From the sequence record PQ368571: DNA of 64,000 nucleotides; one strand, written 5' to 3'. Made by a program: the position numbers and the translations under genes. This document shows positions 1-64,000 of this stretch, one piece after another. The notes beneath the pieces were generated by a model. The model worked only from the letters and a program-made list of their open reading frames with translations, did not search any database and had not been told where the DNA came from. Origin of the DNA: Escherichia phage ELT3. Every line of letters begins with the position of its first letter. Within the stretch, counting starts at the first letter, position 1.

Positions 1-20
1 TTTTTTATTTTAAAAAGTTG

Positions 21-80
21 TTGACTTACAGAATCCAACATTGCATAATACTCCCATTCCAAACAAAAGGAGAATCAAAG
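21..80 (+). promoter_or_regulatory. Early promoter cassette (TTGACT-N17-CATAAT) with conserved leader and RBS AGGAGAATCA before ATG at 81
   Basis: -35 at 21-26, -10 at 44-49; leader 'ccaaacaaaaggagaatcaaag' shared with other cassettes in window. Confidence 0.6.
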
Positions 81-353
81 ATGAACAACGAAAACAGCAA
101 AGTGTTAGCAATTGCAAATAAAGTAGGTTACTGGAAATGCTGGGATGATATGGAGAAATTAGGCGGTCGCTATCTCGATAACTTAGAGTTGCATTATTGC
201 CAAGCGCGTAATGCAGAAGTTGCGGGAGTAGCAATTGAAGATATTCCGTCTAAAGTCTTCGGATTCTCTAAAGATGATACTCTAGAATATGTTTTCAAGG
301 ATGTTATGGATCAAGCATGGGAAGACGCAGAGACACGCGCTCTTGATTGGTGA
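81..353 (+). CDS. hypothetical early protein (90 aa)
   Basis: ORF begins at ATG directly after conserved leader/RBS; the upstream in-frame extension in the ORF track overlaps the promoter. Confidence 0.55.
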   Translation: MNNENSKVLAIANKVGYWKCWDDMEKLGGRYLDNLELHYCQARNAEVAGVAIEDIPSKVFGFSKDDTLEYVFKDVMDQAWEDAETRALDW

Positions 354-357
354 TAAT

Positions 358-519
358 ATGAACTGGTATAAAATTTGGAAAAATCAGGTGGAGGCTTATC
401 TAGGGTATAAGCCCACCGACAAAGAATTACTTGATGCAATGTACGAAGACGGACTAAATCCGAAAGTAGCCGCGCAAGAATACGCGGAATGGGTGAAGGT
501 CGAAAATAATTTAAAATAG
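358..519 (+). CDS. hypothetical small protein (53 aa)
   Basis: ATG 4 nt after stop of preceding ORF; track ORF 289..519 trimmed to this internal Met. Confidence 0.35.
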   Translation: MNWYKIWKNQVEAYLGYKPTDKELLDAMYEDGLNPKVAAQEYAEWVKVENNLK

Positions 520-522
520 TTG

Positions 523-580
523 TTGACGTAAAGAAATGGGAGTAGTATTATACTCCCATACCAAACGAAAGGAGAATCAC
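523..580 (+). promoter_or_regulatory. PeSL-like early promoter cassette (-35 TTGACG, stem-loop GGGAGTA/TACTCCC enclosing -10 TATTAT, conserved leader)
   Basis: Inverted repeat gggagtagtattatactccc between -35 and ATG at 581. Confidence 0.65.
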
Positions 581-793
581 ATGAAATCTATCGAGCAAGT
601 AGTAACAGAGTTTATGAGCTACGAAGGAAACCGCATCTTTGGACGTTCTCAAGTTCGCGAGATCGTGGAAGAGGTCTCTGGAGAGTTTGCGGAATCTGGT
701 CACGTTATCACGCAAGAACGTAAAGAAGAAGCAGTAAACCAGATCATGGCTATGCAGAAAATGCGTATTAATGCACGAGCGGGTAAAAATTAA
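581..793 (+). CDS. hypothetical early protein (70 aa)
   Basis: ORF following cassette leader and RBS. Confidence 0.55.
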   Translation: MKSIEQVVTEFMSYEGNRIFGRSQVREIVEEVSGEFAESGHVITQERKEEAVNQIMAMQKMRINARAGKN

Positions 794-800
794 AAAGTAG

Positions 801-862
801 TTGACACCGGATTAAGGGAGTAGTAAGATACTCCCATCAAGAAAAACATTGAGGAATATATT
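801..862 (+). promoter_or_regulatory. PeSL-like early promoter cassette (TTGACA-N17-TAAGAT within stem-loop gggagtagtaagatactccc)
   Basis: Same stem-loop sequence recurs at 26690 and 35913. Confidence 0.65.
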
Positions 863-1663
863 ATGAAAAACATTATCGCTGCTATCGTTCTTTCTGCTAC
901 TGCTTTCGGTGCTAACGCTGCGTCCTTTGATTGCGCTAAAGCGACTACCAAATCAGAGAAGTTTATTTGTGCTAACGAGTCTATCTCCGCACTGGATTCG
1001 AAACTTCATGAAGTATATGTTAAGGCTGTTAAGATTGATCCGTCTCTGAAACAAGAGCAACGCAACTGGAATAAAACTGTTCGTGACACAATGATCAATA
1101 TCGGGCAGATTCAGCCACTGGAGGCTGTATACAACGCTCAAATTCAAAACTTGATGAGTGTATTATCTAAAGAAGAAACCGCGTCAGGGAGCGTTTCAGA
1201 GACTTCTGCGAAGGTTGAAGAAGAACAACCGAAACAGGAAGAAAAAGTGGTGGAAGAACAGAAGAAAGAAGAGAAAATCTCTGGGTCTATCACTTACCAG
1301 TGCATTGCAAAATTTACATGGAAAATCATTGATGGTATTGAAACAGACAGCCGCAAAGATCCATTGTATGGCAACTCTACTTATGGCAACAAGGGCGGCA
1401 AGCTGAAAATGACCATGACCGAAGGTGAATTGTCTTCTTTCGTATATGTTGATGAGCGCGAAGTGTTTAAATCAAATCTGACACGCAGCAAACAATATAA
1501 AAATATGGTTGTTGGTATGAGCAAACCGGATGTAGCAGGATACTTCAACGAGTACAAAATGTGGGTAGGGGAAAACGATGAAATCCGCTTTGAAGTCATC
1601 GAGAAAGGTCGCATTAGCTATGATTATGGTACTCAATATGTTTGTGAATATAAGAAGGGTTAA
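863..1663 (+). CDS. secreted/periplasmic protein with N-terminal signal peptide and DUF1311 (LprI N-terminal)-like domain
   Basis: N-terminus MKNIIAAIVLSATAFGANA is signal-peptide-like; 'FDCAKATTKSEKFICANESISALDSKLHEVY...QRNW' fits the C..A.T..E..IC...LD..L..Y...QR.W pattern of DUF1311. Confidence 0.5.
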   Translation: MKNIIAAIVLSATAFGANAASFDCAKATTKSEKFICANESISALDSKLHEVYVKAVKIDPSLKQEQRNWNKTVRDTMINIGQIQPLEAVYNAQIQNLMSVLSKEETASGSVSETSAKVEEEQPKQEEKVVEEQKKEEKISGSITYQCIAKFTWKIIDGIETDSRKDPLYGNSTYGNKGGKLKMTMTEGELSSFVYVDEREVFKSNLTRSKQYKNMVVGMSKPDVAGYFNEYKMWVGENDEIRFEVIEKGRISYDYGTQYVCEYKKG

Positions 1664-1945
1664 ATGATGAAATTTAACAACATGAAGTTTAAAAAAGATT
1701 GGTGGGATGCTATGAGAGCTAACGACCGGATCGGAATTGGAAAGGCAGAAAAGACAGTTGTTATTGTCAAGTATAAAGCGACGCAAGATCTTTTGATTAA
1801 GGAACTCATTCGAGCGGGTAACTATCAAACACCGGAAGGTCTTATCGACATGATGGTTGATAACATGTATAGTGACGAACCACCAAACATTAAACAATTT
1901 TACAAGAAGTATTACCGAAAGTGGCAGAAGTACAACCGAAAATAA
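1664..1945 (+). CDS. hypothetical protein (93 aa)
   Basis: ORF contiguous with the preceding gene in the same transcription direction. Confidence 0.4.
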   Translation: MMKFNNMKFKKDWWDAMRANDRIGIGKAEKTVVIVKYKATQDLLIKELIRAGNYQTPEGLIDMMVDNMYSDEPPNIKQFYKKYYRKWQKYNRK

Positions 1946-1968
1946 GTTGTTGACGTGAGGATTATATT

Positions 1969-2160
1969 ATGGTAATTTTTAATCGCGATGGTATCATAGT
2001 TCGGCAGCACCCATTCCTTGAATACTATCAGGTTGAACAATGGGGATATGGGGATTGCTCGCGCTCATATGGTCAAAGCTGGGGATACCGGACAGTTTTT
2101 GAATCAACTAATATTGACAAAGTACGACAGAAAGTTTTAGAGCTTCTTAACGATAAGTGA
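1969..2160 (+). CDS. hypothetical protein (63 aa)
   Basis: ORF with RBS GTGAGGA upstream of ATG. Confidence 0.4.
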   Translation: MVIFNRDGIIVRQHPFLEYYQVEQWGYGDCSRSYGQSWGYRTVFESTNIDKVRQKVLELLNDK

Positions 2161-2170
2161 GGATTACATC

Positions 2171-2539
2171 ATGGAAATTCAAAACAATTACGAAAAATGT
2201 GTTATTATCAATGATTTGCAACGTCAATTGCATCATTACGAAACCGATTATAAAACAGCAACCAAAACCGGAAAGCTGAAAGTGTGGGAAGTATGGTATA
2301 ACCGGAACTATCTGGGAAGCATCCACAAACTTGATCGCAGTGATGTTTATACAATGCATGTAGGTGCTTGTGGTGAATCGGATGTAGCATCTAATTTCAT
2401 GGAAGCACTTGCATTCTATGTAGAATATCTGGTAGACTATATCGAGTTGGAAGAGGAAGTGGTAGAATTGCTTCCTCCACCGGAAGAAGCACCGGAAGCA
2501 ACGATCCTGAAAGCATTAAAGAAAATCTTTGTTAAGTGA
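2171..2539 (+). CDS. hypothetical protein (122 aa)
   Basis: ORF with RBS GAGGA; acidic C-terminal tail. Confidence 0.45.
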   Translation: MEIQNNYEKCVIINDLQRQLHHYETDYKTATKTGKLKVWEVWYNRNYLGSIHKLDRSDVYTMHVGACGESDVASNFMEALAFYVEYLVDYIELEEEVVELLPPPEEAPEATILKALKKIFVK

Positions 2540-2547
2540 GGTGAACT

Positions 2548-2880
2548 ATGAAAAATGTACTGATTGTGTGGGAACTGATTCCAGAAACTACTGAATTATA
2601 CATGGTACAGGTTGACAATAAAGAATTTGAAATTCTGAAACGCGTCAACTGCAAATATATTAACATTGATGACATGACCCCAGAAATGGACTATGTAAAC
2701 TATGCTCTCATGCAGCCTAGTTGGATTATGGATGAAACTAAAGCAGACGCCGAATCGCTGGGTGTACCGGAAGAAGTATTAGCGAAATGGCATCAATTCA
2801 AAGTTGAAATAAAAGAGGGCGAACCGTTTATTCCTAGCGGTATGATCGATGCGGTGATCGTAACAGGTTTTCATCTGTAA
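2548..2880 (+). CDS. hypothetical protein (110 aa)
   Basis: ORF with RBS GAGGTG upstream. Confidence 0.45.
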   Translation: MKNVLIVWELIPETTELYMVQVDNKEFEILKRVNCKYINIDDMTPEMDYVNYALMQPSWIMDETKADAESLGVPEEVLAKWHQFKVEIKEGEPFIPSGMIDAVIVTGFHL

Positions 2881-2892
2881 GGGTATTCTATA

Positions 2893-3225
2893 ATGTTTAA
2901 CTTTGATCAATATGAATCATGGAAGGCGACCGAATTGAAAGAGGCAGCGCGGTTAATCACACCGCGTCTTTATCCGGTGTTGTTTAGCGCCGATAAAGTA
3001 ACAAGGGAAGTAAACGAGGCGCTATCGGCTTTAGGCTATCTGATCGATAAAGTAGAGAAAACATCGGTATTCACAAATAGCGTAGAATATACCCGGTATC
3101 GAGTGTTTTTAGATTCCTTGCTCGTTGTTATTAAGGCACTAAATGATCATAACTACACCATGAACATGACGAAAATAATCGACGAAGCAAGAATTATGAC
3201 AGAGAATATTTTCGGTAAATTTTGA
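2893..3225 (+). CDS. hypothetical protein, paralog of 3334..3663
   Basis: Shares length and C-terminal motif (ENIFGKF / ENVYGKFPE) with the neighbouring ORF. Confidence 0.5.
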   Translation: MFNFDQYESWKATELKEAARLITPRLYPVLFSADKVTREVNEALSALGYLIDKVEKTSVFTNSVEYTRYRVFLDSLLVVIKALNDHNYTMNMTKIIDEARIMTENIFGKF

Positions 3226-3333
3226 TTATGAAAGATGATGAATCGTTGAAAATTGCACTGGTTATGATATTACAAGGTATAGAATTAGCAAACCACGAAA
3301 AAATGTTGAAACAACAGCGTGAAATTATGAGAG

Positions 3334-3663
3334 GTGATTATGATCGAGTTTGAAATTGACAACTTTCACGAAAAAGCAGAAGACCTAACCAAAATTTTGA
3401 TTAGTCGAGGTGCATATAATACGAAAGATATTATAAAAGAAGTTAATGTAGCGATGGACGCGATCCGAAAGGAATTTAAACATATTTCAGCGATTGGAGA
3501 AAATGGTCATCTTGAAGATGTTGAGCTGGTAGCACTGCGACGCTATTACTTCTTTGTTGATTGCATCATTGATCTAGCTAAAAATTATAGTCATTACATG
3601 AAAGATATTGTAAAAGATGCACGTAAGCTGGCAGAGAATGTTTACGGGAAGTTTCCAGAATGA
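3334..3663 (+). CDS. hypothetical protein, paralog of 2893..3225
   Basis: Tandem paralog; RBS GAGAGGTG upstream. Confidence 0.5.
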   Translation: MIMIEFEIDNFHEKAEDLTKILISRGAYNTKDIIKEVNVAMDAIRKEFKHISAIGENGHLEDVELVALRRYYFFVDCIIDLAKNYSHYMKDIVKDARKLAENVYGKFPE

Positions 3664-3908
3664 AATTAGAACAAGCGATTGTATACTTTGAGATGGGCTA
3701 TGATATTGCTCGTGTGGAGTGGGAAGACGGTGATTTTGTCCGATTGATTGATCTTCCAGAAACAGCTATTGCACTGGTCAAAGTAGAAAACGGCATACAA
3801 CGCAATTACGCGTTTTCTGACGAAGACAAACAAGCCAATGACTGGTACGCTACCTGTTTTCATCATACAGCGTCAAAATGCGATTCAGGCGCGTCTATGC
3901 GCCAATAA
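3660..3908 (+). CDS. hypothetical protein (82 aa)
   Basis: Start overlaps preceding stop (ATGA), suggesting translational coupling. Confidence 0.45.
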   Translation: MKLEQAIVYFEMGYDIARVEWEDGDFVRLIDLPETAIALVKVENGIQRNYAFSDEDKQANDWYATCFHHTASKCDSGASMRQ

Positions 3909-3912
3909 AAAG

Positions 3913-3938
3913 AAGGGGAGGCCGAAAGGCTTCCCCTT
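3913..3938. terminator. Bidirectional intrinsic terminator hairpin between convergent genes
   Basis: aaggggaggccgaaaggcttcccctt flanked by A/T runs on both sides. Confidence 0.55.
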
Positions 3939-3942
3939 TAAG

Positions 3943-4599
3943 TTATCTAATCCTTCCGAGGATTCTGGCAGATTGATTGCAAAGAGTATCTAAATTCTCA
4001 ATGTCAATATCCGGTTTATTCTTCCATGAAATGGCGATACTACCAGAATAGACATTATCGAGATTGAATATAGGACAAGAATACATGAAACCTATATCGA
4101 TATTCTCTAATTTCTTTTCTCTTGATGGAATATACTGGAAATCTTTATCGGTAAAATATGATTTACCTAAAAGATGCCTACGATATTCTTCACTCGTTTT
4201 ATTGATAGGGAATCCGCCTAAATTTTTTTCATCGATTGTGTGTGGTAGCTTTCCTTCATATGCCACCAAATCAACAAAATAGTTTAGGTTTTTCGGACGA
4301 AAACTAAAAACAGCAGAAAAATCGGCATCAGCCGACACATGAACTATCTGTAACTGCTCCTGTGCTGCATTATCAAAATTGCGGTCTTTCTCTACCTGGA
4401 GAATGTGAGCATAAGTCTCATAACGAGTCTCTTTATAAAGCGCAAATAACTCGTTTTTACTATAAACGACAAATGCCAATATGGACAACACGACGGCAGC
4501 AAAAACACGAAGTACGAGCAACTCCGTGCTTTTAGTTGTGAAAATAGCGCGCAGGACATTTGAGATAGCAAAGTCTTTCCCTTTTTCAGAAACTTGCAT
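3943..4599 (-). CDS. t: holin (T4 gene t homolog)
   Basis: 218 aa, same length as T4 T; strong similarity to T4 holin as recalled (e.g. LEQLQIVHVSADADFSAVFSFRPKNLNYFVDLVAYEGKLP, CNQSARILGR); positioned after the tail fibre genes as in T4. Confidence 0.85.
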   Translation of the reverse strand: MQVSEKGKDFAISNVLRAIFTTKSTELLVLRVFAAVVLSILAFVVYSKNELFALYKETRYETYAHILQVEKDRNFDNAAQEQLQIVHVSADADFSAVFSFRPKNLNYFVDLVAYEGKLPHTIDEKNLGGFPINKTSEEYRRHLLGKSYFTDKDFQYIPSREKKLENIDIGFMYSCPIFNLDNVYSGSIAISWKNKPDIDIENLDTLCNQSARILGRIR

Positions 4600-4632
4600 A
4601 TAATGCCCTAAGATAACTATGACAGTGTACTC

Positions 4633-4872
4633 TTATTTAGGTAGTTGACTATCACCGGGTTTATCTTGCTCGTTACTATCTTCCGACTGATCTTTATTAA
4701 ACTCCTTATAAAGTTCTTCCACAAAACGATCATCAATTGGCGTATTGGTATAGGCCGCAAGACGACGAGCGCAATAGAAGAAAATTTTAGTGAGCATCTT
4801 TTCACTAATTAACTTTGACAATAATTTCATTCCGAAATTAGACAAAGCACCAATGACGATATTATAGACCAT
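4633..4872 (-). CDS. small protein with hydrophobic N-terminus and acidic C-terminus, between gene 37 and holin
   Basis: 79-aa ORF; sits where T4 has gene 38 but is far too small and unlike gp38. Confidence 0.35.
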   Translation of the reverse strand: MVYNIVIGALSNFGMKLLSKLISEKMLTKIFFYCARRLAAYTNTPIDDRFVEELYKEFNKDQSEDSNEQDKPGDSQLPK

Positions 4873-4912
4873 AGCCGTTTCTCCTTAGTAGTTCCCTTCC
4901 CTGGGAGTTTCC

Positions 4913-7858
4913 TTAATTCTTTTTAAGTTCCGCTAGTTCAGCTTTAACGGCTTTCAATTCTTCGCTCATTTCCTGAAACGCCTTAATTAAAAGAGCGTTG
5001 ACAGCAGAGTTAGAAATTGTTAAGATCTCTTCTGGCTTATCAGGATCGCCGATCTTAGAAGTTGTTACTGCTTCCGGCAATTCTTTTTCAAGATCCTGAG
5101 CAATAATACCAACTTCATGAGCGATAACAGTGCGGTCCGTCAAAGACTTAACCTTATCGTAGGTGTACACAGTCAAGCGATTAACTTTATCGGTGGCATT
5201 CTCCTTATACTCTTCCTTATTGATTTTAAGGCGAGCATCAGAACGAATATAAACATCGTTAAAGCTACCATTACGGCTTGCCTGGAAGTCACCGCTCGCA
5301 CTATGGTCAAAAGTTGCATCATTAACATGTAGACGCGCCAATGCGTTTGCTATATTTCCACCTGAAACGTGAATACCCATAGCTGCAATGTGGAATTTGC
5401 CCCAATGTGTCGCTTTCCACACGTTATGTGCAGAGTTTTCGGTATTCTGACAATCAACCAATAAGCCAGCAGCACGGTCTCTCCATTGTGTCCAAGCACC
5501 ACCTTGAACTTGTCCGCGAATCAAACCGTTACCAGATCCACTAACAGTAGCACTAGTTCCTAATTGGATCGTCTTATTGCCAAATATCCAATCTTGAGTT
5601 TGTTTTTGACCACGGAAACGAATAACGCCGTTGTCGTCACAATAAATCAAACCCAATTCTAAGCCGTCAGGATCTCTAAACCAGATGTGCTTATTGCCAG
5701 TGCGACGAAACTCAATGTCTGGTCCAGTTATCTTAATATTACCGGAAGTCTCAAAACCCTGAGATTGAACTTTCCCGTTAACATTGAATATAATCTCATT
5801 TGTTCCCGGACCGCCTGGACGTTGGGTATACCAATGCCACCCGCTTTCATCGCCGCATTCAAATATTTGTTTACGACTATCGTTACCCCATACACGTAGA
5901 GTAAACGTAGATGTGGCGGTCCCTTTACCCCATTTAATTTGACCAGCAGATTCCAAATCACCGAAAAATTTAGTTTTAATCGCACCAGTTGATAAAGTAC
6001 GTTCAGTGGTAAAATGTGCGCCCTGACTGTCTTCAATCTGTAGGATGTTATCGCGACCGTTATTGCTATCACCCCAATGGTTAAACCGGAAGTAATCGCG
6101 GGAATTTAATCGCCCAGCGTCGAAAGTCAAATGCCCTTTCTTAATGTAAACGTCATTACTAAAGCGAGCGGCACGAGAAGCACGTTCTAACGTTAATGCT
6201 TCTTCGTTACCATCACCGCCTAATTGAACGTTACCGGAAGTTAAATCATAAATGAATGGACGATAGGCATTCCATCCACCATACTTATCATTTTCAGCAG
6301 TAGAAAGAAGATAAACTTTAGTGCCGTCATTACGCCAGAATGCACCGTAATTACCAAAGATCATACGGTATGCATCAGAGTTAGCGGAATAATATTGACC
6401 ATTGGTATATACAATTTTGGTTGCACCTGTTCTGAAAGATATTTGACCAGATGTTTCTAGAACAGCACTGTTTTGTCCAATATCATTATTCCACACAATA
6501 GCATCACTAGTACCATCCGCATGACCGATATAACCACTACGTTGGTTTTTACCATCACGACGATCCCACCACGCCATATATGCAGCTTGACCAGTCTGGC
6601 GATGTAAAGTCATCGCATTACCACTACCATGCAATTCCATTTTACCAGTAATTACATATCCTTTATAGCTACCAGGTATAGCACTATTAGAATCAACTCT
6701 AAGAACTTCCGTAGAATCTGTAGCACCAGTAGCAAGACGATATACAGCACCCTGAATGGTTTCATGCCAAACCATTTCGTTATAGTTGCTACGGAATTTA
6801 CGAATATATTTTCGTCCAGTACCTCTATCATTACTCATGTGAACAATATCATAACTATTTTGTGTGTTGTCGTCAAAACTCAACACACCTCGTTTGTTTT
6901 CGGTGTTAAAAAGAGTTACCGCGCGACCGCCAATAACATTATCACCAACAGGACGATCAACAACAAAGTCTGGAACGTCATGAACTACCAGATTAACACC
7001 AACACTTTTACCAAATTCAACAATAACGTTATCAGTGTAACGCTGATATTTCACATAGATATCATAGTTATCACCAGAAGTATTAACAGCCAAAACATCA
7101 AATGATTTGTTTGTATTTCGGCGGTATGCAATAACGTTAACACCTTTAGGGCGACCATTTCCACTGCGAATAACAATTTCTACAATATCAACTTGATCGT
7201 ATGCAGTAACGTTATATCCGTTACCACCATGAATACGGAAAAATACGCTAAGACCGTTTTGTGGAATCATTGCAGTTGCTAATTTAAAATAGCCTTCAAC
7301 GATATCACTAGAAGATGTAGCAAGTTTAACGTTCTTAACAAACATGCGGTCAACTTCTTGCTTGCTATAAACGTTCAATTCTCCTGGAGTTGGTTTATCA
7401 CCTTCGTGATATACCTTATAGCTAAATGCTTTTTGACCTTCTTTATTATAGCCATAAGTTTCTACACGCGATCCAGTGTGTCCATACTGGAAAGTAAATC
7501 CTCGACCATGCTGAACACCAGTAGGATGAGGAACGTTTAGCGTTAGTTCTAGAAAACCATCAAGACCATTGGTACGGAAAGCGCCAAAGTAGTTAAGATC
7601 TCGCGCTGTCTGATCTTCCAGATAATTGGCGGTTTTACTTAAAATATAATTATTTCCTTTAACCTTACCTGCCATTGTAACATCGCGGTCATAAACCGGA
7701 GGACAACTTAAATTGATAATAGCACCGGAATCATTTTTAGTAAGAAGATATTGATCCGCAAGGTTGATTGCCAATTCCCCCGGATTCATCGTACTAGCAT
7801 CAGGTTTACGACCTTTAGTGCTAGTGCGTTTAAATTGGATTCTGCTTAAATCTGCCAT
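4913..7858 (-). CDS. 37: long tail fibre distal subunit gp37 with C-terminal intramolecular-chaperone (peptidase S74-like) domain
   Basis: 981 aa; N-terminus MADLSRIQFKRTSTKGRKPDAS...GELAINL resembles T4 gp37 N-terminus; C-terminus has SDARLK...IAQDLEKELPEAV...ALLIKAFQEMSEELKAVKAELAELKK typical of auto-cleaving fibre chaperone domains; synteny 34-35-36-37. Confidence 0.8.
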   Translation of the reverse strand: MADLSRIQFKRTSTKGRKPDASTMNPGELAINLADQYLLTKNDSGAIINLSCPPVYDRDVTMAGKVKGNNYILSKTANYLEDQTARDLNYFGAFRTNGLDGFLELTLNVPHPTGVQHGRGFTFQYGHTGSRVETYGYNKEGQKAFSYKVYHEGDKPTPGELNVYSKQEVDRMFVKNVKLATSSSDIVEGYFKLATAMIPQNGLSVFFRIHGGNGYNVTAYDQVDIVEIVIRSGNGRPKGVNVIAYRRNTNKSFDVLAVNTSGDNYDIYVKYQRYTDNVIVEFGKSVGVNLVVHDVPDFVVDRPVGDNVIGGRAVTLFNTENKRGVLSFDDNTQNSYDIVHMSNDRGTGRKYIRKFRSNYNEMVWHETIQGAVYRLATGATDSTEVLRVDSNSAIPGSYKGYVITGKMELHGSGNAMTLHRQTGQAAYMAWWDRRDGKNQRSGYIGHADGTSDAIVWNNDIGQNSAVLETSGQISFRTGATKIVYTNGQYYSANSDAYRMIFGNYGAFWRNDGTKVYLLSTAENDKYGGWNAYRPFIYDLTSGNVQLGGDGNEEALTLERASRAARFSNDVYIKKGHLTFDAGRLNSRDYFRFNHWGDSNNGRDNILQIEDSQGAHFTTERTLSTGAIKTKFFGDLESAGQIKWGKGTATSTFTLRVWGNDSRKQIFECGDESGWHWYTQRPGGPGTNEIIFNVNGKVQSQGFETSGNIKITGPDIEFRRTGNKHIWFRDPDGLELGLIYCDDNGVIRFRGQKQTQDWIFGNKTIQLGTSATVSGSGNGLIRGQVQGGAWTQWRDRAAGLLVDCQNTENSAHNVWKATHWGKFHIAAMGIHVSGGNIANALARLHVNDATFDHSASGDFQASRNGSFNDVYIRSDARLKINKEEYKENATDKVNRLTVYTYDKVKSLTDRTVIAHEVGIIAQDLEKELPEAVTTSKIGDPDKPEEILTISNSAVNALLIKAFQEMSEELKAVKAELAELKKN

Positions 7859-7904
7859 TTTATAAAATCCTTAAACGGTTATTAGAATAATATTATTTAG
7901 AAAA

Positions 7905-7923
7905 GCGGGGAGATAATCCCCGC
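7905..7923 (-). terminator. Stem-loop between genes 36 and 37 (weak U-tract)
   Basis: gcggggagataatccccgc hairpin. Confidence 0.3.
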
Positions 7924-7928
7924 TAAAA

Positions 7929-9419
7929 TTAGAAAGTACCAAAATCAATCACCGCATTAAGTGGAACCGCTCCAACATCAGCCGGAGTAGGTTTATTACC
8001 TTCATGATAAAGCTGATATCGGTCCACGGTTTGAGTATTGTTTCGAGAACGGAAAAACACGACCTTTGAGTCGTGGGTGATCCCCAGCTTTTCGGTCCCT
8101 TTAATATCACTAATACGGTGAATCATAGCAGTACCATCAGCACTATTTAACCCGGCATAGTAGTTATCACCATTATATGCACCTCTAGCCGTTCTAACAC
8201 CGTTTACAGCCGGAACAGTTAACGGTCCTGTCATGGTATCGCCAGTGACGTTAACATAGCGAATATCTGCTAATTTACGGTGATCTACATAGTTCCATGC
8301 AGTCCATGATTCATTAGAACACGAACGCCAGCACATCGGATGGTCAATAGATTCAGGATAATACACCTGAACAATTCGACGAGTACCAACAGCATCTTCT
8401 GGGCGATATACCATCAAAACGCCGTTATAATAGCTATCAGACGGTTTATTAGTACCCGACCCAGCATTTTCCACACGATAGATACCGCGATTAATAAGAG
8501 TGTTCCAATCAACGTTTCCAATGATGGTTGGATTTGCCACCATTGATTTTCTCTCAAAGTAGCTCAAACGAACCAATTCATTAGGACCAACAGGATCGTT
8601 TGTCGCCAACATTCTAGGCGCTTGCAAGTTACCTTCCATAATATCACCAGCACGTTTAACCTGTGCATCATTGGTGACATTACCTAGTCCAACATCGGCT
8701 TTAGTTGGTTTATTGTTGGTGTGATAAAAACGACCTTCTTTGCCATTAACAAAAATGGTAGGCTCATCTTTACTTCGGAAGACCAACGTGTCAAGAACGT
8801 TACCATAATAGATCTTAGTCGCATCAAAATTAATTAAATCACGTTCCCTTGCAATTAATTTAGAATCAACCGATAGTTTAACAGTGACAGTGTTTAAATT
8901 ATACGTTCCTGAGAGAGTATCACCGCGACGGGAAACTAAATCCAAATCATTATTCGTTGGTTTATTAACAGGGCTATAGACTCGTTGACCTGTGTCTTTA
9001 ATGGTTGCCCCTTCGATAGTCCCTTTAGACTTAAATTCGCCCGTTGTGGTGTCAATATACGCCATGATAACGCCATCACGGGCATTAACAAAGCCAATTG
9101 ACTTCCATGAATGCAAACCCCAGCTTACACCGTCAAAATTAGCAGCATCGCTCTGTCCTTTAAAAATACCGTTCTTTTTGGTTTCTCCAGCCGATGCACT
9201 ACCTACGCTTAAACCTTCCTCAAAATGAACTTGCTTTTGAAATGTACCACCTTCGGATGCACTAACAGCATCAAAATCGGTAGCCAACGGTTTATCAAAA
9301 GCGGTATAGATTTTATGACCTTTGTAGAAAAGCTGATCCCCCGCTGGCTGGATCGTCAAGTTTCCTTGCGTCCAAATGGGAGATCCACCTACAGTAGATC
9401 CATATTTCAAATCTGCCAT
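7929..9419 (-). CDS. 36: long tail fibre hinge/distal connector gp36 (extended, 496 aa)
   Basis: N-terminus MADLKYGSTVGGSPIWTQGN matches T4 gp36 N-terminus as recalled; synteny. Confidence 0.75.
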   Translation of the reverse strand: MADLKYGSTVGGSPIWTQGNLTIQPAGDQLFYKGHKIYTAFDKPLATDFDAVSASEGGTFQKQVHFEEGLSVGSASAGETKKNGIFKGQSDAANFDGVSWGLHSWKSIGFVNARDGVIMAYIDTTTGEFKSKGTIEGATIKDTGQRVYSPVNKPTNNDLDLVSRRGDTLSGTYNLNTVTVKLSVDSKLIARERDLINFDATKIYYGNVLDTLVFRSKDEPTIFVNGKEGRFYHTNNKPTKADVGLGNVTNDAQVKRAGDIMEGNLQAPRMLATNDPVGPNELVRLSYFERKSMVANPTIIGNVDWNTLINRGIYRVENAGSGTNKPSDSYYNGVLMVYRPEDAVGTRRIVQVYYPESIDHPMCWRSCSNESWTAWNYVDHRKLADIRYVNVTGDTMTGPLTVPAVNGVRTARGAYNGDNYYAGLNSADGTAMIHRISDIKGTEKLGITHDSKVVFFRSRNNTQTVDRYQLYHEGNKPTPADVGAVPLNAVIDFGTF

Positions 9420-9452
9420 AAAGTAACCTCAAAAATTAGTTATAGTTCCGAG

Positions 9453-9460
9453 TATTTATA
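9453..9460 (-). promoter_or_regulatory. T4-type late promoter TATAAATA upstream of gene 36
   Basis: Minus-strand TATAAATA about 34 nt upstream of the ATG at 9419. Confidence 0.6.
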
Positions 9461-9581
9461 GAATGTTAACAAAATATCGCTTCGCGACGTGCCGTAGGCA
9501 CTGACTAATTTTTAACCGAAACAAATTTTCTATTATTCTAAAGATCTTTCTTCGTTTTGGTTACATTTTAACCAACTGTAT

Positions 9582-9609
9582 AAAAATAAAGCCGACCACA
9601 TGGATCGGC
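9582..9609 (-). terminator. Intrinsic terminator downstream of gene 35
   Basis: Hairpin gccgaccacatggatcggc followed by a U-run on the minus strand. Confidence 0.55.
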
Positions 9610-9621
9610 TTGTAAAAAATG

Positions 9622-10761
9622 TTAATCAACATCGAACTCTTTAAAGTTGTTGGATGTGATATGTTTATTGTCTCTAGGCAGCTTAAGAAGACTCATTACA
9701 GGGTTAGTAAAATCACCGTTATCCTGAATATGAGTTGTTCTAACACCATTAACACCAAATGAAGTAGGACCAGTAGTTTTGACGACTCCACTGATTGGCG
9801 TTATTAGTATGTTTCTAATTTTAACAATACCTTCATTTGAGTTGGTTGGATATCTGATACAACCAGTTACTACACTATCAACTCCTTCCGGTACGGTATA
9901 GACGGCTTCAAACTTTTCCCATTGATCTTTTTTGCTGGCATTGTATCGAACACCAGTTTTATATTGTCCATCGGTGAAGTAGTTGTGATAGAAACGCGCT
10001 GTTACGTTGGCTGCGGCTGCGGCACTATCACGGAACAATTCAAAGGATATTGATAGTTTGTCACCTGCCTTTATGTTAAAATCCTCAAGTGGGGCGCTGA
10101 TCTCATCGTGAGGCCATTGTATTAGCTCGAAATGTTCGGCATCTTCGCTAACATACTCAACCGGATAATCTAAAAATCGTTGTGGTGTTCCTGTTATAGC
10201 AAGATCATCTATAGTATCATAGACTTTCTCAATTTGTATAGATGAATCTTGTCCTTCCCCGTGGGTCGCTTGCATACCTTCGCACACAATTTTACCCATT
10301 TTCGTAGAATAAATTGCTGCATAGGATACACGAGGCATTTGCTGTAACAAAATGTGATTCGGGAATGATACAGAACCCAGCTTAGAAAATACAACATCAC
10401 TTACCGGATCTGCAAACAATTCTCCATGCGTTGCCATCGCAATGATATAGTCACCTTTCAGCAAAGAAAGATAATCACGCATTGCCAAAACAGCACCGCG
10501 ACCATAGAATACCTTTTCTTCGTGTAGTTGTCCAGTTGGAGTAAGAACTTTAAAATTTAGGCCATTTTCATAGCCAGTGCCAACGATCTCCACTCCATTA
10601 AATCTAATCCTTGCTGGTTTGGTAGAATCCGCATTAGATCCGCGCACTTCCAGCTTATACATCACAGAGTTGTTTTCTGAAATGCTGGTAAATGTCGCGG
10701 AGTCCTCATCGAAATGCGCAAACCTAATTCTAGTGTTGCGTAATTCTATATCTTGTGTCAT
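9622..10761 (-). CDS. 35: long tail fibre hinge protein gp35
   Basis: 379 aa (T4 gp35 is about 372 aa); located between genes 34 and 36. Confidence 0.7.
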   Translation of the reverse strand: MTQDIELRNTRIRFAHFDEDSATFTSISENNSVMYKLEVRGSNADSTKPARIRFNGVEIVGTGYENGLNFKVLTPTGQLHEEKVFYGRGAVLAMRDYLSLLKGDYIIAMATHGELFADPVSDVVFSKLGSVSFPNHILLQQMPRVSYAAIYSTKMGKIVCEGMQATHGEGQDSSIQIEKVYDTIDDLAITGTPQRFLDYPVEYVSEDAEHFELIQWPHDEISAPLEDFNIKAGDKLSISFELFRDSAAAAANVTARFYHNYFTDGQYKTGVRYNASKKDQWEKFEAVYTVPEGVDSVVTGCIRYPTNSNEGIVKIRNILITPISGVVKTTGPTSFGVNGVRTTHIQDNGDFTNPVMSLLKLPRDNKHITSNNFKEFDVD

Positions 10762-10773
10762 AATAACCCCATA

Positions 10774-10789
10774 GGGGGCTTTCGCCCCC
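10774..10789 (-). promoter_or_regulatory. Intergenic GNRA-tetraloop RNA hairpin (GGGGGC-GAAA-GCCCCC) between genes 34 and 35
   Basis: Perfect 6-bp GC stem with GAAA loop on the transcript; identical hairpin at 21592..21607. Confidence 0.4.
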
Positions 10790-10794
10790 TTTAA

Positions 10795-13700
10795 TTAGTC
10801 TTCCCAGATAAAATCTACGGTACGAGTCAGATTATTGGCGATGATTTTAACATTACCAACCTTGATCCAGTCACGCACCGTCATAGAGTTCATTAAACCA
10901 CCTTCTGCAACTACTGCCCCGATTTCCTGAGCGGTAGGCTTATTCTGTTTGGTGTAAATTTCACCCCATGCGGTCCATTGACCACCAGTACCGGAACGGA
11001 TATAATGTTTATGAGTACCATCAGGGGACCAAAGCTGGGTAAGCCCGTCCGCGTCAGTACCCCATTGCATCAGAGTACCGTTTTTCTTCTCTGGATAAGT
11101 TTCTTTGATGTTCTGGGTAGTAACTCGCATATTCCAGAAACCGATGTTACCAATTGCCGGAGCGGTTGCCGCGCTAGCTTCATGCTTAACAGAAACAATA
11201 GGCGCATTATCCATAGTCAGCTTACCGACCATTGTATCGCCAGCATTCTTAACAAACTGACGGTTAAGAACTTCGTCAGCGTTTCCTGCGTGTACGATCT
11301 GATATTTCTGTCCGGCGATCTCTGTAGTTAACGTTTGATGACCTGCCTTGATGTTAACACTTCCACCGTGACCGATATTCAGCATACCATCTGGGGAACG
11401 AGTCATTGCCGGATTAGACTGGTCAACAATGTATAAACCGCCTTGTTTCGCATACAGGTTACGACCTGCAATAAAGTCTCTATATGCTGTCGCGTCGCCA
11501 CTGTGTTTCATAGCAAAGGCGTAATGCTCAACGACTCCACCATCATTGATTTTACCGAAAGCGATAGCATCACTATCAACAACTTGCGCTGTTCCCGTAC
11601 CACCAACGATAATCGACCAAGAGTTTTTCATGCCTTCCGATGCGGTTGTGCCATGCAGAGTAATTCCGGTGTGACCGTCAACTCCACGCTCACCCAACAC
11701 CAGATGACCATTAATCGGACCATCAGTAGAGTTCTTAGTCACAAACAGAGTTTCAAAGGAACCTGATTTTAAGCACTCTAAATCGCCCTTCACGTTAACT
11801 TTTTTATTAAACGTGTAATTGCTCTCTATAGTCTGGTCAATGTCTCTACGCGCCCATTTAGCGGCCTCTACGTTACCCAATTTCAAACTATTCTGAGCGG
11901 TTGCCATCTTAGGTAAGAAATTAGCAAGTGCGTAGTTTAATCCTTTCGGGGTAACAGCAATTCCGTCATGCTGGTAGTTTCCTAGTTCTTGAGTAGAACC
12001 TTGCAGATTATCACCAACAAAACAGTTTTCCTGAGTAGCAACTTTCAAGAAACCACGACGCGCTTCGGTTGCTTTCCATGTATCCTCTGTCTGAACAACA
12101 TATTTGAAGTTCTTCGGAGAAATTGCTACATTAGCCAATGCACCAGCCACGGTTTCGGCTTGAGTACCAACTCGGATAATACCTTCTTTACCTTCGGTGG
12201 CCTTTTTGCCTTGCAGCTTTTTAGGAGTAATGATTGTAGTATCATCTTGACCAGCATCCGTAAGCTGAGTAGTAGCAACTTTAGCGACACCTTTTGTGTC
12301 TTCGGTTGCATCCAGACCGCTGATCATGATACCTTGCCACAAATCACCAGTAAGGTTAAGCCCCTGAGTCGGATCTACTTTCAAACGCTGTGCATTCTCA
12401 AAGAAGGTTTTAATCTTCAATGGGGTAGAAATGCGAGCATCGTCACGACCTGCGTCAAATTCCGGCTGAGTTGCAATTTCTGCTAAACCGTGTAAAGTTT
12501 CCGTTGCGCGGCGAGTATGCAGCTTTTTAGGCGTGATGATATGGTTATCACTTTGACCTAAGTTTGTTTCTTCCTGAGTTGCAATTTCAGCGATACCAGT
12601 GCGCGATTCGGTAGCAGTACGTTTCGTTAGCGTGCGAGTCGTGATTAGTAAAGCATCTTGCGGGGTTGATTCTGTAGCCCCTTGCACTTCCGCGTCAGTT
12701 GCCAGATAGCCAACACCACGGGAAGTTTCGGTCGCCTTGACTTCGTTGATGTTTTGTGGCGTAACAATTTTAACATGGTCGTTGATGTTATAGATCCCTG
12801 TACCAGCTTCGCCACGTCGAGCGGCAGCACTACCGCCAGCCTGAACAATTTCAGCAATACCAGCGAGATCTTCGGAAGCGCGACGTTCTTCTAATTTCTT
12901 AGGAGTAATAGCGCGGGTATCGTCTAAACCTTCATTGGTTTCGTGCTGGGTTGCAATTTCCATCACACCACGACGGGCTTCGGTAGCAACACAGTCATTT
13001 AACTTTTTAGGAGTAACGATAACATCATCCAGGAAGTTGGAACCAGTATCTTGATGCGTTTCCGCTTGAGTCGCAATGCGAGCAATACCGCGTCGAGTTT
13101 CGTTGGCGGTTTTATTAGCCAGCATTTTTGGTGTTACTGCAACTTCGTCGCTAGGATTCTCTTCATGGTTTTTATTCGTTTCAGTCTGGGTAGCCAGTGC
13201 AATTACACCGACACGCGCTTTACGAGTCGGATCTACTCGTTCTACGATCGGATGAGCGTGTGCTACCAGCCAATGTTTCTTACCATCATCGCCTTCTGAA
13301 TAAGAGAACTCCAGATAAGGTACATAATCACTAGCCGCATTGAACGACAATTCAGACACTTCCTTCCATGTCTCGGTCCCGTTGAATGGGTACTCGCTAC
13401 GCTTAGGAAACTGAACCATATTTTTCTGCATAAGGATTTTTGTATCCTCTGCGGCGGTGATAATACGGCAATTCTGGTTTCCGTGCATATACTGCATAGA
13501 AACTTGAATACGATCACCCGGCTCGACATTGGTCGGTAGCGTCAGAGTAACATCACGATCACCAAATACAGCAACATAGCTATTAGGTTGCAAGCGAGTG
13601 TCATCGATGATCGGTTTAAGACGAACAGACTGATCACCATCCCACACCCGCCATAAGTTTTCCGGCTTATCAAAGATGAATACACCATGACCGCTACGCT

Positions 13701-14535
13701 TACCGATAATCTCTTTTAGACCGGACGTGCCGATTGATTGTTCTTCTGCGTGCTCATGGACTTTAACCGTAACGTGGTTGGTTGCGGTTAATCCGTCAAG
13801 GTCTGTAGTCTGGATCATGTCGCCATTGTTGGCAAACTTAGGAAGCACTAAGGTAATATTACCCAACGAACTACGACGAAATACCTGATCACCATTCTGC
13901 ATTTGAATAGCATCAATCGCTGGCTGTGCGTACACACCGCGTGGCTCTGTTCCTGTCTGATAAACATGCCAACGATTACGAACAAAGATGAAATAGTTCA
14001 TTGCATACGGGGTAGTGCAATACCATTTTCGGTTGTACACATTACCGTTATGGTAAAACTCATGTCCTGTACTCAAGAACGATAATTCGTTAACACCACA
14101 CTTGCCACCGATGTCTTTTACTGTTATAGTGTCTCCCTCTGCTGGTTTAGTTGGCATAGAGAAAGTCAAGTTTGCAAATTGACCATCTGCTGCGATATAA
14201 TCACCAGACTTTAAAGGAGTATCACTGGAAGTTGCTGCAATATAATCCCAACGTGGGTCCGTGCGCAGTGCTTGCCATTTAGTCGGGTCAAAATCACCTG
14301 CTGGCTTTGTGATATCTTCTTTTGCATAATACGGACGGTTTTGATAGATTGTAGTTCCGTATTGATCATAACCGCGAGTTGTGTCATACTGAGTAATACC
14401 ATTATGGTAATTGAAAAATTCAACGTTGACCGCATCCGTTGATGTGTTTTTATCTGCGTATGCTACATTGACGACCTTTTCATTACCAGCGTCAAAGCCA
14501 AATGTGGCCTTGAAATGTTGAGAAAAATCTGCCAT
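10795..14535 (-). CDS. 34: long tail fibre proximal subunit gp34
   Basis: 1246 aa; similarity to T4 gp34 as recalled (e.g. WQALRTDPRW, PKFANNGD, ARVGVIALATQ, repeated TPKKL motifs, C-terminal FIWED); divergent from rnh as in T4. Confidence 0.85.
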   Translation of the reverse strand: MADFSQHFKATFGFDAGNEKVVNVAYADKNTSTDAVNVEFFNYHNGITQYDTTRGYDQYGTTIYQNRPYYAKEDITKPAGDFDPTKWQALRTDPRWDYIAATSSDTPLKSGDYIAADGQFANLTFSMPTKPAEGDTITVKDIGGKCGVNELSFLSTGHEFYHNGNVYNRKWYCTTPYAMNYFIFVRNRWHVYQTGTEPRGVYAQPAIDAIQMQNGDQVFRRSSLGNITLVLPKFANNGDMIQTTDLDGLTATNHVTVKVHEHAEEQSIGTSGLKEIIGKRSGHGVFIFDKPENLWRVWDGDQSVRLKPIIDDTRLQPNSYVAVFGDRDVTLTLPTNVEPGDRIQVSMQYMHGNQNCRIITAAEDTKILMQKNMVQFPKRSEYPFNGTETWKEVSELSFNAASDYVPYLEFSYSEGDDGKKHWLVAHAHPIVERVDPTRKARVGVIALATQTETNKNHEENPSDEVAVTPKMLANKTANETRRGIARIATQAETHQDTGSNFLDDVIVTPKKLNDCVATEARRGVMEIATQHETNEGLDDTRAITPKKLEERRASEDLAGIAEIVQAGGSAAARRGEAGTGIYNINDHVKIVTPQNINEVKATETSRGVGYLATDAEVQGATESTPQDALLITTRTLTKRTATESRTGIAEIATQEETNLGQSDNHIITPKKLHTRRATETLHGLAEIATQPEFDAGRDDARISTPLKIKTFFENAQRLKVDPTQGLNLTGDLWQGIMISGLDATEDTKGVAKVATTQLTDAGQDDTTIITPKKLQGKKATEGKEGIIRVGTQAETVAGALANVAISPKNFKYVVQTEDTWKATEARRGFLKVATQENCFVGDNLQGSTQELGNYQHDGIAVTPKGLNYALANFLPKMATAQNSLKLGNVEAAKWARRDIDQTIESNYTFNKKVNVKGDLECLKSGSFETLFVTKNSTDGPINGHLVLGERGVDGHTGITLHGTTASEGMKNSWSIIVGGTGTAQVVDSDAIAFGKINDGGVVEHYAFAMKHSGDATAYRDFIAGRNLYAKQGGLYIVDQSNPAMTRSPDGMLNIGHGGSVNIKAGHQTLTTEIAGQKYQIVHAGNADEVLNRQFVKNAGDTMVGKLTMDNAPIVSVKHEASAATAPAIGNIGFWNMRVTTQNIKETYPEKKNGTLMQWGTDADGLTQLWSPDGTHKHYIRSGTGGQWTAWGEIYTKQNKPTAQEIGAVVAEGGLMNSMTVRDWIKVGNVKIIANNLTRTVDFIWED

Positions 14536-14563
14536 TATTGGGTCTCCTTTTATAGTATGTTCA

Positions 14564-14571
14564 TATTTATA
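14564..14571 (-). promoter_or_regulatory. T4-type late promoter TATAAATA upstream of gene 34
   Basis: Minus-strand TATAAATA about 29 nt upstream of the ATG at 14535. Confidence 0.6.
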
Positions 14572-14649
14572 AAATGAGGCTTGATAGAAACAAAAGAGGA
14601 TGATATATTATGGTTAAAGTTGATTTGTCAGAAGGTGCAAAATGGGTAG

Positions 14650-14678
14650 TTGACAGAATCCCTGATAAGGATTATAAT
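14650..14678 (+). promoter_or_regulatory. Sigma70-like early promoter (TTGACA-N17-TATAAT) upstream of rnh
   Basis: -35 at 14650-14655, -10 at 14673-14678. Confidence 0.5.
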
Positions 14679-14795
14679 TATTTCCGTGCCGAATTAAACA
14701 ATGCAATTCTGCGAGTTAGAGAAGTACGGGTATGATCGTGACGTATCTAACTCGTTTGGCGAATATGTTGTTGTGAGAGTGGAGAGAACTTAATT

Positions 14796-15743
14796 ATGAC
14801 GTATAACCCGTTTACAAAAACTACCGCTACACTTAATGATTTCTTCGATGATCCAGAAGATAAACTGCCGGAAGGTGTGCATTTGATTGATATGTCACAG
14901 CTTATGATTGCTACTATCTCGCATACCTTTAAACCGGAAGATCCTATTAATGAAGGCATGATTCGTCATCTTATCCTTGACACCATGCGTTATAATATGA
15001 CAAAATTCAAAGAGCAATACCCAATTACGGTACTTGCCTTTGATTCAAGTAAAGGTTACTGGCGACGTGATATCGCACCTTACTATAAACGCAACCGTAA
15101 GGAAAAACGAGACGCAGATCCGCGTGATTGGGAGATGATCTTTGCTGCGATCAATAAGATCACCGAAGAGTTTAAAGAGAACATGCCTTATCACGTTATT
15201 AAGGTTGACAAAGTTGAAGCGGATGATATAATCGCTGTGTTAACTAAAAAGTTTTCTGTAGAAGGTCGCCAGGTGCTAATCAACTCCGGCGATGGTGACT
15301 ACACACAGTTGCACAAATACAAAAATGTGAAACAGTGGGCGCCAGTACAGAAAGCATGGAAGAAATGCAAATATGGTAGCCCTTACAAAGACCTTATGGT
15401 AAAATGTGTTAAGGGTGACGCAAAAGACGGTGTAGCTTCTATCAAGTGCCGTAGTGATTTCATCATCTCTCGACTGGAAGGGGAACGAGCTAAACCAATT
15501 GCAACCAAATGGTTAGAGCAAATTTTCGATGCCGAAGATCCAAAGTCTTTGATGACAGAGGAAGAAGCACGACGCTTTGACGAAAACCGCGAACTTATTG
15601 ATTTTGAATTTATTCCTGATAACATCGAATATGAAATTTTGTTAGCATGGGAGAAATCTAAACCAGCACCACGCGGTAAAATTTATAACTATTTTGTAAC
15701 AAATGCGTTAGTTAAAATGTTGCAGAAAATTGGTGAGTTCTAA
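14796..15743 (+). CDS. rnh: RNase H / 5'-3' flap endonuclease
   Basis: 315 aa; strong similarity to T4 RNase H as recalled (HLILDTMRYN, GYWRRD, YKRNRK, EADDIIAVLTKKFS, GDGDYTQLHKY, PPRGKIYNYF). Confidence 0.9.
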   Translation: MTYNPFTKTTATLNDFFDDPEDKLPEGVHLIDMSQLMIATISHTFKPEDPINEGMIRHLILDTMRYNMTKFKEQYPITVLAFDSSKGYWRRDIAPYYKRNRKEKRDADPRDWEMIFAAINKITEEFKENMPYHVIKVDKVEADDIIAVLTKKFSVEGRQVLINSGDGDYTQLHKYKNVKQWAPVQKAWKKCKYGSPYKDLMVKCVKGDAKDGVASIKCRSDFIISRLEGERAKPIATKWLEQIFDAEDPKSLMTEEEARRFDENRELIDFEFIPDNIEYEILLAWEKSKPAPRGKIYNYFVTNALVKMLQKIGEF

Positions 15744-15753
15744 GGGTTGACAT

Positions 15754-16350
15754 ATGAAAGAACTTGAATTAAAATACTATGCACACTCACAGGAAGGTGT
15801 AGAAACAATCCATGATGTGTGGGTAGCAATGTATGACGGGTACAATCTCGTAGACCGAGATAACATATTAAAACACGAGTTTTATTATGACACCGAAGAC
15901 CATGCACTACGTCGAAAAGGAATTTATGCACGACTTGACGTTTACAGAACATTAGTTATGGTCAAAATGGGAGATAGTGAATCTGGACTGTTCAACCGTG
16001 AGGAAATGACGTTTTCAAAATGGGATGAGTTCGCCCATTTTGTTGATAGTCTAGGGGTGAACTCAGAACATGTCATTCCTCTAATGCAGATAATGACACA
16101 TCGCAAGTCATTGACTCTAGATATGGGTTGTGGTATAGTGGAAATGTGCAAAGACACTTTCTATTATCGACGTTTAGACGAAGGAATGGGCGATGCCCAC
16201 TATGAACTTGAGTTCGAGTTAAAATCAGGTGATGAAAAAGCACTTGACATTATCCGAGAAATGATGCTAGAATATGTGGGTGACGATTTAAGTCCTAGCG
16301 AAATCTCAAAAGCTGAACGTGGTTTTCAATTAATGACGAAAGAGGGTTAA
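15754..16350 (+). CDS. CYTH-like (triphosphate tunnel metalloenzyme fold) protein
   Basis: N-terminal ELELKY matches the CYTH ExExK signature; internal RR pair and C-terminal YELEFEL acidic strand; no counterpart between rnh and dsbA in T4. Confidence 0.4.
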   Translation: MKELELKYYAHSQEGVETIHDVWVAMYDGYNLVDRDNILKHEFYYDTEDHALRRKGIYARLDVYRTLVMVKMGDSESGLFNREEMTFSKWDEFAHFVDSLGVNSEHVIPLMQIMTHRKSLTLDMGCGIVEMCKDTFYYRRLDEGMGDAHYELEFELKSGDEKALDIIREMMLEYVGDDLSPSEISKAERGFQLMTKEG

Positions 16351-16355
16351 ATATT

Positions 16356-16631
16356 ATGACTGAACAGAAAAAAGAAAAAGTAGTATTCGATGAAAATGTA
16401 CACGGAAATACCCTGGCACAACTGATTAAAGAAGCCAGCGATCAGAAAACCATTCAAGAAGCATACGGCGATAAGATCAAAGAGATCAAACAGCGTGCTA
16501 AAGAAGAATTAGGCGTAGATGGTAAAATGTGGGGCATTCTGTTTAAACTGTATCACCAGCAACAGCGCGAAACCTTCGAAGCAGAACGCGATGAAGCGGT
16601 AGAACTCTATGATCGGGTGTTCAATGCTTAA
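16356..16631 (+). CDS. dsbA: double-stranded DNA-binding protein DsbA (late transcription enhancer)
   Basis: 91 aa; similarity to T4 DsbA as recalled (FDENVHG, IKEASD, AKEELGVDGKM, FEAE..E.VELYD.VF); synteny. Confidence 0.8.
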   Translation: MTEQKKEKVVFDENVHGNTLAQLIKEASDQKTIQEAYGDKIKEIKQRAKEELGVDGKMWGILFKLYHQQQRETFEAERDEAVELYDRVFNA

Positions 16632-16878
16632 TGAACATGCGGTAAAAGCCGCGAACAAAACAGCAAACGGTCTTGCAATCGAAAAACTGGTTGTTGAAGA
16701 GGGATTGACTTATCTTGAAGCGACAACGCAGTTTGTAGAGGAAAACTCTATCGAATATGGTCACTATCAGAAGTATATTCCGGTGTCCATTATTGACAAG
16801 ATCACACAAGAATGTATAGTAAATAGAACGCTCAGGAAGGGAGTGATCGACGAACCGACCAACACTCTCGATATTTAA
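16624..16878 (+). CDS. 33: late transcription co-activator gp33 (assigned by synteny; start uncertain, alternative ATG at 16609)
   Basis: Small ORF between dsbA and gene 59, where T4 has gene 33. Confidence 0.45.
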   Translation: MLNEHAVKAANKTANGLAIEKLVVEEGLTYLEATTQFVEENSIEYGHYQKYIPVSIIDKITQECIVNRTLRKGVIDEPTNTLDI

Positions 16879-16887
16879 GGGGTATGT

Positions 16888-17568
16888 ATGATCAGAAACC
16901 GTCTTCCTCCAGATCCAGATATGCGAATTAATGCTAAATCTGTGTATATGTTATATTGCATGATGAAAGCTCATATGAACGGGCGTTATGATTGCGTAAA
17001 ATACAATTGGAGGATGCGGTTATCTGATGCCGCATTCAATAAACGCAGAGATAAGTATTATTTCGCAAAATTAGCGGAAAAGTACAATCTAAGAGAATTA
17101 TACTTCCTATTCCTAAGCAATCTGGTAGCCAATACCGATGCATGGGTAGGTGAAATCACTGATGTTGACGCATACGGATTTTATATGGAATACATAGGAA
17201 AGATAACCGATGCAGCAACAAGATTTGACGATGACATTAAAAGTCTGGTATACTTCTCAGAGAAACGCGGGGTTACTCTTAAAGAGCTAATTACATACAA
17301 TCCCGCAACCGAAACTAGCGGTATCTTTAAACTACTGCAAAATCGGATTATATCGTTTGAGTCGTTTATGTTGTTAGATAGCTTTCTAAATATAATCGAC
17401 GAACACGACAAGGTAGCCAAAGACTTGATTTGGCAAACTTATAGTGTTAAAATGAAGGCGTACAAGAAACTACTTGTTATTGACGCCGCAAAAGCAAGAG
17501 CATTATTTGTTAAAGTAGTTAAAGAGTGTAAAGAAATATCTCAATTAAAAGCCGAAACAAATAGTTGA
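16888..17568 (+). CDS. 59: helicase loader gp59
   Basis: 226 aa; similarity to T4 gp59 as recalled (KSVY.LY.M.K.HMNG.YD..KYNW.MR.SDAA..KRRDKY, SNLVAN.DAW, ISFE.F.LLDSFLNIID.HD). Confidence 0.85.
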   Translation: MIRNRLPPDPDMRINAKSVYMLYCMMKAHMNGRYDCVKYNWRMRLSDAAFNKRRDKYYFAKLAEKYNLRELYFLFLSNLVANTDAWVGEITDVDAYGFYMEYIGKITDAATRFDDDIKSLVYFSEKRGVTLKELITYNPATETSGIFKLLQNRIISFESFMLLDSFLNIIDEHDKVAKDLIWQTYSVKMKAYKKLLVIDAAKARALFVKVVKECKEISQLKAETNS

Positions 17569-17592
17569 CAAGTAAATTTAAATCTGTATAAT
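17565..17592 (+). promoter_or_regulatory. Sigma70-like promoter (TTGACA-N16-TATAAT) upstream of gene 32
   Basis: -35 at 17565-17570, -10 at 17587-17592. Confidence 0.5.
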
Positions 17593-17633
17593 AATCTAGA
17601 AAATTAATAGTTAATGTATAAAGAGGTATAATT

Positions 17634-18608
17634 ATGAACATGTTTCGTCGTCAAGATTCTTCCAAACTGCAAGCTCAACTGGCCGCACTGAAAGGTGGCA
17701 ACGGTTTCTCCAAAGAAGATCCGAAAGAGTGGAAGATTAAGACTGATGCAGCAGGTAACGGTGAAGCCCTGATTCGCTTCCTGCCGTCTAAGACAGAAGA
17801 CGGTCTGCCGATTGTGAAACTGGTAAACCATTCCTTCAAAGTTAATGGCAAATGGTATTGGGAAAACTGCTCCAGCACCCACGGTGATTTTGATTCTTGC
17901 CCTGTGTGCAAATATATTAACGAAAAAGACCTGTACAATACCGATAAAACCGAATGGCAACTGATTAAGCGTAAAGCCTCTTACTACGCAAATATTCTGG
18001 TACTGAAAGATCCTCAAGCACCAGAAAATGAAGGTAAGGTATTCAAATTCCGCTTCGGTCAGAAAATTTATGATAAGATCGTTGCAATGGTGAACGTGAA
18101 TACCGACATGGGCGAAGTTCCGGTCGATGTAACTTGTGTGTTCTCCGGTGCTAACTTCCTCCTGAAAGCTAAGAAGGTTGATAAACACCAGAACTATGAT
18201 GATTCTCGTTTCATGCAGCAATCACAGCTTCCGAAAATTGAAGACGAAGCATATCAGAAATATCTGATGGAAAACATGGTTGACCTGAGTGAGATTGTAG
18301 CGCCTAGCCAGTTTAAACCGTTCGATGAACTGGAAACCAAATTTAAGAAAACTATGGGCGTTTCTATGGTAGCTGGTGCTGCGGCTTCCAGTGCTGCGGC
18401 AGCGATTAACAGCCAGCTTGACGATTTTGACGCACAGATGAATGCATTCGATGCTGGTATTAACGCAGCTAGCACTGTAGTTGGTATTAACGCAGCTAGC
18501 ACGGCGTTAGATTCTTCCGCTGATGACCTGATGGCATCGCTGGATCTGGGTGGCGGTACTTCCTCCGCTTCTGATCTGGATGATCTGGACTCTCTGTTAG
18601 CGATGTAA
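17634..18608 (+). CDS. 32: single-stranded DNA-binding protein gp32
   Basis: 324 aa; strong similarity to T4 gp32 as recalled ([52 protein letters not shown], acidic C-terminal tail). Confidence 0.92.
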
Positions 18609-18618
18609 TGAATTTTAC

Positions 18619-18645
18619 AGCCTCCCTTCGGGGAGGCTTTTTTAT
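18619..18645 (+). terminator. Intrinsic terminator after gene 32
   Basis: cctcccttcggggagg hairpin followed by a T-run. Confidence 0.7.
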
Positions 18646-18670
18646 TACCTAAAAATTTATGAAAAATGTG

Positions 18671-18698
18671 TTGACATGTTGGCGAGGTAATGTATAAT
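18671..18698 (+). promoter_or_regulatory. Sigma70-like early promoter (TTGACA-N16-TATAAT)
   Basis: -35 at 18671-18676, -10 at 18693-18698. Confidence 0.5.
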
Positions 18699-18734
18699 GA
18701 ACTAATCGAAACAACGGAGGATTAACAATGTTTT

Positions 18735-19058
18735 TTGAATGCTACCCTTTCCCAGAAAAGTGATAAAATCGAACTTCTGTATGTCATTGCTGATGTGGAC
18801 GTACAACGAAGAAATATAGATTTAAAAATTCACAAATATTATAATATGAGCGAATATCATGAAATCGAGATCCCACATAGTGTGTATCCTGCATTATTGT
18901 TAGGAAAAGGAAATCTAAGTGAATATTCTTTGAAAGTCATCAAAGATTCTAAATCAATGCTTGCTCATATGGAAAAAGATTTTCTTGATGAAGTTTCCGC
19001 GCTAGTTATTAAACTGAAAGAAGAAACAGCACCGCTTTTCATGGAACAAAAAGGTTGA
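18735..19058 (+). CDS. hypothetical protein (107 aa); start ambiguous (TTG start, or ATG at 18728 in another frame across a T6 run)
   Basis: RBS GGAGG precedes ATG at 18728, which is followed by TTTTTT; the long ORF is in the adjacent frame. Confidence 0.4.
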   Translation: MNATLSQKSDKIELLYVIADVDVQRRNIDLKIHKYYNMSEYHEIEIPHSVYPALLLGKGNLSEYSLKVIKDSKSMLAHMEKDFLDEVSALVIKLKEETAPLFMEQKG

Positions 19059-19082
19059 CAGCGTAACGCAATAGTGTATAAT
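19055..19082 (+). promoter_or_regulatory. Sigma70-like early promoter (TTGACA-N16-TATAAT)
   Basis: -35 at 19055-19060, -10 at 19077-19082. Confidence 0.5.
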
Positions 19083-19113
19083 ACAAACATCAAAACAAAG
19101 AGAGGATTATATT

Positions 19114-19443
19114 ATGTGGACTGTAGAACAAATCGTAGATGAAAAAGTAAGTATTATCTCATGCGGCACTATTGAAGAATGCCTTAAAGCCGCTAACCGT
19201 GAATGTATTACGGTTTATGAAGCCCGTCGCGGTGATGGTACTGTGTTAACCAGCGACTATCGATATGAACCAAAAATGATTACCTTTCGTTTTTGGGAAC
19301 ATGGTGTTAATGTTGGGGTATCTCACTTAAAACGTTTTCGTGATTATTCAGACCGTTATTTCATCACACCGGATAACGGTCAAGAATTTAAGACAGCAAT
19401 CACAGAAGAAAATGTAAACGAAAACTATTTCAAACTGATTTGA
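19114..19443 (+). CDS. hypothetical protein (109 aa)
   Basis: ORF with RBS GAGAGGA; lies between gene 32 and frd. Confidence 0.45.
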   Translation: MWTVEQIVDEKVSIISCGTIEECLKAANRECITVYEARRGDGTVLTSDYRYEPKMITFRFWEHGVNVGVSHLKRFRDYSDRYFITPDNGQEFKTAITEENVNENYFKLI

Positions 19444-19458
19444 TGGGAGATTTATATT

Positions 19459-20028
19459 ATGATTCAATGTGTATTTGCGATCGGTGACACTAAAATGTCA
19501 GATGAAAATTGGGCTTTTGGTTTTAAAGGCGGTTTACCGTGGGGACGTCCAATCAAAAAGGACATGGAAAACTTTAAAATGCGCACTATGGGAGATGTTG
19601 ATTTTGCGGCGGTTGTAATGGGACGTAATACCTTTGAAAGTCTGCCTAAATCACTGGAAGGTCGTCTTAATGTGGTTATTAGCACCGATACCAGCAAGCC
19701 AGAACCGAAAGCTAAAAACGGCGACCAACCTGATGTGTATACTGGAATTGAATTGAAGGATCTGTTAAAAGTCCTGGAGAAAACGCAAGGTTTGGTAAGT
19801 GTTATCGGTGGACCTTCCCTGATTGAAAAAGCGGTTGACTTTGCGGACCGTATTGTGTTAACGTATGTTCAACGTTCAGGGATCAACGATCCATTTGAAT
19901 ATGATGTTGGTATCTCTAAGGAAATGATTCAGGAATTGTATTTTGACTTTGTAACCAAAGAAGAACATAATTACTTCCTTGATAATTACCTGATCAGCGA
20001 ACAAATTTTAGAACGTAAGAAGGCGTAA
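19459..20028 (+). CDS. frd: dihydrofolate reductase
   Basis: 189 aa; DHFR-like motifs (GLPW, VVMGR.TFESLP, VIGG); immediately upstream of td as in T4. Confidence 0.75.
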   Translation: MIQCVFAIGDTKMSDENWAFGFKGGLPWGRPIKKDMENFKMRTMGDVDFAAVVMGRNTFESLPKSLEGRLNVVISTDTSKPEPKAKNGDQPDVYTGIELKDLLKVLEKTQGLVSVIGGPSLIEKAVDFADRIVLTYVQRSGINDPFEYDVGISKEMIQELYFDFVTKEEHNYFLDNYLISEQILERKKA

Positions 20029-20029
20029 C

Positions 20030-20122
20030 ATGAAAATTCTGACAGATTATGAGTGCAAACATTGTGGTGAATCTTTGATGTTTGCTGGTAGTCGGTGCTT
20101 ACATTGCGGACGGGAACAATAA
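20030..20122 (+). CDS. putative zinc-ribbon micro-protein (30 aa)
   Basis: CKHCG...CLHCG motif; stop overlaps the next start (TAATG). Confidence 0.25.
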   Translation: MKILTDYECKHCGESLMFAGSRCLHCGREQ

Positions 20123-20391
20123 TGAAAGTCGGTATTATTCAATTATGGACGGCTACCAGTGAAAACTACGCAGTAGCCGTAGATTATTATGGTTTACAAT
20201 ATCTCTATGATGAAGCGAGCGCATCATGGCTTCCAGTACAGGAAAATAGCGACATTTCAAGACCTGCTACTGTATTCGACCGTGGCGTTGTCTTTATCGA
20301 TATTGACGAGACAGTAGCAAAACTGCGTAAGAAAGCAATCAACAAGAAAAAGGTGATGTGGGATGAAAGAATATTTGAAACTGTTGCGTGA
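20122..20391 (+). CDS. hypothetical protein (89 aa)
   Basis: ORF between frd and td; track ORF 20095..20391 trimmed to the ATG overlapping the upstream stop. Confidence 0.4.
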   Translation: MKVGIIQLWTATSENYAVAVDYYGLQYLYDEASASWLPVQENSDISRPATVFDRGVVFIDIDETVAKLRKKAINKKKVMWDERIFETVA

Positions 20392-21586
20392 TGTTCTTGA
20401 TAATGGTTGGCCTCGTGAAGACCGCACGGGGGTAGGTACGCTCTCTAAATTCGGTGCAGAGATGCGAATTGATTTAAGCAAGGGTTTCCCATTACTGACC
20501 ACTAAAAAGATGGCTACAGCCTCTGTAATTGGCGAATTGCTATGGTTTATGGAGGGATCACTTGACCGCCGTCGCTTACAGGAAATTACACGCGGCAAGT
20601 TTGACGAGGAAGCCTTTGATATTTGGCGCGGCAACTGTCTTGATATGAAAGAAAAGAATCCATTGCGATTCAATGGTTATAATGTCGGTAATATGTATGG
20701 TATGGCGTGGCGACGCAAACCGATTCATCCACATGGTGAAATCAAAATTAAGCGCGTTAAGAGCAAATATACACATACATTTAAGCACCCGTGGGTAGAA
20801 GACTTTACGCCAACCAATGACACAGAAGACCGTTTATGTGCTATCTGGCGTGGTATGCGTTATGAAGAGTTTGATTATATTCTGGTAGCAGACCACTGGA
20901 AGACTCAATCTAATTTTGTTAATGATGCATATTGCTTGTGGGGATTCCAGGAATGGGTAGATGATGGTTATTTCGGTTATCTGCTTGATAGTGATTATCT
21001 GGGTGGGGATATTATAGCACCGGATACCACGATGTTTGTTAGTATGGACGTAGACACATCAAGCACTAAAGACGATGAAGAATATGTCTATCGCCCGAAG
21101 ATTTGGGAAGACCAGTTACAAAAAGTTATTGACATGATCAAGAATGATCCATATAGTCGTCGTATTATCATTGATTCATGGAACGTACAGGAAACGCATA
21201 ATGCTGTGTTAGGTGTATGTCATCCGATGGTACAGTTTTATGTTTCCAACGACAACAAATTGAGTTGTTTATTTTTCATGCGTTCGAATGATCTCTTTTT
21301 AGGGAATCCGTTCAACGTAGCGAGCTATGCACTGTTAACGCATATCATCGCGAAGATTTGCGGGTTAGAAGTTGGCGAACTGGTTTATCAGTGTGGGGAT
21401 TGCCACATTTACAAAAACCATTTTGATCAAGTTATGGAACAGTTAAGCCGTGTTCCGTTTGATAAACCAACAATTGAGTTGCCGGAATTTAAATCTTTAG
21501 ATGAGGTATTGACAAAGACTCCGAAAGATTTTAAAATTCACAACTATCAAAGCCATCCAGCGATCACCGCTCAAATGGCAGTATAA
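20363..21586 (+). CDS. td: thymidylate synthase, intron-less, with a ~115-aa internal insertion
   Basis: ThyA motifs (DRTGVGT, GFPLLTTKK, RRIIIDSWNV, CHPMVQFYV, LSC.FFMRS.D.FLG.PFN.ASYALL, GDCHIY, C-terminal MAV); 407 aa versus 264-286 aa for E. coli/T4 enzymes. Confidence 0.85.
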   Translation: MKEYLKLLRDVLDNGWPREDRTGVGTLSKFGAEMRIDLSKGFPLLTTKKMATASVIGELLWFMEGSLDRRRLQEITRGKFDEEAFDIWRGNCLDMKEKNPLRFNGYNVGNMYGMAWRRKPIHPHGEIKIKRVKSKYTHTFKHPWVEDFTPTNDTEDRLCAIWRGMRYEEFDYILVADHWKTQSNFVNDAYCLWGFQEWVDDGYFGYLLDSDYLGGDIIAPDTTMFVSMDVDTSSTKDDEEYVYRPKIWEDQLQKVIDMIKNDPYSRRIIIDSWNVQETHNAVLGVCHPMVQFYVSNDNKLSCLFFMRSNDLFLGNPFNVASYALLTHIIAKICGLEVGELVYQCGDCHIYKNHFDQVMEQLSRVPFDKPTIELPEFKSLDEVLTKTPKDFKIHNYQSHPAITAQMAV

Positions 21587-21591
21587 ACAAA

Positions 21592-21607
21592 GGGGGCGAA
21601 AGCCCCC
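21592..21607 (+). promoter_or_regulatory. GNRA-tetraloop RNA hairpin (GGGGGC-GAAA-GCCCCC) between td and nrdA
   Basis: Perfect hairpin without a following U-tract; same sequence as the minus-strand transcript hairpin at 10774..10789. Confidence 0.4.
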
Positions 21608-21654
21608 AATATGGAGGATAAACTTGTTCCTGCTAAAATATGAAGTGAGGTAAT

Positions 21655-23898
21655 ATGATTAAAAATGTTGTTAAGTCTTCCGGTCTGACTGTTCCGTTTG
21701 AAAAAGAAAAAGTAATGAAAATTCTGGAAGCGGCAGCCGAAGGTCATAACGTTGATCCATATGAATTGTTTGATATGGTTGAACCACTTCTGACAGAAGG
21801 TATGTCTACCAATGATATCCAGAAAGTATTGATTAAGGTCGCAGCAGATAACATTACTGTCGAAACACCCGATTATCAATATGTAGCAAGTAACCTTGCA
21901 ATGTTCGCGCTTCGTAAATCAGTATACGGTCAATTCCAACCGATTGATTTTTACAGCCATATTGAGCGTAATATTGCAACCGGAAAATATGATCGCGAAA
22001 TTCTGCAAAAGTATTCCCGTGAAGAAGTGGAATATCTGGAGAAATTCATCGACCATAAACTTGATTTTAAAATGACCTATGCTGGTGCGATGCAGTTAAA
22101 AGAGAAATATCTTGTTCAGGATCGCAGCACTAAGAAAATCATCGAAACACCGCAATTTGCGTATATGCTGATCGGTATGTGCTTACATCAAGAAGAGACA
22201 GAAAATCGACTTGAACATGTGATTGATTTTTATAATGCTGTTGCGAATAAGCAAATCTCTCTGCCTACTCCGATTATGGCGGGTGTGCGTACTCCAACAC
22301 GACAATTTAGTTCGTGTGTGGTGATTGAAAGTGATGACTCATTGCAGGGTATTAATGAAACCGCAAATGCAATCATTAAGTATATTAGCAAGCGTGCTGG
22401 TATCGGTATCAACGCTGGCATGATTCGCGCGGAAGGATCTAAGATCGGGCATGGTGAAGTTCGTCATACTGGCGTTATCCCATTCTGGAAACATTTTCAG
22501 ACTGCCGTTAAGTCATGCTCACAAGGCGGTATTCGTGGCGGGGCAGCGACTCTCTATTACCCAATGTGGCATTTAGAATTTGAAAGTCTTATTGTGTTGA
22601 AGAATAACAAAGGGGTAGAAGATAACCGCATTCGTCATCTTGACTACGGCGTACAGATTAATAACCTGATGGTAGAGCGATTCCTTAAACGGGATTACAT
22701 TACTCTGTTTAGTCCAGATGTTGCGGGTGGCTTGTTGTGGGATCTGTACTTCCGAGATGAGGAAGGTTTCCGCCAGCTTTACGAAAAACTGGAAAAAGAT
22801 CCGAGTGTTCGTAAAACTCGTGTTAAAGCCGAAGACCTGTTTTTAGCGGTGGCAATTGAACGTTTTAACACTGGTCGAATCTACCCAACGTTCACAGACA
22901 ACATGAACAATCACGGGGCGTTTATTCGTAATGTAGCACCGATTAAACAATCTAACCTGTGTTGTGAAATTGCACTGCCTACTAAACCGATGGGTCGTGA
23001 TGATTCAGAGATCAGCCTATGCACTTTGGCAGCATATGTTTTAGGTAATTTCGATATCGAAAACATGGAAGAAGTAGAACGCATTGCTATGGTTATGGTG
23101 CGTGCACTTGACAACCTGTTAGATTATCAGGATTATCCTGTAGAACAAGCTCTGACAGCCAAAAAACGTCGCTCTCTGGGTGTTGGTGTTACTAACTTTG
23201 CATCATATCTAGCAGATAATTTCTTCACGTATGAAGACGCTAACGAGTTTACGCATAAAACGTTTGAACGCTTGCAATATGCTCTGATTAAGGCTAGTGT
23301 GCGACTGGCTAAAGAGAAGGGTGCTTGCGAACTGATGCACGAAACACGCTATGGTCGCGGTGAACTTCCTATCGACTGGTACAAAAAGACAGTAGATGAA
23401 CTGGTTGATCCGGTGTATGAGATGGATTGGGAAGAACTGCGCGAAGACCTGAAAAAATATGGCATTCGTAACAGTACGCTTTCGGCGCTGATGCCCTGTG
23501 AGTCGTCTTCTCAGGTGTCTAACAGCACAAACGGTATTGAACCGCCTCGCGGGATTGTATCGGTTAAAGGATCGAAAGAAGGGCAATTTAATCAGGTTAT
23601 TCCGAACGTAGAGAATAATGCTGATGTTATTGACCTGCTTTGGACACTGATCAAGAAAGGTAACAAGCCTTATCTGACACTGGCAGCGATCATGCAGAAG
23701 TTTGTGGATCAGGCGATTAGTTCCAATACATCCTATGATCCAAGCACTTATAAGACTGGTAAAGTCGATATTGCTGATGTGTTAGATGATATGTTGTTCG
23801 CTCAACATTACGGTCTGAAAACCCTGTATTATGCGAACGTTCGCGACGGTGCAGATGGTACGGAAGACGCTATCGAGTGCTCATCTTGCAAGCTGTAA
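21655..23898 (+). CDS. nrdA: ribonucleoside-diphosphate reductase large subunit
   Basis: 747 aa; class Ia RNR alpha motifs (N-terminal ATP cone, SNLC.EI, C-terminal C..CKL); synteny with nrdB. Confidence 0.9.
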   Translation: MIKNVVKSSGLTVPFEKEKVMKILEAAAEGHNVDPYELFDMVEPLLTEGMSTNDIQKVLIKVAADNITVETPDYQYVASNLAMFALRKSVYGQFQPIDFYSHIERNIATGKYDREILQKYSREEVEYLEKFIDHKLDFKMTYAGAMQLKEKYLVQDRSTKKIIETPQFAYMLIGMCLHQEETENRLEHVIDFYNAVANKQISLPTPIMAGVRTPTRQFSSCVVIESDDSLQGINETANAIIKYISKRAGIGINAGMIRAEGSKIGHGEVRHTGVIPFWKHFQTAVKSCSQGGIRGGAATLYYPMWHLEFESLIVLKNNKGVEDNRIRHLDYGVQINNLMVERFLKRDYITLFSPDVAGGLLWDLYFRDEEGFRQLYEKLEKDPSVRKTRVKAEDLFLAVAIERFNTGRIYPTFTDNMNNHGAFIRNVAPIKQSNLCCEIALPTKPMGRDDSEISLCTLAAYVLGNFDIENMEEVERIAMVMVRALDNLLDYQDYPVEQALTAKKRRSLGVGVTNFASYLADNFFTYEDANEFTHKTFERLQYALIKASVRLAKEKGACELMHETRYGRGELPIDWYKKTVDELVDPVYEMDWEELREDLKKYGIRNSTLSALMPCESSSQVSNSTNGIEPPRGIVSVKGSKEGQFNQVIPNVENNADVIDLLWTLIKKGNKPYLTLAAIMQKFVDQAISSNTSYDPSTYKTGKVDIADVLDDMLFAQHYGLKTLYYANVRDGADGTEDAIECSSCKL

Positions 23899-23906
23899 AA
23901 TAAGTG

Positions 23907-23966
23907 TTGACGCGGGGAGAAATCCCCGCTATAATACAACCATCAAAAACAAGTGAGGATTTTATT
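23907..23966 (+). promoter_or_regulatory. PeSL-like early promoter cassette (TTGACG, stem-loop gcggggagaaatccccgc, -10 TATAAT)
   Basis: -35 at 23907-23912, -10 at 23930-23935, stem-loop between them. Confidence 0.6.
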
Positions 23967-24134
23967 ATGACCAAATTAAAATGTGTTGCTGTAGATTTTT
24001 AGCTAGCTGATAGCTTTGTTGTCGGTGATGAATATGATGCTCGAAATGATGGGGCTTGCTACTACGTTGAGGATGAATATGGCGTAGAATGGGCTATTCT
24101 TCCTGATGATAAATGCTTTGAGGTTGTCGAATAA
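23967..24134 (+). other. Small ORF interrupted by an in-frame amber (TAG) codon at 24000..24002 (11 aa, then 44 further in-frame codons)
   Basis: ATG follows cassette leader/RBS; frame stays open after the TAG up to TAA at 24132. Confidence 0.35.
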
Positions 24135-24307
24135 TGGCTACTGTATGGTTATTGATTGCAATCAGCCATTCAATGTATAATTACGGAAATATGTCAAGCA
24201 TTGAATTTGCAACAAAGCAGGATTGCGTTAAAGCTCGCGAGATTATCCGCGAAGACAATAAACGCTTTATGAATCTATATTGCGTTGAAAAACAGAAGGT
24301 GAACTAA
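24134..24307 (+). CDS. small protein with hydrophobic N-terminus (57 aa), tandem paralog 1
   Basis: MATVWLLIAIS...; start overlaps upstream stop (TAATG). Confidence 0.4.
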   Translation: MATVWLLIAISHSMYNYGNMSSIEFATKQDCVKAREIIREDNKRFMNLYCVEKQKVN

Positions 24308-24474
24308 TGGCTACAATATGGTTATTGCTTTCCGTTAGCGTAGGCGTATATAATAAAGGAACTGTTACCAGCGTAGAGTTTTCATCACATCAAAATTGTT
24401 TTGAAGCTGTGCAGGAATTGCAGCAGGATAGCGAAATAAACAGAAATACTAAGTTCTTTTGTGTTAAAAAGTGA
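24307..24474 (+). CDS. small protein with hydrophobic N-terminus (55 aa), tandem paralog 2
   Basis: MATIWLLLSVS...; paralog of 24134..24307; overlapping TAATG junction. Confidence 0.4.
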   Translation: MATIWLLLSVSVGVYNKGTVTSVEFSSHQNCFEAVQELQQDSEINRNTKFFCVKK

Positions 24475-24489
24475 TAGTGAGGTGAATTA

Positions 24490-25653
24490 ATGAGCGTATT
24501 TAACCGCGAACATGTTGATATTATGAACGAACCGATGTTTCTGGGTAGTGGGTTGGGTATCGCTCGCTATGATATTCAGCGTCATCAAGTATTTGAAGAA
24601 TTAATTGAAAAATCTCTGTCATTTTTCTGGCGTCCAGAAGAGATTTCACTTGCAACCGACCGCATTCAATATCTTAATATGGGTGACGTTGAAAAGCGTT
24701 TCTTTACTGAAAACTTGAAGTATCAGACATTACTTGATTCTATTCAAGGTCGCGCACCGTCCGCAGCATTTGGTCCAATTGTATCTGATCCAACTCTCGA
24801 TACATGGTTGCAAACATGGACATTCAGCGAAACGATTCATAGCCGAAGCTATACACACATTATGCGTAACTGTTTCATTGATCCGGCTAGTGAGTTCGAC
24901 CAGATCATCGATAACCCTGCTATCATGAAGCGAGCGGAATCTATCGGGAAATATTATGATGATGTTCTGGTGAAAATCCGTGAATACGAGGACGCTAAAG
25001 AAAGTTTTAGTCGTTCTTCTGAAAATGAATTTGACCTTGATGCATATTCTGATAGCATTTCGTACGTGGAAGAAACTAAACGCAATCTGATGGAATCACT
25101 CTATCTGTGTATGCATTGCGTTAATGCACTGGAGGCAATCCGTTTTTATGTGTCCTTTGCATGTACTTTCAGCTTTGCCGAACGTGGTTTACTGGAAGGT
25201 AACGCGAAGATCATGAAATTTATTGCGCGTGATGAACAACTTCACTTAAAAGGCACACAATACATTATTCGTCAATGGCAAACGGGGGTTGATGGTGATG
25301 AGTGGAAACAGATTGCGGAAGAACTTGAAGGCGAAGCAACGAAAATCTTTCTGGATGTTGTCGAGCAAGAAAAAGAATGGGTAGACCACCTATTCGCAAT
25401 GGGGGCAATTCCTGGCTTGTCACCGGAAATTCTGAAAACCTATGTAGAATACCTGGCAGATTCCCGTATGCGTGCTGTCGGACTGAAAAGCCCGTTTAGT
25501 GTTCGTCGTCATCCGTTACCGTGGATGCGTAAATGGTTAAACTCTGACGAAGTTCAAAACGCGGCACAAGAAGTAGAGATTATGTATCTGGTATCTCAGG
25601 TTAATACCGATTTAACAGACGATGACTACAACCGATTCGGGAAATATCTATGA
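24490..25653 (+). CDS. nrdB: ribonucleoside-diphosphate reductase small subunit (intron-less)
   Basis: 387 aa; R2 motifs (FFWRPEE, iron-ligand E/H residues, acidic C-terminal tail); synteny. Confidence 0.9.
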   Translation: MSVFNREHVDIMNEPMFLGSGLGIARYDIQRHQVFEELIEKSLSFFWRPEEISLATDRIQYLNMGDVEKRFFTENLKYQTLLDSIQGRAPSAAFGPIVSDPTLDTWLQTWTFSETIHSRSYTHIMRNCFIDPASEFDQIIDNPAIMKRAESIGKYYDDVLVKIREYEDAKESFSRSSENEFDLDAYSDSISYVEETKRNLMESLYLCMHCVNALEAIRFYVSFACTFSFAERGLLEGNAKIMKFIARDEQLHLKGTQYIIRQWQTGVDGDEWKQIAEELEGEATKIFLDVVEQEKEWVDHLFAMGAIPGLSPEILKTYVEYLADSRMRAVGLKSPFSVRRHPLPWMRKWLNSDEVQNAAQEVEIMYLVSQVNTDLTDDDYNRFGKYL

Positions 25654-26126
25654 TATATTTTGTCGATTTAGATTTTACGATCACAGATCCAACACATCGG
25701 CTAGCAAAGATGCCAACCGAAAATCTTGATAAAGTCGAGTCATGGATCGAATATAACAAGGCATGTGGGGGAGATTCCCCCATTTACGATGTAATTCGTG
25801 TTATTAATGCTCTTTCCGACAACGGGCATTTGATTTACATCCTCACCGGACGAAGTTCACATGCTTACATGGAAACAATTGATTGGTTAATTTCTAACGG
25901 GGTGTGTTTTGATAAAATCTTTATGAGAGGCCGTACCGATTCCCGTAAAGACTATCACATCAAATTAGAGGTAATTAAATCCTTTGATAAAGATGAAGTT
26001 GTCGGAGTCTTTGAGGATAACCCAGAAGTGATTAAAGTTTTGCGTGAAAATGGTTATCGTGTCTTTGACGTAGGAAATCACAAAGATAAGACGCGAGCGG
26101 ATATTGCAAATCACGGTCATGATTAA
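25650..26126 (+). CDS. HAD-superfamily phosphatase-like protein (putative nucleotidase)
   Basis: N-terminal DLDFT (DxDxT), ILTGR, later K and FEDNPE motifs; occupies the position where T4 has denA. Confidence 0.45.
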   Translation: MIYFVDLDFTITDPTHRLAKMPTENLDKVESWIEYNKACGGDSPIYDVIRVINALSDNGHLIYILTGRSSHAYMETIDWLISNGVCFDKIFMRGRTDSRKDYHIKLEVIKSFDKDEVVGVFEDNPEVIKVLRENGYRVFDVGNHKDKTRADIANHGHD

Positions 26127-26136
26127 TGTTTGTTCA

Positions 26137-26166
26137 AAGTCGCCCAATAGTGGCGACTTTTTTTGT
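26137..26166 (+). terminator. Intrinsic terminator
   Basis: agtcgcccaatagtggcgact hairpin followed by a T-run. Confidence 0.6.
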
Positions 26167-26175
26167 TATTGGGTG

Positions 26176-26226
26176 TTGACAATCGGATCTTGCCATAGCA
26201 TAATACACATCGAAACGGAGGAACAT
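26176..26226 (+). promoter_or_regulatory. Early promoter (TTGACA-N17-CATAAT) with cassette-type leader
   Basis: -35 at 26176-26181, -10 at 26199-26204; leader 'acatcgaaacggaggaacat'. Confidence 0.55.
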
Positions 26227-26445
26227 ATGGAAACAGAAGAACAAGTCATTGCATATTTTCATCGTAAAAAGATGAAACTTAGAATCGAAAAGCAGTACAT
26301 CAATCACTACATTGACCGAGTTCACTTAACAAGTACACCTTACCTATTCCGGTTGATAAACCCTAGAAAACGGTGGGAGAAGTTGGATAGAAACACAAAA
26401 ATAATTGATAAGCTAACCCAATGGTGGAATGAATACAACAAGTAA
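26227..26445 (+). CDS. hypothetical protein (72 aa)
   Basis: ATG after promoter leader; the longer track ORF would overlap the promoter. Confidence 0.45.
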   Translation: METEEQVIAYFHRKKMKLRIEKQYINHYIDRVHLTSTPYLFRLINPRKRWEKLDRNTKIIDKLTQWWNEYNK

Positions 26446-26452
26446 AAAGTAG

Positions 26453-26519
26453 TTGACACTGAATAACGGGGGTAGTAATATACCCCCATCGAAACGAAAT
26501 ACACTTTAAGGAGAATCAA
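26453..26519 (+). promoter_or_regulatory. PeSL-like early promoter cassette (stem-loop gggggtagtaatataccccc)
   Basis: TTGACA at 26453, -10 TAATAT at 26476, conserved leader ...gaaacgaaat...aaggagaatcaa. Confidence 0.6.
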
Positions 26520-26669
26520 ATGAACAACTTTGACGCGGTACTGAAAATGGCAATCGAAACTTACGCGGAGATCTCCGGCGAGAAAGTAGAGGACATTATC
26601 AAAGAATGTCAGAATTTTGAAAGCCAGACAGCCAAGAATGTTCAAATGTTGATGTTTGCGGTTGCATAA
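26520..26669 (+). CDS. hypothetical small protein (49 aa)
   Basis: ORF immediately after cassette RBS. Confidence 0.45.
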   Translation: MNNFDAVLKMAIETYAEISGEKVEDIIKECQNFESQTAKNVQMLMFAVA

Positions 26670-26678
26670 AAAAAGCAG

Positions 26679-26740
26679 TTGACAGCATATCACGGGAGTA
26701 GTAAGATACTCCCATACCAAAACAACTAAGGAGTATCAAG
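26679..26740 (+). promoter_or_regulatory. PeSL-like early promoter cassette (stem-loop gggagtagtaagatactccc)
   Basis: TTGACA at 26679, -10 TAAGAT at 26702. Confidence 0.65.
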
Positions 26741-27139
26741 ATGATTAAATTTCAAACTCGCAAAGACGTTCTGGACTTCGTTAAAGTTTTCGGTTACGCT
26801 GCATTGCAACATGCAATGGACAAAATGACCATCTCCCCAGATCAGACTATGCTGATCCGTATGGTTAAAGCAACCGCCTACAAAAACGACATTACCCTCT
26901 CAGAAATCAACGACGGTAATACTGTTCGCGAGGTAATTGTTTCTTTCGAATCACCGAAAATTGGCGGTTTTCATACCACGATGTTAGGTGAAATCACTGT
27001 CACTGTATACGGGCAAGGTGGCGGAGTGTTTACCGTCAAAGAAGCAATGGAAAACGGAACACTAAACAAAGAAAAACTGGAATTTGTCCTGAAAATCATC
27101 AAGGAGCGTAACGAAGCTCGCGATATTCTGGAAAGTTAA
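26741..27139 (+). CDS. hypothetical protein (132 aa)
   Basis: ORF after cassette; followed by a terminator. Confidence 0.5.
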   Translation: MIKFQTRKDVLDFVKVFGYAALQHAMDKMTISPDQTMLIRMVKATAYKNDITLSEINDGNTVREVIVSFESPKIGGFHTTMLGEITVTVYGQGGGVFTVKEAMENGTLNKEKLEFVLKIIKERNEARDILES

Positions 27140-27145
27140 TAAGGT

Positions 27146-27170
27146 GGGCGGGAGAAATCCCGCCTTTGTT
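27146..27170 (+). terminator. Intrinsic terminator
   Basis: gggcgggagaaatcccgcc followed by tttgtt. Confidence 0.6.
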
Positions 27171-27189
27171 GTGACGTGAGGAAAGGATA

Positions 27190-27444
27190 ATGATTAATGA
27201 GCTAATAGAAAACTATGGATTCGTTAAATATTCATGTTTAGAGTGTAAAGATGGTGATGTGATTCTGCCGCCTCAGAAGAACCGTTTAAATGTTCTTTAC
27301 GCTATTGTTGTTGATGATGAACTGGTATATATATTGGTCAGACTGTCAATCTCAGAAAGCGGATCAATTATTACCGGACTAGCATTAACAGACAAACACC
27401 AACAGCGGATACTCGCAAGAGTAAGAATATTCATAAGGCGCTAG
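27190..27444 (+). CDS. hypothetical protein (84 aa)
   Basis: ORF with RBS GAGGAAAGGA upstream. Confidence 0.4.
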   Translation: MINELIENYGFVKYSCLECKDGDVILPPQKNRLNVLYAIVVDDELVYILVRLSISESGSIITGLALTDKHQQRILARVRIFIRR

Positions 27445-27588
27445 AGGAAGGTAAGACAGTAACATTCTATTACCGACAGTGCTTTGAGTTGTACATCGAG
27501 AATCCAACGGGTAAGGATATTATAAGCACTGCCGATATCGAAGAACCTGTTTTGATCACCAAATTTAAACCAGAATGGAACACAAATT

Positions 27589-28758
27589 ATGTCAACAAAA
27601 GAAAACAACAAAAAAGTTTTAGCATTGTTCAAAAATCTGATGGCACTATGTGACGGATCTGATACGTTCTATTACAAAGATGAAATTACGGCGATGCAAA
27701 CCCGTATGCGCATTTTTAGCTATCTGTACTTGAGCAAACCGGAAATGTGGAATAAACCAGATGCGTTAGAGTGTCGCGGGATCATGTTTGAAATTGACGA
27801 TAAAGGTCGTCCGGTCCGCATCGCATCTCGTCCTATGGAGAAGTTTTTTAATTTGGGTGAGAATGATCGCGCTCGCTTTAAGCCGGAAGATGTGGAAATG
27901 GTCATGGACAAAATGGACGGTAGTCTAGTAAGCACATACATTGATAACGGCTATGTTCAGTTGAAGTCTAAAGCGGCCTTGTACTCAAGCCAGGCAGAGA
28001 GAGCAAACGGTCTTCTGTATTCAGAGAAGTATGCGGATCTACGCGCTAAGATTGCTGATATTGGGTCTGATTATACTTTCAACTTTGAATATACAGCACC
28101 CAGCAACCGAATTGTTGTAGAATATTCTGAACCGTCGCTAACACTTCTGAATGTACGCCATAACGTCACAGGAGAGTACGTACCGCATCAAATGCTATTT
28201 GCTGACGCAATCCTACGTCCTCATCTGGTAAATGCGTTACAGGTTGATTCAGCGCGTTTTAGCAATATTCTTGATGAAGTTAGGACCGCAGAAGGTATCG
28301 AAGGAATTGTTGCACGCACTAAAGACGGTCAAATGTTCAAAGTGAAGAGTGAATGGTATATTGGTGTGCATAACATTAAAAACACATCGATGTTTCCTAA
28401 TAACCTGATCTACTATGTCGTAGAAAGCGAAACCGATGATTTGCGTGCTGCATATGAAGGCGAACCGGAAGCACTGGAACGAATCGAGCTATTCGAGGAA
28501 GCATTCAGGTCTATTCTTCGCAATGCCTTCACGACAGCAACAGAATTTTATAACGCACACGCGGGAGAAGACAGAAAGACATATGCATCCAATGCGACGA
28601 TCGAATCAAGTAAACATGGTGATGCACAAGCATATATTTTCATGTGTCTGATGATTGCATTTGATGGCCTTGATTATGACCGTATTCTGAATTCAATGAA
28701 AACTTACTATCTACGGAATTATAAGAAACTTATTCCGGCTGATAAGATTGATTGGTAA
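27589..28758 (+). CDS. rnlA: RNA ligase 1
   Basis: 389 aa; similarity to T4 Rnl1 as recalled (PDALECRGIMFE, RPMEKFFNL, KxDGSLVSTY nucleotidyltransferase motif, C-terminal NYKK.IP). Confidence 0.88.
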   Translation: MSTKENNKKVLALFKNLMALCDGSDTFYYKDEITAMQTRMRIFSYLYLSKPEMWNKPDALECRGIMFEIDDKGRPVRIASRPMEKFFNLGENDRARFKPEDVEMVMDKMDGSLVSTYIDNGYVQLKSKAALYSSQAERANGLLYSEKYADLRAKIADIGSDYTFNFEYTAPSNRIVVEYSEPSLTLLNVRHNVTGEYVPHQMLFADAILRPHLVNALQVDSARFSNILDEVRTAEGIEGIVARTKDGQMFKVKSEWYIGVHNIKNTSMFPNNLIYYVVESETDDLRAAYEGEPEALERIELFEEAFRSILRNAFTTATEFYNAHAGEDRKTYASNATIESSKHGDAQAYIFMCLMIAFDGLDYDRILNSMKTYYLRNYKKLIPADKIDW

Positions 28759-28764
28759 TAATAA

Positions 28765-28788
28765 GCGGGGCTAGTTCCCCGCCTTTTG
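28765..28788 (+). terminator. Intrinsic terminator after rnlA
   Basis: gcggggctagttccccgc followed by cttttgt. Confidence 0.55.
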
Positions 28789-28802
28789 TCGTTGGGGGTA
28801 AT

Positions 28803-29126
28803 ATGTCAAAGCTGGTATACATTGTTATCATATCTGCGTTGCTGGGGGTGGGTGGCAATATGTGGTGGGAAAATAAAAAGGAGGTAGATCGACTGAATCA
28901 GGAATTTACAGAGTATAAGAAAAAGACAGATGAGAAGATGAAGGTCGTAGACTCACTACAAAAGGAGATGTACGGAATAAGAACTAAGTTTGCAGAAGAA
29001 CAAAACAAAGCAATGAAAGACGCTACACGAGGTTATGTAGTAGCACAAAAACCCAAGTTGGTAGAGAAACAGCTTAATGACTCATTTAAGGAGTTTACTG
29101 AAGAATTAAAGGAGGCTACTAAATGA
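28803..29126 (+). CDS. putative i-spanin (N-terminal transmembrane segment plus coiled coil)
   Basis: MSKLVYIVIISALLGVGG hydrophobic N-terminus then charged helical region; located next to pseT, where T4 has pseT.3. Confidence 0.5.
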   Translation: MSKLVYIVIISALLGVGGNMWWENKKEVDRLNQEFTEYKKKTDEKMKVVDSLQKEMYGIRTKFAEEQNKAMKDATRGYVVAQKPKLVEKQLNDSFKEFTEELKEATK

Positions 29127-29575
29127 GCATAGAAATATTGCCTACACAAGAGCAGATAAGCAATTTTAATCTGGTTGATTATCTGGGGATAGGTGCAAGC
29201 ATTATTATCCTGATGGTGTTTTCAATTTTCGTGATACACTGGATGTTTAAGAAAGCACATAAGAATTTTCAGACCGCCATAATCCATGTCTTCGCTGTGC
29301 CTATTGTATTTGCTCTTTCTTCGTGTACAATGGACCAGTATTCACAGGAACCGAAATTACATCCTCAACTACCAGCACCAATAGAAAAAGTTGACATTGA
29401 CCTGAAAGTGGATACAATAGACGGTAAACCTAGAGTTTCTATGTCGTGGGAGGACTCCCAAAAATTTAGAGTCTGGCTTGCGGATATTAAGAGATATACA
29501 CTTGAAAGTAAGTTGATCATGTGTTATTATCGAAAAGAACTTAATGAGGAACGGTGCAAACCGAAGGAGAAATAA
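29123..29575 (+). CDS. putative o-spanin lipoprotein (lipobox LSSC); mature product may start at internal ATG 29243
   Basis: ...VFALSSC lipobox after a hydrophobic stretch; ATGA overlap with upstream stop; adjacent to the i-spanin as for T4 pseT.2. Confidence 0.45.
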   Translation: MSIEILPTQEQISNFNLVDYLGIGASIIILMVFSIFVIHWMFKKAHKNFQTAIIHVFAVPIVFALSSCTMDQYSQEPKLHPQLPAPIEKVDIDLKVDTIDGKPRVSMSWEDSQKFRVWLADIKRYTLESKLIMCYYRKELNEERCKPKEK

Positions 29576-30453
29576 TGCCGAAATGTGAAGTGATTTTAAC
29601 CGTTGGTTGTTCTGGGTCCGGTAAAACTACATGGGCTATGGAAACGTGTAAACGGTTTAGTAATTATCGTAATGTGAATCGCGATGATCTTCGTCTTATG
29701 TTGTTTGGTGTTGACTCACATTTGAAATACAAGTACACTAAGGAAAAAGAAAAGCTGGTAGAGTCTATTCAGAGAATGATTGCTCGTGAGACTCTATCAC
29801 GCGGATTGAGTATCATTATCTCCGATACCAACCTGAAAGAAAAACATCGTGTATTCTACAAAGAACTTGCAAAAGAATTTAACGCGGTGTATACTGAACA
29901 AGTGTTCAATGAATCATTTGAGACACTAAAGAAACGTAATTTCTATCGCGGCGAGAAAGCAATTCCACTTTCTCATTTGCGCAACCAATTTTATCTGATG
30001 CAGGAATATATGGGTCAAGAAGTATACAAACCGAATACCATGCTGCCAAAGGCAGTGATCTTTGATATTGATGGAACATTAGCGGATAAGGGCGGTCGTC
30101 ATCCGTTTGACTGGACAAAGGTCAAAGAAGATAAACCGCGTCCGCAAGTGATCGAAATGCTTAAACTGTATCGTGATAATGGCTATCGTATCATTACATG
30201 CTCAGGGCGTGAGGATGTTTGCGAAGAAGATACTCTGCAATGGCTGCGTGAACAAGGTATTGAACCTAGTGATCACTTTCAACGTGAAACTAATGATCGT
30301 CGTCCTGATCATGAAGTGAAGAAAGAGATCTTCTTCTCTGAAATTGCACCGCGTTATCATGTTGTTTTGGCGGTAGATGACCGTGATCAAGTGGTTGACA
30401 TGTACCGCTCAATTGGTGTAGAATGTTTTCAGGTTAACTACGGAGAATTTTAA
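29575..30453 (+). CDS. pseT: polynucleotide 5'-kinase / 3'-phosphatase
   Basis: Similarity to T4 Pnk as recalled: kinase P-loop GCSGSGKTTWA, NRDD.R; phosphatase DxDxT motif (IFDIDGTLA), DDRDQVV, GVECFQV. Confidence 0.9.
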   Translation: MPKCEVILTVGCSGSGKTTWAMETCKRFSNYRNVNRDDLRLMLFGVDSHLKYKYTKEKEKLVESIQRMIARETLSRGLSIIISDTNLKEKHRVFYKELAKEFNAVYTEQVFNESFETLKKRNFYRGEKAIPLSHLRNQFYLMQEYMGQEVYKPNTMLPKAVIFDIDGTLADKGGRHPFDWTKVKEDKPRPQVIEMLKLYRDNGYRIITCSGREDVCEEDTLQWLREQGIEPSDHFQRETNDRRPDHEVKKEIFFSEIAPRYHVVLAVDDRDQVVDMYRSIGVECFQVNYGEF

Positions 30454-30656
30454 TGTTTACCGATAAACTCAAGCAATTAGGCGAAGCACTTGCTAAACGT
30501 GGTTTTAGTGTTGATATTGAACCAGCGCCAGTTATGCCGTTTAGCGATGAACGTCGCAGTGTATATGTCATCATGAGAAATAATCATGGTGTGAATACAT
30601 TCAATGTAAAACAGTATAGCGACGGATCAGTAGAATACTTTCGCGTATACGGTTAA
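30453..30656 (+). CDS. hypothetical protein (67 aa)
   Basis: Start overlaps pseT stop. Confidence 0.4.
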   Translation: MFTDKLKQLGEALAKRGFSVDIEPAPVMPFSDERRSVYVIMRNNHGVNTFNVKQYSDGSVEYFRVYG

Positions 30657-30677
30657 TTACTATGTGAGGATTATATT

Positions 30678-31184
30678 ATGTTGTCACAAACTTACATGCA
30701 GATCGCCTATCTGATCGCAAAGAACTCTAAATGTGTTTCGTGGAAGGTAGGCGCACTGATCGAAAAAGACGGGCGAATCATTTCTACTGGATTTAACGGA
30801 ACTCCAGCAGGGCAAGTAAATTGTAGCTGTCATGCACATAAAAACGGTTGGCTGGATGATGACGGCAAAATGATCCCAGAAAAACGACCAGAGCATAGTG
30901 CATGGTCACAGAAAAACGAGATCCATGCTGAATTAAATGCTATTTTGTTTGCTGCCCGTAGCGGTGTATCGATTGAAGGCGCTAGTATGTGGTGTACTGC
31001 TTCACCGTGTCCAGATTGCGCTAAAGCAATTGCAAACAGTGGTATTAAACATCTATACTATTGCGACACATATGATCGAAATGGTGGGCGTGATTGGGCT
31101 GATATTCTGAATAATGCAGATATTACGATCACGCGTATTCCAAAAGCATTATTGACTGATTTGAAGGGTATTGATAATGACTGA
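30678..31184 (+). CDS. cd: dCMP deaminase
   Basis: Cytidine/dCMP deaminase zinc motifs (HAELNAI and SPCPDCAKAI); synteny between pseT and gene 31. Confidence 0.85.
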   Translation: MLSQTYMQIAYLIAKNSKCVSWKVGALIEKDGRIISTGFNGTPAGQVNCSCHAHKNGWLDDDGKMIPEKRPEHSAWSQKNEIHAELNAILFAARSGVSIEGASMWCTASPCPDCAKAIANSGIKHLYYCDTYDRNGGRDWADILNNADITITRIPKALLTDLKGIDND

Positions 31185-31491
31185 ACAAGTTGATAATATC
31201 GCACTTCGTGAAGCACTAAAGAAAATGTTTTCGGTCGGTACTCACTCTTTGCAGTTTACTAAGAAAGATGGTACTGTCCGTGAGATGATCGCCACGCGAG
31301 ATCCGGCACTGATGCCGTTTGAAACATACGAAAAGTGGTTAGTTCCGAATGTTGAAAAACCGCGTAAAGAATCAGAAACATCTTTGCCAGTATATGAAAT
31401 TGCAGTTGAAGGTTTCCGTAGTTTTGGGCTTGATAGTCTGATTAATGTAGACGGGCTGACTCCAGCGCAGATCGTCGAAATTTATAAATAA
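31171..31491 (+). CDS. hypothetical protein (106 aa)
   Basis: ORF overlapping the cd stop. Confidence 0.45.
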   Translation: MIMTEQVDNIALREALKKMFSVGTHSLQFTKKDGTVREMIATRDPALMPFETYEKWLVPNVEKPRKESETSLPVYEIAVEGFRSFGLDSLINVDGLTPAQIVEIYK

Positions 31492-31532
31492 TTCATCATT
31501 AAACTGTATTGATTTGAAGAGGTAATAAAATT

Positions 31533-31856
31533 ATGACCGTTAAAACTCCTAAAGCACTTGGTGACTATGTGATCATTGAAGCTAAAGCAGAAAGCGCAGG
31601 GACAGAAGTAAAAAGCTCTATGGGGATCATTATTGAGCAAAAGCGCACTATGGGCGAGATTCCGCTGGTAGGTAAGATTATTGATATCGGTGAAACGGTA
31701 GATAAAGAATTGCTGGGTAAAACTGTTTTACTGCCACATGGCAAGATGAATAAAGTTCCTCATCCAGACGTTATTAACGGCGTTAAGAAGGAAGAAGAGA
31801 TCGACCTGAAATGGACTGTAACGCACAAACAGAATATTGTGGTAGTTTACGGTTAA
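31533..31856 (+). CDS. 31: co-chaperonin gp31 (GroES-like)
   Basis: 107 aa; GroES-like pattern (GDYVIIEAKAE, KVPHP); synteny. Confidence 0.75.
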   Translation: MTVKTPKALGDYVIIEAKAESAGTEVKSSMGIIIEQKRTMGEIPLVGKIIDIGETVDKELLGKTVLLPHGKMNKVPHPDVINGVKKEEEIDLKWTVTHKQNIVVVYG

Positions 31857-31867
31857 TGATTTTAAAC

Positions 31868-31896
31868 GGCGGGAAATAATCCCGCCTATATTTTGG
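31868..31896 (+). terminator. Intrinsic terminator after gene 31
   Basis: ggcgggaaataatcccgcc hairpin followed by a T-rich tract. Confidence 0.55.
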
Positions 31897-31939
31897 TTAT
31901 ATGATTTTGTAAGTTATTGATTATTAAGGAAATTTTATT

Positions 31940-32104
31940 ATGAAAACTATGAATGTAAACATCCACGAAATCCATACCGAAGTATTCACCGAAGAAGACC
32001 AGTTTGGTGTACGGGTAAACCCTCATTCGATTACTATCGATATTCCTAATGACGATTATGATCCGTTCTCTCTGATTAGCGAGATTAGTTTCAATGACTT
32101 CTGA
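31940..32104 (+). CDS. hypothetical small protein (54 aa)
   Basis: ORF with RBS; overlaps the next start. Confidence 0.35.
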   Translation: MKTMNVNIHEIHTEVFTEEDQFGVRVNPHSITIDIPNDDYDPFSLISEISFNDF

Positions 32105-32573
32105 AATTGATATCTATGCGGGTGGACCTTATCCATCGGGTGAATTGAGTAATTTCAATAAAAGACCATTCCGTCTATTTGGTTGCGATATTAACAGCAC
32201 AGAAGGATTTTTACAGGGGCTAAGATTTAAGAACCCTCAGAGACAAAGAGAAATCTTTTTGATGCACGGTGGCAAAGCAAAAAGAACCGGAAGAACTGAA
32301 AAGATTGAGAATAACATGTTATATTTTCAGGGTCGCCCGATTCATCGAATGAGTGAGCATTATTACAGACTGGCACATCTGGCATTTGTTACGATGGCAC
32401 GGAATAACCCAGAATTTTGTAAAGCATTACTCTCTACCGGAAATAAGAAATTACGTCATAGCATAGGTGGAACTGATCCGTTAAAGACTATATTGACTGA
32501 ATCGGAATTTTGTAGTATCCTCAATGATATTCGTGAACGTTTAACAAAACGAGGTGAAAATGTCAATTCTTAA
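32094..32573 (+). CDS. NADAR (YbiA-like, DUF1768) domain protein
   Basis: GELSNFNKRPF...GCDINSTEGFLQGLRF and ...NPEFCKALLSTGNKKL resemble the YbiA/NADAR core motifs as recalled. Confidence 0.55.
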   Translation: MTSEIDIYAGGPYPSGELSNFNKRPFRLFGCDINSTEGFLQGLRFKNPQRQREIFLMHGGKAKRTGRTEKIENNMLYFQGRPIHRMSEHYYRLAHLAFVTMARNNPEFCKALLSTGNKKLRHSIGGTDPLKTILTESEFCSILNDIRERLTKRGENVNS

Positions 32574-34056
32574 TATCATTAATCAGCTTGCAGCAACAGA
32601 CAAAACATCGCTGAAAGAAAAGATTCTGAAAGAATCCGCGAGCAATGAAACGCTGAAAGAATGCTTTTATCTGGCATATTGCAAACAGGTTACGTTTGGC
32701 GTAAAGAAATACGATAAACCGTCTCGCTATTCGTCTGTATTGTCTTTATCCGGTGCATTACAGGTCTTTAAAAATAAACTTGCCACGCGTCAAGTAACTG
32801 GTAATGCAGCATTACAGCTAGTTACCGATACTCTGACTTGCTTGTCAGAAGATGATGCTAAAGTTGCAATGATGGTCCTGAATCGTGATCTGGAATGTGG
32901 TTGTTCCGCTACTACTGCAAACAAGGTATGGAAGAAACTGATCCCCCAGCAGCCGTGCCACCTTGCATCGTCATGTTCTGATAAGACTATTGCTAATATC
33001 AAGTATCCGGCGTATGCACAACTTAAAAGCGATGGCGCTCGTGGTATGGCTGATATTGACGGGGAAACATTAGCAATCTATACCCGCTCAGGTAATACCT
33101 ATCAAGGGCTTGATGATTTGTTTGCGGTTTTAGAGCGTCTACGAGGACGTGGAATTGTTCTAGATGGCGAATTGGTATATATGCCTACCCTTTCGCAAAC
33201 ACCAGCGCAGAACTTCGTTGAAAGCGTTTATGATGGTACTCTGTCATGGATATTTGAAGAAGAGGAAATGCCATTAACGCCAGTAGCGGAAGCAGTGAAA
33301 GAATCCGTTGTTGCAGATCGTCAGACCGGAAATGGTATCCTCAACAAATCACTTAAAGGAACTATTCCAAAAGAAGAAGCCCAATGTATTGTTTACACTG
33401 TCTGGGATGTTATCGACCGTGATGTGTATTACGGAAACGAGAAAGCAACGAAGCAATATAAAGATCGATTCGAAGAACTAAAACAGATTGTTGAAGAACT
33501 TAACGATCCTCGTGTTCAGATCATCGAAAACACTGTAGTTAACAATATCGATGAAGCTCGCGAAGTATATCATCGTTATGTCAACATGGGCTTAGAAGGT
33601 ATTATCCTTAAAAATTTACATGGTGTATTTGAAGATCGCCGTAGTAAAGATCAGGTTAAATTTAAAGAAGTGATTGACTTCGACGCGGAAATTGTTGATG
33701 TATATCCGCATAGTAAAGACCCCAATAAGGTAGGCGGTTTTACTGTCCGTAGTGCGTGCGGACGAATGATGACTAACACCGGATCGGGATTAACCGACAC
33801 TACAACCGAAAAAGGTGATGATGGTACTGAACGTGTAATTCCGTTCGATCGTCGAAATGAACTCGACCGAGAAATGTTATGGGCTGACCGTCATAACCTG
33901 ATTGGAAAAGTTATTGAGATGACATGCAACGGGTATATCCGCAGCAAATCACGTAAAGAAGATGAACCGGAGTTCTCTTTATTTCTCCCGATCATCAAAC
34001 GTATTCGATACGACAAGACCACTGCAAATACAGTAAAAGAGGTATTCGATGTGTGA
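32554..34056 (+). CDS. 30: ATP-dependent DNA ligase
   Basis: 500 aa; similarity to T4 ligase as recalled (TGNAA, MMVLNRDLECG, adenylation motif AQLKSDGAR, DGELVY, LEGIILKN, FLPI..R.R.DKT.ANT). Confidence 0.9.
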   Translation: MKMSILNIINQLAATDKTSLKEKILKESASNETLKECFYLAYCKQVTFGVKKYDKPSRYSSVLSLSGALQVFKNKLATRQVTGNAALQLVTDTLTCLSEDDAKVAMMVLNRDLECGCSATTANKVWKKLIPQQPCHLASSCSDKTIANIKYPAYAQLKSDGARGMADIDGETLAIYTRSGNTYQGLDDLFAVLERLRGRGIVLDGELVYMPTLSQTPAQNFVESVYDGTLSWIFEEEEMPLTPVAEAVKESVVADRQTGNGILNKSLKGTIPKEEAQCIVYTVWDVIDRDVYYGNEKATKQYKDRFEELKQIVEELNDPRVQIIENTVVNNIDEAREVYHRYVNMGLEGIILKNLHGVFEDRRSKDQVKFKEVIDFDAEIVDVYPHSKDPNKVGGFTVRSACGRMMTNTGSGLTDTTTEKGDDGTERVIPFDRRNELDREMLWADRHNLIGKVIEMTCNGYIRSKSRKEDEPEFSLFLPIIKRIRYDKTTANTVKEVFDV

Positions 34057-34525
34057 TAATGAAGGGGCGAAAGCCCCTAAACCTAAAAAAATGTCAAAGA
34101 AAGAGCAACGCCAGATCCTGAAAATGAAATATGGTGGACGTTGTGCCTATTGTGGCGAGGAACTAGGGGATCGCTGGCACGCAGACCACATCAAACCAGT
34201 ATTGCGACGCTCAAAAGTAGTCTATGATGAAAATGGACGAATTGCCCGTAATGATGATGGATCGTGGAAGTATAAGGTTGTAGGAATGCATAAACCGGAA
34301 CATGATATACTTGATAACATGAATCCGTCGTGTGTGCAATGCAATCTTTATAAAAGCTGTATGGGCTTAGAATACTGGCGTAAGTGTATACGCGAGAACT
34401 TCCAGAAATACATTCAGCGCAATATGGGGTTGCGAGCGGCTAAACGCTTTGGCTTACTGTCAATCCACGACCAGCCAGTAGAATTTTATTTCGAAAAGTA
34501 TGAGCGCGAGCATCAAGAAAAATAA
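34049..34525 (+). CDS. HNH endonuclease
   Basis: CAYCG...HADHIKP...N...CVQCN HNH/zinc-finger signature; start may be the internal Met (MSKKEQ). Confidence 0.6.
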   Translation: MCDNEGAKAPKPKKMSKKEQRQILKMKYGGRCAYCGEELGDRWHADHIKPVLRRSKVVYDENGRIARNDDGSWKYKVVGMHKPEHDILDNMNPSCVQCNLYKSCMGLEYWRKCIRENFQKYIQRNMGLRAAKRFGLLSIHDQPVEFYFEKYEREHQEK

Positions 34526-34539
34526 TTCAAAAAAAGTTG

Positions 34540-34602
34540 TTGACAGGGGATCACCGATCCCCTATACTACACACATACCGAAACGAACTAGGAGAATCAA
34601 TT
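34540..34602 (+). promoter_or_regulatory. PeSL-like early promoter cassette (stem-loop ggggatcaccgatcccc)
   Basis: TTGACA at 34540, -10 TATACT at 34563, conserved leader ACACATACCGAAACGAA...AGGAGAATCAA. Confidence 0.65.
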
Positions 34603-34782
34603 ATGAACTTCAACGAAATCATCGCTAAAATCCGCTACAACGAAGAAACCATTGAACTGATGCAAAACAATATCACCAATGGTTATATGATTGCAGCGTC
34701 ACAAGAAATCATTGATTTGACGGTAGCAGAAAATGCTCAGTTGAAACATCAACTTTCAACGGCTGGCGTGATTGTTATGTAA
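34603..34782 (+). CDS. hypothetical small protein (59 aa)
   Basis: ATG after cassette leader. Confidence 0.45.
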   Translation: MNFNEIIAKIRYNEETIELMQNNITNGYMIAASQEIIDLTVAENAQLKHQLSTAGVIVM

Positions 34783-34799
34783 TAAAGAGAGGTGACTAA

Positions 34800-35102
34800 A
34801 TGGCCAAAGTTCAGGTAGGTGAGGTCTTCAAAATGGAAGACCATACCGTGGAAGAGATGAAAGGCGCAGTATTGAAAGTAATTAATTCAATGTGGCGTAG
34901 TGTGCTTTACATCAACTTTATCGACGGTGATGTGTGGTGGGCTAGCGATAGCGATAAATGGGATATCAAGTTCTACAAAGGCCATACTCACTGGTTAGGG
35001 TCCGAGGATGTTGTAGAAGTTCTGGCGGTTGATGTTATGCCAGGCGAGATCGAGAATCTTAGCGGAACAGCAAAAGAAGCATTGACACGCCATTTTGCGT
35101 AA
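34800..35102 (+). CDS. HxHW-family small protein (paralog family member 1 of 5)
   Basis: KGHTHWLGSEDVVEVLAVDV motif shared with ORFs at 36153, 36832, 37142, 37853. Confidence 0.55.
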   Translation: MAKVQVGEVFKMEDHTVEEMKGAVLKVINSMWRSVLYINFIDGDVWWASDSDKWDIKFYKGHTHWLGSEDVVEVLAVDVMPGEIENLSGTAKEALTRHFA

Positions 35103-35158
35103 TGTAGTATAACAATAATCGGGAGGGTAATACTCTCCCACAAATTGAGGATAATATT

Positions 35159-35350
35159 ATGTGTGGTCTTAAAATGGTTGCTGAATATAAGCGAACTGGT
35201 AATGTTATGATGTATCGACGCAATGCCAACGAAGAATGGAAACCTTCAAACCGCATTAAATCCATCCAGACGTTTATGAATAACATCAAAGAAAACCTTT
35301 TCGTTAAGCGTGCTGGTGTTGGACATTGGGAAGTTTACGAAGCTGTATAA
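35159..35350 (+). CDS. hypothetical small protein (63 aa)
   Basis: ORF with RBS GAGGA. Confidence 0.35.
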   Translation: MCGLKMVAEYKRTGNVMMYRRNANEEWKPSNRIKSIQTFMNNIKENLFVKRAGVGHWEVYEAV

Positions 35351-35366
35351 TTTTGAGGAAATTACT

Positions 35367-35660
35367 ATGGAACATACTAATTTGTTTGTAGCCGAACCTT
35401 TCGTTGAAGGCAATAAAAATCTTGCTAATACCGTTATTCTTTATGAAGATTGGATCTTTTACATCGACGAGCATTTAGATGTATTTTGTCGCACAGATAA
35501 AAGTGACCAATTTCCAATTGAAAAAAATCGAACATCAAATCATTGGTACGGCGGGAATGACGAAACCGACCTAGCTATTGTTCTCGAATCAGGCGTAGAA
35601 TCTGAACATGCCAATGAAGTGGCAGACAAATTTATGAAATACGCATATAAAGCATTATAA
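35367..35660 (+). CDS. hypothetical protein (97 aa)
   Basis: RBS GAGGAAA before internal ATG of track ORF 35310..35660. Confidence 0.4.
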   Translation: MEHTNLFVAEPFVEGNKNLANTVILYEDWIFYIDEHLDVFCRTDKSDQFPIEKNRTSNHWYGGNDETDLAIVLESGVESEHANEVADKFMKYAYKAL

Positions 35661-35665
35661 AGTTG

Positions 35666-35728
35666 TTGCCAGGGGATCGGTGATCCCCTATAATACACAC
35701 ATACCAACGAGATATAGGAGAATCAAAA
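35666..35728 (+). promoter_or_regulatory. PeSL-like early promoter cassette (TTGCCA, stem-loop ggggatcggtgatcccc, -10 TATAAT)
   Basis: -35 variant at 35666, -10 at 35689. Confidence 0.6.
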
Positions 35729-35896
35729 ATGTTCCAGACTAAAGCAGAATGCGAAGCATACATTGTAGCAAATCACGGTGAAGACTACCTGAAATTCGAT
35801 ATCGTAGTGGCACAGAAGATCACCGGAATGGTTGCAAAATATCTGGGTGTTAAAGAAGGTTACTATCCTAGCAACGCACCAGAAATTAACAAATAA
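35729..35896 (+). CDS. small protein (55 aa), near-identical paralog of 38985..39152
   Basis: MFQTKAECEAY...GYYPSNAPEINK versus MFETKAACEAY...GYYPSNAPEINK. Confidence 0.55.
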   Translation: MFQTKAECEAYIVANHGEDYLKFDIVVAQKITGMVAKYLGVKEGYYPSNAPEINK

Positions 35897-35898
35897 TA

Positions 35899-35960
35899 GT
35901 TGACAATGATTAAAGGGAGTAGTAAGATACTCCCATCAAGACAACAAACGGAGAATCAAA
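35899..35960 (+). promoter_or_regulatory. PeSL-like early promoter cassette (stem-loop gggagtagtaagatactccc)
   Basis: TTGACA at 35899, -10 TAAGAT at 35923. Confidence 0.65.
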
Positions 35961-36140
35961 ATGAAAGCTATCGAAGTTCAGAAGTACATGGAACTCATCA
36001 TTGAAGGTAAAGCACATACAGTATTGACTACCCACGTAGGATATGATAAAAATGTGCATATGCTGGTAGACAATATCGGTTGGATGAAGTTTAATCCTAA
36101 CGAGAATGTACAAGCTCAAGAAATGACCATCCCTTTCTAA
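35961..36140 (+). CDS. hypothetical small protein (59 aa)
   Basis: ATG after cassette leader. Confidence 0.45.
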   Translation: MKAIEVQKYMELIIEGKAHTVLTTHVGYDKNVHMLVDNIGWMKFNPNENVQAQEMTIPF

Positions 36141-36152
36141 GAGGAATATATT

Positions 36153-36431
36153 ATGATGCGAATTACTGCAACGCTGGATAAGACACACAAAGAAAGATTT
36201 TTAGGTATGATCTTAAAAACGCCGATTTTCGATAATTACCTTTATGTTGACTATGACGGTCACATTAGCTATAAATGTAAAAATGATATTCGTGATTCCT
36301 TTGGTGATAAATCACAAGCCGATATTCATGACCACTGGTGGAACCATGACGAACCTTTACGAGTTATCGCAGTTGATGTAAAAACAACAAAAGAAGCTGA
36401 TAAGGTAGTGAATGATTATGAGCAAATTTAA
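36153..36431 (+). CDS. HxHW-family small protein (member 2)
   Basis: DIHDHWWNHDEPLRVIAVDV motif. Confidence 0.55.
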   Translation: MMRITATLDKTHKERFLGMILKTPIFDNYLYVDYDGHISYKCKNDIRDSFGDKSQADIHDHWWNHDEPLRVIAVDVKTTKEADKVVNDYEQI

Positions 36432-36627
36432 AGAATACAAAGCATATCAACAGATTTTGCGAGTATACGCACCAGAGTTCGCCGAAAAGATGATGGAAGA
36501 TGCATCAAAATGCCCGTCCTTTTCTGGAAACAAAAACCATTATTCGACTGGTATTGTGTCATGGAAAGAAACCGCATATACTCAACAATGGATAGAGGTT
36601 TTCTCAAAAACTCTTGATTGGTGTTAA
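36418..36627 (+). CDS. small protein (SKFKEYKAY family), tandem paralog 1
   Basis: MSKFKEYKAY...MMEDA...GIVSWKET; paralog of 36630..36845. Confidence 0.5.
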   Translation: MSKFKEYKAYQQILRVYAPEFAEKMMEDASKCPSFSGNKNHYSTGIVSWKETAYTQQWIEVFSKTLDWC

Positions 36628-36629
36628 TT

Positions 36630-36845
36630 ATGAGCAAATTTAAAGATTATCGAGCATATAAAGCGATCTGCGATATATTCGATGAAAAGACCGCTCATGC
36701 AATGATGGAAGATGCAGAACAATATGAATCATTCGTCAATTCCAAAGATTGCACAGTAAACGGGATTGTGTGCTGGAAAGATACAAAGTATGAAGAAAAA
36801 TGGATTACTGTGTATTACGGAGAACTAGAATATGAAATTAACTAA
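36630..36845 (+). CDS. small protein (SKFKDYRAY family), tandem paralog 2
   Basis: MSKFKDYRAY...MMEDA...GIVCWKDT. Confidence 0.5.
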   Translation: MSKFKDYRAYKAICDIFDEKTAHAMMEDAEQYESFVNSKDCTVNGIVCWKDTKYEEKWITVYYGELEYEIN

Positions 36846-37152
36846 AAATATTTTCCCAGAATTGCGTAACTGTCTGTTACTGGTTACTGAATATAAACCT
36901 TATACGATCTATTTGTACGTCGATGAAAATCTGAAAATCCGTTACTATGATTATACGTCTCCGGTGATGAAATCATTTGCTCACTCGATCGCAAATAACT
37001 GTATGAATCACAATCATTGGGTATCAGAAACGGATGACGATGCGTCAGAAGTTGTAGTGGTTGCATGGAATCTATCACCATCGGAAGCAGATCAAGCACG
37101 CATTAAGCATTATGCGAAAAACAATTGGTTTGACCTTATAAGTGAGGACTAA
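36832..37152 (+). CDS. HxHW-family small protein (member 3)
   Basis: NHNHWVSETDDDASEVVVVAWNL motif. Confidence 0.5.
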   Translation: MKLTKNIFPELRNCLLLVTEYKPYTIYLYVDENLKIRYYDYTSPVMKSFAHSIANNCMNHNHWVSETDDDASEVVVVAWNLSPSEADQARIKHYAKNNWFDLISED

Positions 37153-37435
37153 TATTATGTTCAAAGTAGGTGATAAGTTTATTCTTAGTCGTGATATTAT
37201 CCCTAATCTGAAAGGTTGTATCATCAATCCTAGTAAAAATTCATGGTTTTATCTGTTTATCGACGACAAACTGAATGTACGCGCCGAATATAAAGAAGGT
37301 CTTCGCACTGGCCTCGGTTTCTTTAACGATCACGATCATAGCCATTGGCTAAACGGTGGATTCGAAGCAACGGTGCTCGCGGTTGATGTGACCTACACAA
37401 ACATCATAGAAAAATATCAAAAAATTATTTTATAA
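37142..37435 (+). CDS. HxHW-family small protein (member 4)
   Basis: HDHSHWLNGGFEATVLAVDV motif. Confidence 0.55.
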   Translation: MRTNIMFKVGDKFILSRDIIPNLKGCIINPSKNSWFYLFIDDKLNVRAEYKEGLRTGLGFFNDHDHSHWLNGGFEATVLAVDVTYTNIIEKYQKIIL

Positions 37436-37441
37436 AAAGTG

Positions 37442-37516
37442 TTGACATAAGATCGGGTGTATAGCATAATACACCCATCGAAACGAGATACACTTTCTAA
37501 CTAGGAGAATCAAATT
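37442..37516 (+). promoter_or_regulatory. PeSL-like early promoter cassette (stem-loop gggtgtatagcataatacaccc)
   Basis: TTGACA at 37442, -10 CATAAT at 37465. Confidence 0.65.
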
Positions 37517-37804
37517 ATGGCATACATCACCATCACTCTGAAAGTTAACAAATTTGCTCACGCTGCACACGAAACCGATAATGCAATCCGTAACAACAAG
37601 TTCGCACGTCTGGTACGCGATGCGGTAGCTAAAGAGTTCAACTTCAAATTTGCCGATGGTAAAGTTATCACTAAATGGACTCATGACGGCGAAACTAAAG
37701 TAGAACTTGCTGACAACTTCGCAAATCAGGAATATGCACACCGTCGCATTAATGAAATTATCAGCGATGAACTCTACTACGGTGTACAGGAAGGACTGTT
37801 TTAA
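37517..37804 (+). CDS. hypothetical protein (95 aa)
   Basis: ORF after cassette; terminator downstream. Confidence 0.5.
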   Translation: MAYITITLKVNKFAHAAHETDNAIRNNKFARLVRDAVAKEFNFKFADGKVITKWTHDGETKVELADNFANQEYAHRRINEIISDELYYGVQEGLF

Positions 37805-37809
37805 TATAC

Positions 37810-37829
37810 GGGGCGTTAAGCCCCTTTTC
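37810..37829 (+). terminator. Intrinsic terminator
   Basis: ggggcgttaagcccc followed by tttt; same hairpin sequence at 41830. Confidence 0.6.
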
Positions 37830-37852
37830 ATCCAACTATTGAGGATAATACT

Positions 37853-38161
37853 ATGAAAGATAATATCTTTGAATTTACCCGCGAAAATCTCCCAATGTTC
37901 CGAAAGTCTCTGCTTAAGCTAGAGAACAGCAATTACGATGTATATTTTTACATCACCGAAGATCTAGAGATCCTTTACGCTGATTACCCAGGTCCGATTC
38001 GTACCTTCGAAGAAGCATCGCAGTATAAAAATGTTCACGGTCATGAGCACTGGTTACGAGAAAACCCAGGTCGCAAGAAAGCACGCGTTAAAGTGCTGGC
38101 GATTGACATAACACCAGCATACGCCGACCGGATTGCACAGAATGATTATTTGTCTAAATGA
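37853..38161 (+). CDS. HxHW-family small protein (member 5)
   Basis: HGHEHWLRENPGRKKARVKVLAIDI motif. Confidence 0.55.
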   Translation: MKDNIFEFTRENLPMFRKSLLKLENSNYDVYFYITEDLEILYADYPGPIRTFEEASQYKNVHGHEHWLRENPGRKKARVKVLAIDITPAYADRIAQNDYLSK

Positions 38162-38168
38162 TTTTATT

Positions 38169-38194
38169 AGCCGACCTTAGTGTCGGCTTTTTTA
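38169..38194 (+). terminator. Intrinsic terminator
   Basis: agccgaccttagtgtcggct followed by tttttt. Confidence 0.65.
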
Positions 38195-38218
38195 TTGCAT
38201 AAAATTTTAAAAAAGGCA

Positions 38219-38287
38219 TTGACACCAGATCACGCCTATAGCATAATACACACATCGAAACGAGATACCACTTAGGAGAATCAAACA
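38219..38287 (+). promoter_or_regulatory. Early promoter cassette (TTGACA-N17-CATAAT) with conserved leader
   Basis: -35 at 38219, -10 at 38242. Confidence 0.6.
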
Positions 38288-38557
38288 ATGGCACTGACTA
38301 AAACCACTACCAACTTTGCAAAACGTCACGGCTTCGACCTTGAACTCAATAGCTTTGAAGATTACACTCTTCTGTGTGTATATGAAATCGAAAATGATTG
38401 CGAGTGGATGTTCAGCTATCGCGTAAACGAAGACGGATCTTTCACTTGGAACGGAAATATCTATCTTGCACAGGAAGTAAAAGAAGAACTTCCGGCGACT
38501 ATCAAAGATGAGAAACATTTACGTCAAGTTTTAAAATTTATTTCTGAAAATATCTAA
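38288..38557 (+). CDS. hypothetical protein (89 aa)
   Basis: ORF after cassette. Confidence 0.5.
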   Translation: MALTKTTTNFAKRHGFDLELNSFEDYTLLCVYEIENDCEWMFSYRVNEDGSFTWNGNIYLAQEVKEELPATIKDEKHLRQVLKFISENI

Positions 38558-38564
38558 AAAGTTG

Positions 38565-38626
38565 TTGACACCAAAGTAAGAACATAGCATAATACACCCA
38601 TACCGAAACGAACTGGAGAATCAAAA
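38565..38626 (+). promoter_or_regulatory. Early promoter cassette (TTGACA-N17-CATAAT) with conserved leader
   Basis: -35 at 38565, -10 at 38588. Confidence 0.6.
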
Positions 38627-38908
38627 ATGAAATTCATCAAAGCAACCGAAATCCTGAAAAACAAAGAAGCATACATCGGAAACATCGTTGGTATGAACAT
38701 TCGCGGTGCTGGTAGCCAGTGGACCAAACTGGTTGATGTTAAAGCTAAAGGCGATAAAATCGAGTTCACTGTAAAAATGCTTACTCATAACGCACATATG
38801 GGTATCAAGACAAAAACGATGGCAGCAGATAAAAGCATCAACTATCAAGATCTGGGCGATTGGCTGAACTGGTGCAAAATGCACAACATCGAAACTAATC
38901 ACGAATAA
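38627..38908 (+). CDS. hypothetical protein (93 aa)
   Basis: ORF after cassette. Confidence 0.5.
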   Translation: MKFIKATEILKNKEAYIGNIVGMNIRGAGSQWTKLVDVKAKGDKIEFTVKMLTHNAHMGIKTKTMAADKSINYQDLGDWLNWCKMHNIETNHE

Positions 38909-38922
38909 TTTTAAAAAAGTTG

Positions 38923-38984
38923 TTGACGGGGATCGGGAGATCCCCTATAATACACACATACCGAAACGAAATAGGAGAATCAAA
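38923..38984 (+). promoter_or_regulatory. PeSL-like early promoter cassette (stem-loop ggggatcgggagatcccc)
   Basis: TTGACG at 38923, -10 TATAAT at 38946. Confidence 0.65.
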
Positions 38985-39152
38985 ATGTTCGAGACTAAAG
39001 CAGCATGTGAAGCATATATCATTGAAACCTACGGTGAAGATTATCTGAAATTTGACATTGTAGTAGCACAGAAGATTGTAGGGATGGTTGCGAAATACCT
39101 CGGAGTTAAAGAAGGTTACTATCCTAGCAACGCACCAGAAATTAACAAATAA
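38985..39152 (+). CDS. small protein (55 aa), near-identical paralog of 35729..35896
   Basis: Duplicated gene including its promoter cassette. Confidence 0.55.
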   Translation: MFETKAACEAYIIETYGEDYLKFDIVVAQKIVGMVAKYLGVKEGYYPSNAPEINK

Positions 39153-39166
39153 TTTTATAAAAAGTG

Positions 39167-39235
39167 TTGACAGGGGAGGATAACTCCCCTACAATACAAC
39201 CATCAAGACGAGATACCACTTAGGAGAATCAAACA
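39167..39235 (+). promoter_or_regulatory. PeSL-like early promoter cassette (stem-loop ggggaggataactcccc)
   Basis: TTGACA at 39167, -10 TACAAT at 39190. Confidence 0.65.
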
Positions 39236-39487
39236 ATGGCTAACATCGAAACCGCAAAGAAAATCGCTAAAGACCTGAACGTTAAAGGCTTCCGTAAACT
39301 GAAATTACAGCGTGTACGCTACACCATCGGCAAACAGTGCTCTTTCATGAGCGAAGAAGTTGCTAACAGCCTGATTGATAACCTGATTGCGGCTGGCTGG
39401 GAAGTTGCGGATCTGAAAACTTGCCGCGAACTGGCTAACAAAGGTCTTTTAGATTCTGTTACTATCAAACCAATGGGGGCAGCGTGA
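39236..39487 (+). CDS. hypothetical protein (83 aa), first gene of a translationally coupled operon
   Basis: ORF after cassette; stop overlaps the next start. Confidence 0.5.
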   Translation: MANIETAKKIAKDLNVKGFRKLKLQRVRYTIGKQCSFMSEEVANSLIDNLIAAGWEVADLKTCRELANKGLLDSVTIKPMGAA

Positions 39488-39729
39488 AAAGAAAATTAAT
39501 TAAACGCAATAAGGAATTTCTTAATAACTGCATTAAGGCCGCTAATGGTTGGCCTTTGTGCCTCTTCCTTTATGATTGGTATTCTAAACAATCGGTTGAG
39601 GAAGCACGACACTATAAGAAGATCAGAAAAGAATCACACACAAAACAAGGTCGCATTAACGGACTTTACTTAATGTGGCACGGTAAAGAACCGACTAAAA
39701 TCTGTGCTGGGTTAAAGGGTCGTATATGA
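39484..39729 (+). CDS. hypothetical basic protein (81 aa)
   Basis: ATGA overlaps on both sides. Confidence 0.45.
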   Translation: MKRKLIKRNKEFLNNCIKAANGWPLCLFLYDWYSKQSVEEARHYKKIRKESHTKQGRINGLYLMWHGKEPTKICAGLKGRI

Positions 39730-40442
39730 AACAAAAATTAATATTCTGCAACTTTGACGGATCGGGGATAATGGGGCTAGAATGGGCTAAAGCAGGTCAT
39801 AAGGTAGTCTGCTTTAATGCGGATGACGCCGACCACGGTACATACAAAAAGTATAATACCAGATTTGAACATCCAAACATTACCTATGTAAACACATGGA
39901 TTGATTTGAACTGGCTGGAAAGAGCAATGGACCTTGAATGGGGGAAACCGGATATTATCTTTGCATTCCCACCGTGCACCAATTTAGCTGTTAGTGGCGC
40001 TGCGCACTTTGAACGAAAGAAACGAGAACAAGGACCATTGATTCAAGTTCATGATGTACGGGCAGCTAAAATAACCGCTTATTTGGGTGAATGGCTCGGA
40101 GTTCCCTACATGATAGAGAATCCTGTAAGCGTTATCTCTAGCATGTGGCGTAAGCCTGATTACATGTTCCATCCGTGGGAATATGGCGGTTATTTGCCGG
40201 AAGATGATAAGCATCCTACGTTTCCTGAGTATATTGCCGCCCGTGATATGTACCCGAAAAAGACTTGCTTATGGACCGGACAAGGCTTTATAATGCCAGA
40301 AAAGAAACCGTTGCAGATTAATAAAGGGTACAGTAAACAGCATTCTAAGCTAGGCGGGAAAGGAACGAAAACAAAGACTATAAGGTCACTTACCCCGCGA
40401 GGATTCGCAAAGGCAGTATTTGAAGCAAATAAGGATCTATAA
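39726..40442 (+). CDS. C5-cytosine methyltransferase-like catalytic-core protein (238 aa; no obvious target-recognition domain)
   Basis: Motif I-like FCNFDGSGIMG, motif IV-like FPPCTNLAVSGA (Pro-Cys), motif VI-like IENPVSV. Confidence 0.4.
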   Translation: MKQKLIFCNFDGSGIMGLEWAKAGHKVVCFNADDADHGTYKKYNTRFEHPNITYVNTWIDLNWLERAMDLEWGKPDIIFAFPPCTNLAVSGAAHFERKKREQGPLIQVHDVRAAKITAYLGEWLGVPYMIENPVSVISSMWRKPDYMFHPWEYGGYLPEDDKHPTFPEYIAARDMYPKKTCLWTGQGFIMPEKKPLQINKGYSKQHSKLGGKGTKTKTIRSLTPRGFAKAVFEANKDL

Positions 40443-40771
40443 TGAGATTGTTTAAGTATTCGCTAACGTCAAATTACGATAAACAAGGTCATTGCATCCG
40501 TTGCCCTGATTGTCATAGCCATAACATCGAAAGCAAGATCACCGATCATATTGATGGACTTTGGTCGCCAGCAAGTGAAATAGAATACTATTGCGCTGAT
40601 TGTGGAATTGTAGTAGCATATTGGGCATACGGATCATATGATCCATACTTCCAGATGGGAGAGCGTTCAATCCCTGCTCTTATCTGGAGAATTAAGAACA
40701 ACATCCGCCATTCATGGGATGAGTTCTTAAAAGATATTGATTTACGTGATGATCCATTCAGGAGACTATAA
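40442..40771 (+). CDS. zinc-ribbon protein (109 aa)
   Basis: CIRCPDC...CADCG paired CxxC motifs. Confidence 0.45.
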   Translation: MRLFKYSLTSNYDKQGHCIRCPDCHSHNIESKITDHIDGLWSPASEIEYYCADCGIVVAYWAYGSYDPYFQMGERSIPALIWRIKNNIRHSWDEFLKDIDLRDDPFRRL

Positions 40772-40772
40772 C

Positions 40773-41291
40773 ATGAACCGTTTAACGCCTAAACGCCGTT
40801 ACTATACCAATACTAAAAACTTTGTCATCTCTGTTTATGATGCATGGTTAGAAGATGGCTATATCAACATGAACCCAGATTATCAGCGTCCTTTAGTATG
40901 GGACACCGAAAACAAACGTATGTTTATCGAAAACCTGATTAATGATTTTCCGGTTGGTGCTATCGCAATGGCTAAGATTGATGATGGCTCTCGCTATGAG
41001 ATCGAAATCGTGGACGGTAAACAGCGTTTAAACGCAATATTCTCCTTTATGAAGGATGAGTTTAGCATTGCTTGTAATGATGATTCTATGTTGTATTACA
41101 GTGATTTTACGCCAGCAGAAAAGCGACGTTTCCGAAATCTCGGACTACCCGCGATCATGATGGAAGAGAGCACACGAGAAGACCGATTAGAGTATTTCTA
41201 CAAAACAAACTTTTTCGGTGTGCCTCAATCGGAAGAACATCGCCAGCATGTGATTGCCCTATTGCAAGATGAGCAATTAAAAAATAACTAA
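40773..41291 (+). CDS. DUF262 (ParB/Srx-like NTPase domain) protein
   Basis: DYQRPLVW and IVDGKQRLNAI motifs (DUF262 hallmarks (Y)QR..VW and DGQQR). Confidence 0.5.
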   Translation: MNRLTPKRRYYTNTKNFVISVYDAWLEDGYINMNPDYQRPLVWDTENKRMFIENLINDFPVGAIAMAKIDDGSRYEIEIVDGKQRLNAIFSFMKDEFSIACNDDSMLYYSDFTPAEKRRFRNLGLPAIMMEESTREDRLEYFYKTNFFGVPQSEEHRQHVIALLQDEQLKNN

Positions 41292-41299
41292 AAAATTTG

Positions 41300-41360
41300 T
41301 TGACAGGGGATCATCGATCCCCTATAATACACCCATACCGAAACGAAAGGAGAATCAAAC
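41300..41360 (+). promoter_or_regulatory. PeSL-like early promoter cassette (stem-loop ggggatcatcgatcccc)
   Basis: TTGACA at 41300, -10 TATAAT at 41323. Confidence 0.65.
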
Positions 41361-41540
41361 ATGAAACAATTAACCATCGAATCGGCAATCATCGCAATCG
41401 CTAAAGTTCAAGCGGCTTATAATTGCACTGACATTGAAGCCATTTCAAAAATGCAAGCAGAAGCCGCAAAAGCAGGTGACGAGAAATCTTTAGATGTTCT
41501 CTGCGAAATCAAAGCAGAATTAATTTCAAAAATGTTCTAA
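41361..41540 (+). CDS. hypothetical small protein (59 aa)
   Basis: ORF after cassette. Confidence 0.45.
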   Translation: MKQLTIESAIIAIAKVQAAYNCTDIEAISKMQAEAAKAGDEKSLDVLCEIKAELISKMF

Positions 41541-41545
41541 AAGTT

Positions 41546-41611
41546 GTTGACATAACAGAGGGTGTATATCATAATACACCCATACCGAAACGAACTACTA
41601 AGGAGTATCAA
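41546..41611 (+). promoter_or_regulatory. PeSL-like early promoter cassette (stem-loop gggtgtatatcataatacaccc)
   Basis: TTGACA at 41546, -10 CATAAT at 41570. Confidence 0.65.
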
Positions 41612-41824
41612 ATGGCTAACATCGAAATCATCATTACCGACGTAACTTATGACCGCATTAACGAAATCGGTACTGCATTACTGGAAGATGGAACAACTCG
41701 TACCATCAACTACGCAGAATACGTTGAAATGCGTGGTTGTATTAAACGAGTAGGAAAATATATCCTGATTGAAAAAGACTATTCAGGATACACCTTAGAG
41801 CAATTGCTTGATGGTGCATTATAA
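41612..41824 (+). CDS. hypothetical protein (70 aa)
   Basis: ORF after cassette; terminator downstream. Confidence 0.5.
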   Translation: MANIEIIITDVTYDRINEIGTALLEDGTTRTINYAEYVEMRGCIKRVGKYILIEKDYSGYTLEQLLDGAL

Positions 41825-41829
41825 TAAAT

Positions 41830-41849
41830 GGGGCGTTAAGCCCCGTTTT
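41830..41849 (+). terminator. Intrinsic terminator
   Basis: ggggcgttaagccccgtttt. Confidence 0.6.
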
Positions 41850-41890
41850 CATAAATATAGGTTTATAGGTTATCAACTAGAGGATATAAA

Positions 41891-43942
41891 ATGTTTAACT
41901 TAGAAATCGACGATCTAATGATTGAATCTTTCGAGAAATGGCTGTTGACGGAAGAGGAAGAAAACTTTGGCAGTATTGCTCCGGTACAGTGCTTAAAGCC
42001 TAAGCAGAATCCTAAACAGCTTTTTGCAGTACAGACACGCGATAAAGATGTGATTGTCCGTCTTTGTAACTTCACCAACAAAACACCTAAAATCATTCGT
42101 ATGGGTGACAAGACCGCACATGTTGTACTGTGCGAAATGAACAAAAGCGGTCGTATTGTACAGCTTAAAAATGGTCTAGGCGATAACCCGATTGCAGTTA
42201 TGGCAAGTGCTTTTGATGTGGTTATGGAAACAGCCCGTAAAGCGCAATTAGACGCTGTTATGTTCCGTTTTAACGTATCCCGCATGAAAGGTAAGACCGA
42301 ACTGGTTAAGCGCGTTATAGAGCGTTTGGTGCGTCGTACACCGAAGTTTGAAGTATTCCAGCAGGAAGTAATGACCAGCAAAAAGATCGCTTTAGTTGTT
42401 GTCAAGCGTCGCGGGATGGCGATTGATAAGATTAAAGGGATTAAACTTGATGAATCCTTGTTCACTAAAGTAGAAAGTGATTTAGGTGATCGCTGGGTAT
42501 CTAAGGCTACTGGTGAATCTCTGACTAAAGATGAGGCGTATGCGGCTAGTCTTGTGTCAGAAGAAGAACGAAACGCGGAAGCAGAACAACGCGTAGCGGC
42601 TAAATCTCGTTTGACTAAAGAAGAAATGCTGAAAACTCAAGCGACCTATAACAGCGACTACGTGAATCATCCAGAAAAAATTAATCTTAAACCGGAAGAA
42701 GATATCACCGAAGCAGAACCTAAGAAACAGTTTAATACTCTGATTGACCGTCAAGCCTTAGAACGTTCAACCGCCCGTTCTCTGAATGACTGGACAAGTG
42801 ATATTATCACTCGCTATGGTTTCATGCGTACTATTTTTGAAAGCGAAGCCGATGCAAAATACGCAGTAAGCGAACTGGTAAAAGTTCAGGATCAATATGA
42901 TCCGTTGTCTGCGGAAGTTATCGCAGCATCAATCAAACGCTTAAAAGAAATCATGAGCGAGGAAGTATTTGAAAACAAGATCACCGCCCTGGCAATGGAT
43001 CGAGTAGACCAGTCTATGCCAGCAGATGTAAAAGCTGAAATGCTGCGTAGTCATATCACCCAGATTAAAACCGATGCCCTTCGTAATGTTGCGTCCGGTA
43101 TGTTTGAAGCAATTGCTAGCAACATGGGTGAAATGATGGCAGATATTGATCTTGATCTGCCGGGCGCGGAAGGTTTTGTGTTGAGCGAATATGCCGATGC
43201 AGCATACATCAATATGAACAACTTCCTAACTGATCGCAAGCTGGAAGAGTTTGAGGGAATCGCAGATCCAGAAGAATTGGTCAAGATGTGCGATGCACTG
43301 GATAATGCCTTCTCTAACTATGGTGTTAAACTTGATCCGGGTACTATTCTGTATCGTGGTATGGACTTCCGGTCGCAAATGTGGGAAACTGCACGTAAGC
43401 AAAAAGCGTTTTACTTTAAAAACTATGTGAGCACTTCCCTTGCACCTAACATTTTTGGTGGCTGGAATGCAAACGTGGCTAGTGCCATTGCTGGTGTTGA
43501 TTCTATGGCTGGCTCTCGCGGTGAAGGTGGCGCTAATGTTGCTTTCTCCATTGCTGGCGCGGAAAACATCCCTGTATTGCCAGTAGGTAACAAAGCATTT
43601 GCTTACAAAGAATGCGAGATTTTACTTCCTCGCGGTGTTGTGTTATCCTTTGATACGGTAACTCGTGCTACTGCATCGACGGATTCACAAGAAACTTATT
43701 ACATCGAGGCACATATTATGAACAAAAATGAACTGGCAGCATTACAAGAATCTGGCGAGATGATCGCGGACGGCGATGCATTCATCCGTGAAGGTGTTGT
43801 TAAACCTGCTTCTGACCTGTCTTTCTCCAGATTTATTACCGAAGCTAAAACCGAACGTAAGAAAGCAGATAAGGCAACTCTACGTCAGCTTATCGCTGAT
43901 CTGGTATCTGTAGACGCAATGCCAGATAAATTTAAAATGTAA
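41891..43942 (+). CDS. alt: ADP-ribosyltransferase Alt (packaged RNA polymerase-modifying enzyme)
   Basis: 683 aa (T4 Alt is about 682 aa); ART motifs YRG, STS (YVSTSLAP), ExE (ECEILLPRG); similarity to T4 Alt as recalled (LFTKVES.LGD, FYFKNYVSTSL.PNIFGGW). Confidence 0.85.
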   Translation: MFNLEIDDLMIESFEKWLLTEEEENFGSIAPVQCLKPKQNPKQLFAVQTRDKDVIVRLCNFTNKTPKIIRMGDKTAHVVLCEMNKSGRIVQLKNGLGDNPIAVMASAFDVVMETARKAQLDAVMFRFNVSRMKGKTELVKRVIERLVRRTPKFEVFQQEVMTSKKIALVVVKRRGMAIDKIKGIKLDESLFTKVESDLGDRWVSKATGESLTKDEAYAASLVSEEERNAEAEQRVAAKSRLTKEEMLKTQATYNSDYVNHPEKINLKPEEDITEAEPKKQFNTLIDRQALERSTARSLNDWTSDIITRYGFMRTIFESEADAKYAVSELVKVQDQYDPLSAEVIAASIKRLKEIMSEEVFENKITALAMDRVDQSMPADVKAEMLRSHITQIKTDALRNVASGMFEAIASNMGEMMADIDLDLPGAEGFVLSEYADAAYINMNNFLTDRKLEEFEGIADPEELVKMCDALDNAFSNYGVKLDPGTILYRGMDFRSQMWETARKQKAFYFKNYVSTSLAPNIFGGWNANVASAIAGVDSMAGSRGEGGANVAFSIAGAENIPVLPVGNKAFAYKECEILLPRGVVLSFDTVTRATASTDSQETYYIEAHIMNKNELAALQESGEMIADGDAFIREGVVKPASDLSFSRFITEAKTERKKADKATLRQLIADLVSVDAMPDKFKM

Positions 43943-43959
43943 TTTTTAAGAAATAATGG

Positions 43960-44020
43960 TTGACTCAAACGGGGACTAGTTTTATACTAGCCCCGTTTTC
44001 TGTTATATGGGAGGCTTAAA
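43960..44020 (+). promoter_or_regulatory. PeSL-like promoter cassette overlapping a terminator hairpin (stem ggggactagt...actagcccc)
   Basis: TTGACT at 43960, -10 TATACT at 43983; hairpin followed by a T-run. Confidence 0.55.
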
Positions 44021-44845
44021 ATGTTCAAGAAATTACAGGATTTTCGTCTTTCAGAAGAATCACGCGAATCAATGATGGAACGTATGGATAATTACATCGA
44101 AACATATGACATTGAGGGGATTAATGGTTACATGATCACTGAGATGATCAGCGATCAGATTAACTTTGATGATTATGTGAAGGTTATCCGCTTCCTTGAG
44201 CGTGAGACACAAGATTATGGATTTGTCAAGAAAATCATTAATGTGATGTATGAAGTACACTCCGAAGACTTTGGAGATAATGTATTCAAACATTACAAAC
44301 ATAACAACATAACCCCAGCAGAATATAATGCAATCTGTGATTATGTGTCTGAACAATACGAATGGGTAAATGGTGCTCTCTTAGGGGAAGAAGACATGAC
44401 CGATGAGATATCAGAGATTGTTGATTTGATGGATTGCGTCATGGATAAAACCGAAAAGTTAAACGGTACTCTTTATCGCGGTCAACATCTTGACATTCAG
44501 ACAATAGAGCGTATTATTGAAGATAAGGAGTTTACCTTTAAAAACTTTGTATCTACCAGCATGACACCGATCATCTTTGGAGGATGGCTATCAAACAGCA
44601 CTAGCCTTTATTGTGAGAATCGATATGAATCAATGACCGGAAAGATGCAACATTCTTGTAATGTATCATGGGTAATTGACGTAAAAGATCATAAAGGTTT
44701 TGTTGTTGGGTCAATTGCATGGAACCCTTGCGAATGTGAAGTAATTTTACCGCGCGGGACTTGCGTCAAGGTAAACGACGTAGTAGAATCTTTCGGCGAT
44801 GAGAATCGTAGACAATTTACAATTTTCGGTGAGGTGACTAAATGA
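44021..44845 (+). CDS. second ADP-ribosyltransferase (Alt/Mod family)
   Basis: R-S-E triad motifs LYRG, FVSTSMTP, CECEVILPRG, paralogous to the Alt C-terminal domain. Confidence 0.7.
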   Translation: MFKKLQDFRLSEESRESMMERMDNYIETYDIEGINGYMITEMISDQINFDDYVKVIRFLERETQDYGFVKKIINVMYEVHSEDFGDNVFKHYKHNNITPAEYNAICDYVSEQYEWVNGALLGEEDMTDEISEIVDLMDCVMDKTEKLNGTLYRGQHLDIQTIERIIEDKEFTFKNFVSTSMTPIIFGGWLSNSTSLYCENRYESMTGKMQHSCNVSWVIDVKDHKGFVVGSIAWNPCECEVILPRGTCVKVNDVVESFGDENRRQFTIFGEVTK

Positions 44846-45327
44846 AAATGATTAAACTGATTGGTCTTGCGGCTGCATTCATGCTTACTGGTTGTGCCAA
44901 CATGGAAGCTATGATGAATGCTAAATCAGATCCGGTTTTCTTGCTTCGTGAATGTAAAGCAGCATATGCAAGTGATGATCAGATCGAGTCGTGCTTTATT
45001 TCTAAAATGGAACGTCGAGACGTGGATCGCGTTAAAGTTGGTTTAGCACCACAAACGCAGATGTTCAAGGATGCAATCAAAGAAGCGCGGGAAGAGAAAG
45101 CACAAGAAGAAAAGAAGCGTCAAGAAGAATTGCGCAAACAGAAAGAAGAGTCTATACAACTTGAGAAGATGAAAGCACGGGATCGCTGTATTATCATGTC
45201 TGACATGCAGATAGAGCAAGAAGCAAGAAAGGCAGCATTAAACGGTGATTATGACCGTTATGAAGAACTTAACAGCGCAGAATTTCAAACTAAGGCACTA
45301 AAATATTGCAATGATTTAGCAAAATAA
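44842..45327 (+). CDS. putative lipoprotein with charged helical region
   Basis: Signal peptide plus lipobox (AAFMLTGC); EEKKRQEELRKQKEE region. Confidence 0.5.
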   Translation: MKMIKLIGLAAAFMLTGCANMEAMMNAKSDPVFLLRECKAAYASDDQIESCFISKMERRDVDRVKVGLAPQTQMFKDAIKEAREEKAQEEKKRQEELRKQKEESIQLEKMKARDRCIIMSDMQIEQEARKAALNGDYDRYEELNSAEFQTKALKYCNDLAK

Positions 45328-45353
45328 AAAGGCGGGGGATAATCCCCGCCTTT
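45321..45353. terminator. Bidirectional terminator between convergent genes
   Basis: ggcgggggataatccccgcc flanked by A-run and T-run. Confidence 0.55.
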
Positions 45354-45359
45354 CGCTTA

Positions 45360-46292
45360 TCAGAACCAGTTAGTGACAGTATTCACCACACGCCCACCAA
45401 CGCCATTTAGACGCGATAAAGCATTACCAGCAGCAGATAACCCACTATCAAGTAAATTATTGCCGAAAGTGTTTGTTATTGCGTTTATTGCCTTATCCTC
45501 AATCCATTCTCGCGCGGCTTGCTCTCCTACAGCACCAGTTTGCATAGAACGATATGCGAAAGTAACATCGAATGTTGTAATTTCGTTGTTGTTTTCATAG
45601 GTTAATTCCGGTGCACTCACACCAACAGGAACACAACCATTAAACATCATGATCGTGTGAGGAACTCCCATTCGGTTATGTAAGTTGACCTGAATATCTG
45701 CTTCAACGTCAACAGGAAGCGCACGAAGCCCTGTAACGGGGTCTTCTACTGAGTTAACCCAATCCTGCATTGCTCGATAGTTTGATGCGCTAGAGTCCAT
45801 TCTAAAGCTAAATACAAGCGGATCGAAATCACGTCCGGTAATTCGAATGTTTGGCGCATTGTGGTTACGGTCCATTTCATAATTCAATCTGTTTTCTGGA
45901 ACCTTAACAGCATACACCAGAAGACCGCTTGTCTTATATGCCATATTGAACCAGTCAAGCGCATATGTACCAACATCAAATTGCCCCAGAAGAGATTGAA
46001 CTACGCGGGATGACATTGCACCTAAAAGATACTTTTTGACACCAGATGAATCAACAGCACGCCTAACACCCTGTACAGCAAGATTTGTTAATGCGTCAGT
46101 ATAATCACCACGAGTAATCCCGAAATAGTCATTTAATGCATTTGGTATAATATCATATACCGCACCGCCCATACTTTCTAGGATCGCTTGTGTCTTATTA
46201 CTTGGAGTGGTGGCAAATGCCACGCTGAATAAGTTAGATCGCTGAAAGTCAAGGTTAGCGGCTTGTTCGTTAAAGTCATTTAAATCAAACAT
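45360..46292 (-). CDS. 54: baseplate tail-tube initiator gp54
   Basis: 310 aa; synteny (alt-54-48-29-28-27-51) and similarity to T4 gp54 as recalled. Confidence 0.75.
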   Translation of the reverse strand: MFDLNDFNEQAANLDFQRSNLFSVAFATTPSNKTQAILESMGGAVYDIIPNALNDYFGITRGDYTDALTNLAVQGVRRAVDSSGVKKYLLGAMSSRVVQSLLGQFDVGTYALDWFNMAYKTSGLLVYAVKVPENRLNYEMDRNHNAPNIRITGRDFDPLVFSFRMDSSASNYRAMQDWVNSVEDPVTGLRALPVDVEADIQVNLHNRMGVPHTIMMFNGCVPVGVSAPELTYENNNEITTFDVTFAYRSMQTGAVGEQAAREWIEDKAINAITNTFGNNLLDSGLSAAGNALSRLNGVGGRVVNTVTNWF

Positions 46293-47350
46293 TATGCCGC
46301 ACTCCCAAATATAGTACCACGGGAAAGTGTCAAGATCTCTCTAAATGATACTTCCAGGACAAAGGTACTCGGCAAGTTAGGAGAAATAGCAAGGCCATTA
46401 AACTTACCATCAGGCGACTTGTCCAGACGTACACTTGAGATCTGAGCGGGACCAAATGCATCGCTACGCCCTTCAAACGATGTACGCTTACCGAAGTTAG
46501 AGATCATCCATATTGTCGGGTTAGATACAGTAATTGCGTTTGATAGAAAATCGGTGATCCCTTCAAACAGAGTATCATTTCTCTTCGCTTCCTCTGGGGT
46601 GGATTTTCTCAATAGTGTATTTTTATACCACGCATCAACTTCCGCTTTTAATTCTTTTGCGGTGCTGGAAATACCACTAGAACCATAAGACAATTCTAAA
46701 AACGTTTCGTATATGATCAGAATATTGCGAAGGTCTTCAATACTACGTGGGGTTAGATGCCATACGTAGTTTTTAGTTCGTGCGTCAGCACCCGCATACA
46801 TGCTTCGCGCAGTATTATAAATCTGTTCACCGTGATCGGCAAGGTATCCACCAGTAATACTTTCGATACCACCAAAAACGGCAGTAGATGCCATATTAGA
46901 AAGAGCACCGCCTAAAGTACCACCGCCGCGAGAGATGACAGATTCACCAACATCATTAAACTTATGGCTAGCAGCGTCAACGTCAGATTGACTACGAGGA
47001 AGAAGAATATTAGCAATTGCCTCTCGGTCAAATGCAGCATTTCTCCCACCCAAATTTAAATCAAAACCAGCGATATTAACGCTACCGCCAAAACCGCTAG
47101 CAACATTTTTCTTTTTCCTGAAATCACGCAACGATCCAGTAGTACGAGATGTATAATCGTATGCAGTGAATAACAGACCATTATTATATAAGTCGTTGAT
47201 ATAATAACCGCTAGCATCATTACCGCTAGCACGTTCAGCGGGGAATTGAGCGGTTAATGTTTTCCCTTTATTTTTTGAGGTAAAACCAGCGGAGGTTTTA
47301 ACCCCCGCTTTAAAGCTATCAACGGCATCATTGATAACACTAATTTTCAT
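46292..47350 (-). CDS. 48: baseplate tail-tube cap gp48
   Basis: 352 aa; synteny and size versus T4 gp48 (about 364 aa). Confidence 0.7.
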   Translation of the reverse strand: MKISVINDAVDSFKAGVKTSAGFTSKNKGKTLTAQFPAERASGNDASGYYINDLYNNGLLFTAYDYTSRTTGSLRDFRKKKNVASGFGGSVNIAGFDLNLGGRNAAFDREAIANILLPRSQSDVDAASHKFNDVGESVISRGGGTLGGALSNMASTAVFGGIESITGGYLADHGEQIYNTARSMYAGADARTKNYVWHLTPRSIEDLRNILIIYETFLELSYGSSGISSTAKELKAEVDAWYKNTLLRKSTPEEAKRNDTLFEGITDFLSNAITVSNPTIWMISNFGKRTSFEGRSDAFGPAQISSVRLDKSPDGKFNGLAISPNLPSTFVLEVSFREILTLSRGTIFGSAA

Positions 47351-49083
47351 TAAAAGTTCCCCATATTAATTGTACCGGGGGCATCAATTCTAGTTGTTGG
47401 TGCACCCTGTTTAATAGTTCTATTGTTTGTTACAATTTGTGTATTATTTACGTTTGAGGTCTGATTTGTCGTTTGTTGCTGGATTGCAGCTTGTTTCTGC
47501 ATTTGTTCAGTACGCTCCGCTTGTTTTGCTGTTTCCGTTTCAGTTGCCGGAACTGGCTGTGTTTGCACAACACCCTTAGTTTTATCAGCATACATCTCAT
47601 CAAATTTTTCAATAAGACGCTCTAACTGAGAACGATCACTTTCAACTAATGTAGGATCTTGAACTTTCTCACGGTAAACATCAATATCCTTTTTCAACTC
47701 TCCCATTCTTTCTTTGTCATAGTCACCGCTCAAATTCTCCATAACTTCATTAATATTATTGATCGCTCCCTCGCTTTTAATTTTAAGTTTACGACTAGCA
47801 GATCGTTGTTCAGCAGAAACAGACTTGTATTCCCCGCGCTTTAACTCTTCTTGTCGTTTCTCTGCGTCAACATCCTTTTGATCTCTCCAACCCAGACTAA
47901 CAAGACCTTCGTTAACTTTATCCTTAATAGAATCCCCAATAGCTTCGCCAATATCACGGGCTTTTCCGGTCCACCCTGTGCGCTCCCCGTATTTGTCCTC
48001 TTCGTGTTCAGACTCGACCTTATCCATTAATTCGAGTTCTCTTTCATTTGGCGTATAGCCTTGAGCGACAGCAGATTTTAAAGCACCATATTCTAACTTA
48101 TCGGCATAATCACCCATACCAGGGATCATGCGAAGAATTTTAGCAATACCAGTAGTGATAATTCGATCAAGTTGGATAAAGGTTTTATAGAATGCATCAC
48201 CAATACCCATAACCAGCGATTTAATTAATTCTCCATATTCACCTTTAGACCAATAATCTCGAACTTGACGAATAGTTGTTAGAATATCACTAATTGGTCC
48301 AGCCCATTCTCCGGCCTTATCCATAAATTCATCGAATTGTGTTTCGAATAAATCACTCCAATATCTGAAATGAACCATCAGGGTATCAATGACAAAAACA
48401 ATACCCATCAAAATAGCACCCCATTTTGCGGCTTCTGCCATAGCGGTCAAAGTGATCTTAAATAACATCCCTAAGACCTTATTAGAGATACCTATGGTTT
48501 CTTTAAATCCTCCACGAACAACTTTAAGAAGATTTTCCATAGAATCCGCATTACGCTTATCTGTGGCGTTCTTTTTCTTTCGGTCATCAACATCTGGTTT
48601 TTTCTTCGGAAGACCTTGATAGTTGTCATTATTAGGCTGTTCCGGTACAGTAGGCAAAACTGGCTGAGGTGATGGCATTGTTTGCGGTTGTTCCGGTTTT
48701 TTCAGTGCTTCTTCAATCGCACCAATACCGCTAGCCATTTTACTGACAACACCAAATCTACGTTCCATCATAACACCAAAACCACGTAATTTCTCATTCA
48801 TCTGAGAAGAGAAATTATTGAGTTTTTGCAATTCTTCATAAGTTTTTTGGGTATTGCCAGCGGTAGATTGTGTATTTTCTGCCGTCAATTCATTGGCTGC
48901 GGTGTTATCCTCTACCGCACCAACAACTTCATTAGATTTTTGTTCTACTGTCTCCGCCACCAATTCGGTAGCGGCTTGCAGATTATCAATAGAATCAAGT
49001 TTATCTAACTTGTTAAGTTTATCAATCGGGTTTTCTTCCGCTTCCTTGCGCATCCCGCGAAATGATGTTAATGCGTCATTCAT
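47350..49083 (-). CDS. 29: tail tape-measure / baseplate hub protein gp29
   Basis: 577 aa; synteny and size versus T4 gp29 (about 590 aa). Confidence 0.7.
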   Translation of the reverse strand: MNDALTSFRGMRKEAEENPIDKLNKLDKLDSIDNLQAATELVAETVEQKSNEVVGAVEDNTAANELTAENTQSTAGNTQKTYEELQKLNNFSSQMNEKLRGFGVMMERRFGVVSKMASGIGAIEEALKKPEQPQTMPSPQPVLPTVPEQPNNDNYQGLPKKKPDVDDRKKKNATDKRNADSMENLLKVVRGGFKETIGISNKVLGMLFKITLTAMAEAAKWGAILMGIVFVIDTLMVHFRYWSDLFETQFDEFMDKAGEWAGPISDILTTIRQVRDYWSKGEYGELIKSLVMGIGDAFYKTFIQLDRIITTGIAKILRMIPGMGDYADKLEYGALKSAVAQGYTPNERELELMDKVESEHEEDKYGERTGWTGKARDIGEAIGDSIKDKVNEGLVSLGWRDQKDVDAEKRQEELKRGEYKSVSAEQRSASRKLKIKSEGAINNINEVMENLSGDYDKERMGELKKDIDVYREKVQDPTLVESDRSQLERLIEKFDEMYADKTKGVVQTQPVPATETETAKQAERTEQMQKQAAIQQQTTNQTSNVNNTQIVTNNRTIKQGAPTTRIDAPGTINMGNF

Positions 49084-49598
49084 GATAGGCGATCCAATAT
49101 GTTAATTCCACCATAGATAGTACCTTCCGGTGTATCAAGTGCAATAGTTTTTCTTAATCCTGTAGCCCAATCCATAATAAAAGCTGGGAAATCATGGAAG
49201 TCTACACTAGGATCGTGATAATGATGACTCAAGAAATCAGCGTCATCGATAATGGGGTCAGAAGTATACATTGGATTTTTAAATTTAAAGACTTTACCAT
49301 TTAAAGTAAATTCAGTCTCTGTACAAATATACACATCAGACAGCTTAAGACCATCTTTTTCTTCCAGACACTTACCATTAAACGCACAAAGGTTAAGCAT
49401 AACCAATTCAGACTCGGCAGCGTTTAACCCAGGACAGATTGAATCAAGAAGAATCTTTAATGTTTCATCACAGCTACGAACATCTTTTAATAATCGATGT
49501 TGCTTAATCCCCATTTTTGGGATCTTGATATGTTTCCCGTTTATCTCTAATTTTTTTACAGGAACAACAAATTTTAACATAGGTTTAGTTTCTGTCAT
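49080..49598 (-). CDS. 28: baseplate distal hub subunit gp28
   Basis: 172 aa; synteny. Confidence 0.65.
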   Translation of the reverse strand: MTETKPMLKFVVPVKKLEINGKHIKIPKMGIKQHRLLKDVRSCDETLKILLDSICPGLNAAESELVMLNLCAFNGKCLEEKDGLKLSDVYICTETEFTLNGKVFKFKNPMYTSDPIIDDADFLSHHYHDPSVDFHDFPAFIMDWATGLRKTIALDTPEGTIYGGINILDRLS

Positions 49599-50707
49599 TA
49601 TATCTTACCTTCAAATTTGACTTCCTGTAATTCTTCGCTGTTACCGATCATATACAGGTGAGTTAATGATTGCTCTCGGCTAATTTCATGCACCACTTCG
49701 TCAACAATAAAATCATTGCGTGCTTGTTGCTTCTCATCAAAGAATCGAATAACCATACCGGGGCGCAACGAAAAATTACCGTGACACACGGCGGTAGCAT
49801 ATGAATCATATTGTTCTATTGTGGCAAGTTTAGAACCTTCCAAAAACGCATTCTTATAAGTTAAATTACCATAAGCGCCACCATGAGCAAAGTGTGCAAT
49901 ATTATCCCCATTACCAACAACAATTTTATTATACTGCTTAGTAACAAAATCAATAGTTGTGTATGTCACATTGCTAAATGAATTTTTAACTTTAGCATTG
50001 CTCTTAGTCTGCCACTCGAAATTAAAAACCATCAGATTAGGCGACATATCAATAAATTGCCCCATGAGTCTAGGCTCACAGATTATAGCTGGTATTGGCT
50101 CATTTTTTAATATTGTATCGTGTCCAGCGATCGTTATACCATCAAAATCTTCCCAGCAATACACGAAAGACTCGGTTTCTACGCTTTGCCCGTATGCCCT
50201 AACAAAATCCATATAGTCATTTATGGTACTAACCCACGGACAACGAGGAATAACAACGTTATCACCCTTTATAGTAGGTTTCCATAAAGGAACTTCCTTA
50301 TAGATGGCATCAATCATACTGGTTACGTTATTAACAGCGTTATTTGTCAATGCGCGAGAAAATTTAAGGTTTAGTGTTTCGTGATAGCTCTTTAACTGGA
50401 ATGTTAAAATGTTGTCAGATTTTTGGTCAATAGTTACATTACTATGAGAGATCCCATAGATTCGGTTGAACACTTCATCTGTGTTGGCAGTGGATAGCGA
50501 AATCTGAATAATCTCTCGTCCGTTTAATTTTGTATGCATCGCTTTATTATCATAGAATTGCAACAATCCTTCGTTCACCCCACGAATCGAATCACGCAGA
50601 GTCATTGTAACAAAGGTAGCACCCAATTCTATAAAGCGATGATTTAGAAACGCCTCATAATCCTGATAAAGTTTTATTGAGACATTAGGAAACCCCGTTC
50701 TTTGCAT
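49598..50707 (-). CDS. 27: baseplate hub subunit gp27
   Basis: 369 aa; synteny. Confidence 0.7.
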   Translation of the reverse strand: MQRTGFPNVSIKLYQDYEAFLNHRFIELGATFVTMTLRDSIRGVNEGLLQFYDNKAMHTKLNGREIIQISLSTANTDEVFNRIYGISHSNVTIDQKSDNILTFQLKSYHETLNLKFSRALTNNAVNNVTSMIDAIYKEVPLWKPTIKGDNVVIPRCPWVSTINDYMDFVRAYGQSVETESFVYCWEDFDGITIAGHDTILKNEPIPAIICEPRLMGQFIDMSPNLMVFNFEWQTKSNAKVKNSFSNVTYTTIDFVTKQYNKIVVGNGDNIAHFAHGGAYGNLTYKNAFLEGSKLATIEQYDSYATAVCHGNFSLRPGMVIRFFDEKQQARNDFIVDEVVHEISREQSLTHLYMIGNSEELQEVKFEGKI

Positions 50708-51455
50708 TGTTTGCCTCTTTTACGTCTTTCTCGACCAGTGTCAGTGCAATGTTTCTCTCGACGGGCAACATGTCCATAAGATCACTGATAGAATAATTTG
50801 ATTTTGCCAATAGATGGTTTATTCGATAAAAGATGAATAACTCATCTGGATTCAACAACAATTTGAATAATGGAAGAAGACCTATGTATTTCAGGTCATG
50901 ACTTTCACAACAAGATATCTTTTGTTCGATCTTGATCGTGTGCATCTGCTTAACAACTTCTTCAAATTCAGCAAATGAGATTGAATCGATAACCTGTTCT
51001 CTGACTTCTTCCGGTAATTCAGTCCATAGATAATCATTAACACCATCAGATACACGCTCTATCGCATCCAGAAACGTTTTTGCATAGTCGGTTGATGGTT
51101 TAACATACCGGAAAGTTATTTTAAGCCCTGCGGCCTCCAGAACGATTGGTTTTAGTGCTTCAACCTGTAAGTTAAGCAACATTCTTCTTTCTTTGTTGCA
51201 AGTCGGGCAAGTAAAACAAAGCGGTATCTTCGTTTTACCAATTGAACTAGTAAAGACATTCAGGAAAATATATTCACGAAATGCCGGATCTACATCTGGA
51301 TATATTTCTTCTAATAGCTCATCAAGAATCGTGTGTTCTTCTTCTGGATTCATCTTAATTTCAGTTGACACCAGAAGGAAATCTCTATAATCTTTTACCG
51401 TGAATGGTTTAAATCTCTGCACACCTTCCGGTAGTTTTATTCGGATAATATTCAT
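50685..51455 (-). CDS. 51: baseplate hub assembly catalyst gp51
   Basis: 256 aa; synteny; shares a Cys motif with the divergently transcribed gene 26. Confidence 0.65.
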   Translation of the reverse strand: MNIIRIKLPEGVQRFKPFTVKDYRDFLLVSTEIKMNPEEEHTILDELLEEIYPDVDPAFREYIFLNVFTSSIGKTKIPLCFTCPTCNKERRMLLNLQVEALKPIVLEAAGLKITFRYVKPSTDYAKTFLDAIERVSDGVNDYLWTELPEEVREQVIDSISFAEFEEVVKQMHTIKIEQKISCCESHDLKYIGLLPLFKLLLNPDELFIFYRINHLLAKSNYSISDLMDMLPVERNIALTLVEKDVKEANNAKNGVS

Positions 51456-51475
51456 GGTATAATCCCCCTTTCGGG

Positions 51476-51483
51476 TATTTATA
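51476..51483 (-). promoter_or_regulatory. T4-type late promoter TATAAATA upstream of gene 51
   Basis: Minus-strand TATAAATA about 21 nt upstream of the ATG at 51455. Confidence 0.55.
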
Positions 51484-51525
51484 AAATACTAAATAATTCT
51501 ATGTGTTTATAAAGGGTGTTTTATT

Positions 51526-52155
51526 ATGCAATACTTTTTCAAGATCCAATTAGGCGAAAAGTTAATACACGCCCGTGCTTTCACCTTCGGCGAATTTCAA
51601 AAACTGGTAGCAGCAAAAGAGACTGGCAAGCTGTCAGAGGTTGTTATAGAGATCATACATGAATGTACGGGGATCAATGCATTAGAGCTAGAGAAATGCG
51701 AAGCAGAATATATTTTTCTTCTCTTATGGTGTCACAGCCTAAATAAGATGAAAATTGATGCTACTTGGGTATGTGGTGTATGCAATAAAGAGAAAGTATA
51801 TTCTCTTGATGTTTCACGCACACAGATACCAGAAGTTGAACCGTATATTCTGGACTTAGGTCAAATAAAAATTAAATTTCGTCAACCTAAGTTTACAGAA
51901 GATGTTGATATTATGCAGATGGTAATTGCATGTATCGAATATATCGTGATCGGCGATCAGCAATTCAATATAGACGACCTGAACGCACAGGACTTTGACC
52001 GTGTGTTGGATATGCTTACCACGGATAAAGTGGAAGAAGTGATCGACGAGCTAACAAGAAATCAAATCACGCTGGCAGTACCGATCAAATGCGAATGCGG
52101 GGAATCTGGTGTATATTCATTATCAGGTCTATCCAGTTTCCTTAAAATTCTTTGA
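51526..52155 (+). CDS. 26: baseplate hub subunit gp26
   Basis: 209 aa (T4 gp26 is 208 aa); synteny with gene 25. Confidence 0.7.
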   Translation: MQYFFKIQLGEKLIHARAFTFGEFQKLVAAKETGKLSEVVIEIIHECTGINALELEKCEAEYIFLLLWCHSLNKMKIDATWVCGVCNKEKVYSLDVSRTQIPEVEPYILDLGQIKIKFRQPKFTEDVDIMQMVIACIEYIVIGDQQFNIDDLNAQDFDRVLDMLTTDKVEEVIDELTRNQITLAVPIKCECGESGVYSLSGLSSFLKIL

Positions 52156-52550
52156 GGTATAACATGGCAACTATTAATCAGATGTATACTGATTTGGATC
52201 TCAATATATCCAGATCATGGAATAACGACGTTAAAAAGAACATAGGAATTAAAGCGGTTAAGGATTCGATTCTACTGATCGTTACTACTCGCAAGGGATC
52301 TCGTCCATTTGATCCACTGTTTGGATGCGATCTCAATAAATCACTGTTTGAGAACATGAACCCACTGACAGTGGACACCTTATCAAAAAACATCAATGAG
52401 GCGATCCGAAACTATGAACCACGGGTCCGAAACCTGACAGTAGAAGTAACTCCGCAGTACGACGATAACTCAATCATAGTATCAATCTACTTTTCAGTAA
52501 TAGATAACCCAGATGATCTTGAACAACTACGCATAAGACTTGCAAAGTGA
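52152..52550 (+). CDS. 25: baseplate wedge subunit gp25
   Basis: 132 aa; strong similarity to T4 gp25 as recalled (TTRKGSRPFDP.FGCDL...LFENM.PLT.DT, RNYEPR, FSVIDNPDD.EQ). Confidence 0.9.
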   Translation: MRYNMATINQMYTDLDLNISRSWNNDVKKNIGIKAVKDSILLIVTTRKGSRPFDPLFGCDLNKSLFENMNPLTVDTLSKNINEAIRNYEPRVRNLTVEVTPQYDDNSIIVSIYFSVIDNPDDLEQLRIRLAK

Positions 52551-52597
52551 TTTTGTGTGTGATATGATATAGGTCTTAGTGTGAATAAGGGGATATT

Positions 52598-53005
52598 ATG
52601 GACCTAAACGATTTGAAAGAACAATTAGAAGCTGACATGAAGATCGATGCGACTAAGTTGCAATGGGAGGCGCTGAATAATCCGGTAGTATACTCAAAGT
52701 GGTTAAGGATTTACAGCGAGGCGAAAAGAGAGACGATTGCTCTTGAGGCTAAAAAGAAAAAGGCTATGAAAAATCGTCTTGACTTTTACACTAACCGTAG
52801 TGATGACTGGTGTCGCGCTGAGTATGAGAAATCAGAATTGAAAGTTGTCATGGCAGCAGACGACGAGATCTTACCACTTGATACGAAAATTGCATACTAC
52901 CAGATGGTAATGGATTTCGCTGGTCGCGCACTTGATATCGTTAAATCTCGTGGATTTGCGATCAAGAATGCTATAGAATTGCGTATGCTTGAATCTGGTC
53001 GCTAA
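52598..53005 (+). CDS. uvsY: recombination mediator UvsY
   Basis: 135 aa; similarity to T4 UvsY as recalled (TKLQ.EA.NN...YSKWL, YEKSE.K.V..AD, KSRGFAIK). Confidence 0.88.
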   Translation: MDLNDLKEQLEADMKIDATKLQWEALNNPVVYSKWLRIYSEAKRETIALEAKKKKAMKNRLDFYTNRSDDWCRAEYEKSELKVVMAADDEILPLDTKIAYYQMVMDFAGRALDIVKSRGFAIKNAIELRMLESGR

Positions 53006-53026
53006 ATACATGCAGGAGGAATTTTT

Positions 53027-53203
53027 ATGAAAATCTGTATTTGTTGTAAACAACCTGTCGAGGATGCGTTAGCCGTCCAGACAGAAAACGGCGTTGTTCA
53101 CACTGGCTACTGCTTACAGCTAGTAACAGAACGTTCGATTAGTGAAGATGCGAACGGCGAAGAACAAGAACAACTCGTAGAGCAAACAATGCTGTTAATG
53201 TAA
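53027..53203 (+). CDS. small Cys-rich protein (58 aa)
   Basis: KICICCKQP...GYC; positioned like the uvsY.-1 family. Confidence 0.4.
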   Translation: MKICICCKQPVEDALAVQTENGVVHTGYCLQLVTERSISEDANGEEQEQLVEQTMLLM

Positions 53204-53236
53204 TTTGTTGATAACCGATTTTAATTGGTTTATTTT

Positions 53237-53262
53237 GCCCCATCATTGATGGGGCTTTTTTA
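53237..53262 (+). terminator. Intrinsic terminator
   Basis: gccccatcattgatggggc followed by tttttt. Confidence 0.65.
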
Positions 53263-53266
53263 TATC

Positions 53267-53503
53267 TTAAAAATCCTCTTCTGGCTCCTCTTCTGGCTCG
53301 TTGTCGGCCTCCAATTGCTTACGGCGTCCAGCGATGGCATCACGGATCGAAATATCATCAGCAGGTTTCAATTCTGTTTCTTTCTTGCGCTTCTCATAAT
53401 ATGCCTCAAGTTCATTTAATCCCTCGATAGTATTACAAGAATAAATCTTACTCATGAAACCGTCAATAGCGGCCTCAACCAAAAAACGTTTAAAGCTAAT
53501 CAT
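53267..53503 (-). CDS. uvsW.1: UvsW.1-like small protein
   Basis: 78 aa ORF immediately downstream of uvsW on the same strand (T4 UvsW.1 is 76 aa); acidic C-terminus. Confidence 0.6.
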   Translation of the reverse strand: MISFKRFLVEAAIDGFMSKIYSCNTIEGLNELEAYYEKRKKETELKPADDISIRDAIAGRRKQLEADNEPEEEPEEDF

Positions 53504-53546
53504 TTTTAATCTCCGTAGAATAAAGGGGCATTAAAGCCCCTATTTA

Positions 53547-55064
53547 TTAAATCTCGATGGTTTTCGTGACATATTCGAATCGATCGGTGTTGTAAATTTT
53601 TATTCTTTCAAGGGCATGTTTAAGAGCATAATTAAGGTGACTAAACTGTTTCTTAGCATTCTTGCTCTTTGTCTTCACCGCCAGATGATCTATAAGATCC
53701 CAAACGGTAGCAATATCCTTAGAACCATGTTTACGCAATGCACGACCGATACTCTGACGAACGATAGTTGATTCCTTCACTGGATGACCGAAAATAACAT
53801 GGTGCAAATTCTTAATTGAAACACCAGTAGAGAACACACCATAAGACGCAACACAAATGATCCCTGTGTCACCCTCCGCCATTTTCTTAAATTCATCACG
53901 TTCTTCTGTCTTAACTCCACCGTCAATATAATAAACCTTGTCGTGTACCTTCTGTAACGCATCATACATAAGTTTTCCGTGCTTAGTATTGCGGAACATC
54001 AGGAATACGTTTTCGCCCTTCTTAGCGAGTTTTAGCGCCAAATTACAAGCAAACTTATTTCGTCGTGGGTTAGACGTAATATACTTGATCTCTTCCGCAT
54101 ATTCTCTACCCTTAACCGCGCTACATTCCTCATCGGTATAACGAAGGAAAAGACAGTTAATTTTCAGTTTTGTCACCTGCCCTTCTTCCATCAGGCGGTC
54201 AATACTCACGATCTTAGAAATATCACCGAAAAGCCCGACATACTGCATCATGTTAGCTTTCCCGTCACGAGGGGAACCAGTCATGCCGATCTTAAACTGG
54301 CAATGATCCATATCAGTAACGATGTTTAGCAGGTTTTTAGCAGTAGCCTTGTGACATTCGTCAACAATAACCATCCCGAATTGTTGGAACCACTCACGAG
54401 GCTGTTTACATGCTGATTGCCACGTACTAACAACGATCAGGCGATCACCTACGTGTTTACTAGTACCGCTCATGATAGTATGAATTGCTTCATAAGGAAA
54501 CTGGCGATAATCAACAAAATCATCACGCATTTGCAGCACTAGCGACGTGGTAGGAACGATGATCAGCACTTTCCCTTCGTAGTTCTCTAAGTACCAACGA
54601 GACAACATACAAGCAATCGCAGATTTACCAGCGGACGTAGGCAAAACTAACATACGGCGTTTATGATGAATACCTTCAAAGACAGCCTTTGATTGATACC
54701 AGTGCGGGGTGATCCTGTTAGCACCGGAATATAATTCTAAGTCATTACACCATTTTGTAATTTCTTCTTCTGTAACTTGTTCTTTTTCGAATAAGCGAGG
54801 ATCTACCCATACGCTATAGCCCATATTTTTAGCGAAGATTCCCACGGTTTTAGTTAGGCCGATTGGCAGCTTTCCGTTGTAATCTAAAAGACGAATACGC
54901 CCATCCCATCCACCATACTTAAATCTTTTTTGGAACCGCGCTCCCTCGACTTCAAAACTAAAATAATCTCGCATTTCTAATAAAATTGAATCGCTACATT
55001 CAATTTGAACATGGGAGTAGTTCAGAAAGTGAATTTTAATATCTTGCATAGCGAATAGCCTCAC
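53547..55064 (-). CDS. uvsW: UvsW DNA/RNA helicase
   Basis: 505 aa; similarity to T4 UvsW as recalled (PHWYQ, Walker A LPTSAGKS, EGKVLIIVPTT, DECH, GSPRDGKANMMQYVG, IGR.LRKHGSK). Confidence 0.9.
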   Translation of the reverse strand: MRLFAMQDIKIHFLNYSHVQIECSDSILLEMRDYFSFEVEGARFQKRFKYGGWDGRIRLLDYNGKLPIGLTKTVGIFAKNMGYSVWVDPRLFEKEQVTEEEITKWCNDLELYSGANRITPHWYQSKAVFEGIHHKRRMLVLPTSAGKSAIACMLSRWYLENYEGKVLIIVPTTSLVLQMRDDFVDYRQFPYEAIHTIMSGTSKHVGDRLIVVSTWQSACKQPREWFQQFGMVIVDECHKATAKNLLNIVTDMDHCQFKIGMTGSPRDGKANMMQYVGLFGDISKIVSIDRLMEEGQVTKLKINCLFLRYTDEECSAVKGREYAEEIKYITSNPRRNKFACNLALKLAKKGENVFLMFRNTKHGKLMYDALQKVHDKVYYIDGGVKTEERDEFKKMAEGDTGIICVASYGVFSTGVSIKNLHHVIFGHPVKESTIVRQSIGRALRKHGSKDIATVWDLIDHLAVKTKSKNAKKQFSHLNYALKHALERIKIYNTDRFEYVTKTIEI

Positions 55065-55119
55065 TCAATAAATACAGTATACAAATATTTATACAAACAC
55101 CCCCAATCAGGAGAATAAC

Positions 55120-55845
55120 ATGTTTGATAAAGAATATTTCGAAGAACTCCGCGCTATTGCGGCGTCCGACGACAAAGAAGCACAGAAAACAGCTAAAACA
55201 GAATTAGCTGACTACGCAAAACAATTTGATATTAAGGTCAAAAAGACTTTATCACTAGAGAACATGATCGAGTTCGTAGAAACCGAATTAACTAAACTGG
55301 CTTCCGAAATGGAAGAAGAAACTCCGGCAGAAGGAACCAGTATTAACGATCTTATTCTGGCAGCAGACACCGCAGATGATAAAGTGGTATTCGACGAAGT
55401 TGACCCGTCTCTGGTTGAAGCAATGAAAGAAACTGAGATCGTCATTGAAGAAACAAAAGAAGAATCTCCAGCAGTTGAACCAGTGGTCGAAGAAGTTAAG
55501 TCAGATGTTGAAGAAGCACCGGAAGTTAAAGTGGAATCTCCGGTAGCCAACATTTTCTCTAACGAAGCAGAGCATCGTTCCCCAGCACATGACACTGATT
55601 CATTTTGCGATCTTACTGGCTTCCGTCCGACCATTTGCTTGATCGGTGGCGGTCGTGGTTACTACTCCTGCCCGTGGTGGATTTTCGACTGGATCGTTAA
55701 TACTCCAGATTGGAAGAAGTATCCAGAGCGTTTCCCGCACGCGTATGTACACGACACCCTCAAGTCACTGATCTATTATATCAAACGCGATGGGTCTGTC
55801 AAGGTGCGAGAGACTAAACATAGCCAATTCCACACACTCAAGTAA
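55120..55845 (+). CDS. Inh-like protein with acidic central region and Hoc-like C-terminal module
   Basis: C-terminal WWIFDWIV resembles Hoc C-terminal WWVFDEIV in this window; position upstream of hoc matches T4 inh. Confidence 0.4.
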   Translation: MFDKEYFEELRAIAASDDKEAQKTAKTELADYAKQFDIKVKKTLSLENMIEFVETELTKLASEMEEETPAEGTSINDLILAADTADDKVVFDEVDPSLVEAMKETEIVIEETKEESPAVEPVVEEVKSDVEEAPEVKVESPVANIFSNEAEHRSPAHDTDSFCDLTGFRPTICLIGGGRGYYSCPWWIFDWIVNTPDWKKYPERFPHAYVHDTLKSLIYYIKRDGSVKVRETKHSQFHTLK

Positions 55846-55941
55846 TTTTTGGGTGATAAAAGTTGTGAAATATTTGTTATAATTTTAATTGTAGTTCCGT
55901 TATGCAATTAAAAAGAGGATACTACATGTCTAACAAAATCA

Positions 55942-56133
55942 ATGTATTACATCAAACAGAACAAATACCCAGACGAGATCGATACTATTTCGGCATCGTT
56001 GCATCACTATTCTAATACTCATGTATTGGAATCTCGCAATGGTTATCTGGTTGATGACAATCAACTATTTCAATTAATTAAATTCGGATTTTCGATGGGA
56101 GTGGCTTTATATGGCTTTCACAGTATCAATTAA
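55942..56133 (+). CDS. small ORF resembling a fragment of the Hoc C-terminal domain (possible remnant)
   Basis: ESRNGYLVDDNQLFQL versus Hoc ESRNGFMYHSKDLHKL; N-terminal MYYIK echoes the YYIK at the end of the preceding ORF. Confidence 0.3.
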   Translation: MYYIKQNKYPDEIDTISASLHHYSNTHVLESRNGYLVDDNQLFQLIKFGFSMGVALYGFHSIN

Positions 56134-57325
56134 ATCTAACAAAAGATGTTTTCTTGCTGGAGATGGTTTCACCTTAACGGCGACTTTAGCGGGTGACGAC
56201 CCATTACCCAGCAATTTGACATATACATGGACAAAAGACGGCCAACCGCATGAAAATAACACAGCTACGCTAACTGTAGAAGGCGCAACAAGTGAAAATG
56301 CGGGTAGCTATAAAGTAACGGTACAAGATACCGATACGATGGCATCAGTAGAATCTGAAGTTTTCCTCATGGAAGAAGCGGAATTAATCGTAAATATCAC
56401 CGAACCGCCGCATTTCTACGTATCATCACAAAAAGACGTAGAATTACATGCAACAGTAAATTTTTCGGGTGGGAAGACTCCAGCAGACAACTATGAACTA
56501 CATTATAGTTGGAGTAAGGGCGAAGAAGTTATAGACACAAAACAGAATACTACAATCAAAAAATTTACAGCAGATAAAAACGGCGTGTATACTGTAAAAG
56601 TGTGGGGTGAGTCGGAAAATTCAGCCGATAGCGCATCGACTAAAATCATGCTGGCAACAATGAACGTAGATCAGGATGTGGTGGAATCAAAGACCGTGGC
56701 ACTAGGTAATGAGATCTTACTTAATTATGTTGTATCAGAGGACATTGTAGGCGATTCTAGCGGTATGCCTGAATTGACGATCAAACATAACTGGTATTTG
56801 CAGCGCGAAGGGCAACCGTCACCGACTCTAATCGGTAGTGAGGACGGCGAAGCACTGGAAGGATTTTCTATCATGCCAGACGGTCATCTGTTCAAAGAGA
56901 GTGCTACTTACGATGACACAGCCAAATTCTGGTGTGTTGCTAAACTATATCAACAGATCGAAGATGAAACAGTAGAAGTTGCAGCAAGTACAAGCAGAAA
57001 ATGTTCCATTGAAGTTGTTAAAATGTTTCGTTACGTACACCCGATCCCGTGGCGCAAAACTTCATTTATCTACATTGGATGGTGGGTATTTGACGAGATT
57101 GTTAAATTCAATGAGGCTGGGTTAGAGTGGCGTGACCGAGAAGTTTATTCTACCAGCAAGTACGCCAAAGATCTGGAGACGATCGCGGCAGCGGAAGAAA
57201 AATATAGTGATTGCACTTGCATGGAATCTCGCAATGGTTTCATGTATCATTCCAAAGATTTACATAAACTGGACCGAGATACGTTAGAGCGAGTTCTATG
57301 CATTCGTGAAACGCATCCTGCTTAA
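56111..57325 (+). CDS. hoc: highly immunogenic outer capsid protein Hoc (Ig-like repeats plus capsid-binding C-terminal domain)
   Basis: 404 aa; repeated Ig-like segments (TYTW, YSW) and C-terminal similarity to T4 Hoc as recalled (HP.P.R...YI.GWWV.DEI, ESRNG). Confidence 0.8.
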   Translation: MAFTVSIKSNKRCFLAGDGFTLTATLAGDDPLPSNLTYTWTKDGQPHENNTATLTVEGATSENAGSYKVTVQDTDTMASVESEVFLMEEAELIVNITEPPHFYVSSQKDVELHATVNFSGGKTPADNYELHYSWSKGEEVIDTKQNTTIKKFTADKNGVYTVKVWGESENSADSASTKIMLATMNVDQDVVESKTVALGNEILLNYVVSEDIVGDSSGMPELTIKHNWYLQREGQPSPTLIGSEDGEALEGFSIMPDGHLFKESATYDDTAKFWCVAKLYQQIEDETVEVAASTSRKCSIEVVKMFRYVHPIPWRKTSFIYIGWWVFDEIVKFNEAGLEWRDREVYSTSKYAKDLETIAAAEEKYSDCTCMESRNGFMYHSKDLHKLDRDTLERVLCIRETHPA

Positions 57326-57336
57326 TGAAATCTATC

Positions 57337-57362
57337 AGCCATCCTTCGGGGTGGCTTTTTTG
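57337..57362 (+). terminator. Intrinsic terminator after hoc
   Basis: agccatccttcggggtggct followed by tttttt. Confidence 0.7.
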
Positions 57363-57372
57363 TTTTTAGTGC

Positions 57373-57400
57373 TTGACAGAGCGATTTAGATGCCTATAAT
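57373..57400 (+). promoter_or_regulatory. Sigma70-like promoter (TTGACA-N16-TATAAT)
   Basis: -35 at 57373, -10 at 57395. Confidence 0.5.
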
Positions 57401-57526
57401 GGCACGCATCGACATGCTACTGTCATCGTGAGGCGAAGAAAATATTATGAATATGGGGTTGAAAATGGCGTTGATAACTGTTACTGTCCTATTCGTTGTT
57501 GTGTTTATGAATGTATGAGGTGAAGT

Positions 57527-57724
57527 ATGAATGAGATTGTACGATTGATCAAAGAAGCACCAATCGAGATGTATTTTCTGGCTTTGGTTGCAACAATGGT
57601 CTATCAGCTAGTCGCATGTCATGTGTGGAAGTCGGAAAATGCGTTTATCCGGTTTATTGGCACTATCATGATCCAGTTTCCGGTGCTGATCACTATCCTG
57701 TTAATCGTCAATGGGGCGAAGTGA
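57527..57724 (+). CDS. small hydrophobic (membrane) protein (65 aa)
   Basis: Two hydrophobic stretches; RBS GAGGTGA upstream. Confidence 0.4.
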   Translation: MNEIVRLIKEAPIEMYFLALVATMVYQLVACHVWKSENAFIRFIGTIMIQFPVLITILLIVNGAK

Positions 57725-57999
57725 TGGACAAGAAAACAGCGTTAATGGTTTACATGCTACGCGAAGACCACGGTCTTAATTTTGTTGATATTGCTAAGAA
57801 GATTGGCGGGATCAGCGGACAAGATGCGGCTAAGGCATGGTTGATGGTAAAAGACGCACGCGAGGCTTACGCCAACCGTGAAAAGGTTGTTTATCGTAAA
57901 CACCACATCAACAAAAAATTTAAAAATAAAGTTCAAAAACGTGTTGACATGCCAAATAACACTGTTATAATGGACGCATTCAAACGGGCAATGTCCTGA
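57724..57999 (+). CDS. small basic protein with helix-turn-helix-like segment (91 aa)
   Basis: ATG overlapping upstream stop; LREDHGLNFVDIAKKIGGISGQDAAKAW looks like an HTH. Confidence 0.35.
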   Translation: MDKKTALMVYMLREDHGLNFVDIAKKIGGISGQDAAKAWLMVKDAREAYANREKVVYRKHHINKKFKNKVQKRVDMPNNTVIMDAFKRAMS

Positions 58000-58045
58000 T
58001 TTGTAATTAATATTCTGAATAACTAATCAATAGAGGTGACTAATT

Positions 58046-58483
58046 ATGAAATTCCGTAAAAACCACGTAGCAATGAAAAAGGCAATGTTTGAAGCATTCA
58101 AAGCAGTTGATCAGGGCGGTGTTACTCTGATTGAGCAAATTAATGTTGATGTTTGGCAATCTCCGGCGATCACCTGCTCCCGTCTTGCTACGGCTGGCCT
58201 TCTGAAAGTTCACAGCTCTACCGCATACGACGAAGCATTGCAAGTTATTAAGGCTTTTGCTGGAGACGTTACCAGCAAGTGGGTCTATGAGAATAAAGGT
58301 GAAATTGCGGTTGCTCACGTAGGCAACAATATCCAGATGGAAATCAAGATTAAGGAAGGGTCTAAACGCAATCAGATGCTTGTTCGCTTCCAGCCATACA
58401 AAACTAACGTAGTGCCGGATGATCTGATCATCTCTAAGAGTAATGTTACCATTCGCCGAAATCAGATCGTTATCAACAAATAA
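58046..58483 (+). CDS. hypothetical protein (145 aa)
   Basis: ORF with RBS GAGGTGA; terminator downstream. Confidence 0.5.
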   Translation: MKFRKNHVAMKKAMFEAFKAVDQGGVTLIEQINVDVWQSPAITCSRLATAGLLKVHSSTAYDEALQVIKAFAGDVTSKWVYENKGEIAVAHVGNNIQMEIKIKEGSKRNQMLVRFQPYKTNVVPDDLIISKSNVTIRRNQIVINK

Positions 58484-58491
58484 TTAACATT

Positions 58492-58516
58492 AGCCGTCCT
58501 TCGGGGCGGCTTTTTT
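58492..58516 (+). terminator. Intrinsic terminator
   Basis: agccgtccttcggggcggct followed by tttttt. Confidence 0.7.
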
Positions 58517-58540
58517 GTATCTGTTATCAACATAATTTTA

Positions 58541-58750
58541 GTTTACATGTGCACAATATTAATACTGTTTGATTAAATTATGATCAAAACGAAGAAAGAT
58601 CTTTAGAACATAGAAAATGTATCTTTGGTTAATTATTAATCACTACATATTGTAACACAAATGTTATACTCCGTAGGAGTTCGCGAAGCGATATCCTTTT
58701 GTGTAGTTTTTACATGTATGATTAAATTATGATCAAAACGAAGACTTATC
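58541..58750. repeat. AT-rich non-coding region with two copies of a direct repeat (25-nt core gattaaattatgatcaaaacgaaga at 58571..58595 and 58720..58744)
   Basis: Exact 25-nt repeat, each preceded by a tacatgt motif, 149 nt apart. Confidence 0.6.
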
Positions 58751-58897
58751 TTATAGAATAATAAAAATTTGTTTCGAACATTTATTAGTCAATTGCTGGA
58801 AGTGTTTTTATTGCTCGCTGTGCTCGCTTCCGCTACGCGGATACTTGTATTTGTTATTAACTTGTAGTATGATACTGCTTTCTATGGAGGAAATATT

Positions 58898-59485
58898 ATG
58901 TTTGACCAGTTACAAGATCTATTTGGAGTAAAACCACTTCGTAGATGTGCTTTAATAGGCTCTAGAAAAGCGCCTAGCGACATTTTGATAATGGCTAGTA
59001 CCATTGGGAGGGTATTGTCAGAAAATCGCGTTGTAGCGCATTCTGGAGGGGCTTACGGTATGGACAATGCTTTCATGAAGTATTACGATCCAGATTATAG
59101 AAAAATTTTCATTCCAAATTGGAAGTTTTATGACCACAAGCATAACGGTCATGATGTGATTGCATGGCAAACCTTAGAACAAAAAAATCTGGCGATGGAT
59201 GAATTAGAACATGTTTATGATAATCCTCGTTCTATACCGTTATACATGCAAAATCTGTTTTCTAGAAATGTTGCTCAAGTCTTAGGTGAGACACTTGATG
59301 ATCCTGTAGATTGTGTGATATTCTGGGCGAAAGAAGTTAATGGAATCGTTTCGGGAGGAACTAGAATTGCTGTTTATGTTGCCCGTAGACATGGGATACC
59401 ATGTTTTAACTTATATCATCAAGAAAATAGATCCGCCGTCGAAAAAATCTTGGGCGGATCTGACTTGTCTTGGTTAGATATTTAG
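58898..59485 (+). CDS. DprA/Smf-like (SLOG-type Rossmann fold) protein
   Basis: ALIGSRKAP, HSGGAYGMD and GTRIAVYVARRHGIPCF resemble DprA Rossmann-domain motifs; located where T4 has rnlB. Confidence 0.4.
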   Translation: MFDQLQDLFGVKPLRRCALIGSRKAPSDILIMASTIGRVLSENRVVAHSGGAYGMDNAFMKYYDPDYRKIFIPNWKFYDHKHNGHDVIAWQTLEQKNLAMDELEHVYDNPRSIPLYMQNLFSRNVAQVLGETLDDPVDCVIFWAKEVNGIVSGGTRIAVYVARRHGIPCFNLYHQENRSAVEKILGGSDLSWLDI

Positions 59486-60727
59486 TTAAGCGTTGTCAAT
59501 CTCAAGCGGTGGCAGTTCGATTCCTAAAATGTAGGACATTTCTGAACGTCCAGCCATTTTACCCCAATCGTCACCCTTGATGACCTGGTGTTCTTCCTGA
59601 TCAACTTTTGATGTATATGGGTTGACAGAGAGTGAATAACGATTCATAATAGCTACATGATGCTGGAAGCTATTAGGGTCAATTACGCTCTTATACGCGC
59701 CAGCGCCGTCGGCTTCTGTATATGGAGAGTAGAACAGAGAACCTACACTCTCCATATCACCGATCATGTGCTTACAACCAACGAGCATATAATCGAAAGG
59801 TGTTGTCGTGTCTGCGTACACTTCCAGACCGCAACGTAGACGACCTTCGCTTAGAGCATTGTCGGTTTCTTCCATCCATCCGGTAGATTGCAGGAGGCCA
59901 ACAACGCGAGAAGACGCCAAAACGTATGTACCAGCAAAGGAGGAAGTCCGCAACATTTGATTGCTCATTTCGCAAGCATAGCGGTAAAGTTCACGCGCTT
60001 GTGTTGGTGCATCCTGAACGCTAACGAGAGAAAGTACGCCATCAGGGGTGATCCCTTTAATTTTATAGCGAGATGATACAGTGATCAACTTCTGAATAAT
60101 ATCTTTGTTGATCTCTTCGGAAGCAACAGTAGCCAGAAGATCAATTACAGAGTTTTCAGAGTTGATTTGGCTTGCCTCAAGATCCTGCATCAATTCGGTC
60201 GTGAATGAGGTTTTCAGTTTACGAGAACCTACATTAACCTGCCATTTATCAAACTGCATAGAGGTAGACGAAATTTCGGTGTTTTTATCTTCAAAGTATT
60301 CTACCGATGCACAATCGCTATAGAAACGAATTTTGTTTGTCATTACGCCTTTAAAGATTGCAGCTTCTGGAGTTTCGGCATCTTCACCGACTGTACCAGC
60401 GGTCACAACTTCGTATACAACATCGTCTGATTTGAACAGTGCGCCTTCGTCATAAGATTTTTCTTTTGAAAACTCTTCAATCTCTGTGCGATCACCAGCC
60501 GCGCCACCGTAGGTTGTAGCAGTTCGGAAAGTCATCTGACCATCACGATTAAGATAACGTAGGCCGTACAATGCAGATACTGGTTGATCCGTTGGCTGGA
60601 TTGCTACCAGATCAGAGAAAATCAGGTTGTTTACCGCGCGAGTTAATGATAATAGTTGCGGTCGCGCTGTCTGGTTAGCTACTGAGGAAGTAGATTCCCG
60701 CAACAGTTCAGTAAAAATATGAGTCAT
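59486..60727 (-). CDS. 24: capsid vertex protein gp24
   Basis: Similarity to T4 gp24 as recalled (ELLRESTS, NKWQ..V.SRKLKT, ITVS.RYK..GIT, C-terminal SANPYT); start set at the ATG matching the T4 N-terminus, downstream of the late promoter. Confidence 0.88.
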   Translation of the reverse strand: MTHIFTELLRESTSSVANQTARPQLLSLTRAVNNLIFSDLVAIQPTDQPVSALYGLRYLNRDGQMTFRTATTYGGAAGDRTEIEEFSKEKSYDEGALFKSDDVVYEVVTAGTVGEDAETPEAAIFKGVMTNKIRFYSDCASVEYFEDKNTEISSTSMQFDKWQVNVGSRKLKTSFTTELMQDLEASQINSENSVIDLLATVASEEINKDIIQKLITVSSRYKIKGITPDGVLSLVSVQDAPTQARELYRYACEMSNQMLRTSSFAGTYVLASSRVVGLLQSTGWMEETDNALSEGRLRCGLEVYADTTTPFDYMLVGCKHMIGDMESVGSLFYSPYTEADGAGAYKSVIDPNSFQHHVAIMNRYSLSVNPYTSKVDQEEHQVIKGDDWGKMAGRSEMSYILGIELPPLEIDNA

Positions 60728-60764
60728 GTTTATGAATCCTGTATTTGCCTTAATGGATATATCA

Positions 60765-60772
60765 TATTTATA
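60765..60772 (-). promoter_or_regulatory. T4-type late promoter TATAAATA upstream of gene 24
   Basis: Minus-strand TATAAATA 38 nt upstream of the ATG at 60727. Confidence 0.55.
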
Positions 60773-60801
60773 CAAAAAGAAAAAGGAATCCGAAGGATTC
60801 C
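60773..60801 (-). terminator. Intrinsic terminator between the small ORF and gene 24
   Basis: ggaatccgaaggattcc hairpin followed by a U-run on the minus strand. Confidence 0.5.
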
Positions 60802-60811
60802 AAAAATAAAC

Positions 60812-60964
60812 TTACTTCTTCCTAGAAACATTATCAACGCTACGGTTAACTTTGTTTACCAGATTAATTGCATGATCAGAACGAATAATTGCATAAGCTA
60901 ATGCTAACATCAATTCGTTGTATTCCTTACGAGTCATAACATAGCTGTTTTCTTTCTTACTCAT
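60812..60964 (-). CDS. hypothetical small protein (50 aa)
   Basis: ORF with GGAGG RBS on the minus strand, between genes 23 and 24. Confidence 0.4.
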   Translation of the reverse strand: MSKKENSYVMTRKEYNELMLALAYAIIRSDHAINLVNKVNRSVDNVSRKK

Positions 60965-60996
60965 GCATTCCTCCTTATGGAGAATTTTGGGTTAAT

Positions 60997-61149
60997 TCAG
61001 GGAACAGCGTACCAAAACCAAAAATTACCGCTAGCGTCACGCTGGAATGTCATAAAAAGGTCGGCATACACCAGATCTGTATATCTACCAAATCTATCCG
61101 ACCCAATATCAACATGAACGCTCATTTCATTCATTGGTCCCTTTGCCAT
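60997..61149 (-). CDS. hypothetical small protein (50 aa)
   Basis: Minus-strand ORF between genes 23 and 24; weak evidence. Confidence 0.2.
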   Translation of the reverse strand: MAKGPMNEMSVHVDIGSDRFGRYTDLVYADLFMTFQRDASGNFWFWYAVP

Positions 61150-61348
61150 GCAGTTACTACGAAAATTGGTGGAATTGTTTGTTGTGTTTTAATAAATCCA
61201 GCATCAAAAGAAATCACATATCATAGCCACCGGATTTAGGCTAGCAACCCACCGATGTTCTGCATCTTCCTGTCTTTGTTGTGTGTATCTATTTTCGCTC
61301 ACAATAGAATATAGGCTTGCAACCTTATTTATAACTGGTTATAATACG

Positions 61349-61378
61349 CAAAAAGGGAAGACCCTTTCGAGTCTTCCC
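61349..61378 (-). terminator. Intrinsic terminator downstream of gene 23
   Basis: gggaagactcgaaagggtcttccc hairpin followed by a U-run on the minus strand. Confidence 0.65.
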
Positions 61379-61462
61379 TTTGGAATTAACACTTTACACT
61401 GTCATAAGGTTTATGATAAGTCGGGTATTGCACCCGACCGGAGTTTTCAGGAATGGCTTATA

Positions 61463-63049
61463 TTAGCAACCTTTAACCCATACACGACGGAAGTATGCGT
61501 TTTTACCTACGCTGTCTTTGCTCAACATACCGGAGGTGATGCGAGCGGACGGTGCCTGGGATTTGCTGTCTGCAAACGGGTTAATGCCGATGCCATAGCG
61601 AGTCTTGAAGCCCAGAACCGGGTGGAAAGACTGCGGGTCAGTTGCACGCAGCGGAGTCAGAGCAACATACGGAGCATAGTAGATACCAGCATCCATTTCG
61701 TTGTCGCCTTTGTAACCTACGGTGAAGTAGTCTTGACGAGCATACTGGTCGATGAACACTTTGTACTTACCAGCCAGAACACCAGCGAAAACAGCTTTAG
61801 TGGTGTCGGTATTCAGACCTTTTGCAGCACCCTGCATAGCAAGACTGATACCCTGATCAGCAGAAGCCAGAATGTTTACAACGTTACGGGAAGCGATAAC
61901 AAAGTTACCCGCACCGCGACCAGTCTGACGAGCGATTTCAGCAGCTTCTTTGTCGATCTGGTAGATCAGAGATTTGAAGGATTCACCAGCCCAACGAGCA
62001 CCGCGAGTATCGATCGGGTCTTGCAGGTCAAATACACCAGCTTTAGAACCAACGGTCTGAGTCATACCAGTTTTACCAACCTGAGCGGTAAAGTTGATAA
62101 CGTCAACGATTTCACGGTTGATTTCCAGCAGAACTTCGTTAGCCAGGATAGCATTCAGTTCGGCATCAGCATCCATACCGTGTACAGCACGCAGATCCTG
62201 CGCAACTTCGATAGAATAACGGGCTTTCAGTTGGCGAGATTTCGCTTCAACAACCTGTTTGTCAATACGCATTGACATTTCAGCCCACGGGTTATTGCTG
62301 GAACCGTTAAAGCCTTCCTGAATTTCGGCAATGGAAGTAGCCATACCGAAAGCGATTTCAGCCAATTTACCTTCTTCAATCAGCTTCATTACTACTTCAT
62401 CTTCGGATTCGCTACCTACTTTCTGTGGTGTTACAGAATCACCAGTTACGTTTTGCAGATAAGCAATACCAGTTTCTGCGAAGGTGTGATATACGATATC
62501 ACCAGCAGCGATAGCCTGGGAAAGAGTTAGTTTAGCGAATGCAGTACCAGTTGGTGAACCTACAGTTGCCTCTTTAGCAGCAAGAGAGCTATGGAACGCA
62601 TCAGGTGCATACATCGGATGGAATGCTTCGCGAGCACCAGATTTCAGCGGATCGCCACCGTATACAGAACGGATTGCAAAGATCTGGCTAGTCGGAGTGC
62701 TCATCGGCTGAACACCACAAATATCAAATGCAATCAGGTTAGGGATAGCACGGCGAACCATACCGATAACAGCCGGACCTACGTTGGTGATTGCACCGGT
62801 AGTCTGACCAGCCGCGATATTAGATGCGTCATAACCGTGGTCGCCAGCAACTTCGGCTTCTGCGATAAAGCCACCGAATGCTTCAACAACTTTTTCATCC
62901 TTATAGATCGGGTCTACAGCAAAATCCGCTTCCTGAGATTCCAGAATTTTAGCAACCAGTTTCTGCTTAGACGCAGTTGCGATTTCCGGCAGTTTTTCGT
63001 TCTCCAGCAGCGGGGACCATTTTTCCATCAGTTCTTTGGTAGTTTTCAT
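61463..63049 (-). CDS. 23: major capsid protein gp23
   Basis: 528 aa; very strong similarity to T4 gp23 as recalled (GPAVIGMVRRAIPNLIAFDICGVQPM, DKQVVEAKSRQLKA.YSIE.AQDLRAVHGMDADAEL, ASRNVVN.LAS, YFTVGYKG.NEMDAGIYYAPYVALTPLR, GIGINPFA). Confidence 0.95.
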   Translation of the reverse strand: MKTTKELMEKWSPLLENEKLPEIATASKQKLVAKILESQEADFAVDPIYKDEKVVEAFGGFIAEAEVAGDHGYDASNIAAGQTTGAITNVGPAVIGMVRRAIPNLIAFDICGVQPMSTPTSQIFAIRSVYGGDPLKSGAREAFHPMYAPDAFHSSLAAKEATVGSPTGTAFAKLTLSQAIAAGDIVYHTFAETGIAYLQNVTGDSVTPQKVGSESEDEVVMKLIEEGKLAEIAFGMATSIAEIQEGFNGSSNNPWAEMSMRIDKQVVEAKSRQLKARYSIEVAQDLRAVHGMDADAELNAILANEVLLEINREIVDVINFTAQVGKTGMTQTVGSKAGVFDLQDPIDTRGARWAGESFKSLIYQIDKEAAEIARQTGRGAGNFVIASRNVVNILASADQGISLAMQGAAKGLNTDTTKAVFAGVLAGKYKVFIDQYARQDYFTVGYKGDNEMDAGIYYAPYVALTPLRATDPQSFHPVLGFKTRYGIGINPFADSKSQAPSARITSGMLSKDSVGKNAYFRRVWVKGC

Positions 63050-63082
63050 GTTCTTTAAACCTTGTTTGTTGTTAACCTAAAG

Positions 63083-63090
63083 TATTTATA
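63083..63090 (-). promoter_or_regulatory. T4-type late promoter TATAAATA upstream of gene 23
   Basis: Minus-strand TATAAATA about 34 nt upstream of the ATG at 63049. Confidence 0.65.
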
Positions 63091-63108
63091 AAGTAGATTT
63101 GAATTACA

Positions 63109-63903
63109 TTAGATGAAATTCAGGTAGCGGGATACGCCGGAATCTACAGTTGCCTTTTTATCTGATTTTTCGACATTTTCTGCAATAACATTCAGCTTGT
63201 CGGCATCAGTATTTAGTGATTCTTCAATCTTCGATTGTTTGTCTTCTTTCTTAGCAACCATTTCGACAATTGCAGTTAATTTCTTATCGAAAGTTTCGCT
63301 ATATTCCAGACCTTCAATCAGCGCGGTTACTTTTTCTTTCTGAGTATCGGAAAGATCACGAGTGCTTTCATTGATCGCTTGTTCGCGCTTCATGCCACGA
63401 ATTTCGCTTTCAAGTTGCAGTTTGGCATCAAAGAGTTCGGAGGTTTTTTCTTTTTCTTCTTTGAGTGCTTCGTCAAGTTCAGCAACAACGTCTACAGATT
63501 CTTCCGGTACTACAACATTGTGAGTAACGAAAACATCTTTCAGAGAACCAATCAGGGATTCGCACAGATCCGCTTTAATATTACGGGTGACGGCTTCTTT
63601 ATTTTCTGCCAGCCATTTAGCGCCTAAGTGATTCAGGAATTTATCTGCATCTTCGTACAGTTTGGTTTCAATCTCGGTGCGTGCTTCTTCGACCTTTGAT
63701 TCTACCAGTTCATCGGCTTTAGCGGCGATTTTTTCAATGTGGCTTTCTGCCAGAGCAACAGCATTAGCTTTTACCGCCTGAGCGTAGATAGCACCAAAAT
63801 TTTCTTTTACTTCCGGCGACAGTTCGACGGATTCAAACAGGTCATCGAGAGCAACGTCTACGGTGATCTGTTTTGCTTCTTCGAGCAGCATTTCTTTAAG
63901 CAT
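63109..63903 (-). CDS. 22: prohead core scaffold protein gp22
   Basis: 264 aa; similarity to T4 gp22 as recalled (HNVVVPEESVDVVAE, ALIEGLEYS, LTAIVEMV); highly charged. Confidence 0.85.
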   Translation of the reverse strand: MLKEMLLEEAKQITVDVALDDLFESVELSPEVKENFGAIYAQAVKANAVALAESHIEKIAAKADELVESKVEEARTEIETKLYEDADKFLNHLGAKWLAENKEAVTRNIKADLCESLIGSLKDVFVTHNVVVPEESVDVVAELDEALKEEKEKTSELFDAKLQLESEIRGMKREQAINESTRDLSDTQKEKVTALIEGLEYSETFDKKLTAIVEMVAKKEDKQSKIEESLNTDADKLNVIAENVEKSDKKATVDSGVSRYLNFI

Positions 63904-63934
63904 GGTTATAACCTTCTTGTTGATAACGACGTTA

Positions 63935-64000
63935 TTATTTATAGCGTTTAGATAACGCTTCTGCGAGCGCCATAAACGCGCTATTATTCGATTCTACGAT
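63935..64000 (-). CDS. 21: prohead protease gp21, 3' end only (gene continues beyond the window)
   Basis: Open frame running off the window edge, ending 31 nt upstream of gene 22; assigned by synteny. Confidence 0.4.
   Translation of the reverse strand: MVESNNSAFMALAEALSKRYK

Follow-up and report, generated by a model that had tools for sequence, protein, structure and literature searches.

The E. coli protein YbiA (2B3W) is an N-glycosidase of riboflavin intermediates. Among phages, gene 30.3 of T4 has been renamed adfN (anti-DarT factor NADAR) by Johannesman et al., who found that its product, AdfN, does not bind DarT1 (PMC11825919). Purified T4 AdfN strips ADP-ribose from DarT1-modified DNA and the substitution E36A abolishes this removal in vitro; in vivo, rescue is only partial with E36A or K43A, and it is also reduced when the last helix is cut off, as happens naturally in RB69 (PMC11825919). 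T4 ΔadfN is sensitive to DarTG1, and AdfN does not counter DarTG2 (PMC11825919). In a transposon screen, T4 30.3 could be disrupted without harm on K-12; on DarTG1 hosts it was essential, and insertions in the gene were lost (bioRxiv 10.1101/2025.11.20.689424). The protein acts on guanine-ADP-ribose (G-ADPr), but neither on T-ADPr (PMC11125620) nor on C-ADPr (PMC12945103). In uninfected cells T4 AdfN gives no rescue from DarT1 toxicity, and it performs poorly for phages outside the Tevenvirinae; its full function is seen only in T-even infection, so that a possible phage partner has been suggested (PMC11825919). The NADARs of T4-like phages were described by Iyer et al. as early genes, expressed along with ADP-ribosyltransferases (ARTs; PMC9503650). 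The branches of the superfamily differ in their last β-strand, which carries His in phage NADARs, Glu in YbiA-type proteins and Asp in DarG1-type proteins (PMC11125620, PMC11543638, PMC11825919, PMC12945103).

We analysed a window of 64,000 nucleotides from Escherichia phage ELT3 (PQ368571). About 59 Krischvirus genomes, RB49, MIZ6 and kaaroe among them, match a 4-kb stretch around its 30.3 gene with 98-99% DNA identity, and the ELT3 DNA is accordingly assigned to Krischvirus, i.e., to the RB49-like T4-type coliphages of the Straboviridae. The genes that bear on the present analysis are as follows.

31940-32104, plus strand: 54-aa ORF of unknown function (phrog_15277, E=2e-40), RB49p215 in RB49.
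32094-32573 (stop codon included), plus strand: gene 30.3, adfN ortholog, predicted phage-type NADAR of 159 aa; ORF running from ATG to TAA.
32560-34056, plus strand: gene 30, ATP-dependent DNA ligase (PF01068, E=2.8e-22; phrog_114, E=1e-141).
41891-43942, plus strand: Alt-like ADP-ribosyltransferase of 683 aa (PF03496, E=1.9e-9), equivalent to RB49 alt.
44021-44845, plus strand: second, short Alt-like ADP-ribosyltransferase of 274 aa (PF03496, E=4.3e-16), equivalent to RB49p183.

The translation of the 159-aa ORF contains all three motifs on which the initial annotation had built its NADAR assignment (GELSNFNKRPF, STEGFLQGLRF and ALLSTGNKKL), and the matches to PF08010 and PHROG 652 described below, together with homologues in 1509 phage records (tblastn), show that this is no chance ORF. 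The neighbouring genes had likewise been named correctly: the adjacent gene matches DNA ligase profiles, and both downstream genes, starting at 41891 and 44021, match the ADP-ribosyltransferase family PF03496. Gene 30.3 is present in a single copy, the sole homolog of its kind within the window, and is tightly packed between its neighbours. The 54-aa ORF, which showed no similarity to T4 30.4 when the two were compared, overlaps the start of 30.3 by 11 nt, while the last 14 nt of 30.3 are shared with the ligase gene, whose ATG at 32560 is also the start annotated in RB49; the GAGG Shine-Dalgarno sequence of the ligase gene (32551-32554) likewise falls inside the 3' end of 30.3. A scan for promoters and terminators around 30.3 returned nothing above the shuffled expectation, and hence no dedicated promoter; a terminator-like hairpin lies 3' of gene 31 (31868-31886).

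On the plus strand the gene order reads pseT, cd.2, cd, 31.1, 31, small ORF, 30.3, 30, HNH endonuclease, small ORFs, alt and short Alt-like ART, after which baseplate and tail genes follow on the opposite strand. The position of 30.3 within the T4-type block cd, 31, 30.x, 30, alt is thus confirmed: the T4 order (pseT, cd, 31.1, 31, 30.3, 30, alt) is the same, except that T4 has 30.2 and 30.1 between 30.3 and 30. The direct contact between 30.3 and the ligase gene in ELT3 is therefore best explained as inherited T4-type synteny minus 30.1 and 30.2, and not as a specific functional pairing. An Acinetobacter T4-like phage has a single gene between the homolog and the ligase gene; Vibrio 1.081.O, RB43 and Aeromonas CC2, which are more distant T4-like phages, do not have the two side by side.

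Several other features of this neighbourhood deserve mention in their own right. An HNH endonuclease ORF (34049-34525, plus strand; PF01844; phrog_2118, E=3e-54) overlaps the ligase stop codon. Downstream of it the length varies among Krischvirus genomes, megablast matches being split in two and spanning 4.0-5.1 kb per 4.0-kb query, so that the stretch just behind the HNH ORF looks like a mobile or variable spot. Between the ligase gene and alt, a 184-aa ORF (40737-41291, plus strand) matches GmrSD_N (DUF262; PF03235, E=7e-20); its RB49 counterpart is annotated as hypothetical. The gp31.1 homolog (31171-31491, plus strand) carries a WYL_2 / SH3 β-barrel domain (PF10902, E=1.2e-9). It also has a weak match to a PHROG labelled 'tail fiber protein', which is probably why several deposited Krischvirus genomes bear this label here.

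The protein encoded by ELT3 30.3 matches PF08010 (Phage_30_3, 'Bacteriophage protein GP30.3') over its full length (E=1e-37, 129.5 bits against a cut-off of 36 bits; profile positions 2-138 of 138) and falls into phrog_652 (function unknown, E=3e-44). A word-indexed homolog search yielded only 7 proteins, whereas a profile search (HMMER) reached the family, with 941 representative clusters at 50% identity. Within it the Krischvirus branch is fairly isolated: one metagenomic relative (P0002) is 68% identical and the next representative 48% identical. In the RB49 record the gene is named 30.3 and its product 'hypothetical protein', as in most database records. Sequence and synteny together identify ELT3 30.3 as the Krischvirus ortholog of T4 30.3/adfN.

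The initial annotation had proposed a search against the NADAR profile PF08719 as a check on its assignment and the lack of a significant hit as grounds for rejecting it. ELT3 gp30.3 stays below the threshold of that profile (E=0.12, 13.1 bits; cut-off 35.1 bits). T4 gp30.3, a proven NADAR, gives no match to PF08719 whatever, so the score of this profile is not a valid test of phage NADARs and the proposed check was unsound. The phage NADAR branch sits in a Pfam family of its own, PF08010, which PF08719 does not cover, although some PF08010 members bridge to it through sub-threshold matches (P0126, E=1.2e-6). The PADLOC models were uninformative, as they matched neither ELT3 gp30.3 nor T4 AdfN.

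Two further candidate relationships were rejected. The NCBIfam model 'NADAR family anti-phage protein' DS32_2 scored 14 bits (E=0.018) against a cut-off of 240, which gives no membership. A single-sequence phmmer search linked residues 45-151 to the C-terminal subdomain of DltA (7vhv_D; E=3.3e-4), a kinship absent from family profiles and fold searches alike. The DltA likeness, with its faint NCBIfam echo, is coincidental and could lead automated annotation astray.

The link to NADAR comes from fold and profile comparisons. The AlphaFold2 model of ELT3 gp30.3 is of high confidence (mean pLDDT 91.9, pTM 0.87) and adopts the NADAR fold; in Foldseek searches three structures rank at the top and all others are noise, and against viral models gp30.3-like proteins score best (TM 0.87-0.94), with numerous NADAR-annotated proteins ranking next. 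We also aligned 32 family members and built a family profile from 53 sequences. YbiA was the best sequence match of this profile in the PDB (hmmsearch, E=6e-4), and hhalign aligned the profile with full-length E. coli YbiA over 134 columns (95.9% probability, E=5e-9). Membership of ELT3 gp30.3 in the NADAR superfamily (YbiA fold), as originally proposed, is thus well supported by the Foldseek ranking and the profile alignment, and the model portrays it as a stand-alone phage-type NADAR, a bare YbiA-fold core devoid of extensions.

The signature elements of the enzyme could be placed on the DNA as follows.

32202-32204, plus strand: codon GAA, Glu37; equivalent to the catalytic E36 of T4 AdfN and the Glu of YbiA 'SEHYFQ' (pairwise alignment, hhalign).
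32223-32225, plus strand: codon AGA, Arg44; at the place of the phosphate-coordinating Lys (T4 K43, E. coli C7 NADAR K95, PnNADAR K50; alignments).
32457-32459, plus strand: codon CAT, His122; phage-NADAR signature His of the last β-strand, within 'KKLRHSIGG'.
32499-32564, plus strand: C-terminal α-helix, residues 136-157 (DSSP on the AlphaFold2 model); absent in RB69, whose allele is inactive.

The initial annotation had named the absence of the conserved catalytic residues from a structural alignment as a second ground for rejection. In the alignments the catalytic Glu was found as E37 and the phage-specific His as H122, with Arg44 in place of the phosphate-binding Lys. Among 153 family representatives, 151 have Glu at the position of E37 and 149 have His at that of H122, which pairs with the Glu of YbiA 'KLVEH' in hhalign. 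The C-terminal helix is intact, the alignment with T4 AdfN reaching the last residue of the T4 protein. ELT3 gp30.3 further retains the family-conserved LSNF motif, Q41, Q51, G59, A62, R85, G125, T132, L134, T135 and E138.

By analogy with T4, ELT3 gp30.3 is very probably a guanine-ADP-ribose DNA hydrolase that counters DarTG1, its activity, specificity and phenotype all being transferred from AdfN; a point against this transfer is that the sole characterised member of PF08010 is only 38% identical. Another is the possible phage partner of T4 AdfN, which RB49-type phages may or may not supply; 30.1 and 30.2, the neighbours of adfN in T4, are missing between 30.3 and 30 in ELT3. The protein would be made from the co-directional non-structural block (cd, 31, 30, alt) and would bind ADP-ribose attached to the N2 of guanine in phage DNA, Glu37 and His122 flanking the distal ribose and Arg44 holding the diphosphate. 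Cleavage of the N-glycosidic bond would then release ADP-ribose and restore the base, so that the replication-blocking marks of DarT1 would be reversed and the phage could grow on DarTG1 hosts. The original suggestion of a counter-defence against DarT thus stands for DarTG1, by orthology to T4 AdfN. It does not extend to thymine-ADPr, the mark of DarT2, which lies outside the published activity; since that activity is confined to guanine-ADPr, with none on T-ADPr or C-ADPr (PMC11825919, PMC11125620, PMC12945103), the 'DarTG' of the initial annotation should read DarTG1.

Distant members of the family show a variety of domain and gene associations. A gp30.3-type NADAR is often fused to an NT5C 5'(3')-deoxyribonucleotidase (P0053 and about 100 similar proteins of about 322 aa), and some of these fusions are labelled Muribaculaceae or Prevotellaceae, on contigs of up to 596 kb. 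P0171 is a further case with such an association, and a calcineurin-like phosphoesterase is the fusion partner in one member. In Vibrio phage 1.081.O (L004:2501-4489), gp30.3, a 5' nucleotidase and a calcineurin-like phosphoesterase are encoded by consecutive separate genes. In Aeromonas phage CC2 (L006:2492-4133), a ribose-phosphate pyrophosphokinase is encoded two genes downstream of the gp30.3 homolog, an arrangement that fits earlier remarks placing phage NADARs near NAD/ADPr salvage genes. The recurring nucleotidase/phosphoesterase association may point to the downstream breakdown of released ADP-ribose or nucleotides.

Such associations raise the question of whether the main substrate could be something other than DNA, namely soluble ADP-ribose derivatives, ADP-ribosylated nucleotides or RNA (for example, host immune signals or toxin products), the reversal of DarT1 marks being a side activity. 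The NT5C and calcineurin-like phosphoesterase domains fused or adjacent to family members hint at nucleotide/ADPr metabolism, as does the pyrophosphokinase near the CC2 homolog, and the NADAR families tested to date also remove G-ADPr from RNA (PMC12945103). However, the fusions are limited to distant family members and are not seen in T4-like coliphages, and T4 adfN is dispensable on plain K-12 while being required on DarTG1 hosts (PMC11825919; bioRxiv 10.1101/2025.11.20.689424). We therefore consider a main substrate other than DNA to be very unlikely for ELT3 gp30.3.

Arg44 is the one notable departure of the ELT3 protein from T4 AdfN. A basic residue is retained at the position of T4 K43, as Arg; among the 153 diverged representatives 140 have Lys and 9 Arg here, and RB49, P0002 and the Acinetobacter T4-like phage MD-2021a likewise have Arg. 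Schuller et al. reported that the K95R variant of the C7 NADAR hydrolyses G-ADPr in vitro, yet gives no rescue from DarT1 toxicity in vivo (PMC11543638). Because R44 represents the same change as C7 K95R, which lost in vivo rescue, a lower efficiency of the ELT3 allele is possible. By this analogy R44 may be regarded as a tolerated natural variant, with a possible effect on efficiency. It is conceivable, albeit unlikely, that the K-to-R change common to Krischvirus and the Acinetobacter T4-like clade marks a sub-branch of AdfN with altered efficiency, substrate range or phage-partner dependence. Were this true, the R44 sub-branch would not be a simple copy of T4 AdfN, and could be tuned, for example, to a different DarT1 variant or to RNA/nucleotide G-ADPr.

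Taken further, the same substitution might be thought to yield an attenuated or inactive allele, in which case RB49-type phages would need other anti-DarT factors. The replacement of the T4 K43 equivalent and the loss of in vivo rescue in C7 K95R (PMC11543638) speak for such a reading, but the latter enzyme still hydrolyses G-ADPr in vitro (PMC11543638), the Arg recurs in 9 of the 153 diverged representatives as well as in the Acinetobacter T4-like clade, and ELT3 gp30.3 is full length and keeps every other conserved position. The same motifs recur in P0002, the relative with 68% identity, an argument for continued selection, and this conservation makes an inactive ELT3 allele highly improbable. 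The codons of ELT3 and RB49 30.3 differ at only 4 positions (1 synonymous and 3 non-synonymous), too few for a dN/dS estimate.

The idea that ELT3 gp30.3 reverses or tunes ADP-ribosylation by the Alt-type transferases of the phage itself, to which alt and the second ART lend themselves by lying on the same strand some 9-12 kb further downstream, is barely credible, as the annotation of T4 Alt is that of a mono-ADP-ribosyltransferase whose target, the host RNA polymerase, is a protein, the characterised NADAR activity is directed at N-glycosidic bonds to nucleobases (we found none on protein ADP-ribosylation in the literature consulted), and the co-location is plain conserved T4 gene order. The earlier proposal that the NADAR complements these two transferases thus reduces to their proximity. 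The short second ART is annotated in RB49 (RB49p183) as 'similar to C-terminal part of T4 Alt', and the matching place in T4, after the full-length alt, is occupied by alt.-1 and alt.-2, annotated remnants of a partial alt duplication.

Reading ELT3 gp30.3 as an anti-DarTG1 hydrolase opens no new biology: the family, fold, reaction and counter-defence role are already known and were published between 2012 and 2025, the counter-defence role in 2024-2025. By analogy with T4, an enzymatic counter to DarTG1 is probably encoded by an RB49-type phage; this can serve the annotation of 'hypothetical protein' records, and the identity of ELT3 30.3 helps to predict host range on DarTG1-bearing E. coli. 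A literature search for Krischvirus together with DarTG1 returned no publication treating both.

Among the described systems, E. coli YbiA is about 21% identical to ELT3 gp30.3 and carries Glu in place of His122 of the phage protein, so that the Glu defining the YbiA subfamily is not found in ELT3; ybiA is a chromosomal gene beside dinG, rhlE and ybiB, in an operon that is LexA-controlled according to PMC11125620. The DarG1-type NADAR antitoxins (E. coli C7, G. lovleyi 8BAT; BC4488 family) have Asp instead of His in the last strand and bear N-terminal extensions (219-234 aa), whereas ELT3 gp30.3 consists of the 159-aa core only. They are also encoded next to a DarT1 gene, while ELT3 30.3 is an orphan flanked by the 54-aa ORF and the ligase gene. 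All three hallmarks of the DarG1/BC4488 group (last-strand Asp, N-terminal extension and adjacent DarT1) are thus absent from ELT3. The DarG1-type NADARs rescue DarT1 toxicity without phage, unlike T4 AdfN in uninfected cells. AdfN-Bas32 and AdfN-Bas60, from T5-like and Vequintavirinae phages, resemble the present case in being phage-encoded NADARs that counter DarTG1 (PMC11825919). They nevertheless fall into separate NADAR branches of independent acquisition and do not depend on T-even infection (PMC11825919), and they show no PF08010-type kinship to ELT3 30.3.

Far closer is RB49 gp30.3 (NP_891785), which is 98% identical to the ELT3 protein (156 of 159 residues) and is encoded at the same position with the same overlaps with its neighbours; the three substitutions (N74H, A94V and S114A) all fall outside conserved positions. 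T4 AdfN itself differs from the ELT3 protein in having Lys43 where ELT3 has Arg44 and in lacking the nine extra C-terminal residues of the latter. At the gene level, ELT3 30.3 directly abuts the ligase gene (30.1 and 30.2 being absent), and the internal out-of-frame ORF 30.3' of T4 has no counterpart in ELT3. The two proteins nonetheless share 38% identity over 151 aa (E=7e-30), the same PF08010 family and bare core, the same signature Glu and last-strand His, an intact C-terminal helix and the same gene neighbourhood (cd, 31, 30.x, 30, alt).

Follow-up and report, generated by a model that had tools for sequence, protein, structure and literature searches.

Escherichia phage ELT3 contains a real paralogous family of six genes, which encode small proteins with a conserved H-x-H-W (HxHW) motif. 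The genes were found in a stretch of 64,000 nucleotides (sequence record PQ368571), here called the window. The source genome is that of an RB49/Phi1-like, T4-type coliphage from the genus Krischvirus (Straboviridae), as the preliminary description of this DNA had recognized in calling it T4-like. Krischviruses are frequent isolates for phage therapy. All six genes lie within one 3.4-kb stretch, flanked by a DNA ligase on one side and a DNA methyltransferase on the other, and no further HxHW copy was found elsewhere in the ~165-kb genome. The member-bearing region is orthologous to RB49 ORFs 197-208 and is the previously described variable early-gene region; it is hyperplastic and rich in PeSL elements, which are defined by a sigma70 consensus plus a G/C stem-loop (PMC2839356). 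Hyperplastic regions of this type are reported as rich in non-essential genes (PMC2839356).

Table 1. Positions of the HxHW genes and of putative regulatory elements in the window
Feature	Coordinates	Strand	Length	RB49 ortholog	PHROG	Remarks
Member A	34800..35102	+	100 aa	ORF208	16486	GHTHW...VLAVDV
Member F	35367..35660	+	97 aa	ORF206	15965	family HMM match
Member B	36153..36431	+	92 aa	ORF203	15972	IHDHWW...VIAVDV
Member C	36832..37152	+	106 aa	ORF200	9345	NHNHW...VVVAWNL
Member D (most likely start)	37157..37435	+	92 aa	ORF199	17255	HDHSHW...VLAVDV
Member E	37853..38161	+	102 aa	ORF197	9345	HGHEHW...VLAIDI
PeSL early-promoter cassette	34533..34605	+				TTGACA, GGGGATC..GATCCCC stem-loop, TATACT; repeat family D2; scan 11/12
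PeSL between F and 55-aa ORF at 35729	35651..35731	+				homologous to RB49 PeSL206/205
Sigma70-like promoter	35900..35928	+				TTGACA, 17 nt, TAAGAT; scan 10/12
PeSL	37427..37491	+				repeat family D1 reference copy; scan 11/12
Terminator-like hairpin + T-run	38169..38188	+				closes transcription unit of E

Six-frame translation of the window yields 764 ORFs with a minimum length of 35 aa. H.HW occurs five times in this set, exclusively in the ORFs of members A to E; composition would predict about 0.6-0.8 occurrences. Identity between the paralogs is just 20-30%, and pairwise BLASTP scores are mostly weak (24-30 bits; 48.5 bits for the pair C-E). We analyzed the relationship with leave-one-out HMMs, in which a profile built from four of the members A to E was scored against all 764 ORFs. 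The omitted member was always the top non-member, with E-values of 5e-6 for A, 1e-9 for B, 4e-12 for C, 3e-8 for D and 1e-12 for E, while the next unrelated ORF appeared at E of at least 0.017. Member A matches the family HMM at E = 2e-25. These results are decisive for the five ORFs of the preliminary description, which are present where it placed them and contain the peptides that it quoted; its count, however, missed member F. This sixth member was detected at E = 1.3e-6 (next noise 0.38) by a profile from which F had been left out. The window allele of F is degenerate (TSNHW...VLESGV...HAN), but F alleles with the canonical HNHW score E = 1e-10 to 1e-13 in other genomes; canonical THNHW/ASDV/NAD alleles are found in GEC-3S, G2494, JK32, FL38, Skers and G2248.

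The idea that the motif is a chance resemblance, or that the ORFs are not genes, is refuted by these and further data, and we give it practically no credence. Although several pairwise BLASTP scores of just 24-29 bits could speak for it, the leave-one-out E-values of 5e-6 to 1e-12 also dispel the doubt, raised in the preliminary description itself, that the motif might lack significance. Furthermore, the motif is invariant over 23-29 diverged sequences, synteny is kept and dN/dS is far under 1. AF2 gave confident models for E and F that agree with each other in the order of their secondary structures, and BFVD models of other members can be aligned with that of E. All six genes are preceded by a GAGG/GGAG Shine-Dalgarno sequence. 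The proteins of 92-106 aa are soluble and mildly acidic to neutral, with a pI of 4.5-6.8 and a GRAVY of -0.11 to -0.72. They match PHROGs at E = 1e-49 to 1e-64, all of them labeled "unknown function"; weak cross-matches connect PHROGs 15972, 17255 and 9345.

The ORF reported at 37142 exists, but the start of member D is most likely the ATG at 37157 rather than the GTG at 37142. The ATG has a GAGG Shine-Dalgarno sequence and is the start annotated in relatives; in the GTG form, residue 6 is the first to be covered by the PHROG match. With this start, D begins 4 nt past the stop of C, which in turn overlaps its preceding gene by 14 nt.

Seven PeSL copies are located between 34.5 and 39.2 kb, and the promoter scan identified seven sigma70-like sites with a score of 11/12 on the + strand. 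The first PeSL in Table 1 heads an operon with the order w34603 - A - w35159 - F, and the sigma70-like promoter upstream of B heads another one (w35961 - B - w36418 - w36630 - C - D), in which the genes are spaced by -14 to +12 nt. The D1 reference copy heads w37517 and, via a stem-loop at 37810-37824, member E; for the counterpart of the hairpin behind E, the annotations of GEC-3S and G2494 give a terminator. Neither a T4 late promoter (TATAAATA) nor a MotA box was found between 34000 and 40500. In RB49 a lacZ fusion of PeSL206/205 gave ~13,000 Miller units, which makes it a strong active promoter (PMC2839356). The strong sigma70-type PeSL promoters agree with the earlier assignment of these genes to an early region. 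No HxHW member is located directly downstream of a PeSL; each one has at least one other gene ahead of it in a PeSL- or promoter-led operon. This may be the reason why the number of members is stable while the neighboring single-ORF cassettes turn over.

The family is confined to Krischvirus and close uncultured relatives. A profile scan of 1.84 billion representatives returned 15 of them; 73 clusters were obtained as well. One of the 15 (P0080) is a spurious repeat protein; the other matches are Krischvirus-type proteins or members on short uncultured contigs. A tblastn search of 50,697 phage records produced matches in Krischvirus only. Hence neither the scan nor the tblastn search detected a homolog in T4 or in other genera of the Straboviridae. 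The sole T4-named Pfam match, T4_Y03C, was obtained with one of 29 members at E = 0.1. Homology to a known conserved T4 family, which the preliminary description had named as an argument against its own reading, was not found.

A comparison of 10 Krischvirus genomes showed that the six slots are filled in identical order in every one of them. Purifying selection acts on each member (dN/dS from 0.085 in D to 0.21 in A), and alleles of A differ by a 6-aa loop indel. Variation in these genomes takes the form of allele replacement without gain or loss, and presence/absence polymorphism of member cassettes was not seen. Deep replacement of alleles or cassettes affects the slots F, B, C and D. A divergent B allele (57% identity) is present in GEC-3S and FL38; in JSE, C is replaced by a family member of 53% identity and the D slot is occupied by a C-like paralog. 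Member E is frameshifted in two isolates, JSE and kvi. An uncultured and far more diverged relative has contigs on which counterparts of A, B, C and F can be recognized, with the order of A, B and C kept; the duplications therefore predate the genus. Identity to these diverged metagenomic counterparts is 30-48% for the family members versus 39-67% for neighboring ORFs. Among orthologs, no segment varies less than the motif, in which 2 of 24 columns are variable. The rapid diversification suggested in the preliminary description is only partly supported: allele and cassette content does vary at four slots, but the duplications are old and selection is purifying. The variation in copy number that it proposed to look for did not appear in any of the 10 genomes examined.

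H66 and W67 occur in all 23 sequences compared; H64 is found in 22 of them, the sole exception being the window/RB49-type F allele, which has Ser instead. Other polar positions are less strict (D35 in 18/23, D/N37 in 17/23, D/N85 in 19/23, D92 in 15/21). The motif is followed by a hydrophobic strand, V-x-[VIL]-[LIV]-A-x-[DNG]-[VIL], with A83 in 19/23. The Y-rich strand (YLYID) noticed earlier is indeed conserved, since Y33 is Tyr in 20/23 and Phe in the remaining 3. The AF2 model of E has a pLDDT of 85.9 and a pTM of 0.81; that of F (81.7 and 0.78) has the same order of main secondary structures. A compact alpha/beta domain is predicted for both E and F and, by implication from the alignment, for the others as well. 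This domain would comprise five beta-strands, a short helix bearing the motif and a long C-terminal helix, with HxHW placed between strands 4 and 5. The E model has significant structural neighbors only in BFVD, where they are Krischvirus members of the family itself. Sequence-profile and structure searches gave no match to a known fold or family, which bears out the earlier remark that the fold was not recognized. The invariant H-x-H-W together with the conserved Asp/Asn positions suggests one common metal- or ligand-binding center, for which H64, H66, D35, D/N85 and D92 are candidate metal ligands. Just two of the invariant residues are of a kind that commonly binds metal, and several members have N, G or K in place of D85 and D92. 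For this reason it is not guaranteed that a single monomer contains a conserved mononuclear site.

We tentatively favor the view that the paralogs are non-essential early effectors, which combine a center of common chemistry with a varied N-terminal targeting of the host. These lineage-restricted, small cytoplasmic proteins would be transcribed by host RNA polymerase immediately after infection via sigma70-type PeSL promoters. The putative polar center common to all, made up of HxHW, an Asp/Asn after the YLYID strand, another after VLAVDV and an Asp that opens the last helix, may bind a divalent metal or a ligand of the phosphate or nucleotide type with the same chemistry in each paralog. The divergent N-terminal halves and loops would then steer the paralogs towards distinct host targets, either for takeover of the host or for counter-defense. 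We infer both the binding of a metal or ligand and the action on host rather than phage targets; the host-takeover or anti-defense role and the metal binding by the His pair that the preliminary description offered are plausible. An accessory character is indicated by the narrow distribution, the E frameshifts, the exchange of alleles or cassettes at four slots (F, B, C, D) and the low identity to metagenomic counterparts. The copy number, which is fixed at six in each genome examined, counts against an effector role, and dN/dS values well below 1 are not the signature of a classic arms-race family. Nor did the searches reveal a homology that would connect any member with a host target, a defense system or a metal. 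A bolder version, which we regard as doubtful, holds that a new fold with a new His-x-His-Trp metal/nucleotide center was expanded by RB49-like phages into six specialized early effectors, each neutralizing a different host defense or signaling molecule. If true, it would define a new class of anti-defense or host-takeover proteins. The cytosine in the DNA of RB49-like phages is unmodified.

Alternatively, the paralogs could be subunits of one hetero-oligomer, comparable to rings or dimers built from paralogous chains, with HxHW at the interfaces, for example in inter-subunit metal sites. The occupation of all six slots in constant order in 10/10 genomes agrees with such a complex, as does the number of invariant His in each chain, since two do not suffice for a complete metal site in a monomer. 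An uncultured relative, which encodes five domains within 2.1 kb, even contains a natural two-domain fusion (P0076, 203 aa), a "Rosetta-stone" hint of interaction between members. An obligate stoichiometric complex is nevertheless not expected to accept another paralog type in one of its slots (D in JSE), deep allelic divergence (57% identity in B, 69% in F), loss of the first His in the window F or frameshifts in E, and we consider this explanation unlikely. It is likewise improbable that the proteins are small enzymes, e.g. of a two-histidine phosphoesterase/nuclease type, which act on RNA, DNA or signaling nucleotides with substrates that differ per paralog. This idea draws on the invariant His pair, the adjacent aromatic residue and four acidic/amide positions conserved despite 20-30% identity; HGHEHWL in E and HDHDHSHWL in D also superficially resemble a histidine triad.

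A role inside the phage life cycle, as regulators of transcription or translation or as nucleic-acid binders with a KOW/Tudor/SH3-like N-terminal half, appears quite unlikely. One metagenome source names a D-type member (P0069) "KOW2-KOW3 domains of Spt5", the N-termini of A and D (KVGDKF..L..LKG) are KOW-like, and a PDB profile search gave weak matches to Spindlin Tudor-like repeats (E 0.14-0.45, profile positions 2-42); no significant profile or structural match to an SH3-like barrel was found. We think it very improbable that the proteins are encapsidated and injected, akin to the internal proteins of the polymorphic T4 IP loci. A faint likeness may exist between MEHTNLFVAE, with which F begins, and MKTYQEFIAE, the sequence that targets T4 proteins to the capsid. 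The AF2 models of E and F, on the other hand, put the N-terminal residues in strand 1 and leave no detachable leader, N-termini are not conserved between members and the region is devoid of a late promoter. The T4 IP loci are likewise hyperplastic, with PeSL-like elements at their flanks (PMC2839356), a parallel in favor of this idea.

The early effectors that we prefer here would belong to a large and poorly charted group: T4-type phages have early ORFans in the hundreds, and the function of very few is known. Six such ORFans, distributed over five "unknown" PHROGs, are now united in one family, which has a polar motif that is invariant, a confidently predicted structure for which no relatives are known and a defined context of expression. 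The evidence establishes the family, not its function, and provides a compact experimental target for a block of Krischvirus accessory genes.

Among known systems, characterized anti-defense proteins (Acr, Tad, Acb etc.) showed no similarity to the family in sequence or fold; small inhibitor/immunity proteins (Tis1 6ox6_B, AcrIIA7 8kbi_A, Tad2 9eib_A) were also compared. The HIT hydrolases/transferases are also small alpha+beta proteins with His-x-His in the C-terminal half, and E and D share with them three or more alternating His. Membership in the HIT superfamily was nonetheless rejected: instead of H-phi-H-phi-H-phi-phi, the family has two invariant His with N/D/T/S/E between them, and neither profile nor structure comparison detected a HIT fold. 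T4 gp55.2, an inhibitor of E. coli topoisomerase I (PMC4396842), exemplifies the small early ORFan modulators of a host protein, the functional class that we hold most likely for the HxHW proteins; T4 effectors of this kind are single genes without sequence or structure relationship to the six-member family. PHROGs split the family over five groups (9345, 15972, 16486, 17255, 15965), which the profile analysis unites, adding 15965 (F). The genomic setting is the same as that of the PeSL + ORFan cassettes of RB49/phi1, RB49 ORFs 189.1-212 (Arbiol et al. 2010, PMC2839356), a cluster in which ORFan192 was assigned to HPR3 (PMC2839356). The RB49 orthologs of the six members (ORFs 197, 199, 200, 203, 206 and 208) are non-core genes of unknown function. 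They are not presented there as one paralogous family, and the word "paralog" occurs 0 times (PMC2839356). The cassettes of RB49/phi1 and the ELT3 region have in common the same repeats of a sigma70-like promoter with a GGGG..CCCC stem-loop.

We analyzed the paralogy of the HxHW proteins. The five ORFs proposed as a family in the preliminary description (A to E), and the peptides quoted from them, match the window sequence exactly. Among the window's 764 six-frame ORFs the motif H.HW appears five times and solely in A-E, against a chance expectation of about 0.6-0.8. Because pairwise BLASTP alone was marginal (24-30 bits for most pairs; 48.5 bits for C-E), leave-one-out HMMs were built and run against all window ORFs. 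The left-out member was always the top non-member match (E-values of 5e-6 for A, 1e-9 for B, 4e-12 for C, 3e-8 for D and 1e-12 for E), with unrelated ORFs at E >= 0.017. By these sequence comparisons the shared motif is significant and the paralogy of A-E is statistically solid. The paralogy proposed earlier therefore stands, but the count of five does not; a sixth member, F (97 aa), had been overlooked.

F scored E ~6e-4 against the five-member profile. With a profile made from 29 diverse members of the family, F excluded, its E-value fell to 1.3e-6, the next noise match being at E = 0.38. Its slot holds the canonical THNHW...ASDV...NAD allele in GEC-3S, G2494, JK32, FL38, Skers and G2248 (E = 1e-10 to 1e-13), G2248 having ESGV...HAD instead of ASDV...NAD. 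In the allele of the window, RB49, ELT4 and JSE the first His is replaced by Ser, Asp85 by Gly and Asp92 by Asn. Run over the window and the remainder of ELT4 (~165 kb), the closest genome, the 29-sequence profile found no further copy, so the family has six members, all inside 34800-38161.

Three relatives carry an extra 88-aa ORF (IIYVTEDD..FHPGNGHL..VHLLAHSVTIDE) just upstream of A, which the window lacks: JSE (contig L011, 1884-2150), G2494 (L009, 937-1203) and G2248 (L013, 1237-1503). This ORF may be a seventh, motif-degenerate relative. Its BFVD model C4MZ33 matched the model of E in Foldseek (E 9.5e-3, TM 0.54-0.61), and hhalign gave an in-register alignment (P 0.008, probability only 5%); the family HMM did not match it.

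Megablast of window 34000-39500 matched 58 phage records, with a query coverage of 80% or more in 40 of them. The records all come from Escherichia or Shigella phages of the RB49/Phi1/GEC-3S type, with 93-98% identity (closest ELT4, 98.1%), and the annotated relatives are classed as Straboviridae, genus Krischvirus, in agreement with the original T4-like assignment. The ~20 small genes between ligase/HNH and methyltransferase are all on the + strand and are labeled "hypothetical protein" in every deposited relative. A Shine-Dalgarno sequence (GAGG/GGAG) is present at all six family genes, and the six proteins are soluble (GRAVY -0.11 to -0.72, pI 4.5-6.8). For D the most probable start is ATG 37157, which is annotated in relatives and also implied by the PHROG match.

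The HNH gene, which makes up the first ~530 nt of the query, is without similarity in many relatives. Between this gene and the first PeSL operon RB49 has ORF210 and ORF211 (L010 890-1651), the latter a reported integron-ORF homolog; both are missing in the window (34526-34602). This makes the cluster polymorphic at its left edge.

Genes, PeSL repeats and putative transcription units in and around the HxHW cluster (w followed by a number, small neighbouring ORF named by its start position)
Feature	Position	Strand	Remark
DNA ligase	32554-34056	+	left neighbour of cluster
HNH endonuclease	34049-34525	+	left neighbour of cluster, after ligase
A	34800-35102	+	RB49 ORF208
F	35367-35660	+	RB49 ORF206
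B	36153-36431	+	RB49 ORF203
C	36832-37152	+	RB49 ORF200
D	37157-37435	+	RB49 ORF199; probable start
E	37853-38161	+	RB49 ORF197
DNA methyltransferase	39726-40442	+	right neighbour of cluster
PeSL	34533-34605		promoter + stem-loop repeat
PeSL	35651-35731		promoter + stem-loop repeat
PeSL	37427-37491		promoter + stem-loop repeat
PeSL	38204-38268		promoter + stem-loop repeat
PeSL	38550-38630		promoter + stem-loop repeat
PeSL	38916-38988		promoter + stem-loop repeat
PeSL	39152-39216		promoter + stem-loop repeat
Putative transcription unit 1	from PeSL 34533	+	w34603, A, w35159, F
Putative transcription unit 2	from promoter 35900	+	w35961, B, w36418, w36630, C, D
Putative transcription unit 3	from PeSL 37427	+	w37517, stem-loop, E, terminator 38169

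The region contains seven copies of a repeat of ~65-75 nt, in which TTGACA, a stem-loop of the GGGGATC..GATCCCC type or a variant of it, and TATAAT continue into a conserved leader with AGGAGAATCAA, followed by ATG. These repeats are the promoter-early stem-loop (PeSL) cassettes described for the hyperplastic regions of RB49 and phi1 (Arbiol et al. 2010, PMC2839356). The second copy is the counterpart of RB49 PeSL206/205, between ORF206 and ORF205, for which a lacZ fusion gave ~13,000 Miller units (PMC2839356). None of the six family genes lies directly 3' of a PeSL. No T4-type late promoter or MotA box was found in 34000-40500, and with the sigma70-like PeSL promoters this agrees with the early region assumed at the outset.

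Two other small gene families of this region have PHROG assignments of unknown function. A cassette of a PeSL and a 55-aa ORF (PHROG 8009) is duplicated at 35659-35897 and 38916-39153; the copies share 85% nucleotide identity over 172 nt and 87% amino-acid identity, and, 3.3 kb apart, bracket the greater part of the HxHW cluster. PeSL-mediated excision would use direct repeats such as these. The second is a tandem pair between B and C (36418-36627, 69 aa, and 36630-36845, 71 aa; 43% mutual identity; PHROG 8471). A 44%-identical homolog of this pair sits immediately before a C-like HxHW member on the metagenomic contig L003, so this adjacency is conserved. A 71-aa protein from an 848-nt ENA contig (P0072) is chimeric: the first nine residues of the w35961-type protein are followed by A's C-terminal two-thirds. 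This is an assembly artefact or else a recombinant or mini-circle-like junction.

The six slots are filled, in identical order, in 10/10 Krischvirus genomes. The dN/dS values (NG86) of 0.21 for A, 0.18 for F, 0.13 for B, 0.15 for C, 0.085 for D and 0.19 for E reflect purifying selection; the mean dN of the members is above that of most neighbouring genes. Alleles are exchanged in several slots: F types have 69-83% identity to the window allele, GEC-3S and FL38 have a B allele with 57% identity, and JSE carries a 53%-identical member in the C slot and a C-like paralog in the D slot. Loop indels occur in A and E. Frameshifts interrupt E in JSE (L011 5000-5388, before the motif) and in kvi (P0067, just after the motif); they are either sequencing errors or a sign that E is dispensable under laboratory conditions. 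Orthologs were searched for hypervariability concentrated around the motif, but their differences are distributed along the length of the proteins, with the motif alone clearly invariant.

Three short metagenomic contigs of a more distant relative keep the arrangement, which indicates that the duplications predate the genus. The gene order on L002 (2.1 kb, five family domains in four genes) is w34603-like (67% identity), A-like (48%), w35961-like (54%), a fusion, B-like (37%) and C-like (43%). The fusion (P0076, 203 aa; L002 823-1434, Logan SRR8048117) is a natural joining of two HxHW domains, both D-like (~30%). On L003 a w36418/36630-like ORF (44%) precedes a C/E-like member (34%), and L004 has an F-like member (30%). 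The family members are further diverged from these counterparts than the neighbouring ORFs are. Judged from these sequences there was no recent burst of duplication. The rapid diversification suggested in the preliminary description is thus not borne out: the duplications are ancient and dN/dS is 0.085-0.21.

Of 1.84 billion protein representatives scanned with the profile, only 15 matched at E <= 1e-3, one of them a spurious repeat protein (P0080). A search of 5.8 billion clusters found 73, none with a Pfam domain; several are on contigs of ~163-176 kb, and every isolate named is a Krischvirus-type coliphage. Another large search, using a broader profile (23 sequences), added no lineage outside this group, and single diverged family proteins found no relatives in IMG/VR. 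When diverged members were compared by tblastn with 50,697 phage records, only Krischvirus was matched. No homolog in T4 or any other genus was detectable in these profile scans and tblastn searches, which answers the earlier concern about kinship with a conserved T4 family. The family is confined to a single genus and to close uncultured relatives of it.

In alignments of 23-29 sequences with 20-30% identity, H66 and W67 never vary and H64 is missing from a single F allele only; between the two His there is always a polar residue (N/D/T/S/E). Conservation extends (E numbering) to Y31-L-Y-I-D35, D/N37, V79, V81, L82, A83, D/N85, V86, P88, A91 and D92. AlphaFold2 predicts for E (pLDDT 85.9, pTM 0.81) strands at 5-7, 19-23, 29-34, 40-45 and 78-83, a motif-bearing short helix at 65-68 and a C-terminal helix at 88-100; the AlphaFold model of the window F (pLDDT 81.7, pTM 0.78) has the same order of main elements. 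The fold predicted for both E and F is without known relative, in keeping with the preliminary description, which did not recognise it. Pfam gave only sub-threshold, inconsistent matches to the six window proteins and 29 members (PROCT, E 0.0024 in 3/29; T4_Y03C, E 0.1 in 1/29), NCBIfam no meaningful match, the sequence-profile search of PDB a best E of 0.12 and Foldseek against PDB a best E of 0.5; Foldseek against BFVD returned the family's own members only.

The six paralogs are coding genes in an early-promoter context, lie outside the core and tolerate frameshifts and allele swaps. Our tentative reading is that together they are early effectors, non-essential and directed at host targets. 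Since the invariant polar tetrapeptide and several conserved Asp/Asn are kept at ~20-30% identity, the alignment argues for one chemistry common to all paralogs at the HxHW site. This site could bind metal, phosphate or nucleotide, or could catalyse, and the differences between paralogs would reside in the N-terminal half and the loops. Metal binding and an anti-defence role are hypotheses; none of the known anti-defence families tested fits, and we found no paper in which Krischvirus or RB49 is connected with these ORFs, with paralogs or with anti-defence.

The natural two-domain fusion and the constant six-fold presence across genomes would suit subunits of one hetero-oligomer, but slot replacements and frameshifts speak against this and we consider it unlikely. 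Small two-His enzymes seem improbable to a similar degree, and phage-internal regulators or nucleic-acid binders are more doubtful still. That the proteins are injected internal proteins is very improbable; identity with the T4 internal proteins was rejected. The six-member family is a sound candidate for experiment, and the first observation is confirmed and extended by a sixth member, a corrected D start and a defined context; its interpretation is supported in part.

HIT (histidine triad) and KOW/Tudor identities were tested and do not fit, and an HNH nuclease was rejected because "HNHW" is a contiguous tetrapeptide, not a beta-beta-alpha-metal motif; none of these known groups matches the features of the family. 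The cassette type of the cluster is the same as in the PeSL-bearing hyperplastic regions of RB49 and phi1 (PMC2839356). The HxHW family is a new, uncharacterised example of an already known phenomenon, the lineage-specific ORFan families in hyperplastic regions of T4-type phages.

Follow-up and report, generated by a model that had tools for sequence, protein, structure and literature searches.

We found that the operon at positions 39236–41291 of a 64,000-nt stretch of Escherichia phage ELT3 (PQ368571; hereafter the window) is probably a single early accessory cassette running from one PeSL element to the next, carrying an orphan Dcm-like, putatively anti-restriction methylase, and that the zinc-ribbon and DUF262 proteins encoded beside it are probably independent of the methylase and not co-evolving with it. 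This reading rests on the operon anatomy, the predicted folds, the catalytic residues, the lack of linkage between the genes in other genomes and the demonstrated activity of a methylase homologue with 56% identity.

Five coupled genes lie between two PeSL elements

The window belongs to Krischvirus, with 98–99% identity to RB49, Phi1 and JEP8, and the five plus-strand ORFs of the operon correspond to RB49 ORF190, 189.1, 189, 188 and 187 (annotated as RB49p190, p189.1, p189, p188 and p187; Table 1). Among the loci fetched for comparison, the ORF190 homologue was present in two Krischvirus loci only. An earlier note made from the sequence had described the five as chained, and all were recovered where it had placed them. 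Read from the sequence, the GTG of ORF189.1 (39484) overlaps the ORF190 stop (TGA, 39485–39487; GTGA), the methylase ATG (39726) overlaps the stop before it (TGA, 39727–39729; ATGA) and the zinc-ribbon ATG (40442) shares a base with the methylase stop (TAA, 40440–40442; TAATG), while a 1-nt gap separates the zinc-ribbon stop (TAA, 40769–40771) from the ATG of the DUF262 gene (40773). A purine-rich, Shine–Dalgarno-like stretch lies 6–9 nt 5′ of each start. The length of 184 aa previously given for the DUF262 protein arises from an upstream TTG (40737); read from the ATG, 40773–41291 encodes 172 aa, and homologues begin at the MNRL of this ATG, which points to the shorter form. The GC content rises mildly over the methylase gene (0.44 versus ~0.39), which is uninformative as to a foreign origin.

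Table 1. Features of the cassette, in window coordinates.
Feature	Position	Strand	Details
PeSL (5′)	39152..39216	+	sigma-70 TTGACA 39167–39172, TACAAT 39190–39195; repeat family D2
ORF190 homologue	39236..39487	+	83 aa; 100% identical to RB49p190; phrog_14908, E 5e-59
ORF189.1 homologue	39484..39729	+	81 aa, GTG start; phrog_7065, E 4e-38
ORF189, compact orphan Dcm-like DNA (cytosine-C5) methyltransferase, predicted	39726..40442	+	238 aa
ORF188, 4-Cys zinc-ribbon protein	40442..40771	+	109 aa
ORF187, stand-alone DUF262 (GmrSD N-terminal, ParB/Srx-fold) protein	40773..41291	+	172 aa
PeSL (3′)	41273..41349	+	TTGACA 41300 ... TATAAT 41328, stem GGGGATC/GATCCCC; repeat family D1

The 5′ PeSL drives the operon. 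Its promoter (TTGACA-17-TACAAT, 39167–39195) matches the sigma-70 consensus at 11 of 12 positions, and the 17-nt spacer is itself a stem-loop (GGGGAG-GATAA-CTCCCC, 39173–39189); no promoter with 11–12 of 12 matches was found within the operon, in agreement with the single PeSL promoter proposed earlier. The 3′ PeSL, which carries a 12/12 promoter (41300–41328) directly after the last stop codon, marks the 3′ boundary, serving as terminator or attenuator of the operon and as promoter of the next cassette. Experiments in RB49 and phi1 have demonstrated that PeSLs act both as promoters and as terminators (PMC2839356); their terminator function and their role as promoter-plus-terminator cassettes that form units of shuffling are also documented (PMC2839356, PMC4122927).

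The PeSL repeat family has seven copies between 37427 and 41596, and the interval from 39152 to 41273 is the longest cassette. The PeSL and ORFan cassettes described in the hyperplastic regions of RB49 and phi1 (Arbiol 2010; Comeau 2014) come from the same phage group, and there, as here, promoter–stem-loop elements flank non-essential early genes. Compared with the neighbouring cassettes of the window, each with a single gene in 250–780 nt, this one is unusually long, with five genes in ~2.1 kb.

The 238-aa product is a compact cytosine methyltransferase by motif and fold

Judged from its motifs and predicted structure, the 238-aa protein is a compact C5-cytosine methyltransferase of a known, widespread phage family. 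The motifs that had first suggested this class are present, namely FCNFDGSG (F8-D11GSG, motif I), FPPC84TNLAVSG (motif IV) and IE131NPVSV (motif VI). Across 58 diverse homologues, C84 of the Pro-Cys motif and E131 are invariant and N132 is kept in at least 90%; motif I, here F8-x-x-D11-G-S-G, has the family consensus LFDxTG, with L9 its only near-invariant residue. K178/K179 and R220 are also conserved. The AlphaFold2 model has a seven-strand Rossmann-like core. As anticipated from its length, the protein has no separate target-recognition domain (TRD); ~60 aa of conserved loops (about 150–179 and 186–213) occupy the TRD position, after the final strands of the core and before the helices of the C terminus.

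It was fold comparison alone that placed the 238-aa protein, its closest folds being solved C5-methyltransferases. PF00145 scored 15.7 bits against a cutoff of 22, below its gathering threshold and over residues 10–100 only. Searches of the PDB by sequence, with the protein alone or as a family profile, returned no significant match (M.HaeIII at E 0.69 with the profile). Membership of the methylase family therefore rests on the fold, the motifs and a characterised homologue. The family comprises 7,314 clusters at 90% identity and 1,153 representatives at 50%; about 1,520 phage records contain it, and proteins of about 200–260 aa make up nearly all of the members listed. That neither catalytic residue (Cys or Glu), nor many a further position, varies in so large a family indicates that purifying selection acts on an active enzyme.

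Canonical C5-methyltransferases (PF00145; M.HhaI, M.HaeIII, E. coli Dcm and RB16p119) are about 90–240 aa longer. Relative to them, the phage protein lacks the TRD small domain and any recognisable QxRxR or GNxV motif, has ENP rather than ENV in motif VI and remains sub-threshold in Pfam. Its identity to the catalytic domains of DNMT3A and DNMT3B is only 12–17%, and those eukaryotic enzymes form DNMT3L-assisted tetramers with regulatory domains.

A homologue of the methylase modifies DNA and triggers a retron

K42 Dcm, the product of a 711-bp gene, is reported to 5-methylate DNA and to trigger retron Ec86, an effect lost on mutation of C82/E128/K175/K176; 5mC was detected on msDNA by LC-MS with this enzyme, and escaper phages lose dcm (bioRxiv 10.1101/2023.08.16.553469). 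When a plasmid supplies K42 Dcm alone, 5mC on msDNA increases and the enzyme is toxic in the presence of the retron; its proposed CCWGG target was inferred rather than mapped, in work that used a dcm+ host (bioRxiv 10.1101/2023.08.16.553469). We found that the Dcm gene of G29-2 (Hanrivervirus), also 711 bp, is 94.7% identical in DNA to dcm of KarlJaspers, a published relative of K42, and that its product shares 56% identity with the window methylase over the full length (236 versus 238 aa). All four published catalytic or substrate residues are conserved, aligning with C84/E131/K178/K179.

The Dcm of K42 and KarlJaspers (Bas06; Hanrivervirus, Drexlerviridae), the trigger of retron Ec86 (Eco1), belongs to the same compact family as the window methylase. 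Both are DNMT3-like in their best structural matches and both are orphan genes of early regions; they differ in phage lineage (a T4-like myovirus for the window, a T1-like siphovirus for the K42 type) and in setting, the window gene lying inside a coupled operon of five genes and the G29-2 gene having a terminator after it. The Krischvirus enzyme, a Dcm-like methylase from the family that triggers retron Ec86, is probably active.

RB49 DNA is cut by HpaII and NheI (PMC4041780), and the enzyme is therefore not a non-specific methylase; for virion DNA, methylation in all contexts is ruled out, while the sensitivity to these two enzymes excludes methylation at CCGG and GCTAGC only. CCWGG is strongly under-represented in the window (26 sites versus about 72 expected), with CCSGG and GGCC equally depleted. 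The CCWGG depletion runs counter to the prediction of full self-protection at this site.

The neighbours are a zinc ribbon and a nuclease-less DUF262 protein

The 109-aa protein is, from its sequence, a 4-Cys zinc ribbon, as had been supposed. Its two CxxC knuckles (CxxC...CxxC) are formed by C21, C24, C51 and C54, all invariant in five homologues at 30–40% identity, while C18 is not conserved; WAYG, within a WAYGSYDP-like stretch, is invariant as well. Homologues with the four invariant cysteines occur in Nonagvirus, Felixounavirus, Jedunavirus and a Klebsiella phage, and the family is found in 292 phage records. The protein matches phrog_2993 (E 5e-34), annotated as of unknown function, and Pfam Zn_Ribbon_TF below the cutoff (E 5.6e-4); its profile gave no significant match in the PDB.

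ORF187 matches Pfam DUF262 (PF03235) at E 6e-20, has no further Pfam match and ends at residue 172, right after the DUF262 core. Its invariant motifs are Y37QR, D81GKQR and N146F-G-QS-H156 (NFxGVPQSxxH), and the previously noted DYQRPLVW and DGKQRL are present. By structure comparison it has the ParB N-terminal domain fold, with BrxU and SspE among its structural neighbours. The gene is followed by the 3′ PeSL and then a 59-aa ORF; no DUF1524/HNH signal was found in ORF187, ORF188 or the downstream genes, which excludes a split GmrS/GmrD system and is in keeping with the stand-alone protein that had been proposed. The ~300-aa genes that follow the DUF262 gene in KP15 and Mm5 likewise gave no nuclease Pfam match.

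With GmrSD-family type IV enzymes (GmrSD, BrxU, SspE and DndI), ORF187 shares the N-terminal DUF262/ParB-like nucleotide-binding domain and its motifs. Unlike these enzymes, which measure about 560–820 aa, the phage protein of 172 aa has neither the C-terminal DUF1524/HNH nuclease nor any of the intervening helical domains, and is therefore no restriction enzyme on its own. Some host DUF262-containing defence enzymes attack m5C DNA. A first word-indexed search returned only seven relatives and a profile was needed; the DUF262-only family occurs in 302 phage records, with a short form of about 160–195 aa in T4-like phages and prophages. Our best guess is that the protein acts as a nucleotide-dependent factor binding DNA or a defence protein in host takeover or counter-defence.

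The three genes are neighbours only in Krischvirus

Neither the zinc-ribbon nor the DUF262 gene lay within 5 kb of a methylase homologue in any of 80 independent metagenomic loci, and no neighbour family of the methylase recurred in more than 15 of them. Outside Krischvirus, no fetched locus had the three genes as neighbours. In the 10 phage genomes inspected, the DUF262-only genes (RB16, KP15, Mm5 and ST64B) and the zinc-ribbon genes (JenK1, VSe11, e270.1 and KLPPOU148) sit in unrelated contexts. Two genomes were checked in full, and both carry a DUF262-only gene: RB16 has no homologue of the window methylase and ST64B no C5-methylase at all. Same-sized ORFs upstream of the DUF262 gene in RB16 and KP15 proved unrelated to the zinc ribbon, which is thus not conserved at that position. 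ORF189.1 fared no better as a conserved partner of the methylase: it does not resemble the ORF that precedes the methylase gene in PTXU04, and it did not turn up in the 80 loci.

Within the genus, the five genes are retained together at ≥95% identity in every one of ~56 Krischvirus records, so a lineage-specific functional interaction is possible; in FL04 a further ORF separates the zinc-ribbon gene from the DUF262 gene, which reveals plasticity even here. We regard these two genes as accessory and unrelated, and not as components of a conserved module for DNA modification. The compact module of the earlier note is an arrangement of one genus. Nor is it undescribed, given that RB49 and its relatives carry annotations for these genes and that the methylase belongs to a very large family, in which a 56%-identical member differs little from the published and experimentally active K42 Dcm.

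Alternative readings of the cassette

On a rival view, the zinc ribbon and the DUF262 protein would join the TRD-less methylase in a three-part DNA-modification or anti-restriction machine, in which one or both partners supply DNA targeting or activation to the methylase. The translational coupling of the three genes on one transcript, their retention throughout Krischvirus and the missing TRD are consistent with this, and ParB-fold activators of phage DNA-modifying enzymes (thymine dioxygenases) offer a precedent (PMC13229309). Like ORF187, these activators of 5-methylpyrimidine dioxygenases are small phage-encoded ParB-fold proteins with no obvious DNA-binding domain that adjoin a DNA-modifying enzyme; they differ in having a PF02195 ParB domain, a C-terminal dimerisation domain and consistent co-location with the enzyme (PMC13229309), whereas ORF187 is of the DUF262 type and accompanies a methylase in one genus only. 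The 80 metagenomic loci speak against such a machine, as do K42 Dcm, which works by itself, the DUF262-only genes of RB16 and ST64B, the zinc-ribbon homologues that occur alone in Nonagvirus, Felixounavirus and Jedunavirus, and the FL04 insertion. We consider this reading improbable.

We also think it improbable that the DUF262 protein serves counter-defence as a decoy, mimicking host DUF262 enzymes (of the GmrSD/BrxU, SspE or DndI type) without a nuclease of its own, poisoning or titrating them and so shielding DNA methylated by its neighbour. A complete DUF262 core with YQR, DGKQR and NFxGVPQSxxH but no nuclease domain is what a decoy might look like, BrxU and SspE are among its structural neighbours, and the gene is found in the early accessory part of T4-like phage genomes and, in prophage ST64B, within the ea region. 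T4-like carriers also encode a C5-methylase, adjacent in Krischvirus and of canonical type ~22 kb away in RB16 and KP15, with matching host distributions. This co-occurrence at the genome level, however, counts for about two independent lineages, the DUF262-only gene of ST64B stands in a genome with no C5-methylase, and a dominant-negative action on host enzymes is pure conjecture. We see only a slim chance that the Krischvirus DUF262 protein, possibly with the zinc ribbon, was recruited either as a partner of the methylase (a nucleotide-dependent loader or activator for duplex access or specificity) or as a decoy against m5C-sensing restriction enzymes of the DUF262 type, such as BrxU/GmrSD. 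Were it a decoy, the cassette would combine modification with protection of the modification.

It is very unlikely that the 238-aa protein is not a DNA methyltransferase here, whether as an inactive relic, an RNA-acting enzyme like DNMT2 or an agent of non-methyl group transfer like Cx-SAM-dependent carboxymethyltransferases: the sub-threshold PF00145 score, the cutting of RB49 DNA by the m5C-sensitive HpaII and NheI and the coupling of the PTXU04 homologue to an Nmad5 ‘nucleotide modification associated’ gene would fit, but the family-wide invariance of the catalytic residues, the LC-MS detection of 5mC with the homologue and a fold comparison in which the DNA methylases DNMT3B, 3g7u and M.HhaI outscore RNA enzymes all oppose it, and the digests bear on two sites only.

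A proposed role for the cassette

On the reading that we favour, an orphan methylase with two independent neighbours, the five coupled accessory genes would have been assembled in this lineage within the hyperplastic region of the Krischvirus (RB49-like) genome. We infer the activity and specificity of the Krischvirus enzyme, its protective role and any role of its two neighbours. Following canonical C5-methylase chemistry, Cys84 of the Pro-Cys motif would attack C6 of a flipped-out cytosine and Glu131 of the ENP motif would protonate N3, with the methyl group coming from AdoMet bound in the N-terminal FxDGSG/acidic-loop pocket. In place of a TRD, the ~60 residues of conserved loops, including K178/K179, may contact the DNA, as in DNMT3A/B. 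Driven by a strong early promoter of the sigma-70 type, the enzyme is proposed to methylate replicating phage DNA at a short motif. Methylation would shield the otherwise unmodified cytosines of the phage from host restriction, the cost being that m5C-dependent defences and those of the retron Ec86 type could sense it. The zinc ribbon and the nuclease-less DUF262/ParB-fold nucleotide-binding domain would act independently, each being found alone in many unrelated phages.

Implications for RB49-like phages

The methylase is relevant to cytosine modifications that were recently reported, unexplained, for a single isolate of Krischvirus. When the reportedly modified isolate, SAP, was compared with the unmodified TB34, no variant was found between SAP positions 32862 and 42144, a segment that includes the operon at 39772–41827. 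As the two isolates are identical across it, the operon is not the explanation, and we rejected it as the origin of the reported 5hmC and gentiobiosyl-5hmC of SAP. Screens for counter-defence could reasonably include the short DUF262-only family and the phrog_2993 zinc ribbon, though neither stands out as exceptional.

Among T4 relatives, RB49-like phages are the textbook case of unmodified cytosine, and they serve as ‘unmodified DNA’ controls. A probably active Dcm-like methylase in these phages matters for interpreting both their nanopore assemblies and their sensitivity to restriction, to type IV systems and to retron defences.

Operon layout and previous annotation

The interval 39100-41400 matched 56 Krischvirus genomes over its full length at 98-99% identity, including vB_EcoM_011D4, JEP8, Phi1, GEC-3S and RB49. 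For RB49, RefSeq annotates these ORFs as RB49p190, p189.1, p189 ('DNA methyltransferase'), p188 and p187, with two small ORFs and then alt just downstream, while the record of phage W115 labels the ORF187 counterpart 'DUF262 domain protein'. The five genes were thus already catalogued.

Reading of the sequence gave the junctions, in 5'-3' order, as GTGA, ATGA, TAATG and TAA-C-ATG. Both flanking promoters contain a G/C stem-loop as their 17-nt spacer, the PeSL (promoter early stem-loop) architecture, and a promoter scan found none of comparable strength inside the operon. Coordinates, junction codons and scan bear out the earlier note's proposal of five chained ORFs behind a PeSL; its size of 184 aa for the last protein comes from an upstream TTG and is revised, as homologues begin at the ATG listed in the table. 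Seven PeSL copies lie within 37427-41596, and the operon is the longest inter-PeSL interval. At 38908-38985, RB49 ORF192 (477 nt) is absent between the ORF193 and ORF191 homologues, leaving one PeSL; this phi1-type, ORF192-less arrangement is the example of PeSL-mediated cassette loss given by Arbiol et al. 2010 (PMC2839356). Separately, PADLOC weakly matched residues 12-75 of ORF190 (E 2.6e-5) to the C-terminal part of RT_UG35, a defence-associated reverse transcriptase model.

Features of the operon (window coordinates) and the C5-methylase of RB16/KP15-type phages
Feature	Position	Strand	Remarks
Consensus promoter, operon 5' side	39167-39195	+	11/12 match
ORF190	39236-39487	+	ORF call; 83 aa
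ORF189.1	39484-39729	+	ORF call
ORF189, methylase	39726-40442	+	ORF call; 238 aa
ORF188, zinc ribbon	40442-40771	+	ORF call
ORF187, DUF262	40773-41291	+	ORF call; 172 aa from ATG 40773
Following consensus promoter	41300-41328	+	12/12 match
Canonical C5-cytosine methylase	RB16p119, L097:24010-24918 (RB16 locus); KP15 71747-72652		302 aa; RB16/KP15-group T4-like phages

The methylase belongs to a compact Dcm-like family

In a Pfam search, PF00145 matched only residues 10-100 of the 238-aa protein, below threshold (15.7 bits); PHROG 757 ('DNA methyltransferase') covers it end to end (E 8e-91). The very large family counts 7,314 clusters at 90% identity and, at 50%, 1,153 representatives, with members in 1,520 phage records; they are uniformly short and occur in Drexlerviridae, Webervirus, Dhillonvirus, Vequintavirinae and others. 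Across 58 diverse aligned homologues, Cys84 (FPPC) and Glu131 (ENP) are invariant, as are P133, P150, Y176, K178, T180, W183, P191 and R220. In a confident AF2 model (pLDDT 92.3, pTM 0.90), the core is a seven-stranded class I methyltransferase fold; the protein has no separate target-recognition domain, whose place is held by two conserved loop segments of ~30 aa each. The methyltransferase-like core lacking this domain, as originally proposed, therefore stands.

Experimental work on a homologue comes from the KarlJaspers-like phage K42, whose escapers from retron Ec86 lose a 711-bp dcm gene; K42 Dcm expressed alone is toxic only with the retron in the cell and raises msDNA 5mC as measured by LC-MS, and its C82A/E128A/K175A/K176A mutant is inert (bioRxiv 10.1101/2023.08.16.553469). 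In Hanrivervirus G29-2, the Dcm gene is likewise 711 bp long and shares 94.7% DNA identity with KarlJaspers dcm; the encoded protein and the window protein are 56% identical end to end, with C82, E128 and K175/K176 of the G29-2/K42-type Dcm aligning with C84, E131 and K178/K179. On the basis of this identity and these residues, the 238-aa protein is by sequence one more of the compact orphan Dcm-like enzymes encoded by phages, a known family with experimental support. Given this relative and the existing annotations, the locus can no longer be called undescribed.

Specificity and site depletion

The CCWGG specificity of K42 Dcm was assumed from the motif in msDNA (bioRxiv 10.1101/2023.08.16.553469). 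RB49 DNA is cut by HpaII and NheI (PMC4041780), which rules out an indiscriminate methylase. In the window (1-64000), CCWGG (26 observed, ~72 expected), CCSGG (11 and 34) and GGCC (27 and 70) each occur at about one third of Markov expectation; by the same comparison, no depletion is seen for GATC or GCTAGC. The pattern suggests that several GC-rich restriction sites are selected against despite the phage-encoded methylase.

According to a 2026 paper, Krischvirus SAP contains 5hmC and its glycosylated forms whereas the 99.96%-identical TB34 does not; no genetic cause was given. SAP (vB_Eco_SAP, OZ034687.1) carries the operon at 39772-41827, and the published SAP/TB34 variant table contains no difference between SAP positions 32862 and 42144. 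As this variant-free interval spans the operon, the operon is ruled out as the cause of the SAP phenotype. All eight single-nucleotide differences in the first 45 kb (2830, 5316, 11508, 15164, 19368, 21108, 31223 and 32862) affect the middle nucleotide of a CCCGG or CCGGG site of SAP, and the TB34 alleles (C to T, G to A) turn these into CCTGG or CCAGG; other differences are mostly 1-bp indels. Rather than true mutations, these differences seem to be systematic errors of base calling where CCWGG (Dcm-type) sites are modified. If so, one DNA preparation would carry m5C at CCWGG, placed by either the host Dcm or the phage enzyme.

The accessory proteins

ORF187 comfortably passed the PF03235 threshold (E 5.9e-20); in PADLOC, it matched defence proteins that contain DUF262, NsnA and PD-T4-2_A. 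All three DUF262 core motifs (YQR, DGKQR and N-F-x-G-x-x-Q-S-x-x-H) are invariant in its family, and AF2 predicts a ParB/Srx fold (pLDDT 93.1) closest to pNOB8 ParB-N, BrxU, PadC and SspE; a DUF262-only family profile found DndI, BrxU and SspE in the PDB. Profile, motifs and model confirm the stand-alone DUF262 identity: ORF187 lacks a nuclease half, and none is encoded adjacently. Its subfamily of short proteins (~160-195 aa) extends to T4-like phages (RB16-like, KP15-like, Yersinia JC221, Pectobacterium POP12 and Pantoea Phynn), Vibrio genomes and prophage ST64B.

ORF188 matched PHROG 2993 (unknown function) and, in Pfam, zinc-ribbon models only, all sub-threshold; a PDB search by sequence detected no solved relative. 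Homologues occur in 292 phage records, chiefly Krischvirus, Nonagvirus/Seuratvirus-like and Felixounavirus. Across five compared homologues (30-40% identity), C21, C24, C51 and C54 and the W-A-Y-G of a WAYGSYDP-like stretch are invariant, and the four cysteines back the zinc-ribbon call. ORF188 and ORF187 are real accessory proteins.

Gene linkage is confined to a lineage

The proposal that methylase, zinc ribbon and DUF262 protein form one modification or anti-restriction module found no support. Among 80 independent IMG/VR loci with a methylase homologue (flanks up to 5 kb per side), none carried a homologue of any of the other four operon products (ORF190, ORF189.1, ORF188 and ORF187), and clustered neighbour families reached at most 15 loci, the recurring ones being ordinary phage genes. 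The methylase gene is followed by a terminator in G29-2 and adjoins a helicase in Dhillonvirus. In phage PTXU04 (L008:3196-3849), its translation is coupled to that of a 217-aa protein with Nmad5 (nucleotide modification associated domain 5; PF18757, E 1.9e-24), which hints that some family members feed a further base-modification step. On a 152-kb metagenomic phage contig (L003:6498-7313), an HNH_3 gene lies upstream of the homologue and, on its downstream side, the second gene encodes a SIR2-domain protein. Neighbours are likewise unrelated around the DUF262-only genes of RB16, KP15, Mm5 and ST64B and the zinc-ribbon genes of JenK1, VSe11, e270.1 and KLPPOU148. Same-sized ORFs upstream of DUF262 in RB16/KP15 are not homologous to the zinc ribbon, and the complete RB16 genome encodes neither it nor a window-type methylase. 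In Krischvirus FL04 (L095:1875-2054), an extra 59-aa ORF with overlapping stop/start codons separates the zinc-ribbon and DUF262 genes.

That the genes are partners in this lineage only, or that the DUF262 domain decoys m5C-sensing enzymes of the DUF262 type (BrxU, for example), is improbable but keeps some standing because all Krischvirus records retain the five genes together, a canonical C5-methylase lies ~22 kb from the DUF262-only gene in the RB16-/KP15-type phages that have it, and a ParB-fold activator was recently demonstrated for another class of phage DNA-modifying enzyme (PMC13229309). In the phage collection, the DUF262-only gene and that canonical methylase have nearly the same spread over hosts (Klebsiella, about 115-118 records; Enterobacter, 19-20; Cronobacter, 13-14; Citrobacter, 11-12). 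However, this support amounts to about two independent lineages, and it is contradicted by ST64B, which has the DUF262-only gene and no C5-methylase of any kind.

The adjacency of the methylase, zinc-ribbon and DUF262 genes is thus lineage-specific. In RB49 and phi1, PeSLs act experimentally as strong promoters and efficient terminators, and the ORFs they flank have been inserted, deleted and exchanged through them (PMC2839356; PMC4122927). The lineage-specific adjacency fits this documented PeSL-mediated mosaicism of the genome region.
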